The notes: generated by a model not told the origin, from the letters alone. A DNA stretch of 64,000 bases from a candidate division WOR-3 bacterium (GCA_965649295.1 CBFGKH010000007.1:56794-120793); one strand, 5' to 3'. Counted from the first letter of the stretch, positions 1-64,000 are shown. Program-made: numbers and translations.

Positions 1-355
1 CCGCGGGAATCGGTCGGAAGACTGGGCTGGGGTCTCGCGGCGGCACTCCGAAGCGTCAGGCGTAGTTGGGGATGAAGACCCGATAGCGGTAGTCGGTGTA
101 TTGGGCTGAACCGGTGATGTGCTGGTCGAGTTCTGCGACCAGTCGGCTCCGGAATGTGCCGTTGATGCGTTCGTTGCGGCCTGCGCCGATAGCCACGAGA
201 AGGTCCGATGGATGACGGTGAGCCGTCTCACTTCCGGCTCCGCGAAGTGCGCGTGTTCCAACACGCAACCTGCATACCGTCAGTCAGCGCGTTACTGTCA
301 ATATGACATTTTCCGCTGCGGCATCACCCTATGACAATATCGCTCTGCGGCCACA
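1..355 (-). mobile_element. Internally deleted IS1202/ISNCY-like insertion sequence remnant (left end plus transposase fragments)
   Basis: On the minus strand the element starts TGT at 355 and carries two subterminal repeats (TATGACATTTTCCGCTGCGGC ~302-322; TATGACAATATCGCTCTGCGGC ~330-351). Minus-strand translations give EVRRLTVIHR (N-terminus-like), then GRNERINGTFRSRLVAEL...VFIPNYA*RFGVPPRDPSPVFRP, resembling the ISNCY core GRVER.NGTLQDRLVAEL...YN.RFAVPP with an in-frame TGA. Confidence 0.65.
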
Positions 356-371
356 GGCAGCATGTAGCATA

Positions 372-399
372 TTGACAACGGAATAGAGTTCGCTATAGT
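372..399 (+). promoter_or_regulatory. sigma70-type promoter of the S10 operon
   Basis: TTGACA-16 bp-TATAGT. Confidence 0.8.
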
Positions 400-505
400 T
401 TGCAACTTCGCCAGAACGGCGACCGGGCCGACAGCGGACATGGCCCCAAGACAAATCTGTGAACGAAGAACTTCGGAGGCAGCGACCTAGTACGTCTGTT
501 GTGTT

Positions 506-829
506 ATGAGTTCGATAAGAAGTGCAAAGAAAATACGCATAAAGCTGAAGGCATACGACCATCGCGTTCTCGACCAATCGGCGCGCGATATTGTCGATGT
601 TGCCCGGCGAACCGGAGCCCAGGTCTCAGGGCCGGTGCCGCTGCCAACCAAGCGGACGTTGTTCACGGTGTTGCGGTCGCCACACATCGATAAGAAGTCA
701 CGGGAGCAGTTTGAACTGAGGGTTCACAAGCGGCTGGTTGAGATATCGAACGCGACGACTGAGATGGTTGATGCGTTGATGAAGCTGGAAGTGCCGGCTG
801 GCGTTGAAGTGGAGATTAAGTCGGCATGA
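506..829 (+). CDS. rpsJ: 30S ribosomal protein S10
   Basis: [40 protein letters not shown]. Confidence 0.98.
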
Positions 830-1443
830 CGGAGATTATCGGTCACAAGGGCACAATGACTCAGCTCTACGATGAGCAGGGCATTGTCAGGCCGGTAACG
901 GCAATACATGTTCCTAACTGCATAGTTGTGCGCAAGCGGACTAAGCAGACCGATGGATACGAAGCGCTGCAGCTTGGCGTTGGTCAGCTGTCGAAGCGAC
1001 GTTCAACCAAGCCGCTGCTAGGCTATTTCAAGAAAGCAGGAGTTGAACCGCGTGGTGTATTGCGCGAGGTCCGAGTCGATAACGTCGACGACTATAAGAT
1101 AGGTCAGCAATTGGGTGTGGATCTCTTCAAACCCGGCGAAAAGGTAGCTGTGTCAGGAATCACTCGTGGTCGGGGTTTTGCCGGCGGTATGCGGCGTTGG
1201 GGCTGGCACGGCGGGCCACAGACTCACGGCTCGATGAGTCATCGTCGTATTGGCTCACTGGGGTCTGGTACATCGCCAGGTCGAGCGTTGCGTGGTCGAA
1301 CGTTGCCCGGTCACTATGGCGTTGAACGAGTGACGGTGCGTAACCTCAAAGTGGTCAAGGTTGAGGCGGAGCGCGGTGTGCTCTATGTCGAGGGCGCCGT
1401 ACCGGGACATCGTGGCGGGATTGTCCACGTGCGGAAGGTCTAG
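826..1443 (+). CDS. rplC: 50S ribosomal protein L3
   Basis: [34 protein letters not shown]; operon position. Confidence 0.98.
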
Positions 1444-1444
1444 A

Positions 1445-2071
1445 ATGGCACTTGTAACCGTCCTCGGTCGATCCGGAGCAACCGCTAGACAGGCGGAACT
1501 GCCCAGTCAGGTTTTTGAGCGTAAGGGCCGGTCAGGAGTCGTATGGGAGTCGGTTCGTTGTTATCTTGCCAATCAGCGTCAGGGTACGGCAAAGACTAAG
1601 ACTCGCAGTGAAGTGTCGGGTACAGGGAAGAAGCCGTATCGACAGAAACATACTGGCCGAGCGCGACACGGCTCCCGGCGATCACCGATATTCGTCAAAG
1701 GTGGTATTGTCTTCGGTCCTAGGCCGCGTGATTATGGCTACGAGCTGCCCAAGAAACTTCGTAGGCAGGCTATGGCGTTGGCTCTTTCGGCTCGATATGA
1801 AGAAGGGGCGGTAAAAGTCATGGAGGATTTTGAGTTGCCCCAGCCGAAGACAAGAGAGCTTGTTCGAGTCCTGACCGATGTTGGCGTGAGCGGTTCGGTA
1901 TTGCTGCTGGCGAAAACTGTCAGTCGTGAACTCGCGCGTGCTGGCCGGAATCTGCCTTGGCTGACTTTATTGCCAGCGCGTCAGGCCAATCCATACCTTG
2001 TCCTCAGCCATGATGAGGTGCTGTTTACCGAGCAGGGCTTGAAGGACTTGGTCGAATCCATGGGAGTTTAG
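1445..2071 (+). CDS. rplD: 50S ribosomal protein L4
   Basis: [36 protein letters not shown] at 1445 just after the rplC stop. Confidence 0.97.
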
Positions 2072-2073
2072 AA

Positions 2074-2361
2074 ATGACTGATGCCACCCGAGTGATTATC
2101 GCGCCGATTGTGACTGAGAAGTCGGAGCGGCTGAAGGGTGAGGCCAGCAAGTATACCTTCCGCGTTGCTCGTACAGCGAACAAGATCGACATCCGGCAGG
2201 CAGTCGAGAAGCTTTTTCGTGTTCATGTCACTGCCGTTCATATTAGCAATTATGCCGGTAAACAGCGTCGGCTCGGTCGATTCGTCGGACGGCGGCCGGA
2301 CTGGAAAAAGGCGGTAGTGACAATCAAGAAGGGTGAGTCGATCGAGGCACTGGAGCGCTAA
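2074..2361 (+). CDS. rplW: 50S ribosomal protein L23
   Basis: IIAPIVTEKS, ANKIDIRQAVEKLF, WKKAVVT. Confidence 0.97.
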   Translation: MTDATRVIIAPIVTEKSERLKGEASKYTFRVARTANKIDIRQAVEKLFRVHVTAVHISNYAGKQRRLGRFVGRRPDWKKAVVTIKKGESIEALER

Positions 2362-3189
2362 ATGGGAATCAAGCAGGCTCGTCCGACCACACCGGCCCGG
2401 CGTTACTACTCTGTTTCGACATTCGAAGAGATTACTCGGCAGGAGCCGTACAAGCCCTTGCTGACCCGCCGCTTGCAGAAGGCAGGTCGCAACAATACTG
2501 GTCGGTTGACGGTGAAGTGCCGTGGTGGCGGCGAGCGCCGACACTATCGGTTGATAGATTTCCGTAGGGACAAGGTCGGCGTTGTTGGTAAGGTTGTGTC
2601 GATTGAGTACGACCCTAATCGGTCGGCCCGCATTGCCCTTGTATCTTACGCTGATGGCGAATACCGCTACATACTCTGTCCCGAAGGACTGCGGCCCGGC
2701 GATACGGTTCTTGCCGGTCGTAACCTACCGATCCGACCTGGCAACACGATGCCACTTTCTGATATTCCGGTTGGTGTTGAGGTCCATAACCTGCAACTTT
2801 ATCCGATGAGCAATTCTTTTCTTGTCCGTTCGGCTGGAACCGCAGCTCAGATTCTGAACCGTGAGGAGGATGCGGTCGTGGTCAAGCTGCCGTCGAGCGA
2901 GATTCGCCGGTTTCACCTTGGTTGCTTGGCAACAGTGGGGCGGGTTTCCAATCCGGAACATAAGGATATCGTTGTCGGTAAGGCCGGTCGCTCGCGTCAT
3001 CGTGGCATTCGGCCACGGGTACGCGCAGTGGCGATGAATCCGATTGACCACCCAATGGGCGGTGGCGAGGGCAAGAGTTCAGGTGGCCGTCATCCTTGCT
3101 CCGAGCGCGGCATTCCGGCCAAGGGTTACAAGACACGTAACCCAAAGAAGCATTCCAGCCGGTTGATCGTTCAGAGGAGAAAGCGCTGA
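2362..3189 (+). CDS. rplB: 50S ribosomal protein L2
   Basis: [34 protein letters not shown]. Confidence 0.99.
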
Positions 3190-3476
3190 TGGGACGTTCG
3201 CTAAAGAAAGGGCCCTATATTGACGCGAAGCTGTTCAAGCGTGTGGCCGCGTTGGCACCGGGCGAGAAGCGAACAATCAAGACTTATGCCCGGCGTAGCA
3301 TCATCCCTCCCGAGTTTGTCGGACACACAATTGCGGTGCATAACGGCAATCGCTTTCTCCCGGTTTACATTACCGAGCGGATGGTCGGTCACCGATTGGG
3401 TGAGTTTGCGCCAACTCGGACCTTCCGTCAGCATTCGGGGCAGCGCAAGGAAAAGGGCGACGAGAAAAAGGATTAG
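3189..3476 (+). CDS. rpsS: 30S ribosomal protein S19
   Basis: [29 protein letters not shown]. Confidence 0.98.
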
Positions 3477-3482
3477 TAAGCC

Positions 3483-3839
3483 ATGGAAGCCCGCGCAGTT
3501 AGTCGTTACCAGCCCGGTTCAGCCAAGAAGCTGGCGCTCGTTGCTGATCTTATTCGCGGCAAGAGCGTGCCGGCTGCCTTGCAGATACTGACTTTTCTCG
3601 CCAAGCCGTCGAAGGCGCCCGTCATGAAGACACTGCGTTCAGCAGTTGCCAATGCAATTGCCAAGGCTGGCAAGGTAAAGGTGCACGAGGAGGACTTGGT
3701 TGTGACTGAGGTTCGAGTTGATCAAGGACCAGTCCTCAAGCGGTGGCAGCCGGGGCCGCGCGGTTCGGCAACGCCCATACGCAAGCGATCAGTGCACGTT
3801 ACCGTAAAAGTCGCGACTCGTCGAGGAGCTGCAATCTAG
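3483..3839 (+). CDS. rplV: 50S ribosomal protein L22
   Basis: KLALVADLIRGK, LRSAVANA, DQGPVLKRW. Confidence 0.96.
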   Translation: MEARAVSRYQPGSAKKLALVADLIRGKSVPAALQILTFLAKPSKAPVMKTLRSAVANAIAKAGKVKVHEEDLVVTEVRVDQGPVLKRWQPGPRGSATPIRKRSVHVTVKVATRRGAAI

Positions 3840-3840
3840 T

Positions 3841-4482
3841 ATGGGACAGAAGACACACCCGCTTGGTTTCCGCCTCGGTATCACCAAGGATTGGAAATCG
3901 GCTTGGTTTGAGAAGAAGAACTATCGAAACTACCTCCACGAGGACCTGAAGATTCGTCGCTATCTTGAAACCAAGCTGGCTGATGCGATGGTAGCCGATG
4001 TGCAGATCCGACGAGTGGCCAACAGGACTACCGTCACAATCTACACTGCTCGTCCCGGGATGGTCTTTGGTGCAAGACGTCAGGCGCTTGATGCACTGCG
4101 CGAAGAGATGAAGCAGCTTGTTGGTCGCGATGTTCAGGTATTAGTTGAGGTTGTACGTGTGCCGGAACTCGAGTCTCGGCTTGTTGCCCAGAACGTTGCT
4201 CGTCAACTGGAGCAGCGTGTTGCTCATCGAAGGGCAATGAAGCGGGCAGTGACTCAAGCCATGCGATTGGGCGCTCAGGGCATCAAGGTGATGGTGGCAG
4301 GCCGTCTTGGCGGTAACGAAATTGCCCGTTCTGAATGGTATCGGGAGGGACGAGTTCCCCTGCAGACATTGCGAGCTGACATCGACTATGCAGTCGAGAC
4401 TGCGCATACTGTTGCCGGCACGGTCGGCGTGAAGGTATGGATATACAAGGGCGATGTACAATCGCCCCAGCCACGGAGTTAG
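3841..4482 (+). CDS. rpsC: 30S ribosomal protein S3
   Basis: MGQKTHPLGFRLGI, GRVPLQTLRADIDY. Confidence 0.99.
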   Translation: MGQKTHPLGFRLGITKDWKSAWFEKKNYRNYLHEDLKIRRYLETKLADAMVADVQIRRVANRTTVTIYTARPGMVFGARRQALDALREEMKQLVGRDVQVLVEVVRVPELESRLVAQNVARQLEQRVAHRRAMKRAVTQAMRLGAQGIKVMVAGRLGGNEIARSEWYREGRVPLQTLRADIDYAVETAHTVAGTVGVKVWIYKGDVQSPQPRS

Positions 4483-4485
4483 CCC

Positions 4486-4914
4486 ATGCTGATGCCGAAG
4501 CGAGTAAAATACCGGCGAGCGATGCGCGGCCGGATGAAGGGTAAGGCGACTCGGATGAATAGCATTGACTTTGGCGAGCATGGTCTGGTGGCGCTTGAAC
4601 CGTGTTGGGTGACGGCCCGTCAGATTGAGGCAGCGCGGGTCTGCCTTTCCAAGTCGCTCAAGCGAACGGGCAAGCTCTGGGTACGCCTCTTTCCAGATAA
4701 GCCGGTGTCGAAGAAGCCAGCTGAGTCACGAATGGGTAAGGGTAAGGGAACGCCAGAGTTCTGGGTTGCGGTCGTAAAGCCGGGTACAGTCATGTTTGAA
4801 CTCGGCGGTCTGCCGGAAAAGGAAGCGCATCACGCCTTGCGGCTCGCTGGCTCGAAGATGCCGTGCCGTACGCGGATCATGGTTCGCGAGGAGATGGCTT
4901 ATGAAGGCTTCTGA
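4486..4914 (+). CDS. rplP: 50S ribosomal protein L16
   Basis: [25 protein letters not shown]. Confidence 0.98.
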
Positions 4915-5116
4915 ACTGCGCGAGATGACTCGTGAGGAGATTGTCCGACGGCTGGCTGAGCTTCAGGACGAACAGTTCAAGCTGCGGCTGCGGGCGACGA
5001 CGGAGACACTCCCCAACCCCGTGCGCCAGCGTCTGCTGCGGCGTGACATTGCCCGTTGCAAGACAGTGCTAGCTGAGCTGGACCGGGCGACAGCGGAGAA
5101 GAAGAGCGATGAGTGA
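4901..5116 (+). CDS. rpmC: 50S ribosomal protein L29
   Basis: [10 protein letters not shown]...[14 protein letters not shown] at 4901 with GAGGAG upstream. Confidence 0.95.
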
Positions 5117-5348
5117 ACGACGGCGCACAGCGATTGGCGTGGTCAAGTCCGCCAAAATGCAGAAGACAGTGGTTGTTGCGATTGAGCGGCTTGAGTTGCA
5201 TCCGAAGTATAAGAAGTACATTCGCAAGCGGACGAAACTCTATGCGCACGATGAGAAGGCTGATTGTGTTGAGGGCGACCGGGTGCTGGTTGCTGAGACA
5301 CGGCCTTTGTCTCGACTGAAGCGCTGGCGGGTGGTGAAGAAGTTATGA
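5109..5348 (+). CDS. rpsQ: 30S ribosomal protein S17
   Basis: [32 protein letters not shown]. Confidence 0.97.
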
Positions 5349-5713
5349 TTCAGGAATACAGCCGGCTGGTAGTTGCTGATAATTCTGGTGCGCGTGAAGC
5401 AATGGTTATCAAAATCTACGGGGGCTCGAAACGTCGTTTCGGTTGGCTGGGCGATACTGTTTTTGTGACAATCAAAGATGCGTTGCCTAACGGTGCAATT
5501 AAGCCCGGCGACAAATCGAAAGCGGTGGTCGTGCGTACGCGCAAGGAGCATCGACGACCGGATGGCACTTACGTTCGATTTGACGACAACGCCTGTGTCT
5601 TGATTGATGATAAGGGTGAGCCCAAGGGAACACGTGTCTTCGGTCCGGTGGCTCGGGAGCTGCGCGAGCGCAAGTTCATGAAGATAATCTCGCTGGCCGC
5701 AGAGGTTGTGTGA
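5345..5713 (+). CDS. rplN: 50S ribosomal protein L14
   Basis: [32 protein letters not shown]. Confidence 0.99.
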
Positions 5714-6033
5714 TGAATCTGCGCAAGAATGACCTGGTCGAAGTTATCACTGGGGAGGAACGTGGTCGGCGGGGCAAGATTCTGCGGGTCGAGCGTAGTC
5801 GGACTGGTCGTTGGCGGGTGATCGTGGAGGGTCTGAACCTGGCAAAGAAGCATCAGCGCACGAAGGGTGCCAACAAGCCCGGTGGGATCGTTGACCTACC
5901 CAATGCCATCGATGCATCGAATGTAGTTCTTCTTTGTCCCAAATGCGGTAAGCGAACCCGGGTACGGCGCGAGCTCCACGAAGATCGACGTGTTCGTGTC
6001 TGCCGCGAGTGTGATGAGATTATCGACGTATGA
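5713..6033 (+). CDS. rplX: 50S ribosomal protein L24
   Basis: KOW motif [32 protein letters not shown]-terminal CPKC...CREC. Confidence 0.96.
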
Positions 6034-6578
6034 GCGAATCAAGACTAAAGCAGGAGTACCGTCAGCGGATCGTACCGGCATTGATCAGGCAGTTCGGCTA
6101 CACCAATCGCCATCAGGTTCCACGGCTGGCTAAGGTTGTTGTGAATGTGACAACCAAAGACGCCGTTGCCGATGCCAAGGTGCTAGATACAATTGCTGAG
6201 GACTTGGCGGCGGTGACGGGACAGCGACCGGTTCGAACCTACGCCAAACGAGCAATCTCGGCGTTCAAGATCCGCCAAGGCATGCCGATAGGTGTCAAGG
6301 TTACACTGCGTGGCGACCGAATGTTTGAGTTCATCGACCGTCTATTTAACTTCGCTGCGCCACAGATACGAGATTTCCGTGGTTTTCCGACCGACTCTTT
6401 TGACGGTCGTGGCGGTTACAGTCTCGGATTGCAGGAGCAGGTAATTTTCCCGGAACTTGAGGTATCAAAAGTGAAGAAGATCTTCGGTATGAATATAACG
6501 TTCCATACGACTGCTCGACGCGACGATGAGGCCAAAGCGTTGTTGGCCGAGCTGGGCCTGCCTTTTGCCCGAGGATAG
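6030..6578 (+). CDS. rplE: 50S ribosomal protein L5
   Basis: VPRLAKVVVN, FKIRQGMPIGVKVTLRG, IRDFRG. Confidence 0.99.
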   Translation: MSESRLKQEYRQRIVPALIRQFGYTNRHQVPRLAKVVVNVTTKDAVADAKVLDTIAEDLAAVTGQRPVRTYAKRAISAFKIRQGMPIGVKVTLRGDRMFEFIDRLFNFAAPQIRDFRGFPTDSFDGRGGYSLGLQEQVIFPELEVSKVKKIFGMNITFHTTARRDDEAKALLAELGLPFARG

Positions 6579-6581
6579 CCG

Positions 6582-6767
6582 ATGGCACGCCGCTGCTGGA
6601 TCGTTAAATCACAACGCGAGCCGAAGTTCAAGGTGCGGCGTTACACTCGTTGCCAGCGTTGCTTCCGGCAACGGGCGGTCTATCGTAAGTTCGCGCTTTG
6701 TCGGATTTGTTTCCGGGAGCTGGCACTGCGCGGCGAGATTCCAGGCGTGCGCAAGGCAACCTGGTAG
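6582..6767 (+). CDS. rpsN: 30S ribosomal protein S14, type Z (zinc-binding)
   Basis: 61 aa; RCQRC...[20 protein letters not shown]. Confidence 0.97.
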
Positions 6768-6778
6768 GAGGCAAGTCA

Positions 6779-7168
6779 TTGGACACGTTTGCTGACTTTC
6801 TGACTCGCGTGCGCAACGGTCTGCGAAGCCGGCAGCGGGACGTGCGTGTGCCCTATTCGCGACTGAAGTACGAGGTCGCACGGGTGCTGTTGGAAGAGGG
6901 ATTTATCAGCAATTTCTCGGTGGATGGTGACGGGCCGCGGCGGCAGATTGTTGTGACGCTGAAGTATGACGATACTGGAAAATCGGTTATTCGTGGCATC
7001 AGGCTGGTTTCGCGTCAGAGCCGTCGGGTATATGTTGGCGTAGACGAGATCCCACGAGTTATTGGTGGTCTCGGTGTTGCAATTCTGACAACGCCACAGG
7101 GAATAGTTACTGACCGCGAGGCGCGCCGCAAGGGCGTCGGTGGCGAAGTACTCTGTAAGGTGTGGTAG
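6779..7168 (+). CDS. rpsH: 30S ribosomal protein S8
   Basis: (M)DTFADFLTRVRNG, GGLGVAILTTPQG, VGGEVLC; TTG start at 6779 with AGGAGG at 6766-6771. Confidence 0.96.
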   Translation: MDTFADFLTRVRNGLRSRQRDVRVPYSRLKYEVARVLLEEGFISNFSVDGDGPRRQIVVTLKYDDTGKSVIRGIRLVSRQSRRVYVGVDEIPRVIGGLGVAILTTPQGIVTDREARRKGVGGEVLCKVW

Positions 7169-7171
7169 CAG

Positions 7172-7741
7172 ATGGCCAAGGCTTATCGACCGATTCCCGT
7201 GCCGCCCGGTGTCGAAATCAAGACTGCTGACGACAAGGTGACAGTCAAGGGTAAGCTGGGTACGCTCGATATTCGCTTGCACCCAGGTGTGACGGTCAAG
7301 ATTGAACAAGGCGCTCTCGTTGTTTCTGCAGCGCCTGATGTTGAACGGGCGCACATCGGAACGACGCGTGCTTTGATCGCAAACGCCTTCACCGGTGTGA
7401 CTACGGGATTCAGCAAGGTGCTGGAAGTGCGAGGAATGGGCTATCGGGCCCAGAAAACCAAGGACGGGGTACAGATTCTCTGCGGCTATTCCCATCCGGT
7501 TGATATTGTCGCGCCGCCGGGAGTAACCTTTGAGGTATCGCAGGTGCCTGACCCCGACGATCCTAAGATTCAGATGCACGAGATTACGGTGAAGGGAGTT
7601 GACCGACAGGCGGTCGGAGAAATCGCTGCTGAGATTCGTGCCTGGAAGCCGCCGGACAACTACCTTGGTAAGGGTATTCGCTACAAGCACGAGCGCGTCA
7701 TAAAGAAACAGGGCAAACGTGCGGCCGGGGCGCAGGCCTAA
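7172..7741 (+). CDS. rplF: 50S ribosomal protein L6
   Basis: GTTRALIAN, GMGYRA, GYSHPV, PPDNYLGKGIRY. Confidence 0.97.
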   Translation: MAKAYRPIPVPPGVEIKTADDKVTVKGKLGTLDIRLHPGVTVKIEQGALVVSAAPDVERAHIGTTRALIANAFTGVTTGFSKVLEVRGMGYRAQKTKDGVQILCGYSHPVDIVAPPGVTFEVSQVPDPDDPKIQMHEITVKGVDRQAVGEIAAEIRAWKPPDNYLGKGIRYKHERVIKKQGKRAAGAQA

Positions 7742-7789
7742 CGGCTAGCTTTAGACAATTCGTCTGTCGTCTGATACCTTAGATAGCGC

Positions 7790-7817
7790 TTGACCACGGT
7801 GTTGGTTGAGTTAGTCT
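7790..7817 (+). promoter_or_regulatory. sigma70-type promoter of tRNA-Glu
   Basis: TTGACC-16 bp-TAGTCT, 11 nt before the tRNA 5' end. Confidence 0.75.
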
Positions 7818-7828
7818 TGGAGCAGGGC

Positions 7829-7903
7829 GGCCCCATCGTCTAGTCTGGCCCAGGACATCTGGTTCTCAGCCAGAAGACTGGGGTTCAAATCCCCATGGGG
7901 CTA
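7829..7903 (+). tRNA. tRNA-Glu(CTC), CCA not encoded
   Basis: Cloverleaf: GGCCCCA/TGGGGCT acceptor stem, TCTGG-TT CTC AG-CCAGA anticodon arm, TGGGG-TTCAAAT-CCCCA T arm. Confidence 0.96.
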
Positions 7904-8684
7904 TGGAAGAGACGGCGCCAGTGCGCCGTCTCATGTCTTTGCTAGCCAGTGCCGGCTGGTCGATGCAAGGGTAGGGCAGATAGGCCGGCTTCAGGTTGTG
8001 GATGCCCCAGAACAGGTTCGCTTCGATGCGTGGATTGGTTCGTGCTAGGCGTTTGAGAAAGCGTCGGATAGCGGTCCGCTGGCCAGATGATTCGTATGGA
8101 CAGCGATTGCGTATCGGTTTGGTCCCGGTTAGCACCAGGTAGCGGTGGATCAACTGGCGGTCAAAGTAGTAAAGCGGACGGATGACTTCGATCGCACCGT
8201 GCGCCAGTTTCTGTCGCAATGTGAAGGTTGCCGCTGATGCAGTGAAAAGCAGATTCAGAAGGTAGGTTTCGACCACATCCCCGCGGTGATGACCGAACAA
8301 GACCTTGTGGCAGCCTAGGAGCTGGGCTGTGGTGAAAAGATAGCGTCGTCGTTGCCGTGAACAGACGTAGCAGGGATTCTCGTGACTTGCTTGCAGACGG
8401 GCCGGGATGTCGGCAGATTTGACTGTGCAGTCGAGGCCCATCCGACTGCAGATTCTGACAACACGATGCGAATTCCAGTTGGCGAAACCAGGGTCAATGT
8501 GGACCGGCAGTATCTGCCATCTCTGATTTGTGCGCTGATTATGCTCACGTAGTAGGTGAAGCAGGCAGAAACTGTCGGCACCGCCGGAGACAGCGACGAC
8601 AAAACGCTCGCCAGATTCGAGCAAGCGGTTACGGTGAATTGTGCGTTGAAACAGTCGGCGAGCGGTTCCGACAGTTCCGCTCAT
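7866..8684 (-). CDS. ttcA: TtcA-family tRNA 2-thiocytidine biosynthesis protein (PP-loop ATPase)
   Basis: AVSGGADS PP-loop, PCYVCSRQRR, GHHRGD, IRPL, RCP. Confidence 0.8.
   Translation of the reverse strand: MSGTVGTARRLFQRTIHRNRLLESGERFVVAVSGGADSFCLLHLLREHNQRTNQRWQILPVHIDPGFANWNSHRVVRICSRMGLDCTVKSADIPARLQASHENPCYVCSRQRRRYLFTTAQLLGCHKVLFGHHRGDVVETYLLNLLFTASAATFTLRQKLAHGAIEVIRPLYYFDRQLIHRYLVLTGTKPIRNRCPYESSGQRTAIRRFLKRLARTNPRIEANLFWGIHNLKPAYLPYPCIDQPALASKDMRRRTGAVSSIAPWGFEPQSSG
7909..7940 (+). terminator. Hairpin terminator after tRNA-Glu
   Basis: GAGACGGCGC-CAGT-GCGCCGTCTC perfect 10-bp stem followed by ATGTCTTT. Confidence 0.65.
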
Positions 8685-8696
8685 CGGTCGGTTTGG

Positions 8697-10061
8697 CTAG
8701 TCGCTTGGCAAAGCAATACCAGGAAAGGCGCGGAGTCTTTCGTAGAAGAGTTGCTTGATTTCGGTGAGCCGAGATTCGGTACGTGCCTCAAAACGGAGGA
8801 CGAGTACCGGTTGAGTATTCGAAGCGCGAACCAATCCCCAGCCGTCAGGGAAAATGACCCGCACGCCGTCAATGTCGATTACCGGGTAGCGTTCCTTGAA
8901 GTAACGCGTGAGCTCGGCGACGACCTGGAACTTCGTCTGGTCCGGGCAGTCAACGCGGATTTCCGGAGTGGCAAAGTAGCTAGGCATGTCAGCAGCCAGC
9001 TCCGAGAGCCGACGACCGGTGTGGGCAATGATACGTAGAAGTCTTAGTGCAGCGAAGATTGCATCGTCGTAGCCGTAGTAGTCGTCCGCAAAGAACATGT
9101 GACCAGACATCTCACCGGCCAGCAAAGCCCCGACTTCTTTCATCTTGGCTTTAATCAGAGAATGGCCGGTCTTGTACATCAATGGGCGTCCGCCGATACG
9201 TTCAATATACTCGACCAAAGCCTGTGAGCACTTTACTTCGAAGACGATGGTCGCGCCAGGATGACGTTCGATTACTTCACGACTGCAGATGCCAAGCAAC
9301 CTGTCGCCATAGACAATTTTGCCCGTTTCGTCGAGGGCCCCGATGCGGTCGGCGTCGCCATCGAAACCTATGCCGCAATCAGCATTGTTTGCCCGAACTA
9401 GCTCAGCCGCCTGTTGCATGTAGTCAGGTACAGTCGGGTCGGGGACGTGAGCCGGGAAAGTGCCATCGGGATCAAGGTTGATGAAAATGGGCCGAACAGC
9501 CGTGCCGGCAAAGAGGCGTTCAAGCAGCACGCCAGCAGTACCGTTGCCGGGGTCAAACACTACCCGTAGCGGAACCGGAATTTCGACGCGGGAGCGGAGT
9601 AGCTCGATGTAGGCCGGCAGGACGTCAACCTGTTGCTGTGAGCCAGTGCCAGCGCGAAATTGTCCTGATTCTGTCAGTCGGCGCAGAACCTGAATTTCTT
9701 CGCCATAGATCGTTGTCTTATTGAGACTCACCTTGAAACCATTAAACTCAGGTGGATTGTGGCTAGCGGTTACCATCATACCGGCGTTACAGTTGAGATG
9801 AAAGGTGGCAAAGTAGAAGACTGGTGTTGGTACGACGCCGATATCAATTACGCTAACTCCGGTTGCATTGAGTCCGGCACTGAGCGCCGCTTGAATGCGA
9901 GGACCGGAGAGCCGAACATCCCGGCCGACAATGCAGCGGTCGATGCCACGGTCACGGGCATAGGTGCCGAATGCCTGGCCTAGGCGAAAAACGTCGTTAT
10001 CGCCAAGGTCGGTAGTGGCGATGCCGCGGATGTCGTATTCGCGGAAGATAAGCGGATTCAT
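8697..10061 (-). CDS. Phosphomannomutase/phosphoglucomutase
   Basis: IFREYDIRG, TASHNP, FDGDADR, GEMSGH, RASNTQP. Confidence 0.96.
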   Translation of the reverse strand: MNPLIFREYDIRGIATTDLGDNDVFRLGQAFGTYARDRGIDRCIVGRDVRLSGPRIQAALSAGLNATGVSVIDIGVVPTPVFYFATFHLNCNAGMMVTASHNPPEFNGFKVSLNKTTIYGEEIQVLRRLTESGQFRAGTGSQQQVDVLPAYIELLRSRVEIPVPLRVVFDPGNGTAGVLLERLFAGTAVRPIFINLDPDGTFPAHVPDPTVPDYMQQAAELVRANNADCGIGFDGDADRIGALDETGKIVYGDRLLGICSREVIERHPGATIVFEVKCSQALVEYIERIGGRPLMYKTGHSLIKAKMKEVGALLAGEMSGHMFFADDYYGYDDAIFAALRLLRIIAHTGRRLSELAADMPSYFATPEIRVDCPDQTKFQVVAELTRYFKERYPVIDIDGVRVIFPDGWGLVRASNTQPVLVLRFEARTESRLTEIKQLFYERLRAFPGIALPSD

Positions 10062-10067
10062 GGCTGA

Positions 10068-10095
10068 ATCCTAGCGGAATCGTTTACCAGCGCAA
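10068..10095 (-). promoter_or_regulatory. Promoter giving a probable leaderless PMM/PGM mRNA
   Basis: TTGCGC-16 bp-TAGGAT-6 nt-ATG; no SD. Confidence 0.6.
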
Positions 10096-10120
10096 CTGCT
10101 GCGGATTGGGGTGAAGATAA

Positions 10121-10146
10121 CAGAGCAGGGGCGCACCCCTGCTCTG
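10121..10146 (-). terminator. Intrinsic terminator after the TRL-like gene
   Basis: CAGAGCAGGGG-N4-CCCCTGCTCTG 11-bp stem, followed by TTATCTT on the minus strand. Confidence 0.7.
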
Positions 10147-10166
10147 TGTGGCCTAATCGACAGCTA

Positions 10167-10466
10167 TTACTCGCCGTAGACGATGGTCGTATAGGTGGCG
10201 ATGATGCCAAGGATGCTAGTGGTTTCCATATCGACGTGATGAACCTTGGTCACGCCGGCTGCCCGTGTTGCTGCATCGAGGCTAGCGTCACCAGTGACGA
10301 TGATGCCGAGGATTGACGTGGCAGTAGCCTTGCCGACTTTGGTTGCAGTGTCGGTTGTCTTGCCATAGTAGGCCAGGGCTGGGTATGGCGTACGGATATT
10401 CAGATAACAACCGGTAGCCCCGAAGACAAACAGGGCGAGGACAGCAGCGAGCAGAATACGCCTCAT
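10167..10466 (-). CDS. TRL-like family lipoprotein
   Basis: Signal peptide with ATGC lipobox; KVGKATATSILGIIVTGDASLDAA...VHHVD...SILGI...TIVYGE; GGAGG SD. Confidence 0.85.
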   Translation of the reverse strand: MRRILLAAVLALFVFGATGCYLNIRTPYPALAYYGKTTDTATKVGKATATSILGIIVTGDASLDAATRAAGVTKVHHVDMETTSILGIIATYTTIVYGE

Positions 10467-10546
10467 GTTAGCAGACCTCCTTTGTGGTTTGTGACCGAAG
10501 TCACCTTGTCATTGAGACGGTGCAGTGCTTTGCAAAGCACGCTGAC

Positions 10547-10574
10547 AATCTAACAACCAAGAGTTACAAGTCAA
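10547..10574 (-). promoter_or_regulatory. Promoter of the TRL-like gene
   Basis: TTGACT-16 bp-TAGATT. Confidence 0.65.
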
Positions 10575-11220
10575 GCACGAGATGGTGAAGAGGGTGAGTG
10601 CCCATATCTACCCGCGAGCTGTGTGGTGAGAGCGGTTGGCTGTCTGGAGACTGTAAGAACTGGGTATGAACAAGGCTTAGGTTGTTGATGGGGTTAGGAG
10701 CACTTCCAAGCGGACTACGGTGGTGCGTGAGGCACAGAGCGTGTTCGATAGTGGTGGGCTGAGCTCGTATCTGAGGGGTGTGACAACAGTGGCGATAGGA
10801 TTGGGTGAGGTTTGTCCGGTGATGTTGGGACCGACGTTACTGTAAACATCTTGGCTTGCTTGTTGCCTGACCTGACCTGAGGCTGAGCTGCTAATGTAAT
10901 GTGCCGTATTGCGAGAAGCTTGTTCGCAGGCGAAACCAGGAACAGGCCCGCAATGATTCTCGCATTTGGCCATGCAATGTTAGCGGCTGAGGTAGTCGGA
11001 AGCAGTTCAGGGAACCATCCCTGGGATGGTGGGGTGGGCGGGGTGGAGTTGCCGATGAGTGCTTGACCCCACGAACGCTACGTTGTGTAATCTCTTCGTC
11101 AAAGCATATGGCTCGTGTGTGAGTGGCGCAGAGCCGATGTGGCTACTAGACCTGTTAGGAGAGACCAATTCCGGCTGTGAAGGTGGTTATGCTGTCCTGG
11201 ACTGGTTTCGGGCTGGCTGC

Positions 11221-11248
11221 TTGACTTGGCGGCCAGCGAAAGTATCCT
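11221..11248 (+). promoter_or_regulatory. Promoter giving a probable leaderless metG mRNA
   Basis: TTGACT-16 bp-TATCCT-7 nt-GTG(11256). Confidence 0.7.
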
Positions 11249-11255
11249 TTCGGCC

Positions 11256-13277
11256 GTGAAGATTCTGGTGACGAGTGCGCTGCCGTATGCGAATGGGGAT
11301 TTGCACTTCGGTCACCTTGCTGGCGCTTACCTACCTGCCGATATTTTCGTCAAATACCACCGGTTGAAGGGTTCAGATATAGTCTATGTTTGCGGATCAG
11401 ACGAGCACGGCGTGCCGATCACGATTGCTGCCGCTCAGCAGCAGAAGAAACCTCAGGAGATAATTGATTTCTACCACGGGCGCATGAAGCAAGCGTTTGC
11501 CGAACTGGGGATTGAGTTTGATAACTACTCCCGAACTTCGTTGCCACTCCACCATGCCACCGCTCAGAATTTTTTTCGTGAAGTGTATGAGCGTGGTTTC
11601 ATCAAACCGCAGTCATCGCGGCAACTCTACTGTACTAGCTGCCAGATGTTTTTGGCCGATCGCTATGTCGAAGGTACCTGCCCATACTGTGGTTTTGATG
11701 CCGCGCGAGGTGACCAGTGCGAGGCTTGTGGTCGTTGGATTGAGCCGCTGGAGTTGATCAGGCCGCGCTGCAAGACCTGCGGTGGTGTGCCGGAAGTGCG
11801 AGAAACAACTCATTGGTATTTTGCCTTATCGCAGTTCGAGCAACCGCTACGGGACTGGTTGGCCGGTAAGTCTCACTGGCGGCCAAATGTTCGGCGGTTC
11901 TGCGACGGTTGGCTGGAGCGTGGGCTGAAGGATCGGCCAATCACGCGGGACCTGAACTGGGGCGTTCGCGTGCCGCTGCCAGAAGCAGGCAGTAAGGTGA
12001 TGTATGTCTGGTTTGACGCCCCGATCGGCTACATCAGCTCGACGAAGGAATGGGCAATCTGCGCCGGGACGCCCGAGCGCTGGAAAGACTACTGGCTCGA
12101 CCCAAAGACTCGACTGGTCCATTTTATCGGCAAAGACAACATCGTATTCCATGCTATTGTCTGGCCGGCAATGCTCATGGCGCATTCTGGATTTGTGTTG
12201 CCAACTGATATCCCGGCCAATGAGTTCCTAAACCTGGAGGGCGACAAACTTTCGACTTCCCGCAACTGGGCGGTTTGGCTGCCTGACTATCTGCAACAGT
12301 TTCCGCCTGACCCGCTGCGTTATGCGCTGGCCCTAAATTTGCCTGAGAACCGTGACGTTGATTTCACTTGGCGTGACTTCGGGGCCCGTAACAATAACGA
12401 GCTCGCTGATGTGTTAGGCAATTTCGTGAACCGCGTGGCAGTGTTTGTGAGGAAAAACTACGGCGGTCGAGTTCCGAATGCAACCGCTGAGGACGAGGCG
12501 AGCAGCGAGGTTCTGCAAGCAATCGCCCGCGCACCAGAGCGAATCGGCAAGTTGATTGACTCGTATCAGATCAAGGATGCCTGCCGGGAGATGATGACCT
12601 TACCTGCGCTAGGTAACCGCTACTTTGATCACGCGGCACCGTGGCGGACGTTCAGGTCCGACCGGGCTGCCTGCGACCGGACGATGACTACCTGCCTGCG
12701 GCTTGTTTCTGCGCTGGAGGTCCTCATTTACCCTTTCTTGCCGTTTACGAGCCGGGCCATCGGCAGAATGCTTGGTTTGGGAAGACGGACCTGGGACAGC
12801 GCTGCTCAAGCCGACCTGCCAGCCGAAATAGGTGCCGTGGATATACTTTTCAACAAGATTGAACCAGAGGTTATCGAGGCGCAGGTACAGAAGTTGCGCG
12901 CGGGGCCCAGGGTGATAGCGTCAGCAAAAACACAGGAAGTGAGAAAGGAACCGGAGTTGATCCAATTTGATGAGTTCAAGAGAATTGAACTGCGCGTTGC
13001 CAAGGTGATTGCCGCTGAGCCGGTGTCAGGGGCTGACCGGTTGCTCAAACTGCAGGTCGACCTTGGCACTGAGCAGCGGCAGATTGTCGCTGGAGTGGCT
13101 ACGGCCTATCGTCCAGCTGACATCGTCGGTATGAGTATCGTTGTTGTGACCAATCTCGCTCCGGCCAGAATACGAGGCGTGGAGTCAGAGGGGATGCTAC
13201 TTGCAGCAGTGGCCGATTCGGGACTGGCGCTGATTGTGCCGAGTCGGGAAGTTCCGGCTGGCACCAAGGTCTCCTGA
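11256..13277 (+). CDS. metG: Methionine--tRNA ligase
   Basis: TSALPYANGDLHFGH, Zn knuckles, YVWFDAPIGY, KLSTS, C-terminal tRNA-binding OB domain. Confidence 0.98.
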   Translation: MKILVTSALPYANGDLHFGHLAGAYLPADIFVKYHRLKGSDIVYVCGSDEHGVPITIAAAQQQKKPQEIIDFYHGRMKQAFAELGIEFDNYSRTSLPLHHATAQNFFREVYERGFIKPQSSRQLYCTSCQMFLADRYVEGTCPYCGFDAARGDQCEACGRWIEPLELIRPRCKTCGGVPEVRETTHWYFALSQFEQPLRDWLAGKSHWRPNVRRFCDGWLERGLKDRPITRDLNWGVRVPLPEAGSKVMYVWFDAPIGYISSTKEWAICAGTPERWKDYWLDPKTRLVHFIGKDNIVFHAIVWPAMLMAHSGFVLPTDIPANEFLNLEGDKLSTSRNWAVWLPDYLQQFPPDPLRYALALNLPENRDVDFTWRDFGARNNNELADVLGNFVNRVAVFVRKNYGGRVPNATAEDEASSEVLQAIARAPERIGKLIDSYQIKDACREMMTLPALGNRYFDHAAPWRTFRSDRAACDRTMTTCLRLVSALEVLIYPFLPFTSRAIGRMLGLGRRTWDSAAQADLPAEIGAVDILFNKIEPEVIEAQVQKLRAGPRVIASAKTQEVRKEPELIQFDEFKRIELRVAKVIAAEPVSGADRLLKLQVDLGTEQRQIVAGVATAYRPADIVGMSIVVVTNLAPARIRGVESEGMLLAAVADSGLALIVPSREVPAGTKVS

Positions 13278-13280
13278 GCG

Positions 13281-14072
13281 ATGGCGCGACGTTCCAAGGC
13301 CAATCCGGATGGGTTGGTGCTATTTGACTCCCACTGCCATCTGACTGACAGCCAGTATGCTGGTGAGGTTGGTGGTGTCATTCGGCGCGCCGTCAGCGCT
13401 GGTACGCGGACAATGATGACCGTGAGCCAGAGCGTGCCGGACAGTCGCCAGGCTGTCGCCATCGCCCGCAGCTACGACGCCGTCTATTGTGCGGTTGGCG
13501 TTCATCCTCACGAGGCGGACAGTTTTCGGAGCGTCGATGTTGGCGCGCTCAAGGACCTTTGTATTGAACCGAAGGTGAAGGCGATTGGCGAGATCGGTCT
13601 TGACTTTTTCCGTGGTATTTCATCGCGAGCGAACCAGGAGACAGCGTTCCATGCCCAGCTTGAACTGGCTCGAATGCTCGACCTGCCTTTCATTGTTCAC
13701 ATTCGCGACGCAGCGACGCGTGCTCGTTCGATCGTTGACGAGCACGGCTACTATAACGGCGTCCTGCATTGCTTTACTGGCGATCGGAAACTAGCGGAAT
13801 GGGTTAAGGAGAAAGGACTCTACGTATCTATTGCTGGCAATGTCACCTACGGCGACGAACGTTTGCCTGAAATCATCAAGCTGGTGCCGCGGGAGCGGCT
13901 GCTGGTTGAAACCGATGCGCCCTACTTGACTCCTTCGCCTCATCGCGGTGAGCGGAATGAACCAGCCCTGCTGCGACTGACCGTTGATTTCTTGGCCAAC
14001 GTGTTGGGAATGGACCAAGCGACGGTTGCCGATATCACCTGCGAGAACGCGCGTCGGTTTTTCCGAATCTGA
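13281..14072 (+). CDS. tatD: TatD family DNase
   Basis: DSHCHL, GVHPH, IGEIGLD, HCFTG, ETDAPYL. Confidence 0.95.
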   Translation: MARRSKANPDGLVLFDSHCHLTDSQYAGEVGGVIRRAVSAGTRTMMTVSQSVPDSRQAVAIARSYDAVYCAVGVHPHEADSFRSVDVGALKDLCIEPKVKAIGEIGLDFFRGISSRANQETAFHAQLELARMLDLPFIVHIRDAATRARSIVDEHGYYNGVLHCFTGDRKLAEWVKEKGLYVSIAGNVTYGDERLPEIIKLVPRERLLVETDAPYLTPSPHRGERNEPALLRLTVDFLANVLGMDQATVADITCENARRFFRI

Positions 14073-14114
14073 GCGCTTGCTGCTAATTGTCCTCTAGTTG
14101 ACACCGGCTCGATT

Positions 14115-14957
14115 ATGCCGCTACGTGGCTTTAGGCCCCGTAAGTCCCTTGGTCAGGCCTTTCTCACCCATGAGCCGACGGCCGATGCTTTAGTCAAAGC
14201 GTTAGGTGCTGGTCACGATGATACGGTTCTGGAGATCGGGCCGGGCAGGGGCATCCTCACAAGGCGGCTGGTCGGGTGCGTGCGGGCGCTGATAGCGGTC
14301 GAAATTGATCCGCGTCTCGTTGAGGGTCTTCTTGCTGAGTTTCGTGCCGAGAGCACGTTTCGGGTCATCCGGGGTGATTTCTTGAAGTACGACCTAGCCC
14401 AGCATCGTGAGCTGCTGGTCATTGGCAACCTGCCCTACAACTTGTCGTCGCAGATGCTGTTTCGTCTCCTTGAGTGTCGGGACTCGTGGCGAATCGCTGT
14501 TCTGACGGTCCAGCGAGAGTTCGCTCAGCGGTTGTTAGCGCAGCCGGGACGTAAAGAGTATGGCGCAATCACAGTCATTACCGACCGACTAGCAGAACGG
14601 GAGCGGCTTTTCAATATTCAGCCGAGCTGCTTCAAACCGAGACCGGCAGTTGTTTCGACAGCGTTGCGACTTCGTCGGCGAGCGGTGCCGACATTCGCGG
14701 TGAATGATGAGGAGTTGTTTCGGAAGGTATTGCGGGTTTGTTTCAGCCAGCGCCGCAAGACAATCGCTAACAATCTGCTCAGTGGTTTTGGACTTTCTCG
14801 GCCGAAGGTGGAGTGGTTGCTTTCAGCCTGTGGTATCGATCCGGCAGCGCGGGCTGAGACAGTCCCCGGTGAGAAGTTTGGTCAGTTGGCCACCCTGATT
14901 GGCAGTGAGAAACTAGCGTCCAGTGTGGCCGAAGCCTTGGGAGCCGCGAGCGGTTAG
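14115..14957 (+). CDS. rsmA: 16S rRNA dimethyladenosine transferase
   Basis: RKSLGQAFL, LEIGPGRGILT, GNLPYN, QRRKTI. Confidence 0.96.
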   Translation: MPLRGFRPRKSLGQAFLTHEPTADALVKALGAGHDDTVLEIGPGRGILTRRLVGCVRALIAVEIDPRLVEGLLAEFRAESTFRVIRGDFLKYDLAQHRELLVIGNLPYNLSSQMLFRLLECRDSWRIAVLTVQREFAQRLLAQPGRKEYGAITVITDRLAERERLFNIQPSCFKPRPAVVSTALRLRRRAVPTFAVNDEELFRKVLRVCFSQRRKTIANNLLSGFGLSRPKVEWLLSACGIDPAARAETVPGEKFGQLATLIGSEKLASSVAEALGAASG

Positions 14958-15344
14958 ACCAAGCTCAGACGTTTCCTGGATCGCAACTTCGGCGACTCGG
15001 CTGAACACCAGTTGAGCGATTCGGTCACCGCGAGTGACTTGGTAATCGCTGTCGGACAAATTGAAGAGAATTACCTGAATCTCACCACGATAATCAGAGT
15101 CAATCGTGCCAGGCGAGTTGAGCAGGCCGATACCGTGCTTGGCGGCGAGGCCGGAACGTGGACGAAGTTGTGCCTCCAGGTCGGATGGCAGTTCGAGGGC
15201 AAGACCGGTTGGCACGACAGCATAACCATGGGCTGGGACGATGACGTCGCGGCTGGCGGCGATGTCAAAACCAGCGGCGCCACTGGATTTCCTGACGGGT
15301 AGGCTTGTCTCGGTAAGTCGTTTGATACGCACTGCCGCTGCCAT
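14913..15344 (-). CDS. dut: dUTP diphosphatase
   Basis: AAGFDI, RPRSGLA, GTIDSDYRGEI, GDRIAQL, RGSQGFGHTG. Confidence 0.97.
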   Translation of the reverse strand: MAAAVRIKRLTETSLPVRKSSGAAGFDIAASRDVIVPAHGYAVVPTGLALELPSDLEAQLRPRSGLAAKHGIGLLNSPGTIDSDYRGEIQVILFNLSDSDYQVTRGDRIAQLVFSRVAEVAIQETSELGLTARGSQGFGHTGR

Positions 15345-16219
15345 CAAAGCCAACCTGCACGAAAGACCGGCCACTGGTCTGGGTAGGTGGCGATCAGACG
15401 ATTGAGCCGCTCCGCCAGGATCTTGGTCAGTTCGTCAATGTCAGCTCCGGTATTCCCAGTCGGCCGGAATTCGATTGGTGGTTCTACGACCGCTCGGTAA
15501 GGAGGTCGTCCCGGAGAATCCTGAAAGACCAGCCAGCCCACGACGATTGGAACATTGTAACGCAGAGCGTAGGCGGCAGGCCCTCGCGGGTAGCTGCGCA
15601 TAGCTCCGAAAGCAGGTAGCCGTAGACCACGGCCAGTCAGGTCACGATCAGCCACCAGGGCGAGGAGTCGTTTCTGTTCTAGGGCGCGGGCGATCGCGTG
15701 ACGGTCGGTCATTGGAATTGTCTGCATCGAAGTGCTCCGTCGGTAGCGGTTGAAAGTGCGACTCCAGCCGCGTGGGATTGGCTCGATCACGGCGGTGGTT
15801 GGGTAGCCTAGTGCTGCTAGCAGGCAGCCGGCCAGGTCCCAATTGCCGACGTGGGCCGTTACAAGTACAAGGCCACGACCTTTGGCTAGCGCTGCGTCGA
15901 GCACCTCGGAATTGAACTCAGCGAGGTGGACTATCCTTGATCGGAGTACGGGCACACGCAGCAGGTCGAGATAGTTCATCACAAGATGCTGGAAAGTGCG
16001 GAGGACGATGCGACTGACTGCTGTTTCGGTTGCAGCCGGGCCGACGATTCGTCGTGCGTTTTCAGTGAGTTGCTCGCGTCGGTGGCGACTGGTCCGCCAA
16101 ACCAGCCATCCGGTCAGTCGAGCAATCGGCTGCAGACTCCAGCGTGGCAGAAAGAACTGCAGGAGCGTGCCTATCGGCATTAGCCACACAAGTGGCGTTT
16201 GCCGTTGCCTAGTTGACAT
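15344..16219 (-). CDS. Lysophospholipid acyltransferase family (LpxL/PatA-like)
   Basis: TAHVGNWD (HxxxxD), LVADRD, GPAAYALR, YPDQWPVF. Confidence 0.85.
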   Translation of the reverse strand: MSTRQRQTPLVWLMPIGTLLQFFLPRWSLQPIARLTGWLVWRTSRHRREQLTENARRIVGPAATETAVSRIVLRTFQHLVMNYLDLLRVPVLRSRIVHLAEFNSEVLDAALAKGRGLVLVTAHVGNWDLAGCLLAALGYPTTAVIEPIPRGWSRTFNRYRRSTSMQTIPMTDRHAIARALEQKRLLALVADRDLTGRGLRLPAFGAMRSYPRGPAAYALRYNVPIVVGWLVFQDSPGRPPYRAVVEPPIEFRPTGNTGADIDELTKILAERLNRLIATYPDQWPVFRAGWL

Positions 16220-16649
16220 GGCCGGTGCAACGCTGCCCAGCGCTGGCACCTAGCTTGGCGAGCTTATCGGTTTCGTTGTTCGACTCGCGCCGAACGAGCC
16301 GAAACGCGATGTGGGACTGGTCGGCGAGCAGGCGCCGGGCTTCGGCGTAGAGGACCGCGAGGCGGGGGTTTCTGACTCGATAACGACCGGTCAGCTGGTA
16401 GAAAAGTAGCTCAGAATCAGTGGCGATCGTTACCGGTTGGGGTGCAAGACGGCGTGCTTCCTTTAGGCCAAACAGCAGTGCCGTATACTCGGCTTCGTTG
16501 TTTGTGCAGACACCGATTGAGTGGCTGACTTCGCGCGTGACGCTGCCATCTGGCGCAATTACGCGAATGCCAATCCCGCCTGGGCCGGGGTTGCCTAATG
16601 ACGAGCCGTCAATCTGAATAAGATAGCCACCAGTGGGCCGGCTTTTCAT
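16209..16649 (-). CDS. rnhA: Ribonuclease HI
   Basis: DGSSLGNPGPGG, TNNEAEY, TDSELL, RESNNETDKLA. Confidence 0.92.
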   Translation of the reverse strand: MKSRPTGGYLIQIDGSSLGNPGPGGIGIRVIAPDGSVTREVSHSIGVCTNNEAEYTALLFGLKEARRLAPQPVTIATDSELLFYQLTGRYRVRNPRLAVLYAEARRLLADQSHIAFRLVRRESNNETDKLAKLGASAGQRCTGHVN

Positions 16650-17362
16650 TCCTGGCCGACAACAAGGATGCGGCCGCAGGCTTCACAGGAGTAGAGCCGG
16701 TCCTGGCGTTCGACTTCGAGAACACGTTGAGCAGGCACCGGCGAGAGACAGGCGCTGCAACGGTCGTTGATCACCGTTGCGACTGCCACACCGTTTTTGC
16801 TGGCGCGAACGCGGTCATAGCGTTTCAAGAGATCGGGAGGGAGCAGCGCAACGAGGGCGGCGCGAGTCTGTTCGCGCTCGGCGACGGCATCAGTCAGTTC
16901 TTTCTGTTCAGCTTCGAGCATCTTGACCTTACGTTGCGTCTCTGCCGCCAACTCCTTGGCGCGGCTTTCGTTGTCGCGAACGCGACGATCGAGCTGCTCG
17001 GTTTCCTCCATTAGCGATATCATTCGGTCCTCGATGCTGTTCTTTAACTTCTTGGCAGCTTCGATTTCCTTGAGGAAAGCCTTGTACTGCTCGTTGGTCT
17101 TAGCCGAGTAGAGCTGGGCCGAGTAGCTGCCGATCTTGTCTTCGACAGCCTTGAGTTCAACCTCAGCCAGTTTGTACTGCTTCTTGTGCTCGGTAATATC
17201 GGCCTTGGCTTGGTCGAGTTCCTGGCGCAATAGCTCAGCTGCTCGGTTGAGGTCAGCAATTCTTTCCGGAACGCGATTGAGTTTAGCAGCTAGTGTCTGC
17301 AGCTCGGAGTCAATTTGCTGGAGTTCCCGGAGCCGGCGCAGGTTCTCTTTCACAGTAGACAA
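16646..17362 (-). CDS. Coiled-coil protein with C-terminal C4 zinc ribbon (DUF164/CT398-like)
   Basis: LQQIDSEL long coiled coil, CSAC...CEACGRIL; typical rnhA neighbour. Confidence 0.88.
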   Translation of the reverse strand: MSTVKENLRRLRELQQIDSELQTLAAKLNRVPERIADLNRAAELLRQELDQAKADITEHKKQYKLAEVELKAVEDKIGSYSAQLYSAKTNEQYKAFLKEIEAAKKLKNSIEDRMISLMEETEQLDRRVRDNESRAKELAAETQRKVKMLEAEQKELTDAVAEREQTRAALVALLPPDLLKRYDRVRASKNGVAVATVINDRCSACLSPVPAQRVLEVERQDRLYSCEACGRILVVGQE

Positions 17363-17411
17363 CAGTTGTCCTGATGGGTTGGGAGGTAGCGATCAGACAC
17401 AGCCTTCTTGA

Positions 17412-17487
<76 letters not shown>

Positions 17488-17517
17488 GGTTGTGGTGAAC
17501 GTAACCACTGTGTCGTC

Positions 17518-17545
17518 AATATAGCCATGTCGTCCTCGAAGTCAA
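17518..17545 (-). promoter_or_regulatory. Promoter of tRNA-Val and the downstream operon
   Basis: TTGACT-16 bp-TATATT. Confidence 0.75.
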
Positions 17546-17599
17546 GCACACCAGAGCAAGGTTTGACATTGCAGCAGAGGCTGCTAGACCTACTTAGCC

Positions 17600-18475
17600 A
17601 TGGTAGGTGCGATAATCAATAGCCTCAGGCCGCGGCAGTGGGTGAAGAACCTATTGGTCTTCGCTGGCCTGATTTTCTCGCGTAGCCTACTTGTTACTGA
17701 AGCTGTCTTGCGCTCGCTGGGTGGTTTTGCGGTATTCTGTCTATTGTCGGGTGCAGTCTATGTTGTTAATGATTTGGCCGATGTCATTCAAGACCGTAAT
17801 CATCCTACCAAACGATTTCGTCCGATAGCTTCTGGACAGCTCAGTGCCGGGACCGCCAAGCTGGCAGCGATCATTGTCTTCGTCGTGGCGTTGTTGGGGG
17901 CGTGGTTGCTAGGCTGGCGATTTGCTATGGTTGCTATCGCTTACCTGGTGCTGCAGCTTGCCTATTCAGCATGGCTCAAGCACGTCGTAATTCTCGACGT
18001 AATGGCAGTAGCAGTGGGGTTTGCACTTCGGGCGGTTGCCGGCACAGTCGCCATCGGCGTCACGATTTCGCCCTGGCTCTTCATCTGCACAATTCTTGGT
18101 GCGCTCTTTGTCGCTCTGGCAAAACGGCGTCACGAATTGCTCTTCTTGGAGAGTGGCGGAACGTCGCACCGCGAGGTCCTTGGGAAGTATTCAGAGGGGC
18201 TGCTTGACCAGATGATTGCGATGGCGACATCTTCAACCGTGATTACCTATTCTCTTTATACTGTTGCGCCTGAGACGGTCGCCAAGTTTGCAACTCACAA
18301 CCTAATTCTCACGGTTCCATTCGTAATCTTTGGTGTGTACCGGTATCTCTATCTGGTGTATCGCAAGGAGATGGGGGGCGCCCCAGAGAAGGCGTTGCTG
18401 ACTGATGTACCGTTGCTCGTGGGCGGACTACTCTGGGTTGCTACTGCCGTAGCGGTTCTCTATGTGAGGTTCTAG
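17600..18475 (+). CDS. UbiA-family decaprenyl-phosphate phosphoribosyltransferase
   Basis: LRPRQWVKNLLVF, NDLAD...DRNHPTKRFRPIASG, KRRHEL. Confidence 0.92.
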   Translation: MVGAIINSLRPRQWVKNLLVFAGLIFSRSLLVTEAVLRSLGGFAVFCLLSGAVYVVNDLADVIQDRNHPTKRFRPIASGQLSAGTAKLAAIIVFVVALLGAWLLGWRFAMVAIAYLVLQLAYSAWLKHVVILDVMAVAVGFALRAVAGTVAIGVTISPWLFICTILGALFVALAKRRHELLFLESGGTSHREVLGKYSEGLLDQMIAMATSSTVITYSLYTVAPETVAKFATHNLILTVPFVIFGVYRYLYLVYRKEMGGAPEKALLTDVPLLVGGLLWVATAVAVLYVRF

Positions 18476-18476
18476 G

Positions 18477-19553
18477 CTACTTACAGGCGGCAAGTCGTGC
18501 TTTGCCGCAAGAGGCTTTCTCACCGAACGGTCCGCTGCGGATTGAACAGAGCTCCATCTTGGCGGCCTCGATGTCGCGGTTAGCTTCGGCTTTGCCGGTG
18601 AGGGTCATTGCTGCGTGTGCGCCGGCGATCTTTCCTTCCAGCATTGCGGTCGAGGCTTCCTCAATGCCCGACACGTCACCGGCAACATAGACTCCCGGTA
18701 CACTCGTTTGCATATTCTCATCATGCCAAGCGACGATTCCGCCCAGTTCCGGCACGTGAACCATTCGACAGCCAATCTGCCAGAGCAGCTCAGTCAGCGG
18801 TGTCAGGCCAACAGCCAGGCAGATTGTGTCAACGCGCAAACGGCGAGCGGTCCTGGGGATGGGTTGCATCTGTGGACCGACTCGAGCAATAACAGCGCCG
18901 GTGACACGTTCCGTGCCCAATGCAGATACGATGGTGTGTGAGGTCAAAATTGGAACTCCGATGCGAGCCAGCTTGGCGGCGTGGACATGGTAACCACCAA
19001 TTTTGGGTAGCGCCTCGACGACCGCGGCAACGTTGATTCCGGCTTGGATTAGTTGATAAGATACGATGAGTCCAATGTTTCCCGACCCTACCAGTAGTAC
19101 ACGCCTGCCTGGTCGTACACCATAGACATTCATCAGGGTCTGAACGGCACCAGCACCGTAGATGCCCGGCAGGTCATTATTCGCGAAAAGTACGTTATTT
19201 TCGGCGGCGCCGGTAGCAACGACAACTTTCTCGTAATGGAGCGGTATCAGTCGGTCACTGGTGGCCAGTGCCAGCACTTGCTGATCATAATGGCCAATGA
19301 CCGAAGTTTGCGAAAGCAGTTCAATCTCAAGTTTCTTGGCTTCAGCAACGAGAATCGTGGCGATGTCCATTCCGCGAATACCGCAATATTGGTTTCTGTC
19401 GCCGAAGAACTTATGGGTCTGTTTGACCAACTGGCCACCAAGACGAGGAGCGTCATCTACGAGGACGACACTGACCCCAAGTCGGGCGGCGGCTATTGCC
19501 GCACAAATACCAGCTGGACCGCCGCCGACAATAGCGATAGCCGTAGATTTCAT
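18477..19553 (-). CDS. FAD/NAD(P)-dependent oxidoreductase (sarcosine oxidase/L-proline dehydrogenase alpha-like)
   Basis: IVGGGPAG, GGQLVKQTHKFFG, FANNDLPG, VGSGNIGLI, AGDVSGIEEASTAM. Confidence 0.85.
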   Translation of the reverse strand: MKSTAIAIVGGGPAGICAAIAAARLGVSVVLVDDAPRLGGQLVKQTHKFFGDRNQYCGIRGMDIATILVAEAKKLEIELLSQTSVIGHYDQQVLALATSDRLIPLHYEKVVVATGAAENNVLFANNDLPGIYGAGAVQTLMNVYGVRPGRRVLLVGSGNIGLIVSYQLIQAGINVAAVVEALPKIGGYHVHAAKLARIGVPILTSHTIVSALGTERVTGAVIARVGPQMQPIPRTARRLRVDTICLAVGLTPLTELLWQIGCRMVHVPELGGIVAWHDENMQTSVPGVYVAGDVSGIEEASTAMLEGKIAGAHAAMTLTGKAEANRDIEAAKMELCSIRSGPFGEKASCGKARLAACK

Positions 19554-19867
19554 AGTAGCTTGCCTCTGCCGGATTGGCGTTCCACGCGCATTCCTGGGCG
19601 CAGCAACTCCACGCAAACCATGACGTTGGGCCGACCATCAACGACCATTAGACAGGAGGCGCACTTGCCAACTGCGCAAAAAAAGCCTCGGGGTCGTTTG
19701 CGGCGCTCGGCGTGGCGAAAGACATCGATACCATTGGCCACTAGCGCGGCAGCGATAGTGTCACCGGACAGTCCCTGCAACTTCTTTCCTTCAAAGTAGA
19801 ACTCAATAGTCTGCGAGCGTTCAAACTTCAGGATTGGATGGATACTAATTCGACGCGTTTCCGCCAT
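19550..19867 (-). CDS. (2Fe-2S)-binding protein (Fer2_4; split alpha-subunit N-terminus)
   Basis: GDTIAAAL, RGFFCAVGKCASCLMVVDG...C. Confidence 0.88.
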   Translation of the reverse strand: MAETRRISIHPILKFERSQTIEFYFEGKKLQGLSGDTIAAALVANGIDVFRHAERRKRPRGFFCAVGKCASCLMVVDGRPNVMVCVELLRPGMRVERQSGRGKLL

Positions 19868-19873
19868 ATCTTC

Positions 19874-20653
19874 TTAGTTGCTCTCTAAATAGCGCAGAGC
19901 ATTAACGAAAATAGATACACCGTCGATCCTACTGGGGCGCAATCGGTGCCAGCGTGGGTGATGTTCGGGGCGAATAAACCGCTCTGGATGTGGCATTAGT
20001 CCGAAGATACGACCAGTAGGGTCACAAATGCCGGCGATTCCCAGTACTGAACCATTTGGATTGTCGGGATAGCGAGCCGGTTGGCCCTCAGCCGTGACGT
20101 AGCGCAAAACAATCTGGCGGTTAGTCTGCAATCTACGCAAAACTTCCGGGGTCTTGGTTACAAATTTCCCTTCAGCGTGGGCAACAGGCAACTCCAGCGG
20201 ACCCTCCAGGCCGAGGGTGAAAACACACGGTGATGGGTCAACGGCAACGTTAACCCATCGATCTTCGTAACGGCCGGAGTCATTAGCGTCGAGCGTCGCG
20301 GTCTGTGGTTCGAACAGACCATCGAAGGCGGGCAACATTCCTGCCTTTACCAGTACCTGAAAACCGTTACAGATGCCGAGTATCAACCGACCATCCTCGA
20401 CGAAGCGGGTGAGTTGTGGACGGAGTCGTTCCTTCAGTTCCGTCGCGAGAATTCTGCCTGACGCAACGTAGTCGCCATAAGAGAAACCACCTGGGATCAC
20501 CAGTAGCTTGTAGCCGTCGAGCGGTCTCCTACCATCGAGGAGCTGATTAATGTGGACGATGTCAACACGGGCGCCAGCAGTCTCAAGCGCCAGCCTGGTT
20601 TCGTGTTCGCAGTTCGTCCCGGCGGCAAAGAGAACGCAGGCTGTGACAGCCAT
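19874..20653 (-). CDS. purQ: Phosphoribosylformylglycinamidine synthase glutamine amidotransferase subunit
   Basis: GTNCEHE, PGGFSYGD, GICNGFQ, AHAEG, NPNGS, MPHPER. Confidence 0.96.
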   Translation of the reverse strand: MAVTACVLFAAGTNCEHETRLALETAGARVDIVHINQLLDGRRPLDGYKLLVIPGGFSYGDYVASGRILATELKERLRPQLTRFVEDGRLILGICNGFQVLVKAGMLPAFDGLFEPQTATLDANDSGRYEDRWVNVAVDPSPCVFTLGLEGPLELPVAHAEGKFVTKTPEVLRRLQTNRQIVLRYVTAEGQPARYPDNPNGSVLGIAGICDPTGRIFGLMPHPERFIRPEHHPRWHRLRPSRIDGVSIFVNALRYLESN

Positions 20654-20661
20654 CGGCAGTC

Positions 20662-20689
20662 AGCTTAGCCCGGTGTCTTGGGCTGTCAA
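20662..20689 (-). promoter_or_regulatory. purQ promoter (near-leaderless)
   Basis: TTGACA-16 bp-TAAGCT-8 nt-ATG. Confidence 0.7.
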
Positions 20690-20810
20690 GCAGATAACTC
20701 CTTCTTGGGCCCGAGATCCGCTAATGCCTGTGCGCCGGTTTCTTCTTTCGACCGAATAGCACTCTCCGGCGGGTTCACGGGCGTTGCGACGACCGAGGTG
20801 GAATGGCAAG

Positions 20811-22181
20811 TCAGCGGCTGAGTCGAGGCGACCAAGAAGGAGAGAAGGCCCCCCCGATGTTAGTAACGCGTCGTTGATTTGTTCCGTTCCAGTCCATTGT
20901 GTAGAGTTCGTTTGTCCCGCTCCGCTGTGATACATACGCGATATGCAAACCGTCCGGCGACCACGTCGGGTCCTCGTTGTTACTACCGCCGGTAAGGCGC
21001 ATGTAGGTGTCGCCCATGATGTTGGTAACACAGATCTGATTGCTGCCGCCGGGTTGGCGTTGAACAAAGGCAATGAGGTCGCCACGTGGCGACCAGGCAG
21101 GTGACGTGTTGTAGCTGCCTTCGAATGTGAGACGACGAAGACCGGTGCCGTCGGCGTTCATGACGTATATCTGAGGGGAGCCGGTTCGATCTGAGACGAA
21201 TGCAAGCTGACGGCCGTTAGGCGCCCAGCAGGGAGAGATATCGATACCTGGACTGTGGGTCAGACGCCGCAGATTGCGTCCGTCCGAATCAACAAGGTAG
21301 ATTTCTGGCTGGCCCTCGAAGCTTAGAGAAATGGCGATGGTGCGGCCATCAGGCGACCAGGCTGGGGTAGTGTTCAGACCGGGACGGTCAGATACCAATG
21401 TCACTTTCCGCGAACCTAGTTCAAGACAATAGGTGTTGAGCGTGGTTCTACCGTAAGCGCTATAGCAGATGCGATTGCCGTCTGGGGACCAGTCTGGATA
21501 GAGTTTCAACCCGCCGGAGGTTGTGAGCTGGACCATGTTGGCGCCGTCGTAGTCAACAACTGCCAGTTCTTTTGTCTCGCGATCGAACTGGCGGGAGAAG
21601 ACGATCCGCGTACGGCTGACGCCTTCTTCGCCGGTAAGGAGTTTGATAACCTCGTCGGCCATCGTATGGGCAACCCAACGATGGTTACCCTCGAGGCTGA
21701 ATTCCTTGGTGGCGATCAGCCGGCTCATTTCGAGGTCGTAGAGCCGAAGTGTAATGCCTGTGCCGCTGCGGCGCGGCACGATCTCGCCAGCAATGAGGAC
21801 TTGGGCGCCGGTACTGCTCCAGCCTTTCAAGTCGGGTTTACGTGGATCGGTCGAGAAGGTGAAACGCCGTCCGGATTCTGGTTCCTGAAATGTGAAGTGG
21901 AGCGAAAACTTCAGGTCGGCGGTGAAGACTTCCTGGACCTCGCGGCCAGTTGCCGCGACGGTTGCGCTGACATTCTTGGCGGCGTTGAAGTCAGCAATGA
22001 CTAGGTCGAGTTTTTTGCGGCCACCACTAGATGTTAGCTTGAGCCAGAGTTCTTCAGCAGGGATGCCGATGTCAGCCGGCGGAGCTGGGGTTAGAGTCGG
22101 TTGCTGGGCTGCAGCAATGGTGGTGACGGTCAGTAACAGTGGTAAGAAGAACAAACGAGAAAAACCGAGTCTCGGGGACAC
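20811..22181 (-). CDS. tolB: TolB-like periplasmic beta-propeller protein
   Basis: Signal peptide, TolB N-terminal domain (AHTMADEV...TGEEG..RTRIVF), repeated PxWSPDG; FVSDRTGSPQIY. Confidence 0.88.
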   Translation of the reverse strand: MSPRLGFSRLFFLPLLLTVTTIAAAQQPTLTPAPPADIGIPAEELWLKLTSSGGRKKLDLVIADFNAAKNVSATVAATGREVQEVFTADLKFSLHFTFQEPESGRRFTFSTDPRKPDLKGWSSTGAQVLIAGEIVPRRSGTGITLRLYDLEMSRLIATKEFSLEGNHRWVAHTMADEVIKLLTGEEGVSRTRIVFSRQFDRETKELAVVDYDGANMVQLTTSGGLKLYPDWSPDGNRICYSAYGRTTLNTYCLELGSRKVTLVSDRPGLNTTPAWSPDGRTIAISLSFEGQPEIYLVDSDGRNLRRLTHSPGIDISPCWAPNGRQLAFVSDRTGSPQIYVMNADGTGLRRLTFEGSYNTSPAWSPRGDLIAFVQRQPGGSNQICVTNIMGDTYMRLTGGSNNEDPTWSPDGLHIAYVSQRSGTNELYTMDWNGTNQRRVTNIGGAFSPSWSPRLSR

Positions 22182-22189
22182 GTGTGGTA

Positions 22190-22939
22190 TCAGCGAATAA
22201 CCGGGAGCCAGTCGTGGAGCAGGAAATAGAAACGGCCAATGAGTAGTGAAATGCGGGCCATCACGGTGTAGCCGAATGATGCCCCGAATGCTACCATGAT
22301 GAAGACAATGCCGATGCGCGAGGCAACACCGAGTGCGCCCTTATGTTCCTTCGAAAAATAGAAGTAGAACAGCGTCGTTATGACACCGACAAAGACCACA
22401 ATGTTGTTGACCGTTACCAGCGGGCGCAGAGTATCTGAGACCTGGGGCAACAGATAGCCCTGAATAGTTGCAACAAGCCCTAACCCTGAGCCAATGCCGA
22501 CTGTGAAGGCGATCGGCCACCGCGAAATCCAATCGATACGCGGATTGACCAATGTTGGTACAAACATCAGAATGCACATACCGGCCAGGACAAGCAGTAT
22601 CCAACTGAACTGGTGAAAGATGAGCATAAGGACTGAAAGGGCAGCAAGGGCGGGCAAGGTGAGGTTCGAGCGCGAGAGCATCAGCACACCGAGCGCTGCT
22701 GGTATCAGCAGGATCCAGGCTTCAACTGGATTGTGACTTGTAAGGTTGGTTTCGAAGCGTTCGACGAGCATCGGATAGACATCAAATGCCCAGGCATAGA
22801 TGATTGCAAAACCGGCTGATGTTCCAACATAGACATGCTCGGCCGCTTTGTAGAGGGGGTTGTCCTTATATAGAAAGGAGAGAATACCGATGGTCAGCGT
22901 GGCTGCGACCCAGGTGCCAATGAGACTGAGCAGCATCAT
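22190..22939 (-). CDS. Polytopic membrane protein, subunit 4 of uncharacterised operon
   Basis: GTWVAATLTIGILSFLYKDNPLYKAAEH...FGASFGYTVMARISLLIGR; ~8 hydrophobic segments; ATGA overlap with upstream gene. Confidence 0.85.
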   Translation of the reverse strand: MMLLSLIGTWVAATLTIGILSFLYKDNPLYKAAEHVYVGTSAGFAIIYAWAFDVYPMLVERFETNLTSHNPVEAWILLIPAALGVLMLSRSNLTLPALAALSVLMLIFHQFSWILLVLAGMCILMFVPTLVNPRIDWISRWPIAFTVGIGSGLGLVATIQGYLLPQVSDTLRPLVTVNNIVVFVGVITTLFYFYFSKEHKGALGVASRIGIVFIMVAFGASFGYTVMARISLLIGRFYFLLHDWLPVIR

Positions 22940-23757
22940 TTGTTCCTTCGGCGCGAGAGAATATAGCCGAGATTGCCGGCAATCAGGAGAATGATGATGA
23001 GACCATGGGCAGCAGATTGAGCCGGCATGCCGAGTGTGGCAGAGCCGGGTCGCTGAACTAGGGCCTCGTATTCGGAAGCTCCTTGGAGGCCGCCAATCAG
23101 GCCGCGTATCTGGCCGGAGCGCAGATACTGGTAGAGATTCGGTGCATTGACACCTGTGCAACCGACAATGATCGCCTGATTATAGCGGCCGCCAGCATAT
23201 TGAATCCAGGCGTCGGCAACCGCCCCGTGCGCAAGGGAGACTAGCAGGTTGATGTCACGGTAGGTGTGTACTGAGCGCATGAATTCGAAGGAATCGATCG
23301 GTACTCCACGGTAGTCCGTGTTGAAGTAGTCGCGAAGTTCACGGCCGATGCCGACCATCATTGCGGTGTAGCCTGGTCGATATCCTAGGTTGACGTAGTC
23401 CACACCGTAGGTCTTACCCAAATGCGGTGCAACTTGATTGAGCGCTATTTCGGCCAGAGGCAGACCAAGGGCAAGCTGGCCGGAGACGATAACCCGGATG
23501 CCTTTGCTAAAGGCATGAATCAGCAGGGCGACGAGCATTGGTTGGACCTCAGGAGCGGACGACGGGTCAAAGTCGATTGAAATCATCATGACCGAACCTG
23601 GAGCAAGACTGTCAACTGCCTGGAACGCGCTGCGCACCGGTTCAGAGATACGGACTGTGGTGCGTGGTTTGATTATTAGCGGCAGGGCCACGGCGATCGA
23701 GAGAAGCAGATACAGGATACGGCGATCAACTGCAGCCAAGCGTTGCCAGACGTTCAT
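22936..23757 (-). CDS. Membrane-anchored alpha/beta protein, subunit 3 of uncharacterised operon
   Basis: N-terminal TM after DRRILYLL, soluble domain (DFDPSSAPE, YGVDYVNLGY, GLIGGLQGASEYE), C-terminal TM. Confidence 0.85.
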   Translation of the reverse strand: MNVWQRLAAVDRRILYLLLSIAVALPLIIKPRTTVRISEPVRSAFQAVDSLAPGSVMMISIDFDPSSAPEVQPMLVALLIHAFSKGIRVIVSGQLALGLPLAEIALNQVAPHLGKTYGVDYVNLGYRPGYTAMMVGIGRELRDYFNTDYRGVPIDSFEFMRSVHTYRDINLLVSLAHGAVADAWIQYAGGRYNQAIIVGCTGVNAPNLYQYLRSGQIRGLIGGLQGASEYEALVQRPGSATLGMPAQSAAHGLIIILLIAGNLGYILSRRRNK

Positions 23758-23760
23758 GGT

Positions 23761-24465
23761 CTATGACAGGTAGGTTCTTTCAATGCCGAGGATGATGCGG
23801 AGTGACATTGCCATTCCGCCGAGCGCGAGCCCAATATTGATACCGCGAGCGGCGGCAGCCTGGGGAACGGCCATTAGCCAATCTTTGACAGCGGCCAAGC
23901 CCTCCAGGCGGCCGAATGCTGCAGGGTCGAGTCCTGGCCAGACCAGATGAACAAAGGAGCCTATTGCCCGCCAGACTGTTCCGCCGAGGGGTACATTGCC
24001 CATCATTACTAGACAGGCGGCACATAGCAACAGAGTAGCTGCGAAATTGCGTATGCGGAAGGCTCGATAGGCGGCTGAGACAATGAAAAAGGCTAGGCTC
24101 GCGAACATCGTCGATTGCAGTGGGATAATCATATAAGTGTAGAGCCACATGAATGGAGCGCGTAGGTCGAAGGGCGTGCGGAATCGAAACCAGGAGTAGA
24201 GGCCGAGTCCAACCGTGGCGACCAGTGATAGAATGAGTAGCAAGCTGTAGAACCAGTTTGGCGAACGACGCCACACTTGCAGCAGATGATGGCGCGTCAG
24301 CGAGTCAAGGCCGAGCAGTAGCGTGAACCCAGCAACGATTGTGTACCAGTTCAGGAACCGTGATTCGAGATCACCGAACGGTCGGTGAGGAATGAAAAAG
24401 GCGACTATCAAAATGAGTGCGGTCAGGAAGACAATCGCCAGCGGGATACTGCGTCGTAACATCAC
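23761..24465 (-). CDS. Polytopic membrane protein, subunit 2 of uncharacterised operon
   Basis: ~6 hydrophobic segments; PLQSTMFASLAFFIVSAAYRAFR, RGINIGLALG..SLRIILGIER. Confidence 0.85.
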   Translation of the reverse strand: MMLRRSIPLAIVFLTALILIVAFFIPHRPFGDLESRFLNWYTIVAGFTLLLGLDSLTRHHLLQVWRRSPNWFYSLLLILSLVATVGLGLYSWFRFRTPFDLRAPFMWLYTYMIIPLQSTMFASLAFFIVSAAYRAFRIRNFAATLLLCAACLVMMGNVPLGGTVWRAIGSFVHLVWPGLDPAAFGRLEGLAAVKDWLMAVPQAAAARGINIGLALGGMAMSLRIILGIERTYLS

Positions 24466-25604
24466 TAGTAAGCGGGTGTTGCCCAGGTAACCAGCCTTTC
24501 GAACGCCGTGGCCAGAAATGGCACGCGGTGCCCTAGTAGAGTGTCGATCGTCCCGATCAGAACGACCAGTCCGATGAACACAATCAGCCAGAGTCGAATG
24601 AAGTCTTCACCCTTGAGCGAACCTAGCATCACCGGTTCGGGGCGAAGATAGCATGACGCAGCATAGATTTCTTCACCGATCATCGTGTAATCACAGGCCG
24701 CCACGAAGAACGGTAGCTGGGTGGTCTCAGTGGTTCCAGCGAGCTGGATTGCGCCAACCGAATGGCCGGTTTCGGCCATTATCAGCGATTCGGCATAGAA
24801 GTAGCCGAGCCAAAAGATGGCTCCTGGCTTCTCGCGGAGAATGATTCCATCAACACCAGCAGCGTAACCGAACTGGTCAGAAGTAAGGAAGCTAATGTTA
24901 TCCGGATTGTAGAAGTCGGGACGACCGGTTTCGGTGTATGCTTCTTTGACAGTCTCTTGGGCAGCTGACATCACGATTGGATCAGAATTAGGTACAAGCA
25001 GTCGGGTTGAGTATTCTGCAGACTTCCGAGCGATTTTGCGCAGGAGGGGGAGAGCCGCCACGACGACAATGTCAGTGATATAGCCAAGGCCGAAAGAGAA
25101 GAGTATCGGTCTGCCCATTTCGGTTGCCCGGCCGAGCGCGTCGTCGATTGCATCGAGTCCGGCGATCTTGCGAACGTACATCTTGACACCACGGCGAGCG
25201 CGTTGAATGTAGAGGATGAAGATGGCGCTGATGACCACTGCCGCTACAAGGATGTTCACGCGGGCAGTGTTGAACCACTGGGCACTGCTTTGGACCGGTC
25301 CGAAGACTGCGCTGCGAGCAGTGTCAGTAGCGTAGCAGGCGTCCACAGCGTAGTAGTAGTCCGTGTGGTTCGCTACGTTGTTATCAGCGAACTCGGTGTT
25401 TGTTGCCGGTTCAGTTCCGACGACGACGAATCCCGTGTCAGGAGACTGCGAGCGGAGGACACGGTAGCCGAGTACTGGATTAGAATCTTCTGGTGGGGTC
25501 CAGCTGATGATTATCGAATTGCCCTGATCATTGGGGTTGTCGGTAGCGACAACATTGGCAGGCGGTAGTGCCGCTAGAATGGCGAGTAGCGAGAGAAGTG
25601 TCAT
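24465..25604 (-). CDS. FN3 domain plus DUF6754-like membrane protein, subunit 1 of uncharacterised operon
   Basis: Signal peptide, FN3-like (PPANV...ISWTPP...GYRVLRS...YYYAV), TM, RKIAGLDAIDDALGRATEMGRP domain, IGEEIYAASCYL, C-terminal TM. Confidence 0.8.
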   Translation of the reverse strand: MTLLSLLAILAALPPANVVATDNPNDQGNSIIISWTPPEDSNPVLGYRVLRSQSPDTGFVVVGTEPATNTEFADNNVANHTDYYYAVDACYATDTARSAVFGPVQSSAQWFNTARVNILVAAVVISAIFILYIQRARRGVKMYVRKIAGLDAIDDALGRATEMGRPILFSFGLGYITDIVVVAALPLLRKIARKSAEYSTRLLVPNSDPIVMSAAQETVKEAYTETGRPDFYNPDNISFLTSDQFGYAAGVDGIILREKPGAIFWLGYFYAESLIMAETGHSVGAIQLAGTTETTQLPFFVAACDYTMIGEEIYAASCYLRPEPVMLGSLKGEDFIRLWLIVFIGLVVLIGTIDTLLGHRVPFLATAFERLVTWATPAY

Positions 25605-25622
25605 CGATATGCGAGGCGGTAA

Positions 25623-25650
25623 AGAGTAGCAGCGAATGGCGAACTGTCAA
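25623..25650 (-). promoter_or_regulatory. Promoter of the four-gene membrane operon
   Basis: TTGACA-16 bp-TACTCT. Confidence 0.7.
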
Positions 25651-25706
25651 ACACCGCTCGCGGCTGGGTTGTTGACAGGTCGGCGGCATGGCCATATGTT
25701 ACCTTG

Positions 25707-26519
25707 ATGGCCGAACATGATTTTGCAACTCAATCGCGCAAACCGTTGGTGGTTGGATCAGCAGGTGCAGATCGCCTTGAAACAGAGCAACTGGTGTTTC
25801 GTCCTGACCCGGTGAGGACAGTAGTCATTGCCCGGTTACGACTTTTGCTGCTTGGCCTTGCCGTGCTGATGCTCGTCATTACCATGGTTATACTCGTCGG
25901 TTACCGACCCCGCTACTCGGTTCGAACGCTTGCGGTAGGCGGTGATTCGGCGCCAGCTCCTGCATTCGTTTCTGCACCACTTCAATCTTTCAAGTCTGAG
26001 CAAGTTGTCCCGATCAATGACCGGTTTGCCGCTGTCCGGGTTGCCTTATGTAGCATTGACTCGACGGCGGCATTGGTTGAAGACCGCTGGCTTCGTACTA
26101 GAACCATGTTGCCTGCCAGTGAGCAGGACAGCGTTGGCGTGCATTCAGTTCTACCCGTGGTCCGTCGCGCGGCGATTCTGATCGACAGCACCGTCGTTGA
26201 CGCTGTTCGACTGCGGCAGAATCTTGCGTTGATACGTACTGCGGTCGATCGGGCAGATGGCAACGACGCATACAATCTCAGTCTAGTGTATGCCGCAGCT
26301 GGCCGCTACGTTGAAGCGGTAATCGGCCGTGACGCCGAACGCCGGTTTCACGTGGCAGCCATCGAGCAAGCGTTCCATTCGCTGGCCGCAGGTGATGTCG
26401 GCGATTACGATGTCAAGCTCGACGTTGCCAATAGTTACCGCTATCGAGCCGACAATCGTCAACGAATGATTCAGCGATTGGCCCAGCAGCTCTCGGAAGC
26501 GGCCGGAAGGTTGCAGTGA
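25707..26519 (+). CDS. Hypothetical single-pass membrane protein
   Basis: One TM then helical domain; TTGACA-17-TATGTT-6 nt-ATG upstream. Confidence 0.65.
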   Translation: MAEHDFATQSRKPLVVGSAGADRLETEQLVFRPDPVRTVVIARLRLLLLGLAVLMLVITMVILVGYRPRYSVRTLAVGGDSAPAPAFVSAPLQSFKSEQVVPINDRFAAVRVALCSIDSTAALVEDRWLRTRTMLPASEQDSVGVHSVLPVVRRAAILIDSTVVDAVRLRQNLALIRTAVDRADGNDAYNLSLVYAAAGRYVEAVIGRDAERRFHVAAIEQAFHSLAAGDVGDYDVKLDVANSYRYRADNRQRMIQRLAQQLSEAAGRLQ

Positions 26520-27235
26520 GGGTCGGGCATCTGTTAGTTGGTGGCTTGGGGGTGCTGCTGCTTGTGATTGGCTGCGATTCAAGTGCCATGCGTCCAGGGG
26601 CTGTGCGGGGGAGCGTAATTTTGGGCTGCTGCGAATCGACTGATGTTCGGGGTAGTGTAGTTGAACTGCGGCGGACGGCGGATATTGTTGACCCGCCAGC
26701 CTACAGCGTACATGTGGGTTCTTCAGACCGTTTCTGGCGGGCGGACTTCATGATTATTGGAGTCGAGCCTGATTCCTACCACGTTCTGGTCTGGAAGGAC
26801 GATGATGGGGATGAGACTATCAGTGATGGTGATCACGTTGGGGTACACCTTGGAGTCTATGCCCGTAATCAGCTTGGTTCAAAGTTGCTGGTCACACGGG
26901 CAGAAACAGTTGATGTCGGTGGGATTGAATTGAGGCGGCTGTGGCAATTGGCCGTCAGAGCTTGGGGAGAGAGGCAAGATACGGGCCGAGGGGTCCGATT
27001 TGGGTATCAATTCAATCATGACTGCGATCTGCAACTGCTGACAATCGGTTTTCCGAGCGGGGAGACACTGCCGGACTTCGGCTCGGTCGGTCCCCGGCTT
27101 GCTGATTCGATCTATGTGACAGCGACCTGGCGAGCTGGTGGCCAGGTGATGCCACGTGGTTGGTACGGACTTGTATTTCGAGGCCGGTTCCGTCATCAGA
27201 GCTTCGTTCGCGCAGCTGCTGTGTTTGTCGAGTAG
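26516..27235 (+). CDS. Hypothetical lipoprotein
   Basis: Lipobox VIGC; Ca-binding-like DDDGDETISDGD loop; GTGA coupling to upstream gene. Confidence 0.7.
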   Translation: MRVGHLLVGGLGVLLLVIGCDSSAMRPGAVRGSVILGCCESTDVRGSVVELRRTADIVDPPAYSVHVGSSDRFWRADFMIIGVEPDSYHVLVWKDDDGDETISDGDHVGVHLGVYARNQLGSKLLVTRAETVDVGGIELRRLWQLAVRAWGERQDTGRGVRFGYQFNHDCDLQLLTIGFPSGETLPDFGSVGPRLADSIYVTATWRAGGQVMPRGWYGLVFRGRFRHQSFVRAAAVFVE

Positions 27236-27283
27236 GCCAAGTCTGCTTGACCGTGTCTTATCCGACTGTATTATCGTGATGTC

Positions 27284-28486
27284 GTGAAACTCATCGAACA
27301 ACTGGCGATTCAGACCGACTCAAAGATACTGCTGGTTGTATTGGATGGCCTTGGTGGTGTTCCACTTAGGGACAAAACCGAACTCGAGGCAGCCTGGAAC
27401 CCGAATCTGAATGCGCTTGCGGCGCGGTCTGGCCTTGGCCTGCTAACGCCAATCGAGCCAGGTATCACGCCGGGCTCCGGACCAGCCCACCTTGCTCTCT
27501 TCGGCTACGATCCAATTGAGTATCAGGTCGGTAGGGGTGTGCTTGAAGCTTTGGGGGTTGGTCTCGAACTTGGTCCCGGAGATATCTGTTGCCGGGCCAA
27601 TTTTGCTACGGTCGCAGCAAATGGCGTTATCAAAGATCGGCGGGCAGGCAGGATTGCCACAGATGAAAGTGCCGAGCTCTGTGAGCGGTTGCAGGCTGCT
27701 ATTCCGCGAATTGGTGATGTTGAAGTGATAGTCCGTCCAGGCCGGGAGCATCGTTTTGTGGTTGTTTTCCGAGGCGATGGTCTTGCTGATGGCCTCAGTG
27801 AGTCTGACCCATTGCACGAAGGTGTGCCTGCTCTGCTAGTCCGACCGCTAGCAGCGGATGCCGAAAAATCCGCACGTGTCGCTAATGAGTTCATAAGCAG
27901 GGCAGCGACAGTATTGAAAGGCGAGGAGCGAGCTAACTTCGTTCTGTTGCGTGGCTTGGCGCGGCTACCCAAAATGCCAACGATGACAGAGCGGTTTCGG
28001 CTCAACCCGGCGTGTTCGGCAGTTTACCCGATGTATCGTGGTCTAGCTCGTCTTGTCGGTATGCGCGTGCTCGACGCTGGCCAGACCTGGGATTCGACTG
28101 TTGTGGCTGTTCGTGAACACAGAGATGAACACGACTTTTTTTTCATGCACTTCAAGGAGTTCGACAAGGCTGGTGAGGATGGAAACTTTGAGCTCAAACA
28201 GGAGCTAATAGAACGTTTTGATGAAGAGATTGTCCCCCAACTGCTTGACCTGAAGTTTGATGTCCTCTGTATCACTGGCGATCATTCGACACCGGCAGTA
28301 CTGCGTGGTCATTCGTGGCATCCGGTCCCGCTGTTGCTTTCTTCACGTTACTGCCGTTCCCAGTTGCGTGTCGAGGAGTTTGGTGAGCAGGCCTGCGCGC
28401 GTGGTATTATTGGGCACATACCCTCAAAGACGCTGATGAACCTCCTGCTGGCCCACGCTGGCAAGCTGGCCAAGTTTGGAGCTTGA
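27284..28486 (+). CDS. apgM: 2,3-bisphosphoglycerate-independent phosphoglycerate mutase (ApgM/archaeal type)
   Basis: LDGLGG, PGSGPAHLALFGY, GRGVLEALG, DRRAGRI, TGDHSTP, HSWHPVP; promoter TTGACC-16-TATTAT at 27247-27274. Confidence 0.92.
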   Translation: MKLIEQLAIQTDSKILLVVLDGLGGVPLRDKTELEAAWNPNLNALAARSGLGLLTPIEPGITPGSGPAHLALFGYDPIEYQVGRGVLEALGVGLELGPGDICCRANFATVAANGVIKDRRAGRIATDESAELCERLQAAIPRIGDVEVIVRPGREHRFVVVFRGDGLADGLSESDPLHEGVPALLVRPLAADAEKSARVANEFISRAATVLKGEERANFVLLRGLARLPKMPTMTERFRLNPACSAVYPMYRGLARLVGMRVLDAGQTWDSTVVAVREHRDEHDFFFMHFKEFDKAGEDGNFELKQELIERFDEEIVPQLLDLKFDVLCITGDHSTPAVLRGHSWHPVPLLLSSRYCRSQLRVEEFGEQACARGIIGHIPSKTLMNLLLAHAGKLAKFGA

Positions 28487-29047
28487 TTGACTCGTCGTGC
28501 CATTGTTTCAGTCTGGGACAAAGCCGGTATTACTGGACTTGCTGCTACGCTAGCCGCTGCTGGCTACGAGATACTCTCGACATCGAAAACTGCCCAGGTG
28601 CTGCGTGAAGCGGGAATTCACGTTGTCGAGGTCTCTGAGTACACTGGCTCGCCAGAGATACTTGGTGGCAGGGTTAAGACACTACACCCACGTATCTGCG
28701 GTGGGATTCTAACAACGCGCAAGGACGAAACCGTGCCGCCGATAGATGTTGTCGTCTGCAATCTATATCCCTTCCGCGAAGCCTTTTCACGCAACGCTGG
28801 CTACGATGAGCTGATTGAGCTTATTGACATTGGCGGTGTCACCCTGCTGCGTGCGGCAGCCAAGAATCATGAGTTTGTGACAGTGGTCCCTGGGCCAGAA
28901 TACTATGCTGAGGTCGAGGCCGAAATCCGCAAGAACGGTGTCGTCGGATTAGAGTTGAGACGCAGGCTTGCGGCTGCGGCTTTCAGGATCACGAGTGACT
29001 ACGATGCAGCCATAGCCGACTGGCTTGCATGTCTGCTCGCGAAGTAG
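28487..29047 (+). CDS. Stand-alone IMP cyclohydrolase (N-terminal domain of PurH)
   Basis: RAIVSVWDK, GGRVKTLHP, VCNLYPF, IDIGGVTLLRAAAKN, YDAAIA; ends at 186 aa with no AICAR transformylase domain. Confidence 0.88.
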   Translation: MTRRAIVSVWDKAGITGLAATLAAAGYEILSTSKTAQVLREAGIHVVEVSEYTGSPEILGGRVKTLHPRICGGILTTRKDETVPPIDVVVCNLYPFREAFSRNAGYDELIELIDIGGVTLLRAAAKNHEFVTVVPGPEYYAEVEAEIRKNGVVGLELRRRLAAAAFRITSDYDAAIADWLACLLAK

Positions 29048-29224
29048 CCTGACTAGAAAACCGCGACAGGGCGGTTCCGAGAGCAATTCTAAGGGTGAAC
29101 CCTGAGTTTAGCGATGAAAGACACGCAATGCCCAGCGCCAGCTTAGAATTGCAGAATCTAACAACTGTCAATCCTGAAACTCTGGTTCTCGACATCCCCG
29201 AATTACCTTCGTGCCATAACCCGC

Positions 29225-29252
29225 TTGACAGCGGACTATTGCATTCTAAGAT
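29225..29252 (+). promoter_or_regulatory. Promoter of the large secreted protein gene (~200-nt 5' UTR)
   Basis: TTGACA-16 bp-TAAGAT. Confidence 0.7.
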
Positions 29253-29461
29253 ACCGGCAGTTCCGCTACGACCAGTTGTGGAGTGCGCCACTGATTGGGC
29301 GACTGGTTGTGGTTCGGATTACATTGAGCTAACCGACCGCATATACCGCGCTAATGGTCAGGTCGTAGCATTCTGGGCTGAGTATGGCTCGGCCGGCAAG
29401 TGTCGGTCAAAGACACGCCAGACTCGCAACCGTAAGCGAAAGACCGAAGCAGGAGGCACTG

Positions 29462-32400
29462 ATGCGTGTAATCACAGCAATGCTTGCAGTGGCACTATTC
29501 TTGGTGTCGCTCGCGGGCGCACAAAACCAGGCGTTCTTGTTCAAATACCCTCGTTTCGTACAGGGTCAGGCAGGGACTGGAACTCCGGGGACCGGCGTTC
29601 CTTTTGCAGTATTGGGCGGTGCAAGAGCCGCTACAGCAGGCACTTATGCCTACAAACCGCGGTTGATTCTGACTACTGGTGCTGCAGCCCAGCAGATTAA
29701 TTGGGTGGACAGCACATCACCAACACCTTTCATTTGGGCGCTTGATAACATAGCATGGGCGAACTGTCCGACTTTCTATGTCCCGTCGGCCACTGGCGAG
29801 ACAGCCAAAGTTTGGGCAGCGGTGAAGTGTGCCACTACCACCGTTGGCGAACGTGATACGTTAAGGTTTAGAATCCGGATTGGCACCAGCAACATCGATA
29901 GTCCGAATCAGAACGATACTGTGAAAGTACTGGATATGACGTCATCGGGTAACGGTGGTTGGCTGACAGGGCATATTTACGCTCCCGGTCCTGGGGCGCC
30001 ACGTCAGAACTGTGTTGTCCTGGCGTTCGACGACGACATGTGCGTTGGTTCCTGTTTTACGGAGAACAACAAAATCATCGAAGGTTACGACTCAACCGAT
30101 GCAGGCTATTTTTACATGGCGGTCAGGGCGGGTACTATTGACTCACTCCAGGTGTATGCCCGGACAGAGTTCGTCCCTTCGCCGTTCTATACGCAGATAC
30201 CGGCGCCTTGGACCGTTGTTCCCGGAGGCACGACTTCAGTAGATCTCACTTTGGGCCCTACGATTACCGATGTGGCACGAAACATAGCTTGGCCCTACAG
30301 TAATGAGAACGTTAACGTCTGGGCGACAATTACTCCGCCGACTGGGGGAACGATTGACATTGCTCAGTTGCAGTACTCGACTGACGGAACCAACTGGACA
30401 TCCAGCGTCGCGGACTCAACAGCATCCGGCAATCCCAGCGTTTACTATTTCCATTTTCAGGTTCCAACTGCTGACTCGGTGCTCTACCGTATCTATGCCC
30501 ACAGCATCAATCCAGTGAGCGAGTCGTATTCATCGATAGTCAAGGTGATGATTCCGCTTGAACGGACGATTTACCAGATTCAAGGACAAGCTTCCTCCTC
30601 GCCACTTGTCGGCAAGTATGTCCACACAGCCGGTATCGTGACTGGAATCTGCGGCAAAGATCGGGTCTATATCGGCACGGCCAGCGGCGGTCCCTGGAAT
30701 GGACTGCTTTTCTACCGTGGCGCTGATACGATTACTTTGACCCTTACCCTTGGCGACAGTATTGATATTTCCGGGACAATTGCCGAGTTTCAGCAGCAGA
30801 CCCAGATTGGTTCATCGGTACGAACCGTACGGAACGGCACCAATCGGCCGTATGACACGACTCGCGTGAGTTTGGCGCAGGCGAAACTGGAAGACTACGA
30901 AGGCGTACTGGTTGAGGTTGATACTGTGCGAATGTTGCAGTCCGGCGTCTTTGCCGGCAACGGCACCTACCACTGTACAACTTTCGAAGGTCTAGATACG
31001 ATGGTTGTTTACACCTACCAGCGTGCGCCAATTGTCGGTCAACCGATTCCCCAAGGTTACCATACGCTGGTCGCCAACGTGGCAGACTATACCGGTGTTG
31101 GGCGAGAACTGGTGCCGAGTAACATCGGCGCTTTCACCTTCATCGCACCGGATGTGCAGCTCGCCAGCATACTAGCACCGGCCGAGACAGTGGTTGTTGG
31201 CGAGCCCTGCGTGCCGGAGGTGAACATCACTAACCTCAGCACAATCAACACTGCGGCCAACTTCACTACGCGGTTCACTATTGCGCCGGCGGGCGGTGGT
31301 GTTCCAGTTTATAACGTTCAGAGTGGCTTTGTTTCAGTCGCCCCAGGCGTGACGCTACCCGTTTTGTTCACGAACTGGAACGCTTACGACGGTGACTTTG
31401 CGATAAAGGCCTATGTTGAGTACGGCGCGGACCCGAATCGAAGTAACGACACGCTCGAAAGGCTATTGTTCGTTCGGACACGCGATGTCGGTGTCACGCA
31501 AATCAATTATCCTGCCGACACGGCATTCCTAAATGTTTCAGTCACTCCGCAGGTGCGTCTTGTGAACGCTGGCAATATCGTTGCAACGTTGAGCCTCCAG
31601 GTGACGATAACTGGTCCGGGCGGGATTGAGTATGACCGTACTGTTAATGGCATTGTGCTTGCGCCGGAACAGGTGCTAGACTACTCGCTGGCCGATGCTT
31701 GGACGCCTGCCAACGTTGGCGACTACGTTGCGTCAGTGAGCGTTACGACCGCCTACGATAACAATCTTGCCAACAATCAGGTGACGGAGAATATTCTCGT
31801 TCTCACTGGTCCCGCTTCGCCAGTTCTCGTGACACCAGCGAATCATGCCCAGATCAATGATCCAACTCCATTCTTCAGTTGGCAGACCTCGACTGGCGCG
31901 AACTGGTATCAGTTGCAGGTTTCGACCGATCCGGCATTTGTAGAACCATGCCTAATTGATGTCCAGCAGACCAGTACTACCTACGTACCAGTCGCTGGTT
32001 TAGCAGATGGCCAGTACTACTGGCGCGTGCGGGCGTCAGCTAACAACGGTTTAGATTGGGGAGCTTACCAAGCTGAGCCATTTGACTTCGAACTGGACGC
32101 CACTCCACCGGCCCCGCCGCAACTTGTGACCCCTGGTCCGAACGCTGTTGACGTCGCGGTGAATACCGTCTTTGACTGGGAGGCACCTGAGTTCAAGAGA
32201 ATCGGCGCCCAGCCTAACAGTGGAAAGTTCAAGTATGCAGGAACCGATGCAGTGGAGGCCTACCTCCTGCAGGTTGCCCGTGACGCTGGATTCAACCAGC
32301 TAGTCTATGACGTTGAGGTCCTCGGTGTCGTGACGGAATGGGCTCAGCCCGGGCCGACCTATCTGGACTATGGAACAAGATACTGGTGGCGAGTGCGTGG

Positions 32401-33727
32401 CGAGGACAACTTTGGGAACGTCGGCGACTGGGGAACAGGGACTTTTACGACTGTGACAAACGTTGTTCCGCCAGGCGGCTGGACCGCTCGTCCTGACACA
32501 ATGATTGGCGCCCCGGTTCGTGACGGCGGTGGCATCACCTACAACGCCGACAAAGGCTTGATGTACGCCATCAAGGGCGGCAAGACCAATGAGTTCTGGC
32601 AGTACAACCCGGTAGAGACGACCTGGACCAAGCTCACTGACGTCACCGCTGGCACCAAGCCGGTCAACAAAGGCGCAGCCATCACCACCGGCGGCGGGTT
32701 CGTCTATGTGCTGAAGGGCAACAACACCTACGACTTCTACAAGTACGACATCGAGGCTGGGACCTGGGCTGCCTGCAAGCCCCTGCCCAAGGCGCTGGAC
32801 CAGACTGCGACCCGGGGCAAGGCGGCCAAAGGCGGCGGCAGCCTGGCCTATGTCTATACTCGCGATTCGAGCTTCGTCTATACGCTGAAGGGCTCGGGCA
32901 CGAACGAGTTCTACCGCTACGACGTGGCCCGCGACACCTTCTTCTCACTGGCGCCCGCGCCATACAACACCAAGGCGAAGTACGACAAGGGTAGCTGGAT
33001 TGCCTACGACGGCAGCCGGTTCATCTACCTGATGCAGAACAAGTACAACGCCTTGTTCAAGTATGATGTCGTGAATGAGGCTTGGGTGACGACGCCGACG
33101 CTCGACCCGATGCCACTGGTTGGCCGGTCGGGCAAGTCGAAGAAGGTCGGCGACGGCTCGTGCGCGGCCTTCAACACGAACGACGGTTACCTGTTCGCGA
33201 TGAAGGGCAATAACACGCAGGAGGCGTGGAAGTACCTGCCTGGTACAAGCGACACCTGGGTCGAGCTCGAGACAATCCCGCAGGCTTATGAGGGCGGCAA
33301 GAAGAAGAAGGTGAAGGCTGGTGCCGGTGTAGCTTACTATCCGGCGACTCGCGTCTTCTTCGTCCAGAAGGGTAACAAGTCGAACCAGTTCTGGAAGTAT
33401 GTGCCTGGCTCAGTGGTCTATGCCTCTCGTCCGCAGCGTGAGGGCATCGCGGTCAGTGGGCTAACCAGCGTTGGCCACAGTCTGGCGATCGCACCGAATC
33501 CGCTGGCTGGCGGTCAGGCAGTAGTGCGCTACACCTTGCCGCGGGCTGGAATGGTGAGCCTGAGCGTCTGCGATGTCACTGGCCGCGTGGTGATGGAGCG
33601 GACGTTTGCGGCTGGCCGGACCGGCGTACAGAGCCTCGACCTGCGCGGGCTCTCGGCTGGAGTGTACCTTGTCAAGCTAGACGCTAGTGGGTTCACTTTG
33701 AGCCAGAAGCTCGTAGTCGAGCGCTAG
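29462..33727 (+). CDS. Large secreted modular protein (OB-fold-like, CARDB/Ig, FN3, Kelch-like propeller, T9SS type-A-like C-terminal tail)
   Basis: AGGAGG SD plus ATG 29462, signal peptide; IYQIQG..SSPLVG..V.T.GIVT; YYWRVRA; repeats of YxxKGNNTxxFYKY; tail APNP...VRYTL...DVTGR...LSAGVYLVKL...KLVVER. Confidence 0.85.
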   Translation: MRVITAMLAVALFLVSLAGAQNQAFLFKYPRFVQGQAGTGTPGTGVPFAVLGGARAATAGTYAYKPRLILTTGAAAQQINWVDSTSPTPFIWALDNIAWANCPTFYVPSATGETAKVWAAVKCATTTVGERDTLRFRIRIGTSNIDSPNQNDTVKVLDMTSSGNGGWLTGHIYAPGPGAPRQNCVVLAFDDDMCVGSCFTENNKIIEGYDSTDAGYFYMAVRAGTIDSLQVYARTEFVPSPFYTQIPAPWTVVPGGTTSVDLTLGPTITDVARNIAWPYSNENVNVWATITPPTGGTIDIAQLQYSTDGTNWTSSVADSTASGNPSVYYFHFQVPTADSVLYRIYAHSINPVSESYSSIVKVMIPLERTIYQIQGQASSSPLVGKYVHTAGIVTGICGKDRVYIGTASGGPWNGLLFYRGADTITLTLTLGDSIDISGTIAEFQQQTQIGSSVRTVRNGTNRPYDTTRVSLAQAKLEDYEGVLVEVDTVRMLQSGVFAGNGTYHCTTFEGLDTMVVYTYQRAPIVGQPIPQGYHTLVANVADYTGVGRELVPSNIGAFTFIAPDVQLASILAPAETVVVGEPCVPEVNITNLSTINTAANFTTRFTIAPAGGGVPVYNVQSGFVSVAPGVTLPVLFTNWNAYDGDFAIKAYVEYGADPNRSNDTLERLLFVRTRDVGVTQINYPADTAFLNVSVTPQVRLVNAGNIVATLSLQVTITGPGGIEYDRTVNGIVLAPEQVLDYSLADAWTPANVGDYVASVSVTTAYDNNLANNQVTENILVLTGPASPVLVTPANHAQINDPTPFFSWQTSTGANWYQLQVSTDPAFVEPCLIDVQQTSTTYVPVAGLADGQYYWRVRASANNGLDWGAYQAEPFDFELDATPPAPPQLVTPGPNAVDVAVNTVFDWEAPEFKRIGAQPNSGKFKYAGTDAVEAYLLQVARDAGFNQLVYDVEVLGVVTEWAQPGPTYLDYGTRYWWRVRGEDNFGNVGDWGTGTFTTVTNVVPPGGWTARPDTMIGAPVRDGGGITYNADKGLMYAIKGGKTNEFWQYNPVETTWTKLTDVTAGTKPVNKGAAITTGGGFVYVLKGNNTYDFYKYDIEAGTWAACKPLPKALDQTATRGKAAKGGGSLAYVYTRDSSFVYTLKGSGTNEFYRYDVARDTFFSLAPAPYNTKAKYDKGSWIAYDGSRFIYLMQNKYNALFKYDVVNEAWVTTPTLDPMPLVGRSGKSKKVGDGSCAAFNTNDGYLFAMKGNNTQEAWKYLPGTSDTWVELETIPQAYEGGKKKKVKAGAGVAYYPATRVFFVQKGNKSNQFWKYVPGSVVYASRPQREGIAVSGLTSVGHSLAIAPNPLAGGQAVVRYTLPRAGMVSLSVCDVTGRVVMERTFAAGRTGVQSLDLRGLSAGVYLVKLDASGFTLSQKLVVER

Positions 33728-33758
33728 ACTAGCGCAGCCCTCGGGCTGCCCAACCTTG

Positions 33759-33783
33759 CGGTGGCGGGCAGATGCCCGCCACC
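33759..33783 (+). terminator. GC hairpin after the large protein gene
   Basis: GGTGGCGGGC-AGAT-GCCCGCCACC perfect stem; U-tract weak. Confidence 0.55.
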
Positions 33784-33821
33784 GCAACTGGCAGATGGGT
33801 AATGGCTGTTGTTGTTTTCTA

Positions 33822-33849
33822 TTGACAGCCGGGGGTAGGGGGGTAAAAT
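33822..33849 (+). promoter_or_regulatory. Pilin promoter
   Basis: TTGACA-16 bp-TAAAAT. Confidence 0.75.
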
Positions 33850-33962
33850 TATATTGCAGACGAGACTGGGTGCGCCTTGAGCCGCGGCAAGAGCAGGCCG
33901 TGTCCCGAGGTAGCTCGGTTTCCCTGCTAAACTAAATCCACACAAGAGAGGAGGTGGAGTCC

Positions 33963-34562
33963 ATGAAGAATAAGGGCTTCACACTGATCGAACTGCTGGT
34001 GGTCATTCTGATCATCGGTATCCTGCTCGCCCTCATCATCCCGAACTTCGTGTTGTTCCAGGAGCGCGCTCGTCGCAGCTCAGTGAAGAACAACATGCAC
34101 ATCTTCCAGACGGCGCTCGAGGCATATGCCGTTGACCACAACGGTGCCTATCCGTCGGAAGACATTTCGTGGGCAGAGGATGAGGAATATGGTATCTGCT
34201 GCTGGTTCCCGGGCGGCGACCCGATCGGCGTCGGCGACGGCCCGATTCCGGGCAAGTTCCCGATCAACCCCTACAGCGGCGTCCGTTACGCTGACGGCGA
34301 TGACATGTTCTGCGACGGCGCGGCCTTGGAACAGGGAACCAACGGCTATACCACCACGAACGATGACTGCCCGTACGAAGGTCTTGAAGCCGACGGTGGG
34401 TTCCAGGGTACCATCTCTGTCCTCGGCTGGGGCTGGGATGACACCTATGACGGCTCGATGCAGGAGTATGGCATCGTTGGTTGGGGCCGCGATATCACGG
34501 ACCCGATGAACGACTACAACTCCGTCGAAGACATCCGTTCCTACTTCGTTCTCCACAACTAG
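33963..34562 (+). CDS. Type IV pilin/pseudopilin-like protein
   Basis: Prepilin site MKNKG|FTLIELLVVILIIGILLALIIPNF; GAGGAGG SD; strongly biased codon usage. Confidence 0.92.
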   Translation: MKNKGFTLIELLVVILIIGILLALIIPNFVLFQERARRSSVKNNMHIFQTALEAYAVDHNGAYPSEDISWAEDEEYGICCWFPGGDPIGVGDGPIPGKFPINPYSGVRYADGDDMFCDGAALEQGTNGYTTTNDDCPYEGLEADGGFQGTISVLGWGWDDTYDGSMQEYGIVGWGRDITDPMNDYNSVEDIRSYFVLHN

Positions 34563-34583
34563 TCGACCACCATCAACTAGTCA

Positions 34584-34611
34584 GGCGGGGCGCATTGCGC
34601 CCCGCCGCTTT
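34584..34611 (+). terminator. Intrinsic terminator after pilin
   Basis: GGCGGGGCGC-ATT-GCGCCCCGCC followed by GCTTTT. Confidence 0.75.
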
Positions 34612-34897
34612 TGTCGCTGCTTGGCGCTGGTTGTAGCTTCCGATTCTGACGTGCTATCTTGATGAAGAACAGCGGCAGTCTTTGTTCTTGAACCTCGGTA
34701 CCGCGTGCCGCCGATAAAAAAGAGTAGGTAGGCGTCGTCCGGTCCGACTGCTGCGATGCTTGTAATTGGCAGTCTTTACGCGTTGCTGATGCTAATCTTC
34801 TGATCCTCGGCACCAGCCGAAAAACTGACCATCAACGTCTGCCTGGCGCTGACACTGCCCTTAGGCTGTTCCTTGTCCGATCCGATGGCTGTAGGTG

Positions 34898-35716
34898 CTA
34901 TTCGAACGTCGCGAGGGCCGCAGGTAGTTGGTTGAGGGTGTGGATCGTTGCGTCGGCGCCGGCTTCGGCAGCTTCCATGCCGCCGCCCTGCGCGACAGGC
35001 TTGGTGCCAGCAGCGCCATCACGCCGGAGCCAGACGGTTTTCATCCCAACAGCACTGGCACCGGCGATGTCGTGCTTAGGGCTGTCGCCGACGAAGACCG
35101 CGTCGGCAGCGTCCACGCCGAGTCGCTCAAGAGCAATTGCAAAGATGCGCGGGTCAGGCTTGCGCACCCCGACTTCACGCGAGATGACGCGCACCGGAAA
35201 GTAGCTTTGGAGCCCAGAACGGGAGATTTTCTCACACTGGAGGTCGCAGGGGCCGTTAGTGACCGCGGCGAGCCGGTAGCGGTGTCTAAGCTCGTCGAGA
35301 ACCGGCAGTACGTCGTCGTAGGGCACGTAACGGTTGCGACGCTCGATTGGGTAAAGGCAGGCGAGTTGCTCAGCAAGCATCGGGTCAGCAACGCCGCAAG
35401 CAGCCAGTGCTTCGAACCAGACTTCGAGGCGGAATCGTGGGGCCCAGGCGCGGAGCTCAGTCATTTCGGCATCGTCGCCGGCGAATGTCGAGCTGAGCGC
35501 TTCCCACGAGGAAACATCAAAGTTGCCGTCGGCGGGGAAAAGGGGATGGGCACGGAACTTCTGGCGAGCGATGCGACGCACTGCCTGACGCAGGTCTTCG
35601 GGCGGCGTGTTGTGGATGGCGCGGGCATACTGGGCAACGGCAAGGATCGCAGCGTCGGCTGCGGCCTCGTCCGGCAGCAGTGTGTCGTCAATGTCGAAGA
35701 GGACGGCTTGCAGCAT
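34898..35716 (-). CDS. HAD-superfamily hydrolase
   Basis: FDIDDTL, VTNG, KPDPRIF, VGDSPKHDIAGA. Confidence 0.93.
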   Translation of the reverse strand: MLQAVLFDIDDTLLPDEAAADAAILAVAQYARAIHNTPPEDLRQAVRRIARQKFRAHPLFPADGNFDVSSWEALSSTFAGDDAEMTELRAWAPRFRLEVWFEALAACGVADPMLAEQLACLYPIERRNRYVPYDDVLPVLDELRHRYRLAAVTNGPCDLQCEKISRSGLQSYFPVRVISREVGVRKPDPRIFAIALERLGVDAADAVFVGDSPKHDIAGASAVGMKTVWLRRDGAAGTKPVAQGGGMEAAEAGADATIHTLNQLPAALATFE

Positions 35717-35755
35717 CAGTGATGAGCGGGCGATTGGAGCGTGGCCACTGCTCCT

Positions 35756-36187
35756 TCAGCCGAGCGGCTGGTGGTTGTCGTGGGGCTCGTGCCGCAGCAG
35801 GCCGAGCGATTCGAGTAGGTCGTGTACCTGCTGTTGGATGATGTCCCGAACCCGGCGATACTCCTCGATGCCCTTGCCGAACGGGTCAGGTATCTGCCAC
35901 TGGACAACTTTGGCACCGGGCAAGAAAGGGCAGTCAACTTCGCAGCCCATGGTGACGAGGTAATTGAACCGCAGGTCCGGCAGGTCAGAGAAGCCTTTCG
36001 GCCGGGCAGCGGAGATGTCAATGCCGACTTCGTTCATCGCGGTTACGGTGTCGGTTTGGACCTGCGCGGCCGGAGCCGAGCCGGCTGAGGCGCACTCGAC
36101 ATCGCGGCCGAGTACCCGGCAGAACGCCTCGGCCATCTGGGAGCGGCACGAGTTGCCGACACAGGCAAAGAGAATGCGAGCTGCCAT
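35756..36187 (-). CDS. arsC: LMW-PTP-fold arsenate reductase (copy 1)
   Basis: CVGNSCRSQMAEA, GCEVDCP, WQIPDP; own promoter TTGACA-16-TACACT-7 nt-ATG at 36195-36222. Confidence 0.88.
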   Translation of the reverse strand: MAARILFACVGNSCRSQMAEAFCRVLGRDVECASAGSAPAAQVQTDTVTAMNEVGIDISAARPKGFSDLPDLRFNYLVTMGCEVDCPFLPGAKVVQWQIPDPFGKGIEEYRRVRDIIQQQVHDLLESLGLLRHEPHDNHQPLG

Positions 36188-36241
36188 TAACGGGAGTGTA
36201 GTCAGGTGGCGGCTGGTGTCAACGACCGCGGCAGTTGCGGC

Positions 36242-36676
36242 CTAGGCCCAGGCGATGTCGGGGTCGGCAAGCCAGCGCCGGATGTGGGTTTCGATGTCGT
36301 CGCGGATGCGGCGAAACGCGGCCAGCCGTTCGAGCTCGGAGCCGCCAGCAAGGGCGGGATTCGGGACCGGCCAGACCAGCCGCGTCGTGCCACCCGGCCA
36401 AGTGGTTGGCTCCGGGTCAGCCGATTCGTTGCAGAGGACTATGGCCAGGTCGATTGGCTCGCCGCCGAGCGCAGCCCGGAACGGCTGCGGTTCGCGGCGG
36501 TCGAGGTGAATGCCAATCTCGGCGAGGACTTGGCGGGCAAGCGGGTGGACCTCTCTGCCAGGAGTGAATCCGGCACTGCTCACATTGTAGGTATCGCCGC
36601 AGTGGTAGCGGGCAATAGCCTCGGCAATGGGCGAGCGGCAGGTGTTGTCGGCACAAAGGAACAGCACGTTAGGCAT
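36242..36676 (-). CDS. LMW-PTP/ArsC-family protein (copy 2, lacks a resolving Cys)
   Basis: CADNTCRSPIAEA; LCNESADPEP instead of C..A...CP; WPVPNP. Confidence 0.8.
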   Translation of the reverse strand: MPNVLFLCADNTCRSPIAEAIARYHCGDTYNVSSAGFTPGREVHPLARQVLAEIGIHLDRREPQPFRAALGGEPIDLAIVLCNESADPEPTTWPGGTTRLVWPVPNPALAGGSELERLAAFRRIRDDIETHIRRWLADPDIAWA

Positions 36677-36736
36677 GCCTCAGTCTGACCGTGATGTACT
36701 AAGGCGATAGAAGCCGGTGGTCAGGCCCGTGTCAGC

Positions 36737-37177
36737 TCAGTTGGTACTGACGGTGGTGAGCCAATCGCGCAGCTTGGTTTCGATTGCATCGCGGGCAGCA
36801 CGGAACGCGGCGAGCTTTTCTTCCTCGCTGCCGGTGACAGTGGCCGGGTCATCAATCGGCCAGTAGATGCGCTCAGTGAGGTCTGGCCAGGCAACCGGAC
36901 AGGTCTCTGCTGCCTTTGCGCAGACAAAGATTGCCCAGCGTACCCGGACTTGCCCGAGGAACTCGCGGACGCTCTTGGGCCGCAGGCCTTGGGTGCTGAT
37001 GCCCTTCTCGGCAAGCACGCGTAATGCTAGCGGGTGGACCGCACTGGCTGGCTCAAGTCCGGCGCTGCGGGCATCGAAGCGATCGCCGGCCAGATGGCGC
37101 AAGAGCGCCTCGGCTAGCTGGCTGCGGCAGCTATTGGCTGTGCAAAGAAACAGAACGACGGGTTCGTTGTCAGACAT
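36737..37177 (-). CDS. arsC: LMW-PTP-fold arsenate reductase (copy 3)
   Basis: CTANSCRSQLAEA, VCAKAAETCP, WPIDDPA, FRAARDAI. Confidence 0.9.
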   Translation of the reverse strand: MSDNEPVVLFLCTANSCRSQLAEALLRHLAGDRFDARSAGLEPASAVHPLALRVLAEKGISTQGLRPKSVREFLGQVRVRWAIFVCAKAAETCPVAWPDLTERIYWPIDDPATVTGSEEEKLAAFRAARDAIETKLRDWLTTVSTN

Positions 37178-37269
37178 CAAACAGCAGTTTGGGTTTGGAT
37201 TGTCAGGCCAGGATTAGTTTCCGGTAAGGAACAAGTCAGGGATAACGGGGCGTGTGCCGTGTCTGGGTC

Positions 37270-37297
37270 TTGTCGTGGCGGTTGAATTCGTTAGAAT
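37270..37297 (+). promoter_or_regulatory. Promoter upstream of the fluoride riboswitch
   Basis: TTGTCG-16 bp-TAGAAT. Confidence 0.6.
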
Positions 37298-37309
37298 GAT
37301 AAGCAGTGC

Positions 37310-37357
37310 GGGGATGGAGTCCCCCTGAAACTGCCCGCTGGGCTGATGACTCCTGCA
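37310..37357 (+). ncRNA. Fluoride riboswitch (crcB motif)
   Basis: GGGGATGGAGTCCCCC-TGAAACTGCCC-GCT-GGGCTGATGACTCCTGC matches the crcB consensus GGnGATGGnGTTCnCC...AAC.GC...GCTGATGACnCCT, including the GGAGT/ACTCC pseudoknot. Confidence 0.9.
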
Positions 37358-37414
37358 AGGCCGTGATGCACTGACACACGGTTGTTCGGTAAGCGCTAAT
37401 TTACGGAGGACTTC

Positions 37415-38650
37415 TTGCAGGAGACATTCTCCTTGGCCGCAATCTGGCTTGCCCTCGCTGTCGGGGCAACAATCATCGCCAATCATCTACGGGTCTCGAT
37501 TGCCCTGGTCGAAATCTGTGTCGGCGTAGTCGCTGGTGCTGTTGCCACTCGATTCTTTGGTCCGGATGCGCTTGGTGCAAATGCCGGCTGGTTACGGTTT
37601 CTCGCCGCGGCTGGTTCGGTACTGCTGACCTTTCTGGCTGGGGCTGAGCTCGAACCAGCGGTGCTGCGGCGCAAACTCGGTGAGGTGAGCGCAATTGGTC
37701 TGGTCGGGTTCTTTGCGCCGTTTCTGGGCTGCACAGCGGTCGCCCGATTCCTGCTTCACTGGGATATGCGGGCGAGTCTGCTTGCCGGGGTGGCGCTTTC
37801 GACCACCTCGATGGCCGTGGTCTATGCCGTGATGCTGGAGACCGGATTCAACAAAACTGAGTTCGGCAAGGGCATACTTGGCGCCTGCTTTGTCAACGAC
37901 CTCGGTACTGTGCTGGCACTTGGGTTCATCTTCGCGCCATTCACCTACAAGACCGGTGTCTTTGCCTTGGTCACGGCGGTGGTGTTGATTGCGCTACCGT
38001 TTCTGACGCGTGGGCTCGCTAGCCGTTACGCGTATCGGACAGCTGCGATTCGCACCAAATGGGTCATGCTTGTTATCTTTGCGCTCGGCGCGCTCGCGCT
38101 CTGGTCAGAAAGCGAGGCGGTGCTGCCCGCCTACCTCATTGGAATGGTGCTGGCAGGCACGGCAGCGATGGACCACGACTTCGTGCGGCGCCTGCGCACC
38201 CTGACGGTTGGGTTCCTGACGCCATTCTACTTCATCCGCGCTGGTTCGCTTGTATCGGTGCCGGCGCTCATCAGCGGGCCGCTGGCCTTTCTCGCCCTGC
38301 TTGGCGGCAAGGTTGTGACCAAGGTACTTGGCCTGTTTCCGGTCATTGCTCGGTTCCGCAAGGAGCGGAATGAGCGCTGGTACTATACGCTGATGATGTC
38401 CACCGGCTTGACTTTCGGGACGATTGCCGCGCTCTACGGCTACTCGCATGGCATCGTCAGCGGCGCACAGTATTCCTTTCTTGTTGCCACCGTGATTGCC
38501 AGCGCGGTCGTGCCAACAGTGATTGCCACGTTAGCATTCCTGCCGCGTCACCTGCTGCCGGATGTTGACACGCTTGGGCTGCCCGTAGAGGCGCGCGGTG
38601 ACGTACGGCTGATTCCGGACGCCGAGGAAGAAGAACCAGCGGAGAGCTAG
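37415..38650 (+). CDS. Cation:proton antiporter (CPA2 / Na_H_Exchanger family)
   Basis: ~12 TM, FLAGAELE, LSTTSMAVV, CFVNDLG; TTG start with GGAGGA SD. Confidence 0.9.
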   Translation: MQETFSLAAIWLALAVGATIIANHLRVSIALVEICVGVVAGAVATRFFGPDALGANAGWLRFLAAAGSVLLTFLAGAELEPAVLRRKLGEVSAIGLVGFFAPFLGCTAVARFLLHWDMRASLLAGVALSTTSMAVVYAVMLETGFNKTEFGKGILGACFVNDLGTVLALGFIFAPFTYKTGVFALVTAVVLIALPFLTRGLASRYAYRTAAIRTKWVMLVIFALGALALWSESEAVLPAYLIGMVLAGTAAMDHDFVRRLRTLTVGFLTPFYFIRAGSLVSVPALISGPLAFLALLGGKVVTKVLGLFPVIARFRKERNERWYYTLMMSTGLTFGTIAALYGYSHGIVSGAQYSFLVATVIASAVVPTVIATLAFLPRHLLPDVDTLGLPVEARGDVRLIPDAEEEEPAES

Positions 38651-38665
38651 CATGGCCAACCAGCG

Positions 38666-38890
38666 GTGGGAGCAGAGACGGTGCTTGGACCGCTGATTAT
38701 AGTCACTGGCGCGTTCAGTCTGCTCGGCGGCAGTACGGCGTTCGCGATTATCTATCTGGAGTACCAACGGCACCAGCTTGGTCAGCGACGGGTGTTGGCT
38801 GAGTCGTTGCAGGCTGGCATTCTCGCTTTCGTCGTCCTTATGGTAATGGGACTTGCCGCAGGCCTGCTCGTTGGTCGCATCAGCAAATGA
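38666..38890 (+). CDS. Small two-TM hypothetical membrane protein
   Basis: Two hydrophobic helices; ATGA coupling to the next gene. Confidence 0.65.
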   Translation: MGAETVLGPLIIVTGAFSLLGGSTAFAIIYLEYQRHQLGQRRVLAESLQAGILAFVVLMVMGLAAGLLVGRISK

Positions 38891-39555
38891 GCGAGCACGA
38901 CATCCGGCCGAGTGCCAGCTACCATGAGCTGATTGATGCGCTGAGGTTTGGCTGTCCGGTCTGCGTCGTCGTCGGTCGGCGCATTCAGCGCTGGATTGAC
39001 ACCCTGCTCTATGAGCACGTCAATGACGGCCCAATCCGGGTCCGATTGCGGCGCTCACTTGGATTCTGTAACCGGCACGCGTGGCTCGTGAGGGCGGCCG
39101 GGGATGCTCTTGGCCAGGTGACCATCTACGAGGACATCCTGACGGTAGCGGCACAACAACTGCAAGGCGGCCGGCTACCACTACCGGGTAGTGAGTGCAT
39201 CTTGTGCCAGGAGGAAGCGGCAGTGCGAAGGGCGGCTATTGACGAGTTTGTCCGGCATCTGCACGATGACGAACTGCAGGCTCGCTACCGCGAGTCAACC
39301 GGGCTCTGTCTAGTGCACCTTGGCGATGCCTTGGCGCACGCCGATGACGCCGCGCTGCGAACCGAGCTTCTCCAAGTCGAGTACCAAAAGGTCGTAGGTA
39401 TCGTCGGTGACCTGGCTGAGCTCAAGCGGCGTCAGGACTGGCGCTTGGCCGGCAGGCCACCGGGCCGTGAGCGTGACGCTTGGGATCGAGCAATCGAGAA
39501 ACTACGCGGTCGGCCGGGCACAAGCAGCGGAAACGAAGGCGTAGCTAGCAGATGA
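38887..39555 (+). CDS. DUF6062-like Cys/His zinc-binding protein
   Basis: Duplicated CPVC...GFCNRH and CILC...GLCLVH motifs; C-terminal AWDRAIEKLRG. Confidence 0.75.
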   Translation: MSEHDIRPSASYHELIDALRFGCPVCVVVGRRIQRWIDTLLYEHVNDGPIRVRLRRSLGFCNRHAWLVRAAGDALGQVTIYEDILTVAAQQLQGGRLPLPGSECILCQEEAAVRRAAIDEFVRHLHDDELQARYRESTGLCLVHLGDALAHADDAALRTELLQVEYQKVVGIVGDLAELKRRQDWRLAGRPPGRERDAWDRAIEKLRGRPGTSSGNEGVASR

Positions 39556-40148
39556 CAATGGCAGGAGACGACCGAGTTATTGGTCGGTGCCGAATCTGCA
39601 ACGAGCCAATGAAAGCCGGACAGGTCTTCTGTTTCGCCTGTGGCGCACGACCGAATGAGCGCGCACCGCATCCCGGGTTTCGATTCGGTCTCGGCACCTT
39701 CGCCGTACTCGCAGTTGCCTGGTTACTGCTGGCTGGGCTGGTGGTTGTTCCGATTGTCTCAGGCCAGTCCTGGCGGACAGTGCTGGGGCGACCGGCGACT
39801 GCCGCAAGTGACGATGCTGACGAGGTCAGAGCTGCCGCCAATCTGACTGCCCAATATCAGCGCCGGGTGAATCTGCTGCTGCGCGAGGTCGCCCACATTA
39901 GGCATGGCGGCGGCCGTCGTGCGTCGGTCGACTCGCTGGCCGCGATACTCGACTGGGCCCGGGTTCAGCTCCAAGCAACCCGACAGATGGCCGGCGTCTT
40001 TGCCGTCGTCACTGACTCCGAAGCCCAGAGCGACGTACAGCGGTTTCTCGACGACCGGCTCCACAAGATACAGTCGCGGCTCGATCAAGTTTCGCCTGGC
40101 AGCCGCTACCAGCCTGCGGCCGCCCGCGCTGGAACCGCGCTGCCCTGA
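39552..40148 (+). CDS. Zinc-ribbon + TM + helical domain protein
   Basis: CRIC...FCFACG, one TM, helical C-terminus. Confidence 0.7.
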   Translation: MTMAGDDRVIGRCRICNEPMKAGQVFCFACGARPNERAPHPGFRFGLGTFAVLAVAWLLLAGLVVVPIVSGQSWRTVLGRPATAASDDADEVRAAANLTAQYQRRVNLLLREVAHIRHGGGRRASVDSLAAILDWARVQLQATRQMAGVFAVVTDSEAQSDVQRFLDDRLHKIQSRLDQVSPGSRYQPAAARAGTALP

Positions 40149-40508
40149 CCGCGACGCGAGCCAGTCAGGGCAGGCTGTTCTCAGCCGTGTGCCGTGCCGC
40201 TGACAGTCGGGACAAGCTGCCAAGCTTCTGTCGCGCGGGCAAACGCGGCCAGGGTCGAGTCCTTATTGCCGCCGCGGCGACCGTGAAGGCCATGGACAGC
40301 GAAGAATCAGTTAGCCGGTCGGTCGAACCAGAGAAACATGGTCGGCGCTACTGCGTCGCGTCTAGCCCGGCAAGTGGAGTTGGTTCAGCGGGAGCGAAGC
40401 TGGCGAACTGAGGCGTGGTCTTGTTTAAACACATCTGTGGCCAGGGATAGCCGTCGGGGCTTGACAGCATTATGTCAGCATCTATGATTGGCCACAAAGG
40501 AGGACTGT

Positions 40509-40820
40509 GTGTATTGTAAGAACTGTGGTGCGGAGATTAGCGACAACGCCGACGTCTGTGTCAAGTGCGGCGTGGCCGTGACGAAGCCAATTGAGAAGCC
40601 CGAGAAGCTGCCCGGCCAGAAGGATTGGCTGACAGCGCTGCTACTTTCGATATTCCTCGGACAGTTGGGCGTGGACCGGTTCTATCTGGGCTATGTCGGG
40701 CTGGGAATCATCAAGTTACTGACCGCGGGCGGGTGTGGTATCTGGTGGTTGATTGATGTCATCATTATTGCCGGCAACAACCTGAAGGACGCCCAGGGCA
40801 GACCTTTGTACAAGAGCTAG
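40509..40820 (+). CDS. Zinc-ribbon TM2-domain protein
   Basis: (M)YCKNCG...CVKCG; ALLLSIFLGQLGVDRFYLGY...GGCGIWWLID; AAGGAGGA SD; promoter TTGACA-16-TATGAT at 40461-40488. Confidence 0.92.
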   Translation: MYCKNCGAEISDNADVCVKCGVAVTKPIEKPEKLPGQKDWLTALLLSIFLGQLGVDRFYLGYVGLGIIKLLTAGGCGIWWLIDVIIIAGNNLKDAQGRPLYKS

Positions 40821-40833
40821 CAGAGAGCAGGTC

Positions 40834-41226
40834 GTGCAGCGACAGCAGCTTGTGACTGCGGCTTTGCTTTCGGCCGCAGTTGTTCTGCTGATAGTGATTC
40901 CGCCGTCATTCTTCGAGCGGCTTCCTTCGGTCTGTCTCCACCAATGGTTGTTTCGACTGGTCGGATTACGGGGGGCAGCTTGCTGCCCGGGCTGCGGTAG
41001 CGTGCGGGCGTTATCGCACCTGTTTCACGGTCAGATTGCCCAGGCAGTCAGGTACAACGTCAACTGCCTGTTGATTGCGCCGCTCGTCATCGGTCTCATT
41101 GCCCTCAATTTTGGTCGCTGGCTGCACGGCCGGATAACAAGTCAGAGCCGGATTACGGCACTCCGTGCTGGCGACTTGCCGGGTCGCATCGTCGAGCCGG
41201 ATTGTGAGTCTTCGCGTATCATGTAA
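40834..41226 (+). CDS. DUF2752-domain membrane protein
   Basis: CLHQ...CPGCGSVRALSHLFHG.IA.A..YN; usual partner of TM2 genes. Confidence 0.85.
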   Translation: MQRQQLVTAALLSAAVVLLIVIPPSFFERLPSVCLHQWLFRLVGLRGAACCPGCGSVRALSHLFHGQIAQAVRYNVNCLLIAPLVIGLIALNFGRWLHGRITSQSRITALRAGDLPGRIVEPDCESSRIM

Positions 41227-41725
41227 CTACCTTTCCGTCCGAACCCAGCCGGACCGTTCTCCATTCGTAGTTTCCGTGCTTGAGGACACGGCGAATCGAA
41301 TCCTGAATCCGCTCGCGCCGCTTATCGCGCGCTGGGCCGTCAAGAAGCACGAGCCTTCGGACCGACTCGCGTAGCGTCATACCGTCGAATACCACGAAGT
41401 CAACTGGGTCGAACATCGGCTTTAGGTCCTGTGGATAATAGCCGAGTCTGCTGATTGTGGGAACGCGCTTCTTGAGCATCGCCGGCAGTCGCCGTCGGCC
41501 CATCTCCTGCGCGCGTCGGCGCAGTTCTGCCTTTTGTTCCTCAAACCGCTCTTCGGCAAGGTCCATGCGCCGCTTTCTGTCTCGGAGTTCATCAAGCCAC
41601 GTGCGTTTGGGCTTTGCTCGATACGATAGTTTCATCTCGCTGAGACGGTGGATTCCGCCACAACGCGGGCAGACGACTAGTATGCGCTGGAAGTCTTGGA
41701 ATGCAGCCAGAATCGGAGTTCTCAT
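41219..41725 (-). CDS. Holliday junction resolvase-like (Endonuc_Holl) paralogue, probably catalytically inactive
   Basis: DLKPMFDPVDFVVFDG retained but (D/E)xK replaced by LLDGP; ATGA coupling. Confidence 0.75.
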   Translation of the reverse strand: MRTPILAAFQDFQRILVVCPRCGGIHRLSEMKLSYRAKPKRTWLDELRDRKRRMDLAEERFEEQKAELRRRAQEMGRRRLPAMLKKRVPTISRLGYYPQDLKPMFDPVDFVVFDGMTLRESVRRLVLLDGPARDKRRERIQDSIRRVLKHGNYEWRTVRLGSDGKVVT

Positions 41726-42219
41726 AGCTTCCCTCGGTAAGTGGCCCAATTGACCTTCCCGCGTTCAACCGCGTCTCTTATCTGCTTCTGAGTTGGGGTG
41801 AGTTGTGCACCGCCAGTCTTCACATCGAAGAAGAGGATTGAGTCAACTCTGCCGTTAGCAGCGGCAAGACCGTTGAACGCAACGTAGTCAATCGGCTCAA
41901 AGAGCGGCCTGAGGTCGCGGCAGTCCATGTCGAACCCGCTCATCGCGGGGGCTACCTTTTCAAGTATCTTGCCGATGTTGATTGAGACCGTGGCCGTTTG
42001 AGAACGTTCCTTGAGCTTGCGCCGTGCTTCGCGCAGGTTCTTTCTCCTCTCTTCCAGGCTGGCTTCCCATTCGTCCAGCACCGCTTTGGCTTCTGCGGGG
42101 ACCGGGTCGCCAATGTAGAACATCACGGCGTCCGCGAGGGAGAACATCTCCCCGCTGTCCGGGCACTCTGCCAGTATTCGGCGGTCGGCCTGCAGCTCGG
42201 CGATAGTATTCTGTTTCAT
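41722..42219 (-). CDS. Holliday junction resolvase-like PD-(D/E)xK endonuclease (Endonuc_Holl)
   Basis: GKILEKVAP, DLRPLFEPIDYVAFNG, FFDVKTGGAQLT.TQKQIRDAV..GKV.W. Confidence 0.85.
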   Translation of the reverse strand: MKQNTIAELQADRRILAECPDSGEMFSLADAVMFYIGDPVPAEAKAVLDEWEASLEERRKNLREARRKLKERSQTATVSINIGKILEKVAPAMSGFDMDCRDLRPLFEPIDYVAFNGLAAANGRVDSILFFDVKTGGAQLTPTQKQIRDAVERGKVNWATYRGKL

Positions 42220-42419
42220 TCGTTTCTCCAGTTTCTCCCAGTCTCGTCCAAGCGGGACAAAAGCGCGGAGCTGTCGCCCCTGTCGGGAGCATAGGAGTGC
42301 GAGTGAGCGAAGTCAAGCAACGATAACGTCTGTCATGTCATTGGAATATGTGTACTTTAACATTGGAAATAGCGGGCAGCCGGATGCGCAAGCGGTGGGA
42401 CGTGGTACGTGGCCAGCGG

Positions 42420-42786
42420 TCAGCGGGAGCCGGTCGCCGGTCTGATTCGGACGCCGTCGCGGGTGATGATTATGAGACGGCCTCGTATTCTGTCCTCGGA
42501 CAACGACTGGAAGTGACGCCGGAACGTCGCGGTTGCCTGTGCGACGGTCATCCGGTAGAGCTTGGCAACCACTATGCCGCCGCACTTTGCAGGTGGGAAT
42601 CTGAGCGAGCGCGTGAAGTCCTTGTCCATTGTGACGATAACCAGTTGCTCCCTGACCGCCCGTTCGAAGACCGCTTCGTCGGGTGCACCGGCCAGTTCAG
42701 TATGTTTAGTGTCGAAGACTGAGTGGCCGGCAGCGCAGATACTCTACGATCGGGTCGTAGAGATTCTCATTCGCCAGTATCCTCAC
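42420..42786 (-). pseudogene. DUF5615-family PIN-like toxin, frameshifted
   Basis: GTG frame MRILANENLYDPIVEYLR stops early; a second frame gives AGHSVFD...GAPDEAVFERAVREQLVIVTMDKDF; frameshift near 42733. Confidence 0.85.
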
Positions 42787-43007
42787 ATCGTGACGCCGGC
42801 TTCTTCTTCGGCCAGCATTGCCGCATAGCCGATACAGGCTTGGATGTCGTTATCGGTGAGGTCAGGATAAGCCCTTCTGATGCCGTCGTATGTCTCGCCG
42901 GCCGCTAGCAGGTCGAGGATGATATGGACAGGAATCCGGGTCCCTCTAATACAGGGCTTGCCGCTGCAGATCCGCGCGTCAGAGGAAATTCTGTCTTGCC
43001 AGAGCAT
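42783..43007 (-). CDS. DUF433-domain antitoxin-like protein
   Basis: RICSGKPCIRGTRIPV..ILDLLAAG...YPDLT...I.ACI.YA; leaderless promoter TCGACT-16-TAGACT-5 nt-ATG. Confidence 0.92.
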   Translation of the reverse strand: MLWQDRISSDARICSGKPCIRGTRIPVHIILDLLAAGETYDGIRRAYPDLTDNDIQACIGYAAMLAEEEAGVTM

Positions 43008-43089
43008 GATCTAGTCTATGTCGAGCACATAGGCAGTCGAGGGCGAAGAGTGCGTGCGCGGATGTCAGCCGTCAGAATGTGTCCGTGCG

Positions 43090-43182
43090 TCAAACAGGGA
43101 AACGCGGAGCGAAGCAGCCGCTGGTCTTGCGGTAGATGCGGACGAGGAGGAGCATCACCGGGACTGGGATGAGCACGCCGAC
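43090..43182 (-). pseudogene. acr3: 3' remnant of acr3 arsenite efflux gene
   Basis: Translates VGVLIPVPVMLLLVRIYRKTSGCF...*, matching the Acr3 last helix consensus VGVLIEVPVML.LV. Confidence 0.75.
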
Positions 43183-43222
43183 TGGTCACTTACTCGCTTT
43201 AGCGCAAGCGATTACGCAAATC

Positions 43223-43250
43223 TTGACATGAGACCGGCGGTACACATAAT
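43223..43250 (+). promoter_or_regulatory. Promoter at the left edge of the inserted cassette
   Basis: TTGACA-16 bp-CATAAT. Confidence 0.65.
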
Positions 43251-43451
43251 TAGCTCGTTTTGACTGGCCTGGAAGGGTAGGCCGTGATGCGCTGCAAGCG
43301 GATGCTGCAATGGCATCCATGTTCGAATCGTTGGTCCCTGACGACAAACTGAGTCCGTAAAGGCTGTGTCGGTTCTGCTAGTGGGCAGATGGGCAGCGCC
43401 GGCGCACCGAAGGGGTTATGGCGTTGCTCGTGATGGGAGGATCAAATCAGC

Positions 43452-44228
43452 ATGATGGCGCGGCTTAGTCTTGTCCTGGCTGCAGCCTTGTCAATAGCTG
43501 TGGCTGATGTGGTGATAACGAAGAATGATGCCTTCCGGGGCGAGATTGTGTCGGTGGATGCTATTGCCACTGATACCTTTGTTGTACGGTTGAAAATAGC
43601 CACGGGCGGCATCCGCGTAATTCCGGTGGCAGACATAATCGAGGTGAGAACACCTGACCAGAGTAAGGCTGACTGGATTAGTGGAACCGTACCTAGTATG
43701 AAGGTTGTCGTGGGTGAAGACGGCGAAGTGCCACCCCTGACAATTCTGCCGACGCAGCCCGATTCCAATTCGTTGGCGAAGGATGACCCGATTCGAGCAG
43801 GAGCATGGTTGCTGGGTGGCGGCGCCAGCCTTTCAGTGCAGTCGGTGGCCAATGTAACCAGCACGACATTGTCTATCACACCAGGCATTAGTTACTTTGT
43901 TGCCCGTGGGATTGGGCTTGGTGGCGAGCTGAACGTCGCATCCACGGCTGTGGGCGGGAATTCAAATTCCACCACGTTTCTCGGGCTCAAGGCAACCGGT
44001 GCATTCGGCCCGAAGGACAGTAGGTTGTTCATGCTTGCCGAGTTCGGGCTTGGCACGGTTGGTAGTGGCGGTTCGACGACCAGAACTACTCTGGGCATAG
44101 GCGTCCTGCCGGTGGCAGCCAGCCATCTGGGCGTTCCTCTCAAACTTGCGCTTCATCTTGACCGCACCGGCGGGGCGACACTCTCAACCTGGCTGTTGTC
44201 GGTTGGCATGTGTGCGCTGGTGCATTGA
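43452..44228 (+). CDS. Secreted protein with probable C-terminal outer-membrane beta-barrel
   Basis: Signal peptide; GAWLLGGGASLS...PGISYFVARGIGLGGEL amphipathic strands; GGGAGG SD. Confidence 0.65.
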   Translation: MMARLSLVLAAALSIAVADVVITKNDAFRGEIVSVDAIATDTFVVRLKIATGGIRVIPVADIIEVRTPDQSKADWISGTVPSMKVVVGEDGEVPPLTILPTQPDSNSLAKDDPIRAGAWLLGGGASLSVQSVANVTSTTLSITPGISYFVARGIGLGGELNVASTAVGGNSNSTTFLGLKATGAFGPKDSRLFMLAEFGLGTVGSGGSTTRTTLGIGVLPVAASHLGVPLKLALHLDRTGGATLSTWLLSVGMCALVH

Positions 44229-44281
44229 CACGCGGGAGTTTAGTTAGAGAGCACTGCTAGCACAAAGAAAGGAGGTAGGCG

Positions 44282-45234
44282 ATGATCAAGCTGCGGAGAC
44301 GGGACGATTCCGGGAAGATAACCGAATGGGAGGTCACATACGGTGAGCTTGAAATGGGGTTGATGCTGAACAAGATTGATCCCCTAATTGAAGTCTGGTC
44401 AGACACGCTGACCCAGGGCCAGTGGAAACCGGTCCACGAGTTGACGCTGTACAAGGAGTTCGTTGGCGAACGTCAAGACAAGGGAGAGGGCAAGTGGACG
44501 TGCGGGGTGTGTGGCAGACAGTGCAAGGGCACCAACGACCGCTGCTGGTACTGCAACATGCCAAAAGGCAGCGGACAAACAGCAGCAGCAATAGAACAGT
44601 CTTACACGGCTCTCGGCACACTAGAGTCGGATAGTCAATATAGTGGCTATCGTAGATTCTCCGCAGGTTTGTTCGCCCTCTTGCTCCTAGTATTTGCGCT
44701 GCCATTCGTGCGTTTGACATGCGGCGGCGACGAAGTGGCGAGATTCTCAGGCTATGAGCTGGCTGTCGGGAAAACCGTAGAGACTTCGAGTACCGGTGGC
44801 CATGAACAGCGCACGGTGCGCCCCAATTTTCTTGCGATACTCGTCATTGCTACTGCGATCGCTGGTCTTTCCCTGTGCGTGATGTCAGACCGCGCAGGTG
44901 CTGTGGCTAGGACAGTGGCAAGTGGGATTGGGATACTGCTTCTGTTTGTTCTATCGAGCAGCGTCACTGATGAAATCGCCAAGGAAGGGGGGGCGTACTC
45001 AAGGTGGAATTCCTTGGAGGCTACTACCTGAGCCTGTTTCTGTTTCTAGGCGCAAGTGTTCTCAACTTTCTGTCACTGCTTCCCAAGCCCGTGGCAGATG
45101 CGACTCCGGCAACCGGTCCGCCGACGCGATCTACGTCCAGACAGGTGAATTACTGTCCGAATTGCGGTAAACCCGTTTCGTCGGGGGATACCTTCTGCTC
45201 TAATTGCGGTGACCGGGTACGAGAAGATGTCTGA
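44282..45234 (+). pseudogene. GYF-like/zinc-ribbon membrane protein, frameshifted in a G7 tract
   Basis: ORFs 44282-45031 and 45004-45234 join into one protein (..KEGGGVLKVEFLGGYYL..CPNC..CSNC) if the G run at 44987-44993 has 8 G. Confidence 0.7.
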
Positions 45235-45252
45235 ATTCAAAGGAGGTAAGCC

Positions 45253-45546
45253 ATGAACAGACTGTCGTTCGGTTTATGCGTGGGTTTCATCCTCACACTT
45301 GTGGGAATTGACTGGGTTTGGCGGGCGCTTTACGGAATCCTGGACGCTGCATTCGGGCGCAGACAGGTTCAAACGTTCAACATTGTACTCCTACTGGGAA
45401 GCGTGGTCGCTGTGTTTGCGGGTCTCTGGATGCTGGCGCGAGCGACGCAGCCCGGCAGCAGCGGTGCCGGACAATCTGTCTGCGCCTGTGGCGCAAGAGT
45501 AGCGCCCAACGCTAAGTTCTGCGCGAACTGCGGCCGACAGGTCTGA
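45253..45546 (+). CDS. Two-TM protein with C-terminal zinc ribbon
   Basis: AAGGAGG SD; CACG...FCANCG. Confidence 0.8.
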   Translation: MNRLSFGLCVGFILTLVGIDWVWRALYGILDAAFGRRQVQTFNIVLLLGSVVAVFAGLWMLARATQPGSSGAGQSVCACGARVAPNAKFCANCGRQV

Positions 45547-45571
45547 CAAACAAACACAGGGAGGTCGTGCG

Positions 45572-45646
45572 TTGCCTAGCTGTGCTAGGTGTGCGGCCTT
45601 AGTCAAGGACGGTCAGAAGTTCTGTCACCGGTGTGGCGCGGATCTG
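45572..45646 (+). pseudogene. 5' fragment of a zinc-ribbon protein, truncated at the junction with acr3
   Basis: GGAGG SD + [28 protein letters not shown] then runs directly into antisense acr3. Confidence 0.7.
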
Positions 45647-46027
45647 GCCGATGAGGCCGCGGAAGAGCACACCGAGGAAGAGCAGCGCGATGGCGTACAT
45701 CGTGAACGGCTTGACCGCCCAGTTGACAAAGAGCGTGAGCCCGACCGGCTTGGCGCTGCGGCCGGCCTTGAGCACCTCGGCGAAGTCTATCTTCACCATG
45801 ATGGGATACATCATGAAGAAGAGGCAGACGGCAATCGGGATGGAGATGACCGGCGCGCCGCCGGAATAGATAGCGAGGCCGTCCAGAGTGCGCGCGACCG
45901 AAGGCGCAAGCCGGCCGAGCAGGATGCCCGCGCCGATGCAGGCCAGCACCCAGACGGTCAGGTATTTCTCAAAGACGCTCAGGCCTTTGGGTTTCTTCTC
46001 GATACGGGCTTCAGTGACGGGGGACAC
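45644..46027 (-). pseudogene. acr3: 5' part of acr3 arsenite efflux transporter (truncated after ~128 aa)
   Basis: [41 protein letters not shown]; homology ends at ..FRGLIG. Confidence 0.9.
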
Positions 46028-46301
46028 CTGCCTGCCTCCTCAGGTGGACACTGACCGCGGCGAGCCAGCGCCGGCCGTAGTTGATAATCAGCGAGCCGAG
46101 CGCGCCGAAGATGCCGGCGACACCGATGCCGACCGGGCAGCCGGGATTGCCGCAACAGGGACAGACGCCACCGCCAATTGCAGCATAGGCGGCCGAGATA
46201 GCCGCCCAGAGCCCGAAGTAACGGAACAGGCCGGCGAGTGTCCGGGCAGCCCGGCCGCGGGGAACGACAGGCGTGGCCCGGGCAGAAGAAGGCAGAGCCA
46301 C
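46011..46301 (-). CDS. Small Cys-cluster membrane protein ([10 protein letters not shown])
   Basis: Two hydrophobic segments flanking [16 protein letters not shown]; fills the gap between the DGC gene and acr3. Confidence 0.65.
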
Positions 46302-46312
46302 CTGTTCAGCAC

Positions 46313-46714
46313 TCAGGTCTGGCGGGCGGCCAGCGCGTCTGCTGTCGCGCCGACCACTCGGGCGATGTCGTCGTTGGTGTGGTCGAAGGCGTGACGCTTT
46401 TCGATTCCTAGCTCGGTGACGACGACATGGACCGCCGGGCTGACGCCGATGTTCTCCAGACTCTTGCGGACGCAGGCAACCGGACAGCCGTCAATTGCCA
46501 CACAGGGCTTCGCCTGCGCGCTCCTGACGAAGCTCTCCAGTTGCGCGCCGACACCGACGGCACAGTACATCGAGCCCTGGCCGTAGCCGTCAAGCGCCCG
46601 GGCCGCATCGTTGGCAATCTGGCCGACGTTGGAACCGCCGGAGCAGGCAAGCAGCAGGACGTCCCTGGCGCCGCAGGTGCAGGTCGGCTTCTGCGACGAG
46701 TCGCTGCCCGCCAT
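46313..46714 (-). CDS. DGC-domain putative zinc-binding protein
   Basis: ACSGGSNVGQ, IDGCPVAC. Confidence 0.9.
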   Translation of the reverse strand: MAGSDSSQKPTCTCGARDVLLLACSGGSNVGQIANDAARALDGYGQGSMYCAVGVGAQLESFVRSAQAKPCVAIDGCPVACVRKSLENIGVSPAVHVVVTELGIEKRHAFDHTNDDIARVVGATADALAARQT

Positions 46715-46715
46715 G

Positions 46716-46955
46716 TCAGTTTCCTCCTGCCAGCAGTTTCTTCAGCTCGTCCATGGACGGGACTTTGCCCTGCGAGACGACCTTGCCGTCAATCACGAGG
46801 CCGGGGGTCATGAAGACGCCCATGGCGGCGAACTTCTTCAGGTCGGTGACATGTTCGATGTCGGCGGCGATGTTCAGCTCGGCGAGCGCGTCGCGAACCC
46901 TTTTCTCGAGTTCCTGGCAGCGCTGGCAGCCGATTCCGAGAACCTGGACTTTCAT
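46716..46955 (-). CDS. Small redox-active disulfide protein (MTH895-like thioredoxin family)
   Basis: MKVQVLGIGCQRC...GVFMTPGLVIDGKVVSQGKVP; AAAGGAG SD. Confidence 0.92.
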   Translation of the reverse strand: MKVQVLGIGCQRCQELEKRVRDALAELNIAADIEHVTDLKKFAAMGVFMTPGLVIDGKVVSQGKVPSMDELKKLLAGGN

Positions 46956-46972
46956 GCTGTCACTCCTTTCGG

Positions 46973-48142
46973 TTACAGCAGGCCATACAGCAGTCCAACG
47001 ACGGTTGAGAGCACCACAACCAGCAGGATGTAGGTGAATGCCTTCTTCGGGCCGATGGTGCGAATGATGACAATCATCGATGGCAGGGAAAGCGCCGGGC
47101 CGGAGAGCAGTAGAGCCAGTGCCGGGCCTTTGCCCATGCCCGAGCCAAGCAGGCCCTGCAGAATCGGGATTTCGGTCAGGGTGGCGAAGTACATCAAGGC
47201 GCCGGAGACCGAGGCGAAGAGGTTCGACCAGAGCGAGTTGCCGCCGACTAGGCCGGCAATGATGGAGTCGGGAATCACGCCCGCGTTCAGGCCGGGCCGG
47301 CCGAGCAGGAATCCGGCGACGAAGACTCCGCCGAGGAGCAGGGGCAGAATCTGCTTGGCGAATGTCCAGGTCGAGAGCACCCAGGCCCTGCGCTCGTCGG
47401 AGTTGAACCAGCGCCAGACCATCAGCAGCACAGCCAGCAGGAACGCGCCGGCGATGAACCACTTCACCGAGTAGACCGCGCTGAAGAAGCCGATTGGCTC
47501 TCTGGGTTTGCCCCAGTTGGCAAAGACGAGGAAGAGAATCATCGCGGCGAAGTAAAGCATGTTCTGCCCGAGGTTGCGCCGGGACGCTTCCGGAGAGAGT
47601 CCGGCGATGCCCGCACCTTCGGCCCGCCGGCGCTCGGACTTCAGGAAGATGAGCGCCATCAGCAGGCCGATGACGATGGAGAAGACGACCGCGCCGACTG
47701 CCCGGGCGAGTCCGAGTTCGAGACCGAGCACGCGGCCGGTCATCAGGATGGCGAGGACATTGATGGCCGGGCCGGAGTAGAGAAAGGTCGTCGCGACGCC
47801 GAGCCCGGCGCCGGCGTAGTAGATGCCCATGAACATCGGCAGGACGGTGCAGGAGCAGACCGCGAGAATCGCGCCCGAGACCGAGGCGACAGAGTAGGCC
47901 AGCACCTTGTTCGACTTCGGGCCGAAGTACTTGAGGACGGCTTCCTTGGAGATGAAGTTCTGGATTGCGCCGGCGATGAAGAAGGCGGGCACAAGGCAGA
48001 GGAGGACGTGGAGCCGGGCGTAGTCCTGAAGCATCAGGAAGCCTTCGAGCAGCGCACCCTGAACCCGGGCCTTCTCGACCGGCAGGAAATAGAAGAGCAG
48101 AAAGGCGGCGAGGATGACGATGAACTTCGTGCGTTCCCTCAA
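46973..48142 (-). CDS. Permease, ArsP/DUF318 family
   Basis: HVLLCLVPAFFIAGAI, AVCSCTVLPMF, FLYSGPAIN, MYFATLTEIP. Confidence 0.9.
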   Translation of the reverse strand: MRERTKFIVILAAFLLFYFLPVEKARVQGALLEGFLMLQDYARLHVLLCLVPAFFIAGAIQNFISKEAVLKYFGPKSNKVLAYSVASVSGAILAVCSCTVLPMFMGIYYAGAGLGVATTFLYSGPAINVLAILMTGRVLGLELGLARAVGAVVFSIVIGLLMALIFLKSERRRAEGAGIAGLSPEASRRNLGQNMLYFAAMILFLVFANWGKPREPIGFFSAVYSVKWFIAGAFLLAVLLMVWRWFNSDERRAWVLSTWTFAKQILPLLLGGVFVAGFLLGRPGLNAGVIPDSIIAGLVGGNSLWSNLFASVSGALMYFATLTEIPILQGLLGSGMGKGPALALLLSGPALSLPSMIVIIRTIGPKKAFTYILLVVVLSTVVGLLYGLL

Positions 48143-48145
48143 GGA

Positions 48146-48664
48146 CTACTCCCAGCCGAACTGACGGAACTTCGCGACGATGGAGTCGCGCGGATAGACG
48201 CCGATGTGGCGGAAGAGCTCGTTGCCTTCCGGGTCGTAGAAAATCTGAGTCGGAATGACCTGAATCCGGGCCTCAGCCGTCAGTTGCTTCTCCTCGTAGA
48301 CGTTGATGATGCGGATGTCAACCTTGCCCTGATACTCGGCCATCATCGGTTCGAGGATGTCTTTCATCGTCTGGCAAGGAATGCACCTCTCGGAGCCGTA
48401 GTCCCACATCCGGGGCAGGACTTTGGGCCTGGGCGGCGGCTCAGGCCTAGGTTCGGGCTTCGGCTCGGGTTTAGGTGCAGCCGGTTCACTGGCGGCGACG
48501 GCCAGGGTTTCCGCCGGGGGCAGCGTCTCGGGAATCTCGCTCTGCGCGGCGAGAGAGCTGTCAGCAGCGGCTGTCTTGCCGGCGGGTTGAGGAGCATTGG
48601 GACAGCCGGGCAGCAGCGCCAGCAGCAGGACAGGTGCAAGTAAGGTGAGGGTGGACTGTTTCAT
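48146..48664 (-). CDS. Thioredoxin-fold lipoprotein
   Basis: Lipobox LPGC, Pro-rich linker, CIPC, IPTQIF. Confidence 0.85.
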   Translation of the reverse strand: MKQSTLTLLAPVLLLALLPGCPNAPQPAGKTAAADSSLAAQSEIPETLPPAETLAVAASEPAAPKPEPKPEPRPEPPPRPKVLPRMWDYGSERCIPCQTMKDILEPMMAEYQGKVDIRIINVYEEKQLTAEARIQVIPTQIFYDPEGNELFRHIGVYPRDSIVAKFRQFGWE

Positions 48665-48679
48665 CAATTGGCCTCCGGA

Positions 48680-49381
48680 CTAGCGTCTGACCAGTTCATA
48701 GGCGAAGTATGCAGCCACGAGCAGCAGCAGCACGCCCGAGGCTTTCCTGAGAATGACCGAGGCCTTGTTCAGGCCTTTGGAGTTGACCAGCGCTTCGGCA
48801 AGGCCGATGGAGGTGCCGGCGAGCAGCACCAGCACAGAATGGCCGAGAGCATAGGTGAAGAGCAAGAGCCCGCCGTAGACCACGTTGCCCTTTGACGCCA
48901 CGTAGGACAGGATGACGGCGAGAATCGGCATGGCGCAGGGCGTGGCGATGACGCCGGTCAGAGCGCCGAGCAGGAAGGCGCCGATAACCCCGCCGGCCTT
49001 CGGGGCGAAGCCGCGCGGCAGCGGAAGTTCGAAGTTCGGGAAAAAGAGAATCTGGACGCCCATCACCACACAGACGATGATGATGAGGATGGGCCAGAAC
49101 CTGGACGTCGTGCCGAAGAGCGTGCCGGCAAGGCCGGCAATCATTCCGAGCGCGGTGAATGCGGCGGCGATGCCGAGGAAGAGAAAGAGCGCAAGCAGCA
49201 GCGCATAGCTCTTGCTCCTGCCCGGCGTGTAGCCGCCGACAAAGCCGATGGCCAGAGGGATTGACGCCAGCACGCAGGGGTTGAGGGCGGTGACGAGCCC
49301 GCCGAGGAACACGACCGGGACCGCCAGCAGCGGCTGGGAGGTAATCAGCTTCTCGGCGTTGGCGAGCAGGGAGGAGAGCAT
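48680..49381 (-). CDS. ccdA: CcdA/DsbD-type transmembrane disulfide electron transporter
   Basis: ALNPCVL and ATPCAMP Pro-Cys pair; 6 TM. Confidence 0.88.
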   Translation of the reverse strand: MLSSLLANAEKLITSQPLLAVPVVFLGGLVTALNPCVLASIPLAIGFVGGYTPGRSKSYALLLALFLFLGIAAAFTALGMIAGLAGTLFGTTSRFWPILIIIVCVVMGVQILFFPNFELPLPRGFAPKAGGVIGAFLLGALTGVIATPCAMPILAVILSYVASKGNVVYGGLLLFTYALGHSVLVLLAGTSIGLAEALVNSKGLNKASVILRKASGVLLLLVAAYFAYELVRR

Positions 49382-49387
49382 CGCCTC

Positions 49388-50227
49388 TCAGGCTGCCGGT
49401 TTGGCTGCAGCGACCTTGATGCTCGTAACGCTGGCGGCAGCCGCCCGCGGTTCATCCGCGGTCAATCCCGACTCGCGCACGAGCGCCTGCAGAGTCGGGT
49501 CGCTGGCCGGGACTTCGACCGGGAACCGGTCTTCGCCGACTACGCTGATGTCCGTGAAGCCGGCAGCGGCGATTGTGGCGAGGTAGTCGGCTTTCAGATT
49601 TGCTCCGGATATGCAGCCGACATAGGCGGCTGCCGAGTCGAGCAGGGCCGGCGGCAGGGGCGCGGTGAGAACAATGTCGGAAACGAGCAGCCGGCCACCG
49701 GGTTTGAGCACGCGCAAGGCCTCGCGGAAAACCTGCGGCTTGTCCGGCGAGAGGTTGACGACGCAGTTGGAAATCACGACGTCAATTGAGTTGTCGGCAA
49801 CCGGCAGGTGTTCGATTTCACCAAGTCGGAACTCGACGTTGGCAATGCCCGCCTTGCGGGCATTCTGCCGGGCGCGCTCGACCATCTCCGGGGTCATGTC
49901 CACGCCAATGACCTTTCCGGTCGGGCCGACCTTGCGCGCGGCGAGAAAGCAGTCAAAGCCGGCACCCGAACCAAGGTCGAGCACGGTTTCGCCCCGCTTT
50001 AGGCTGGCGAGGGCGACCGGATTGCCGCAGCCAAGCCCGAGATTCGCATCAGGCGGAACCCCGGCCAAATCCTCGTCCGAATAGCCAATCGCGCGGGCAG
50101 TTGCAGTCGGGCTACCGTTGCCGCAACAACACTTAGTCTGCGGGCCGCAGCAGGAGTCTGATTGCCGAGGTATCGAGCCGTAAGCATCGCGGACCGCCTG
50201 CTTGATATCCTTGTCGTGACCTGACAC
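49388..50227 (-). CDS. arsM: Arsenite S-adenosylmethionine methyltransferase
   Basis: N-terminal CC clusters, GLGCGNP, LDLGSGAGFD, ISNCVVNLSPDK, GCISGA. Confidence 0.95.
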   Translation of the reverse strand: MSGHDKDIKQAVRDAYGSIPRQSDSCCGPQTKCCCGNGSPTATARAIGYSDEDLAGVPPDANLGLGCGNPVALASLKRGETVLDLGSGAGFDCFLAARKVGPTGKVIGVDMTPEMVERARQNARKAGIANVEFRLGEIEHLPVADNSIDVVISNCVVNLSPDKPQVFREALRVLKPGGRLLVSDIVLTAPLPPALLDSAAAYVGCISGANLKADYLATIAAAGFTDISVVGEDRFPVEVPASDPTLQALVRESGLTADEPRAAAASVTSIKVAAAKPAA

Positions 50228-50595
50228 TAGCGGTGCGCTTCCTTGGTTGAGGATGTGCTACAGCTCGTACGCTCCGAGCCTTTGGGTCGGCGGGCCGTGC
50301 AGCGACCGGGCTTGCCGGCCTTGGCCAGTTGCCGAGCCTGGTCAAGGAACTCCAGCACCGACTCATCAGCCAGCCGGTAGCGCATCCCGCGGCCGTCGCG
50401 TCGGGAGACGATGATGCCGGCCTGCTCGAGCACCGACAGATGGTGTGACACCACCGAGAAGCTGGTTGGAAAGTGGGGGGCAAGTTCACAGACACACCGT
50501 TCGCCAGCAGCCAACAATTCAACAAGCCGCATCCGATACTCAGAGCCGAGCGCTGCCAGATAGGCCGTTGTCAACTGCCGACTGCTGATATCCAT
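50227..50595 (-). CDS. arsR: ArsR/SmtB family transcriptional repressor
   Basis: ALGSEYRMRL...GERCVCEL...VSHHLSVLEQAG; start ATG 50595 right after the promoter. Confidence 0.92.
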   Translation of the reverse strand: MDISSRQLTTAYLAALGSEYRMRLVELLAAGERCVCELAPHFPTSFSVVSHHLSVLEQAGIIVSRRDGRGMRYRLADESVLEFLDQARQLAKAGKPGRCTARRPKGSERTSCSTSSTKEAHR

Positions 50596-50630
50596 ATTTC
50601 TAAAAATATAGAAATATCCGGCGATGTCAA
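50594..50630 (-). promoter_or_regulatory. ars promoter with overlapping palindromic operator
   Basis: TTGACA-16-TATTTT-7 nt-ATG; perfect inverted repeat ATATTTCTA-N6-TAGAAATAT (50594-50617) flanking the -10. Confidence 0.8.
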
Positions 50631-51146
50631 CGGTGTCGAAACGGCGGTGGGTGTTGGGCGGCGGCGGTTGATAAGGGCAGGGCTGGGTAAGGGTAGTTGG
50701 GTTTCGGGCGGCGCAGGGGCGGAGACCACCCGTGCCGCTGCGCCGCCCGGAGGAGGTTTCCATGCCGAGACGCTGTCGGTTCTGCTGTCTGCTCTGTCCT
50801 AGTTTCTTCTGTTGGACGAGCCGGAAATCCCGAGGTTGCATGGGAAGCGACTGACCAGCAGCGGCGGTAGCTAACTTATGGAGAATAAAGCAGATGTGTT
50901 GCGCAGCCCGGTCAGGCCGTATCAAACGCGGACAGCGACCAGTTCGCACCGGCCGCTGTCATCTGCGAGAAGGAGGCTTGTGTGCTCTGACTTGCCCGTT
51001 CTGCCACAGCAGTCTGCTGCAGCTCGATATGTATGACGCTTTCTTGGACAGATGGTTGCACTGGTTTGCTTGACCGCTGGTTATGGGGCAATAGAATCGT
51101 ATTGCTGGGCCGGTTCCATAACTCAAGAAGTCTCATAGGAGTACAG

Positions 51147-53306
51147 ATGAAGTCTTACTTTCTTGTCCTGGCCGTTCTATTGGCGATTCCGGCGGTGGCT
51201 CGGCCGCAGTACCGGATGGGGTTCAATTACGCCGATCTGGCCAAGGTTGCGCCGGACAAGGAAGTGATAGTGGTGCTGCCAGCGCCGGGCTGCCGTGATC
51301 ACCGCGACCTAGTACGGGTTGACCTGACTGACCAGATGCCGCCGGTTGGTGACCAGTTGGCGCAGGGTTCGTGCATGTCCTGGGCAGTGGGCTACTATCA
51401 TCGCACTCAGCTTGAGTATCGGGAGCGGGGCTGGGACCTGACCGATCCGCGCCACCGCTTCAGCGCCGCGTTTCTCTACAATCAGGTGAATGGCGGGGCT
51501 GACCGCGGTTCCGGATTTGAGGACAACATGCCCTTAGTCTGCGAGCAGGGCGCGGCAAGCGAGGCCTTGATGCCGTATGACCAGTATGACTGTGTCTCCT
51601 GGCCGTCCGAGGCCGCCTACTATGAGGCGATTCCTTATCGCTGCCGCGACTGGGGCTGGTTGCGGGTGCGCAATGAGACCGAGCTAGCGAATGTCAAGCA
51701 GATTTTGGCCAATGGCAGCACCTGCGTCATCGCCATCTGGTGCTGGGACAACTTCATGAACATCTCCCGTTACAACAACACCTACTGTGTTGCCGACCGC
51801 GCTGGCCAGAACGGCGGTGGCCACGGTGTCTGCATTGTCGGTTACGACGACACGCTGACCACCCGCGACGGCCAGGGTGCATTTCGGATAGTCAACTCCT
51901 GGGGCACGGGCTGGGGCGACCGCGGCTACTTCTGGATGTCCTATCAGGCGGTGATGAACACCGACCTCTCCCAGCGGGTTGTCGGCTATCTTATTGACAC
52001 GGTCGGTTACCAGCCGACGCTTTTTGCTCGGGTTCGGCTGAACCATCCCACCAGGGACCGAATTGGTCTGCAGTTTCTCGTTGGCCGGGCGAGCTCGCCG
52101 AGCTGGTATCGGGAGTTTCGCACCTGGCGTCAGGCTGCGGTTGACCAGCCGTTCCCACCGAACAACATCGTCTTTGACCTGACTGAGGCGAGCGAGTATC
52201 TCACCGGTCAGACTGCTGAGTCGGTCTATTTCTGCTGCTGGGACACGCGCCTTGACGGCCGGGACGGCGCGGTCGAGCAGATGGGCAGCAAGTATCTGCC
52301 TTGGTACAACTGGTATCCGAGCACTACCGTGCCGACTGCGATTCCCGACAATGGCGGAATGGTGCTGGTCGGCACTCGGGTCGAACAGCACGACCAGGAT
52401 GCGAGCGCGGCAACAGTTCTCGCACCGCTGGGCGTGGTCGAGCCGGGCCAGGCCTACCGGCCCCAGGCCAGGGTCTATAACTACGGCACTACCATTGCCA
52501 GCTTCCCAGTCTTTCTGCGCATCGCTCCAGACTGGCGCGACAGTCGTAATGTCAACGGGCTTGCGCCGGGCGAATCGTGCGATGTCGAGTTTGGCTACTG
52601 GACAGCGCCGCCAGAAGGCGTGGCAGTCCTGAGCTGCTCGACCGCGCTGGCCGGCGACTCCTACTATGCCAACGACACCGTCTCAGCAACGGTGCGGGTG
52701 CGCTATCACGATGTGGCAGTAGTCGAGGTATTGGCACCACCAGCTAGAGTTGACTCAGGAGTCGGGCTGATGCCAAGGGTGCGCTGTCGTAACAACGGCA
52801 CCCAGACCGAGACGTTTCTCTTGCGCTTTGTCATTCCGGGCGAATCCTACAACCGACTGGCCCAGCTTGGGCTAGCCCCTGGTGCTGAAGGCCAGGCCCT
52901 GTTTCCAACCTGGACACCGCGAGTTCTGGGCAGTCATGCCTACACCTGCTCGCTTAGCCTGAGCAGCGACCAGAACCCAGAGAACAACCGCATCGAAGGA
53001 ACGGTTGAAGTGGCGGCTGGTTCGGGTGTCGAGGAGCTGGCGGGCATCAGGCCGGGATTTGGTCTGGTCGAGGCCATGCCCAACCCGTTCGCCACAAGCA
53101 CGGTAATTCGCTACTCGCTCGGCCGGCCCGGCCCGGCAACAGTCCACATCTGCGACGTTACCGGCCGCATCGTCTTCACAAGCGCACTTGACCATTCGAC
53201 CACAGGAGCAGTTGTCCTTGACGGGCGTTCGCTTCCTGCCGGCACCTACATTGTCCGACTCGAAGCTAAGGGCCAGACAGCAACCGCAGCAATCGTCCGG
53301 CGCTAG
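51147..53306 (+). CDS. Secreted C1 (papain-like) cysteine peptidase with CARDB domains and T9SS-like C-terminal tail
   Basis: Q..QGSCMSWA, GGHGVCIVGYDD, NSWG..WG..GY; PNPF...DVTGR...LPAGTYIVRL; promoter TTGACC-16-TAGAAT at 51070-51097. Confidence 0.9.
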   Translation: MKSYFLVLAVLLAIPAVARPQYRMGFNYADLAKVAPDKEVIVVLPAPGCRDHRDLVRVDLTDQMPPVGDQLAQGSCMSWAVGYYHRTQLEYRERGWDLTDPRHRFSAAFLYNQVNGGADRGSGFEDNMPLVCEQGAASEALMPYDQYDCVSWPSEAAYYEAIPYRCRDWGWLRVRNETELANVKQILANGSTCVIAIWCWDNFMNISRYNNTYCVADRAGQNGGGHGVCIVGYDDTLTTRDGQGAFRIVNSWGTGWGDRGYFWMSYQAVMNTDLSQRVVGYLIDTVGYQPTLFARVRLNHPTRDRIGLQFLVGRASSPSWYREFRTWRQAAVDQPFPPNNIVFDLTEASEYLTGQTAESVYFCCWDTRLDGRDGAVEQMGSKYLPWYNWYPSTTVPTAIPDNGGMVLVGTRVEQHDQDASAATVLAPLGVVEPGQAYRPQARVYNYGTTIASFPVFLRIAPDWRDSRNVNGLAPGESCDVEFGYWTAPPEGVAVLSCSTALAGDSYYANDTVSATVRVRYHDVAVVEVLAPPARVDSGVGLMPRVRCRNNGTQTETFLLRFVIPGESYNRLAQLGLAPGAEGQALFPTWTPRVLGSHAYTCSLSLSSDQNPENNRIEGTVEVAAGSGVEELAGIRPGFGLVEAMPNPFATSTVIRYSLGRPGPATVHICDVTGRIVFTSALDHSTTGAVVLDGRSLPAGTYIVRLEAKGQTATAAIVRR

Positions 53307-53315
53307 CCTGCTCGC

Positions 53316-54869
53316 CTAGCGCCGGAACCGGCGGCGGATAGCGAGAAGAAAGAGGGCGAGCACACCGACGCCAACCAACGCCTGCGTCGCCATCAGGACG
53401 GTCTGATACCAGCAGCTCAGGTTTTCGAGTTGGAACCGGAAGTAGCCCGGCACCATATTGACCAGACCAGAGAGCAGTGCCCAGCCGGTCCGTTCGAGTA
53501 TCTGCGCTGGCGTGGGCCCGGGTCTGATTCGCCAGAGCACGGGCGCGGCACTGCCGTAGCCAAACCAGAAGTAGAGGTTCGCAAACGCGAGCCAGACCTG
53601 AGCCAGGCGCCCTAGCGCCAGTTGTGGTGACTCACCGTAGTTGCTGACGACCTTGTAGAGCCAGAGGGCAAAGCGGAAGAATCCGCGTGCCTGGGTTCGG
53701 CGATACTCCATCTCGGCAACGTGAAAGTCGCCGGCATCAGAATAGGAACCGTACCTTTCGGTTGCGAGCCGAATTTCCCGCGCGACGCGCTCGACATCCT
53801 GCTTTACCAGTTGTTCGGTTCTACCCCAAATCTCTTGCTGGGGTCTTGTTTCTTGTTCGGCTGTCTCGCCTTCGAGCCCTGGCCTATCAGCAGAAAACAG
53901 CTCTGGTAGTGTCCCAACCTGCTCCTCGGGCAGCCCAGTTCTTTTTGCCAACTGTTCGGGATTCCATTCTTGGTGCGGCGTGAATGCGAACTGGGCGTCG
54001 AAGATGAACTTCTTGGGGTCGGTCTCCCACTTCACATTGGCGAAACGTACGAGCAACCGGTCAGTGAGAATATCGGTATGCAGGAACGAGACGCGGTTCA
54101 TATTCTCGCTAATGTCCCGGAACACAACCTGACCGGCCGGCGCAATGATGCGGCCTTGCCTATGGTCTTGCTCCATCGTGATGTCGGAAGTGCCGTGAAC
54201 GAAGTCCAAGTCCCAGAGCAGGATGGTTGCCTTTTCGCCAATCTCGGTGCCGGCAAAGAGCAACTGATTGCGCAGGGAGGCGCGATTGAAGTCCACTGGG
54301 CCATCGAACTTGGCCCGAGTGAGGTCTGCAGGGCCAATGAATCTCGTATGGCCGAAGATGGCCTCGGCGCGGAACCGCGCGAAGCTGAAGTCGGCCGTGT
54401 TGCTGAACCGCGCTCCGTGGAAGTCGGCCTTGGCGCGGAACTGCGCTCCCAAGAAGTCGGCCTTGGCGCGGAACTGCGCTCCGCGGAAGTCGCAGACGGG
54501 GAAGACGAACTGCACGAAGTTGTGCTTTCCGTCCATCGCCGGAAAGATGAAGCCGGTGAACTGCCAGGGCTCGCTCGGGTTGATTCTGGCGGCATAGGCC
54601 TTGGTCAGCACTTCGTTGGCCTCGCCGAAGACCCAGTGCCTAGGATTGTTTTCCTGCCACTTCTTTGTTTTGTCGTCTCCGGCCTTGTTGAGCAGGGCGA
54701 CTAGGTATGATGCCAGATGTTGCCAGAAGTTGGCAGGGTCTTTCTGTTCTACCGGTTGATGAAAGATGCAGAGGTCACTGCCGTGTTCGGCGTCGAAAGG
54801 GCAGCTCCAGCCTGATTGATACTGGTAGTTGCACCGTTTCTTCTCTGGCGCTGGGGTTGGGGCCTGCAT
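53316..54869 (-). CDS. Pentapeptide-repeat protein with C-terminal TM segments
   Basis: C...CIFH N-terminus, ADFxxAxF repeats, YKVVSNYGESP, TM helices; TTGACC-17-TACACT-7 nt-ATG places the start at 54869. Confidence 0.82.
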   Translation of the reverse strand: MQAPTPAPEKKRCNYQYQSGWSCPFDAEHGSDLCIFHQPVEQKDPANFWQHLASYLVALLNKAGDDKTKKWQENNPRHWVFGEANEVLTKAYAARINPSEPWQFTGFIFPAMDGKHNFVQFVFPVCDFRGAQFRAKADFLGAQFRAKADFHGARFSNTADFSFARFRAEAIFGHTRFIGPADLTRAKFDGPVDFNRASLRNQLLFAGTEIGEKATILLWDLDFVHGTSDITMEQDHRQGRIIAPAGQVVFRDISENMNRVSFLHTDILTDRLLVRFANVKWETDPKKFIFDAQFAFTPHQEWNPEQLAKRTGLPEEQVGTLPELFSADRPGLEGETAEQETRPQQEIWGRTEQLVKQDVERVAREIRLATERYGSYSDAGDFHVAEMEYRRTQARGFFRFALWLYKVVSNYGESPQLALGRLAQVWLAFANLYFWFGYGSAAPVLWRIRPGPTPAQILERTGWALLSGLVNMVPGYFRFQLENLSCWYQTVLMATQALVGVGVLALFLLAIRRRFRR

Positions 54870-54938
54870 TGGGCTGAGTGTAGGCAGTTGGGACAGGCCG
54901 GTCAAGTGGGCAAAGGTGGGGCGACGCGATACTCCCTC

Positions 54939-55066
54939 GTCATTCCGAGGGCTGTCCTTGCCCGAGGAATCGCCGAAGTGCTATGCCTGGGGGGTGCGAG
55001 GCGGGAAGGCGATCCCTCGTCGCTGCGCTCCTCGGGATGACAGGAGAGAATGCGTCTCGGGATGAC
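54939..55066. repeat. REP/MITE-like palindromic element (GTCAT(T/C)CCGAG...CTCGGGATGAC)
   Basis: Ends GTCATTCCGAGG / CTCGGGATGAC (twice); 36-bp core recurs inverted at 61127-61162. Confidence 0.75.
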
Positions 55067-55456
55067 AGAGGGTGATGGCAGTTGTGGCTGGTTGCACCTC
55101 TTTTCGGGTGCAGGGGCGAATCGTGCCAGCAGGCGCTATCTCCTGAGCCCACAATATGTTGGCCAGGTTTTCCGCTGCCCCCACTCCTCTGTCCCGGGGA
55201 TGGTCTCCATGGTTCTTTGTCGCGGGGTCTTTAGTCCTGTCTCTTGCGCTGACTCAGTAACCCTTGGCGATTGGGATTGCGGCCGAGTCTGCCTAAGACT
55301 TCGGGCTCGCGCTTCTGGGCCTCTTTCGGTTGATGCTCGTGACTGGGTTTGGCCCGTTCTTTGGGACAAAGTTACCCGCTCGGCCTTACGGGTTGCTTGT
55401 AGCAGTCCTTGCTACTCGCTTTTGGTCGCTGCCTGCGTCGGGCTTTGGGCCGGGCT

Positions 55457-55918
55457 TTAGCGTGGGTTTGTGGTGCTCAGTTCGAACAGGCGCTCAGCAA
55501 GGGAAGTGACAAGTTCGGCCCGGGCAAGGCCCTTGCGCCAGCGGGCAGGGATGGCATCCTCGCCGTAGTAGGCACCGGCAAGCTGACCATAGACCGCGGC
55601 AGTCGTGTCGGTGTCTTCGCCGAGACTGACCGCGAGCGTACAACCAGTTTCGAAATCATCTGAGTTGTAGAGCGCCCAGAGCGCCGCTTCGAGCGTGTGA
55701 ACGACGTAGCCGGTGCCGCGGATATCGGGCGGCTGCTTCTGTTTGAACGAGCCGGCCGCGACTTGGTCAATCTTGGGTGCGAGCGGCTCGGATTGCCAGA
55801 GGCCGGGAACGGGCGAATAGTGGTCGGCGAGCAGGTCCTGTTTTGATGCGCCGAGCGCATCGCCGCAGGCGAGGCCGAGCAGCGAGCCGCGGATGCGGCT
55901 GCGTTTGTCGGGTGTCAT
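55457..55918 (-). pseudogene. ADP-ribosylglycohydrolase (DraG-like) with in-frame internal deletion
   Basis: N-terminal [14 protein letters not shown] fused directly to the C-terminal half ([29 protein letters not shown]); 153 aa, central TDD region absent. Confidence 0.78.
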
Positions 55919-55966
55919 CAGCCTAGAAGCAGCGGTGACATTGGGACGGGCCCAAACCGGTACTGG

Positions 55967-56455
55967 CTAGAGGCGCGCGAGGTGAGACTCGAACCCGAGG
56001 ACTACGGTCTTCTGACCCCGGCGAGCGACCTTGTGGCCCTCGGCCCGAAGGAGCTTGGCGACGGCAGCAATGCCGCCGGGGTACTTCGGATTCAGTTCGC
56101 CACCGGCTTTGAGCGTGCGCCAGTAGGGGGTGATGCGTTTGTCGCCGGCAGCACGCCGTTCTTCGGCTGCGTGGGCGGCAATCCAGGCGAAGATGCCGGT
56201 TGTCAGCGGACAGGCGATGTCGGTTTTGTGCTTGCGAGCAAGGGCCTGCCGGATTTCGGTGATGGTCACGAGTTTGCCTTTGGGCACGCGGCGCATCAGT
56301 TCGTCCACCTCCAATGGAGCGGGGATGACAAATGTGCCGGTACCCCAACGTTTGTTCATCCGTTCGTCAATCGGCGCGATGCGGGGCAGGCCTTTGGCGT
56401 CGGTCAGTTTCTGCTGCCAGGTTTTCTTTTTGTCAGACTGGCGGCGACTGGTCGT
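55967..56455 (-). CDS. MGMT/Ada DNA-binding-domain (ATL-like) protein
   Basis: KKTWQQKL, VPKGKLVT, ACPLTTGIF, PYWRTLK.GGELN.KYPGG; frame open to 56461, first plausible start is ACG at 56455 (next ATG 56359). Confidence 0.75.
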   Translation of the reverse strand, partial: TTSRRQSDKKKTWQQKLTDAKGLPRIAPIDERMNKRWGTGTFVIPAPLEVDELMRRVPKGKLVTITEIRQALARKHKTDIACPLTTGIFAWIAAHAAEERRAAGDKRITPYWRTLKAGGELNPKYPGGIAAVAKLLRAEGHKVARRGQKTVVLGFESHLARL

Positions 56456-56473
56456 AGTTCTACCCTAGCCTTC

Positions 56474-56896
56474 TTAGCGTTGGATGCTGAGCGGAACGAT
56501 GACGTCGTAGTTCGGAACGGTGTCGGCAGGGAAGTATTCGGCGGTGTCGGCATAGGTGCGGCCGCCGTAGATAAACCAGGCGCGGGCGCGGACACCGGTG
56601 GTGTAGGTGCCGGTGGCCCGTTCGTAGCGGAAGGTGGTGGTATAGGCAAGTGTTGCCTCGCCGTTGCCGTCGGTGGTGCGGTCGTCGTCAAGCTCGAATC
56701 CGGGCAGGACATTGCCGCTGCGGTCAATGACGTCGGTGTGGATGAAGAGGCGCTGGCCCGCAACCGGCCGTCCCTGGGAGTCGGTGACGGTGACGACAGC
56801 GCGGATTATCCAGGTGCGGTCGGCATACTTGCAGGCGAAGAGCGGCAGCAGGAGCGCCGGCAGGAGAAAAGAGAGCAGGCGGAGCTGGTAGCGCAC
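56474..56896 (-). CDS. Hypothetical lipoprotein with Ig-like fold
   Basis: Lipobox LFAC; VTVTDSQGRPVAGQ...TTDGNGEATL. Confidence 0.7.
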   Translation of the reverse strand: MRYQLRLLSFLLPALLLPLFACKYADRTWIIRAVVTVTDSQGRPVAGQRLFIHTDVIDRSGNVLPGFELDDDRTTDGNGEATLAYTTTFRYERATGTYTTGVRARAWFIYGGRTYADTAEYFPADTVPNYDVIVPLSIQR

Positions 56897-56976
56897 AGTA
56901 GGTTATAGCACGGGGAAGTGGTCAAGTCAAAGGGCAAAGCGCAGCGGACAGATGGGAGAGAGTGGTGGATGCCGGA

Positions 56977-57498
56977 CTAGCGGCCGGCGTCCAGCTCGAT
57001 TCGGGCTGAGTCGAGCTGGTTGACAATGGCCTGGCGCAGGGTGGCGAGTGAGTCGGGGTCGTCGGTCAGCTCGATTTCGAGGACGAGGTTGCGGGCCAGT
57101 CCGAGCCGCGCCCGAACCGGGCCGACTACTTCTTCAGCACCCGGGCCGATTCGGTCAGCAGCGGTCTCAGCAGCCTGTTCGAGTCGCTCAATTCGCTGCA
57201 GAACGGCAGTGGCAAAGGCTTCGGCACTGTCAGGGGTGACCTGGGCACGGAGCGGGTCGCGGTTGCGGAGGCTCGCGATGATAAAAGTGCCGATGGCGAT
57301 GGCGCCGATGGTGGCGACCAGAATTGCGGTGATGTCGCGCCAGCCGGGACCGGTCGGTTTGGGTGCTGGCGGCAGGCCAATTTCCGGGCCGGTTGTGTCT
57401 GGGCTTTGGCGGATGCGGGGGTCGAGCTTGGTGCGGCACTCGCGGCAGAACCGGGCTGTGTCGTCGTTGGGCTGGCCGCACGCCGGGCAGACGTTCAT
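56977..57498 (-). CDS. Zinc-ribbon + TM + helical domain protein
   Basis: CPACG...FCREC, Pro-rich linker, one TM. Confidence 0.78.
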   Translation of the reverse strand: MNVCPACGQPNDDTARFCRECRTKLDPRIRQSPDTTGPEIGLPPAPKPTGPGWRDITAILVATIGAIAIGTFIIASLRNRDPLRAQVTPDSAEAFATAVLQRIERLEQAAETAADRIGPGAEEVVGPVRARLGLARNLVLEIELTDDPDSLATLRQAIVNQLDSARIELDAGR

Positions 57499-57610
57499 CG
57501 GTAGCAGGGGTTGGTGCTAGTCAAAGGGAAATCGCCCGGTCGGGGGAGAGCCGAGCGCGAGACTGCTGAGTTTGGCATGGCGGGCAGAATAGACCGCTGG
57601 CAGCGGGTTG

Positions 57611-58351
57611 TCAAATCGGGCTGGGGCGAAAGGAGCGGAGCAGGAGCGAGGGAAAGTGGGTTTGGACAAAATCGAGGATGACCGGCAGAAGTCGGGATAC
57701 GATAGCGTCGGCATTGGTGAGTGAGGAGGCCGGAGTGTGGAGCAGGTGGTCGAGCAGCCCGATTTCGGCTGGGCTGAGGAGAACGCCGGGTTCATCGCCG
57801 GCGCAGGCCGGGCAGATGATGCCACCGGCCTCGGCGGCGAACCATGCCGACTGTTCGCGAATTGGCTGTCGACAGCGCAGGCACTGGCGTAGCCCGGGCC
57901 GGAATCCGCCAAAGCTGGCAGCCTTGAGCAGGAACGAGCCGACCAAGGTGGTGAAGCCGGTCTCGGCCTGCTCAATGACGCCGAGATAGGTGTCGAGCAG
58001 GCCGAAGAGTTGGGGATTCTGGTCTTGGGGAGGGGCAGTGCGCAGGGCAAGTTCGGTAACCTGTTCGGCAGCGAGATACCGTTCTGGTCGGAGTGCGATG
58101 CCGGAGTGGGCGTTGACCAGTTCGGCATCGGCAATCGTGTAGAGGGAGCGGCTTTCGTGCCAGTAGTAGATGATGCGGGAGCGGGCAAAGAGGTCGAGGG
58201 CGGCGCCAAACTTGCTTTTGGGCCGGCGCGCGCCTTTGGCCAGGCCGGTGACCCGGCCATGGTCGGCGGTGAGCAGGGTGACGAGCTTGCTCGATTCCTT
58301 GTACTCCTGAACGTGGAGGCAGATGGCGTCGAGGCGGAGGATGCGGCGCAT
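57611..58351 (-). CDS. recO: DNA repair protein RecO
   Basis: YKESSKLVTLLT..HGRV..LAKGARRPKSKF, CLRC...CPAC. Confidence 0.93.
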   Translation of the reverse strand: MRRILRLDAICLHVQEYKESSKLVTLLTADHGRVTGLAKGARRPKSKFGAALDLFARSRIIYYWHESRSLYTIADAELVNAHSGIALRPERYLAAEQVTELALRTAPPQDQNPQLFGLLDTYLGVIEQAETGFTTLVGSFLLKAASFGGFRPGLRQCLRCRQPIREQSAWFAAEAGGIICPACAGDEPGVLLSPAEIGLLDHLLHTPASSLTNADAIVSRLLPVILDFVQTHFPSLLLRSFRPSPI

Positions 58352-58411
58352 GTCAGGAAGAGACTGAGCAGCGGGCGAGATGCAATCGCAGGACTGAGCC
58401 GACAGCGGGCA

Positions 58412-59347
58412 TCAGGCTTCGGAGCGGATTTCGCCGACGAGTTCTTCAATCAGGTCTTCGAGTGAGACGATGCCGGTGACACGGTCCTGCTCGTCGGTGA
58501 CCACGGCCAGGTGCTCGCCGCGCCGCTGAAGCTGACGCAGTACTGCCAGAGCGCGGCTCTGGCCGGGTACGCGGGAGATGCGGCGGATGCGATGGGCAGG
58601 CGCGGCCAGCAGGTCCTTGACCACGATTACGCCGGTGATGTTGTCAGGTCGGTCGGTATATACCGGAATGCGGGAGAAACCGTATTCGCTGGTGACGGCC
58701 ATTATCTCGTTCAGGCCGGCGTCGTGGCGCACCGACTTCACTTCCTCAATCGGTATCTGGATTTCGGCGACCGGCATGGCGGAGAAGCGGAACAGCCGTT
58801 TGGCAATCTGGGCGGTGCGGGGAGCAGCCGCACCGGCCCGGCGGCTGAGCGCGGCGACATAGTCTTCGGGTGTGATTGTCGGCTCGCCGCGAGTTGCCGG
58901 CCGCGGGCCAAGGAGTCGGCCAATGCCGCTTAGAACAAAGACGAGCGGCCAGAAGAGAATTCGCACGGTTCCGAGTGGCAGGGCAGCGCGCCGCAGCCAG
59001 CGGTTGGGGAAGGCCTGACCAATGGTCTTGGGCAGGTATTCGCTGCCGACAAAGGCGGCCGCGACAGCAATCAGCACGGCGATGGGCGCGGCTGCTGGGC
59101 CGAAATGGAGGGTGAAGAATCGGGTGAGGAGGATGGAGAGGAAGTTGTAGGCAAGATTGGTGCCGATGAGAATCGTGACGATTGCCTGGTCCCGCTGGTC
59201 GAGCAGGGTCAGGGCAGCGCGGGCGCCGGCCAGGCCGCGTTCGGCCCAGTTGGTGAGTCGAATCCAGTTGGCGCGGTAGAGCGAGGCCTCGGTGGCGCAG
59301 AAAAACGCGCCGGCACCAATCAGGAAGAGGGCGGCAATTGGTTCCAT
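58412..59347 (-). CDS. CNNM (DUF21)-CBS domain protein, no CorC domain
   Basis: FFCATEASL, ILIGTNL, SEYLPKT, FSRIPVY, GIVSLEDLIEELVGEI. Confidence 0.88.
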   Translation of the reverse strand: MEPIAALFLIGAGAFFCATEASLYRANWIRLTNWAERGLAGARAALTLLDQRDQAIVTILIGTNLAYNFLSILLTRFFTLHFGPAAAPIAVLIAVAAAFVGSEYLPKTIGQAFPNRWLRRAALPLGTVRILFWPLVFVLSGIGRLLGPRPATRGEPTITPEDYVAALSRRAGAAAPRTAQIAKRLFRFSAMPVAEIQIPIEEVKSVRHDAGLNEIMAVTSEYGFSRIPVYTDRPDNITGVIVVKDLLAAPAHRIRRISRVPGQSRALAVLRQLQRRGEHLAVVTDEQDRVTGIVSLEDLIEELVGEIRSEA

Positions 59348-59350
59348 TGG

Positions 59351-60598
59351 CTAGTCGGCGTCGGGCTGGGAGCAGACCACGACTTTTTCGAGCTTGGTGC
59401 CGTCGGTTTCGCGGACGGTTATTTCGATCTGGCCATGCCGGATGCGGTCGCCGGGAACCGGCAGCCGGCCCAACCGTTCGTGGATGAATGACGACAGGCG
59501 TTCGTGGTCAATGTTGCGGAAGGCGTTGGCAAAGAGCCGGTTGAGCGTGGCTAGGTCAATCTCGCCGTCAACGAGATAGCAGCCGTTCTCGACTTTGGAA
59601 TAGGGCAGTTCTTCGGCCAGGTCGTATTCGTCGGTAATCTCGCCGAAGACGGCTTCGAGCAGGTCTTCGAGAGTGACCAGCCCGGCAGTCTGGCCGAACT
59701 CGTCAACGACGATGGCGATGTGGGAGCCGCGGCGCCGTAGCTCGTCAAGGAGCTGCGGCAAGGGCTTGACCTCGGGCACAAAATAGGGTGGCCGGGCAAT
59801 GGCTGAGACCGGGGTCTGCTCGTCGGTTGCAGCCAGCAGTTCCCGGACATGAATCGTACCGGTAATGCGGTCAACCGTCTCGCGATAGACTGGCAGGCGC
59901 GAGAATCCGGCCCGCCGACAGATGGCCGTCGCCTCAGCCACGGTTGTCGTTTCCGGCACCGCGACAATGTCAATACGTGGGGTCATCACTTCCGAGACAG
60001 TCCGGCGGTCGAGGTCAATCAGGTTGCGCAGCACCTCATCTTCGGTGCCCTGGAGGATGCCTTGGTTGCGGCCAAGCTCAACCATCGTGTGGAGCTCGTC
60101 GTCGGTGAGGGCATCGGGTTCAGGCCGGCGCGGAGCCAGGCGCCGGGCAAGACCGGCGACGAGTAGCACTGCTGGCCGCAGGACAAATCCGACGGCTGGT
60201 AGCGCCTGGGCCGAAACCAGCGCAAAGCGGGTCGGTATGCGACTGGCAATGACTTTGGGCGTGACCTCGCTCAGCACCAGGACCAGCGCGGTCTCAACTA
60301 TGCCGCCCAAGCCAATGATTAGTGCCTCGCTTCCGCCGGTGCGTCGAACAATGCCGAGCAGAACAATCGTGACCAGCGCGGCGATGACCATGTTGACTAT
60401 CAGATTGCCGAGCAGAATCGTGCCGAGCAGCCGGCCCGGGTCACGCAGTAGCGACTCGATGCGGCGGCTCGTACCCGGATGGGTGGTGCGGAGTTTCTCG
60501 CGCTGGCCGGGCGTGAGCGAGAAGAGGGCGGTCTCGGAGCCGGAGAAGAAAGCTGAGCAGAGTAGGAGCAGGACGATGGCGAGAGCCGCGAAGAACAT
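59351..60598 (-). CDS. Hemolysin-family CNNM-CBS-CorC protein
   Basis: [45 protein letters not shown]. Confidence 0.92.
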
Positions 60599-60655
60599 TG
60601 GCTAGCAGCGGGCAGCGGGTTTGGCGATAGCCGGTTTCATCGCTGTCGAGCCGAA

Positions 60656-61060
60656 CTAGTCGCGGCCGAGAAAGCGGCGGTAAAACGGCTCCATCTGGCG
60701 GTGAGTCAGGCCGAGCAGATGGAGAACGCCGTGCAGGATGAGTCGCTGCAGTTCATCGTGATAGCCGACACCGTAGCGGCGGGCCTGCTGGCGGGCAGTA
60801 TCTCGGGAGACATAGACTTCACCAAGCGGAAGTGATGGTTGTCGGTTGGGGACTAGTGGCTGAAGCTTGAATGACAGGACATCGGTGGGCCGGTCGCGGC
60901 GGCGATAGCGGCGGTTCAGGTCTTGAATATAGCGGTCGTTTACGAAGATGACCGAAACCGCGATAGCCGGTGATTTGAACTCGCGGTCGAGCTGCCGAAC
61001 CAGCCGCCGAGTGGCCGCCAGCAGGCGCTGGTCACGGGTGCCAAATACCATTACTCTCAT
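60656..61060 (-). CDS. ybeY: rRNA maturation endoribonuclease YbeY
   Basis: LNRRYRRRDRPTDVLSF, LGEVYVS, HGVLHLLG..H. Confidence 0.93.
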   Translation of the reverse strand: MRVMVFGTRDQRLLAATRRLVRQLDREFKSPAIAVSVIFVNDRYIQDLNRRYRRRDRPTDVLSFKLQPLVPNRQPSLPLGEVYVSRDTARQQARRYGVGYHDELQRLILHGVLHLLGLTHRQMEPFYRRFLGRD

Positions 61061-61110
61061 TGCTCAGTCAACACCAGTCCTGCTTCATACCTAGCCACCA
61101 GCATTAGACA

Positions 61111-61194
61111 CCCGAGACTCTTCCTTTGTCATCCCGAGGAGCGCAGCGCCGAGGGATCGCCTATCCGTCGCCTCACATCGGCCCAGCATGGCAT
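61111..61194. repeat. Second, inverted copy of the REP/MITE-like element
   Basis: TGTCATCCCGAGGAGCGCAGCGCCGAGGGATCGCCT (61127-61162) is 35/36 identical to the reverse complement of 55007-55042; weaker flanking similarity. Confidence 0.75.
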
Positions 61195-61237
61195 TCACTG
61201 CAACAGCTAGCCCGGTACTGCCTTCTATCATCAGGGC

Positions 61238-62233
61238 CTATTCGCGTGCAGCACTCGTCCCGTTGGTTCGGTCATAGGCCTTGATGATGCGCGAGACCAG
61301 CGGTGGCCTGACCACGTCGGCGTCGGTTAGCTGGATAATGGCGATGCCCGGCACATTGGCCAGGCGCTCGCTTGCGTCAATCAGGCCGGAGACGTGGTGG
61401 CTGGCGAGGTCAATTTGAGTCACGTCGCCGGTAACAATTGCCTTGGAATTCCAGCCCAGCCGGGTGAGAAACATCCGCATCTGGGTTGAGGTCGTGTTCT
61501 GGGCTTCGTCGAGGATGATATAGGCGTCGGAAAGAGTCCGGCCACGCATGAACGCCAGCGGCGCGACCTCGATGACCTCCTGTTCAATCAGACGCTGGGT
61601 GCGTTCCAGGGGCATCATGTCAAAGAGGGCGTCATAGAGCGGACGCAGGTAGGGGTCAACCTTCTCTTTGAACGAGCCGGGCAGATAGCCAAGCGATTCG
61701 CCGGCTTCGACTGCTGGCCGGGTGAGGATGATGCGGCTGCAGCGGCCAGAAGTGAGCGAGGCGAGGGCGGCTGCCACTGCCAAATAGGTCTTGCCGGTGC
61801 CAGCCGGACCAATAGCAAAGATGATGTCGTTGTCGGTCATCGCCGCGAGGTAGGCTCGCTGGTTGCGTGTCTTGGGGACTATCGTCTTGCGCGGAGTCTT
61901 GAGCGCCAATGCTTCGGATTCGGTCGGCTGGGCACTGCCGCCAGACCGCTGACTGCGCAACAGTCGCGAGGCAAGGGCGTCAATGAACTCCGGTGACACT
62001 GGCTCGCCGTTGCGGCAGCGAGTGATAATAGTGTTGATGGTCTCCAGCAGGGCAGCCTCTTCCTCTTTTGGGCCGGAGAGATTGAGGCAGCCGGCGCGGG
62101 CGACGATACGGGTGCGGAAGTGACGGCTGAGCGCGTGGAGATTGGCGTCTGCCGGCCCAAGCAGGATTAGCGGGTCAATATCCTCAACCGTTATCGAATG
62201 GACGCAGTTATCAGACTGGGATGGCTCTTTCAT
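61238..62233 (-). CDS. phoH: PhoH family ATPase
   Basis: GPAGTGKTYLA, RPAVEAGE.LG.LPG, PLAFMRGRT, DEAQN; promoter TTGACC-17-TAAAAT at 62308-62336. Confidence 0.96.
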   Translation of the reverse strand: MKEPSQSDNCVHSITVEDIDPLILLGPADANLHALSRHFRTRIVARAGCLNLSGPKEEEAALLETINTIITRCRNGEPVSPEFIDALASRLLRSQRSGGSAQPTESEALALKTPRKTIVPKTRNQRAYLAAMTDNDIIFAIGPAGTGKTYLAVAAALASLTSGRCSRIILTRPAVEAGESLGYLPGSFKEKVDPYLRPLYDALFDMMPLERTQRLIEQEVIEVAPLAFMRGRTLSDAYIILDEAQNTTSTQMRMFLTRLGWNSKAIVTGDVTQIDLASHHVSGLIDASERLANVPGIAIIQLTDADVVRPPLVSRIIKAYDRTNGTSAARE

Positions 62234-62637
62234 TGTCGGGAATATGGGAACCTGGGCAGCGGTAGGCTGCCTTGTGCCGGACTGGTCTTGTGTCCAACTG
62301 CAATCGTATTTTATCCCTGACGGCTCAGACGGTCAAGCAAGATGAGGTCAGCGGGTCTGCTCGGCAATCTCTTGTACGCGGACGACACTTGGAACGATGA
62401 TCGATTCGCGGCGTGCGACTGCGGTCTTCGCCATCCGGACGCTAACCTCAGCTATCTGCCTGAAGTGACGCGACTTGACACAGGCTGTCGCGGATGGTAT
62501 CATTACTACGGTCTAATGCGGCCCAAGGAAAGGGTTACAGAAAGAAAAGCCGCGGTCTCACAGAGGCTGCGCTATGCAATCAGCAAAGCAAGCGGGGAGA
62601 CTAGAGCCCCGATTTGATTGTCAGCACGGGAGGTAAA

Positions 62638-64000
62638 ATGCTGAGACAGTTCCATTCTGCCAGAATCGCCCTCGCGGTTGTGCTGCTGCTAGGAGCAGCC
62701 GTACCGGCTTGGGCCATAACCGTAACCAGCACCGGCAGCGGAAACTGGGGTGCGGCAATCTGGACGCCCAGCCCACCGGCTTTCGGAGACGATGTCATCA
62801 TCGCTGCCGGCCACACGGTTACTCTCAACGTCAATCCACCAGACCTTGGCAGTCTCACAGTCAATGGCACTCTGCAGCGACCCAGCGATGCCAGCAACTA
62901 CCAGCTCTATGTTTTGGGTAACATCACAGTTGCTGTTGGTGGTTCAATTAACTTCTCGGCTGGAACCGGGGTTGTCACCGTGACCTGCGATGGGTCGGTG
63001 ACAAACAACAGCGCCTCGGCCAGTGCACTGAATCTCACTCGCTGCCCGCTGACTGTTGGCGGCACTTTGAATAACAATGCTGGTACGATTACCACGACGA
63101 CTGGCAACGTTACTGTTACCGGTCTTTACACGAATGCCAGCGGAGCGACTCACAACCATACCGGCGCCGGCGTAGTGCAGTTCAACGGCGGTTTCACTAA
63201 CTCCGGGATTTACGCACACTCCGGCACCGGCGCGCTGACAATCGGTGGCACCGGCCTGAATAATGCGGTTGCCGGTGCCTCCTTCACATGCGCGGCTGCT
63301 AGTCTGACAATCAATGGCGGGTTGCAGAACAGCGCCAATACCTGCACCTACAGCGCAGCTGGTCCATTCAACATCACTGGCAATGTGACGAACTCCGGTA
63401 CTTTTACCATTTCCGGTGCCGCGAACGTCACCGTTGACCCAAACTTCACCAACACTGGGACGGTGAATTTCTCCTACAATCCGGGTGCGGCGGCAAGCTG
63501 TTCGCTCTATGTTGTCGGCGACCTGAACAACAATGCCGGGTCGTTCACGCTGAACCACCACGGTCTGCGAGTGGGCGGCAACTTGACCAATGGCGGCACG
63601 TTCACCAAGGCCGGTACCAATAACTTTATCCGGCCGATGCGGGTGCTGGGCAAGCTGGTGAACAACTCCAAGTTCTACGTCACTACCACCAGCACGATCT
63701 ACAATCTCTATGTCGGCGACACCCTGCGTAATGAGGACTCGATCAACGTCGCCGGTGCGACCACCCGGAATGACACAGTTGGTTCGCTCGTAAACAACAA
63801 GTCTATTGTCTATGGTGCTCAGGGACTGGTTGTCTGGCGTGAGGCCGGCGAGGCTAACTTCGCTAACAGCGTTGCGACCAGTCGCTTCAACCGCACCGGC
63901 AACGGTCTGACCGAGGTTAAGGACAACCACACCAACGCCGGTCTTGATACGATTCAGGGAACCGGTGCCTTCACAGTTGGTGGTGTCTTGAACAACAGCG
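62638..64000 (+). CDS. Large secreted G8-like/beta-helix repeat protein (partial, runs off the window)
   Basis: GGGAGG SD + ATG 62638; MLRQFHSARIALAVVLLLGAAVPAWA|ITVTSTGSGNW...DDVIIAAGHTVTL; repeated VGGxLxNxG units; promoter TTGACA-17-TATCAT at 62475-62503. Confidence 0.85.
   Translation, partial: MLRQFHSARIALAVVLLLGAAVPAWAITVTSTGSGNWGAAIWTPSPPAFGDDVIIAAGHTVTLNVNPPDLGSLTVNGTLQRPSDASNYQLYVLGNITVAVGGSINFSAGTGVVTVTCDGSVTNNSASASALNLTRCPLTVGGTLNNNAGTITTTTGNVTVTGLYTNASGATHNHTGAGVVQFNGGFTNSGIYAHSGTGALTIGGTGLNNAVAGASFTCAAASLTINGGLQNSANTCTYSAAGPFNITGNVTNSGTFTISGAANVTVDPNFTNTGTVNFSYNPGAAASCSLYVVGDLNNNAGSFTLNHHGLRVGGNLTNGGTFTKAGTNNFIRPMRVLGKLVNNSKFYVTTTSTIYNLYVGDTLRNEDSINVAGATTRNDTVGSLVNNKSIVYGAQGLVVWREAGEANFANSVATSRFNRTGNGLTEVKDNHTNAGLDTIQGTGAFTVGGVLNNS

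Follow-up and report, generated by a model that had tools for sequence, protein, structure and literature searches.

The locus at positions 22190..25650 of the window, i.e., of the 64,000-nt stretch of DNA from a candidate division WOR-3 bacterium analyzed here, is a membrane module of four inner-membrane proteins of the DUF6754 type and represents one of three copies in this WOR-3 genome. Its four co-directional open reading frames run on the minus strand from 25604 to 22190. The first gene, g1 (24465-25604), encodes a protein of 379 aa with a signal peptide, a probable FN3 ectodomain, a transmembrane (TM) helix, a cytoplasmic Rossmann-like DUF6754 domain and a further TM helix. It is followed by g2 (23761-24465; 234 aa), which is polytopic with about six TM helices, by g3 (22936-23757; 273 aa), in which a periplasmic Rossmann-like alpha/beta domain is framed by two TM helices, and by the polytopic g4 (22190-22939; 249 aa). 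The gaps or overlaps of 0-3 nt given in the original prediction were broadly borne out: the stop codon of g1 overlaps the GTG start of g2 by 1 nt, 3 nt separate g2 from g3, and g3 and g4 overlap by 4 nt (ATGA). For g4, an upstream TTG is the start of the listed open reading frame; homologues agree with the ATG at 22939. Likewise, flanking charges and hydropathy fit the predicted topology, with the domain of g1 inside and that of g3 outside. The divergent intergenic region upstream of g1 (25605..25703; 99 nt) is the presumed promoter region, but the promoter of its own that had been claimed for the operon found no counterpart, as a scan covering sigma-70-like promoters only detected none in front of g1 on the minus strand. 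By eye, a TTGACA with a poor -10 is seen at 25651-25646, and a promoter-like site on the plus strand (25672-25700) faces the divergent gene. Nor does the unit end at 22190 as had been proposed, for a TolB gene (20811-22181, minus strand) starts 8 nt past the stop codon of g4, and the intervening sequence contains no terminator-like site; tolB is probably the co-transcribed fifth gene of the operon. Its product combines a TolB_N domain (E 6.5e-10) with a PD40 beta-propeller (E 8.6e-48) and reaches 370.6 bits against the equivalog cut-off of 343.15 for TIGR02800, of which it is the sole above-cut-off match in the genome.

The g1 protein is a clear member of DUF6754 (PF20539; 358 bits against a cut-off of 27, E 3e-107), its residues 107-353 matching profile positions 2-248 of 257. 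This family is catalogued only and carries no function, partner genes or paper; homologues are named 'DUF6754 domain-containing' or 'fibronectin type III domain-containing', and no paper on DUF6754 or PF20539 was found in a literature search. The ectodomain scores 24.8 bits against FN3 (PF00041), whose gathering cut-off is 25, and a profile built from 10 g1 sequences matched titin FN3 domains in the PDB at E 5e-16, with FN3 rows as the only matches. No Pfam or NCBIfam family was matched by g2 to g4. Profile searches of the PDB returned only K-channel rows for g2 (all with E of at least 0.41 and judged chance), nothing with E < 0.18 for g3 and no match for g4; in the Atlas, g2 is found in unnamed clusters only. 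Both quoted motifs are present, RGINIGLALG...SLRIILGIER in g2 and FGASFGYTVMARISLLIGR in g4. Conserved motifs are SAAYRAFRxRN and LGIER in an 89-sequence alignment of g2, and DNPFYKxAEH and GFGASFGYTVMAR in a 79-sequence alignment of g4. Moreover, g4 features an additional hydrophobic segment of ~41 aa (residues 92-132, approximately) that is shared by its closest relatives only, and matches to most relatives break at residues 91/133. According to Pfam, NCBIfam, PDB and PADLOC searches, g1-g4 contain no domain of an ATPase, a redox protein or a known transporter, and the original description as a conserved, uncharacterised membrane unit of four subunits holds.

In AF2 models, the g1 core (pLDDT 91.7) and g3 (pLDDT 95.1) both consist of a TM helix, a ~200-aa Rossmann-like alpha/beta domain and another TM helix, and Foldseek and VIA returned generic Rossmann-like matches only for either model. 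The invariant g1 residues G68, G163/E168, G186/T187, D201 and G206/E207/E208 map to the C-terminal ends of strands in the core model. Such strand ends are the usual ligand site in Rossmann-like folds. The module had been conceived as a self-contained, pseudo-symmetric 2+2 ion-coupled secondary transporter with related ligand-binding domains on opposite membrane faces and no need for an ATPase. Consistent with this, the operon is without an ATPase gene, g1 and g3 agree in fold class and in the layout of domain and TM helices, their models have 11 of the best 50 VIA rows in common, and g2 (E229/R230) and g4 (N27/E34) carry conserved charged residues within or close to their membrane parts. Nevertheless, a common fold class does not imply homology, and as the Rossmann-like fold is very common, shared generic matches are to be expected. 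Neither the pseudo-symmetry of g2 and g4 nor the relatedness of g1 and g3 was recovered in sequence, where hhalign gave a probability of 0.35% for the former and of 2.2-3.3%, confined to a TM helix, for the latter. Moreover, mean column identity is much higher in the g1 core than in g3 (59% vs. 37%), unlike what equivalent halves would show.

The recurrence of this gene set in candidate phyla, as stated in the original prediction, was confirmed by a survey of 75 neighbourhoods from about ten phyla, spanning WOR-3, Zixi-, Stahl-, Edwards-, Eisen-, Fermenti- and Latescibacteria, Cloacimonadota, Ignavibacteria and Planctomycetaceae. Of 78 DUF6754 genes that were followed by 2600 nt or more of sequence, 74 are the first gene of a same-strand g1-g2-g3-g4 series, the remaining four being two g1-g1 tandems and two exceptions. 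Two or more modules are present at 16 of the 75 loci. The WOR-3 genome itself (2.28 Mb) contains four DUF6754 genes, distributed over three modules, and both other copies retain the gene order. DUF6754 was even found in all 208 of 208 genomes from the phylum of an Ignavibacteria MAG, mostly with five matches each. Identity among the paralogues of the WOR-3 genome increases from the g1 ectodomain (33-41%) and g3 (34-44%) over g2 (42-53%) and g4 (47-56%) to the g1 core (51-68%). Variation is therefore concentrated in the outer parts, whereas the cytoplasmic part is conserved, a pattern that would be predicted for numerous modules relying on a common cytoplasmic partner. The variation of the ectodomain extends to its fold, with FN3 in 12 and a PQQ/BamB-like beta-propeller in 40 of 120 long g1 forms.

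The same-strand neighbours of the modules are diverse, and the sole recurrent functional neighbour in the census is a GlmL-like ASKHA ATPase together with its partner protein. In the WOR-3 genome both are single-copy genes outside the window, the ATPase on contig C10 and the partner (373 aa) on contig C9. Each of the two was found within the 7-kb flanks of 12/75 loci, and the usual order where the genes are contiguous is ATPase-partner-g1. Among 121 genomes from the phylum of a Planctomycetaceae MAG, DUF6754 occurs in 34 and the ATPase in 34, with both in 32, neither in 85 and two discordant genomes each way (Fisher p 1.6e-24, which is overstated as kin are not independent). The partner is present in 32 of the 121 genomes, 31 of which contain DUF6754, and by our reading in 21 of the 32 genomes with both ATPase and DUF6754 the ATPase gene lies on one contig with a DUF6754 gene at a distance of at most 7 kb. 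Because of this co-occurrence and frequent contiguity, the module does not seem to be self-contained, which argues against the secondary transporter without an ATPase and leaves that model improbable.

The linked ATPase resembles GlmL/MutL, the glutamate/methylaspartate mutase accessory protein, and Or-4 (PF13941, NF040745, NF040744, TIGR01319) in its match to MutL PF13941 (414.9 bits, E 5e-124) and in its nucleotide motifs. The stretches DxGSTTTK (D13-G15-S16-T17-T18-T19-K20), DIGGATTD (D287-I-G-G-A-T-T-D294) and GSGG (G421-S-G-G424), which we take to be the phosphate-1, phosphate-2 and adenosine motifs of ASKHA proteins, are invariant in 26 of 26 aligned sequences, and identity across phyla amounts to 63-69%. 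In contrast to GlmL/MutL, the protein remains far below the NCBIfam cut-offs (221.6 vs. 475 for NF040745, GlmL; 154.7 vs. 204.05 for TIGR01319), carries an additional C-terminal part of about 100-120 aa and travels with membrane modules instead of mutase genes. Databases name it 'glutamate mutase L' or 'methylaspartate mutase'. A PDB profile search with the ATPase gave nothing relevant, and a literature search for a membrane link of GlmL-like, PF13941 or TIGR01319 ATPases gave unrelated results only. For the partner, the PDB search gave nothing with E < 0.08, and Pfam detected only Biotin_lipoyl, below the cut-off, on a homologue (E 0.0011; locus L079). RnfC_N is found on 19% of the members of its own-family Atlas clusters, and a more distant cluster (score 0.86) shows RnfC_N on 30% and NQRA_N on 10%. 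The partner is not homologous to g1 or g3 as judged by hhalign (0.1%), and a defence-system reading was rejected, since PADLOC assigned no family to g1-g4, the ATPase or the partner. In the WOR-3 genome, the ATPase is translationally coupled to gcvPB via a 105-aa ORF, an order that recurs at three Fermentibacteria loci. Three Planctomycetota loci carry paralogous ATPase-partner pairs but no module, so that the pair can function independently. Beside one such pair, ORFs were observed that appear acyl-CoA dehydrogenase-like from their first residues.

The partner's putative RnfC_N/NqrA_N-like barrel-sandwich domain also invites a comparison with Na+-NQR and Rnf, in which such a domain is found on a peripheral subunit. 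Shared with the present system are, in addition, a pair of polytopic subunits (about 210-250 aa), a subunit whose domain is periplasmic and another with a Rossmann-like domain in the cytoplasm. Accordingly, the module could be a membrane enzyme or an ion-pumping bioenergetic complex in which the Rossmann-like domain of g1 is catalytic, with the ATPase and partner in the role of an activase or chaperone, in loose analogy to Nqr/Rnf and an NqrA-like peripheral subunit. The RnfC_N and NQRA_N assignments, the many invariant charged residues at the crevice of the g1 fold, the coupling to gcvPB and the acyl-CoA dehydrogenase-like ORFs agree with such a role. Still, no cofactor or redox family was matched in g1-g4, no flavin, Fe-S or NADH motifs occur in them, and an ATPase is linked in place of a redox input. 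Homology of g2 and g4 to RnfE and RnfA (PF02508) of the same genome was rejected, with hhalign probabilities of 0.2-2.6%. For a core energy enzyme it would moreover be odd to occur in three to five or more diverged copies per genome and to vary in its ectodomains, and we hold this alternative to be very doubtful.

Our favoured, though tentative, explanation, to which we assign slightly less than even chances, is that an ATP-driven transport machine uses the modules as interchangeable membrane parts and comprises, on the cytoplasmic side, the once-per-genome GlmL-like ATPase with its partner. In such a machine, the membrane would be crossed via g2 and g4. At the outer face, cargo or partner would be handled by the domain that g3 exposes to the periplasm together with the g1 ectodomain, which varies between modules (probably FN3 here, beta-propellers elsewhere), and the nearly invariant cytoplasmic Rossmann-like domain of g1 would take the ATP-dependent input from the ATPase pair. 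From the gene set, its conservation and copy number, the folds of two domains and the association with the ATPase pair in gene neighbourhood and phyletic distribution, we infer complex formation, ATP coupling and transport. The job would be ATP-coupled transport, with the uptake of organic nutrients more likely than export. At three Fermentibacteria loci the module is followed by a TonB-dependent receptor, ExbB and ExbD, and genes abutting g1 encode a peptidase C25 (two loci) and a class-III aminotransferase (three loci). The WOR-3 genome, 100% complete by markers, has five BPD_transp_1 matches and one CstA, with none for AA_permease_2, OPT, PTR2 or SBP_bac_5. These neighbours and the few known transporters make us lean to uptake, the scarcity of transporters being circumstantial, and import of amino acids or peptides, as suggested originally, is possible. 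Several points speak against ATP-driven transport. To our knowledge, no ASKHA ATPase drives a transporter, and relatives of GlmL are tied to B12 mutases and not to membranes. FN3 and PQQ/BamB-like beta-propellers are not classical solute-binding folds, and the g3 domain appears to be a single Rossmann-like lobe, unlike the two-lobed fold of periplasmic solute-binding proteins. The module-free ATPase-partner pairs and the diversity of the other same-strand neighbours do not favour it either, and some neighbours point to export or the envelope.

The latter include, besides tolB, a Wzi-like outer-membrane protein (PF14052, E 4.8e-14) encoded 2 nt past the end of the second module on contig C5, a PorV/PorQ-family protein (NF033709, 132 bits vs. 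a cut-off of 90) encoded 3 nt past the partner gene on C9, SLBB/Wza-like genes upstream of the module at two loci and an LVIVD propeller downstream at one. They would suit a different role, that of an ATP-driven apparatus with the module as its base in the inner membrane. Such an apparatus would position, export or tether components of the periplasm, the outer membrane or the cell surface, with the g1 ectodomain and the g3 domain gripping partners such as TolB. The BamB/PQQ-like ectodomains mentioned above are in line with this, as is the only tolB of the genome lying directly past g4, apart from the tolQ-tolR-tolA-like genes and the pal-like gene on contig C4. The adjacency of g4 and tolB was found in 9 of 19 genomes of the host's family, across six genera, but in none of 12 genomes from four other families of the order and at one of the 75 surveyed loci (L005). 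Several modules with one ATPase per genome are more typical of substrate-specific transporters, outer-membrane barrels beside modules fit uptake routes as well, and the commonest phyla in the Atlas clusters of g2-like and partner-like proteins are Bacillota and Chloroflexota, suggesting hosts that have no classical outer membrane. An envelope or surface machine is rather unlikely in our view.

Comparable arrangements exist in some ABC importers and group-II ECF transporters, where one cytoplasmic ATPase serves several membrane modules. The DUF6754 system likewise combines one energiser gene with several diverged modules whose outward-facing parts are the most variable. It differs by featuring no ABC/P-loop ATPase, no EcfT/S, no BPD_transp_1 homology and apparently no two-lobed binding protein, its candidate energiser being of the actin fold; ABC_tran and permease families were found neither on g1-g4 nor among the recurrent neighbours. 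The modules, the GlmL-like ATPase and the putative barrel-sandwich partner may even constitute a new class of primary active membrane machine, with one actin-fold ATPase powering several interchangeable four-subunit modules, which we consider conceivable but a little less probable than not. If true, transport in prokaryotes would be energised in a third way, in addition to P-loop (ABC) and P-type ATPases. The system is multi-copy, very conserved, present in every sampled genome of some phyla and matches nothing characterised. Either as a transporter or as an envelope machine driven by an actin-fold ATPase, it would close a large gap in what is understood of the physiology of WOR-3, Zixibacteria, Ignavibacteria, Fermentibacteria, Cloacimonadota and part of the Planctomycetota, and the widespread annotations as 'glutamate mutase L' and 'methylaspartate mutase' would be corrected. 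The likeness to Tol-Pal is limited to the bona fide TolB encoded by the fifth gene, as MotA_ExbB, ExbD and TolA domains do not occur in g1-g4 (Pfam/NCBIfam, E up to 0.01). The operon link of tolB in the host's family is newly seen and provides a concrete partner candidate for the module.

The four membrane genes g1 to g4, which occupy positions 22190-25604 of the window on the minus strand as co-directional ORFs, recur together in many other genomes. More than 6983 g1 homologues were obtained among 8000 candidates scored, and the named ones were mostly assigned to candidate division WOR-3. A pattern scan sampling one genome per GTDB species gave at least 573 pattern matches with at least 552 loci confirmed by tblastn; the analysis continued with the best 75 distinct ones, in which genes were called by an ORF script of our own. 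For 78 g1 genes in these loci, at least 2600 nt were available downstream for testing gene order, and 74 of them are followed by g2, g3 and g4 on the same strand and in this order; two of the others belong to g1-g1 tandems and two are exceptions (locus L034 and the second module of locus L056). The complete module was found in 57 of the 75 loci, with two or more modules in 16. Moreover, in the phylum to which an Ignavibacteria MAG belongs, 208 of 208 genomes carry the DUF6754 family of g1, mostly with five matches each. The genes thus co-occur across genomes, contrary to the refuting condition set in the original prediction, and the four-gene unit is real. In two Zixibacteria loci, a third module carries an extra gene between g1 and g2 (L037:8658-11350 and L079:10298-12813), which is an MFS transporter in L037.

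In the window, g1 (24465-25604, 379 aa) overlaps g2 (23761-24465, 234 aa) by 1 nt, a 3-nt gap separates g2 from g3 (22936-23757, 273 aa), and g3 overlaps g4 (22190-22939, 249 aa) by 4 nt, all on the minus strand. The listed ORF of g4 starts further upstream at a TTG; an ATG overlapping the g3 stop codon as ATGA was adopted instead. A scan of the minus strand upstream of g1 found no sigma-70-like promoter, and inspection by eye gave a TTGACA at 25651-25646 paired with a weak -10. The protein encoded by g1 matches DUF6754 (PF20539, E 3e-107) and an FN3 domain slightly below its cut-off (24.8 bits, cut-off 25), and g2, g3 and g4 had zero matches to Pfam or NCBIfam families; judged by such searches, the sole family membership of the module is the uncharacterised DUF6754. 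Assignments to an ABC, ECF, Tol/Exb, Rnf/Nqr or defence system were rejected by the features tested in g1 to g4. A literature search on DUF6754 and the ATPase described below found no paper on the system.

The genome of the window (2.28 Mb, 19 contigs, 100% complete by markers) contains four DUF6754 genes in three modules, located on contigs C7 (the window), C5 and C4. The C4 module (G000:C4:19131-23587) features two tandem g1 genes followed by a single g2-g3-g4 set, and the cores of this pair are 68% identical, the ectodomains 35%.

The module was originally proposed to be a secondary transporter or ion-coupled importer, and the genes that accompany it argue against a self-contained one. When 367 flanking ORFs were clustered, only two families occurred in more than five loci: a GlmL-like actin-fold (ASKHA) ATPase and a partner protein of about 375 aa. 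By BLAST, 12 of the 75 loci have an ATPase homologue (64-71% identity) in their 7-kb flanks; ORF clustering gave 11 loci for the ATPase and 12 for the partner, whose place is between the ATPase and g1. Co-occurrence was studied in 121 partly incomplete genomes from the phylum of a Planctomycetaceae MAG, where DUF6754 is patchy: DUF6754 was found in 34 genomes, the ATPase in 34 and the partner in 32. DUF6754 and the ATPase occur together in 32 genomes and are both absent in 85, with DUF6754 only in two (G275, G304) and the ATPase only in two (G302, G326); for the partner, the corresponding figures are 31 with both, 86 with neither, three with DUF6754 only and one with the partner only. For DUF6754 and the ATPase, the Fisher p of about 1e-24 exaggerates the significance, since kinship makes the genomes non-independent and many of the MAGs are incomplete. 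In 21 of the 32 genomes with both families, one contig carries a DUF6754 gene at most 7 kb from the ATPase, typically in the order ATPase-partner-g1, both according to our reading of the coordinates. These patterns indicate that the module is not self-contained and would rely on more than its own four genes, with the ATPase-partner pair linked to it. Diverged pairs (44-47% and 33-41% identity) were found without any module in three Planctomycetota loci (L082:7387-10322, L083:6391-9332 and L084:6497-9552), which argues against strict dependence. The pair in L082 lies beside two acyl-CoA dehydrogenase-like genes.

The single PF13941 (MutL) gene of the window's genome is located on contig C10 (E 1e-124, called product of 599 aa), and the nucleotide motifs of the ATPase show no variation among all 26 aligned sequences. 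The C10 protein scores under the NCBIfam GlmL cut-offs and mutase genes do not adjoin the ATPase in the loci seen; the database names 'glutamate mutase L' and 'methylaspartate mutase' are probably misleading. The partner is likewise single-copy in this genome (contig C9, L081:5178-6299, 55% identity), and no solved or named relative of it was found. In the protein cluster resource Atlas, its own-family clusters contain Biotin_lipoyl in 11-21% and RnfC_N in 19% of members, and a more distant cluster (score 0.86) contains RnfC_N in 30% and NQRA_N in 10%. On C10 (L080:1-3276), a 105-aa ORF with a hydrophobic segment and without family match translationally couples the ATPase gene to gcvPB; the order gcvP, small ORF, ATPase also occurs in three Fermentibacteria loci (L052, L072, L077).

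The module was further predicted to be a pseudo-symmetric 2+2 complex; g1 and g3 share a fold class, and a relation in sequence was not found. Profile-profile comparison gave no similarity between g2 and g4 (probability 0.35%) and between g1 and g3 just a TM helix and a basic tail (2.2% and 3.3%). Confident AF2 models, added here as a test of the symmetry idea, were obtained for both domains from alignments of 85 and 83 rows, respectively: g1 residues 105-379 (pLDDT 91.7, pTM 0.82) and g3 (pLDDT 95.1, pTM 0.91). Both feature a TM helix, a short helix, a Rossmann-like strand/helix alternation of about 200 residues and a long helix leading into a second TM helix, and a close solved relative is absent for both. 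The cytoplasmic domain of g1 covers residues ~135-335. The structure-comparison (VIA) lists have 11 of 50 rows in common (1kjn_B, 3l4b_A, 4g65_A, 3llv_A, 1lsu_A, 4i5i_A, 3u31_A, 4j16_C, 8rsn_B, 6zdz_A, 1spx_A), which does not show homology of g1 and g3 because the Rossmann-like fold is so common. Regarding topology, a crude script based on hydropathy and flanking charges, used without a dedicated predictor, agrees with the predicted arrangement: FN3 outside, g1 core inside and g3 domain outside, with about six TM helices in g2 and a polytopic g4. The shared VIA rows fit domains of one fold class on opposite membrane faces.

Conservation differs strongly between these parts. Among the three copies of the window's genome, identity amounts to 33-41% for the g1 ectodomain, 34-44% for g3, 42-53% for g2, 47-56% for g4 and 51-68% for the g1 cytoplasmic core; across loci, alignment columns average 59% identity in the g1 core and 37% in g3. 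The invariant g1 residues (G68, G163 to E168, G186/T187, D201 and G206/E207/E208) map in the AF2 model to the places where strands end C-terminally and the next helices begin, which is where Rossmann-like folds bind their ligands. Among 249 long g1 forms at E <= 1e-20, 120 were listed and examined: the ectodomain is a PQQ/BamB-like beta-propeller in 40 and FN3 in 12, and 68 have DUF6754 alone. The resulting picture would be one conserved cytoplasmic interface with many diverged outer faces plugged into it.

One ATPase-partner pair may accordingly be imagined to energise several membrane modules, which recalls ABC or ECF importers sharing an ATPase. The system is tentatively read as an ATP-coupled modular transport machine, with uptake somewhat likelier than export. 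Uptake is favoured by the few classical importers in the window's genome (five BPD_transp_1 matches and one CstA, with AA_permease_2, OPT, PTR2 and SBP_bac_5 absent), by three Fermentibacteria loci with the order gcvPA-gcvPB, small ORF, ATPase, partner, g1-g4, TonB-dependent receptor, ExbB, ExbD, and by neighbours of g1, namely a peptidase C25 with T9SS tail in two loci and a class-III aminotransferase in three. Other points favour an envelope or export role, with a dedicated envelope machine as the less probable reading. In the window, tolB (20811-22181, minus strand), a gene that the original prediction did not mention, begins 8 nt past the g4 stop, and a scan of this interval found no terminator-like site; its product scores 370.6 bits against the TolB equivalog TIGR02800, above the cut-off of 343.15, and features TolB_N and PD40 repeats. 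A Wzi-like outer-membrane protein of 526 aa is encoded 2 nt beyond the C5 module (L087:3054-4634 = G000:C5:47053-48633; PF14052, E 4.8e-14), and a homologue of it comes after g4 in L055. The gene of a PorV/PorQ-family outer-membrane protein (NF033709, 132 bits) lies 3 nt downstream of the partner gene on C9, the two together spanning L081:5178-7193. Besides, Wza-like SLBB genes lie upstream in two loci, and the g1 ectodomains are beta-propellers and FN3 instead of solute-binding folds. Weighing both sets of points, ATP-coupled transport is therefore preferred and the envelope machine ranks second. Atlas rows for g2-like and partner-like clusters list Bacillota and Chloroflexota, which suggests that some hosts of these proteins may lack a classical outer membrane.

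What the window adds is a quantified tolB operon link in one WOR-3 family and, for three of the five loci of the system in its genome, the outer-membrane genes that follow. Adjacency of g4 and tolB was found in 9 of 19 Tepidihabitantaceae genomes spanning six genera (G000, G333, G334, G339, G340, G341, G347, G348, G350); in the remaining ten, both genes are apart in four, a close orthologue of the window's g4 was not seen in four, and tolB was not found in two incomplete genomes. In the four other families of the order, the link was found in 0 of 12 genomes. By this distribution, the link to tolB is old but of local extent. The only TolB of the window's genome is this fifth gene of a DUF6754 operon, an arrangement also seen in L005, and tolQ-tolR-tolA-like genes lie together with a pal-like gene without tolB at G000:C4:143415-146260.

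In the window's g4 (22190-22939), residues ~92-132 form an additional hydrophobic segment of ~41 aa that may contribute one or two further TM helices; the g4 matches of most relatives split at residues 91/133, and only those of G341 and G350 extend across it. The g4 protein of L005 has the same length. Immediately upstream of the operon, two overlapping divergent genes (25704-27235, plus strand; 271 and 239 aa) have no Pfam or NCBIfam family. A 1447-aa Kelch-repeat protein (29384-33727, plus strand) bears a type IX secretion C-terminal sorting domain, and the organism therefore has T9SS cargo.
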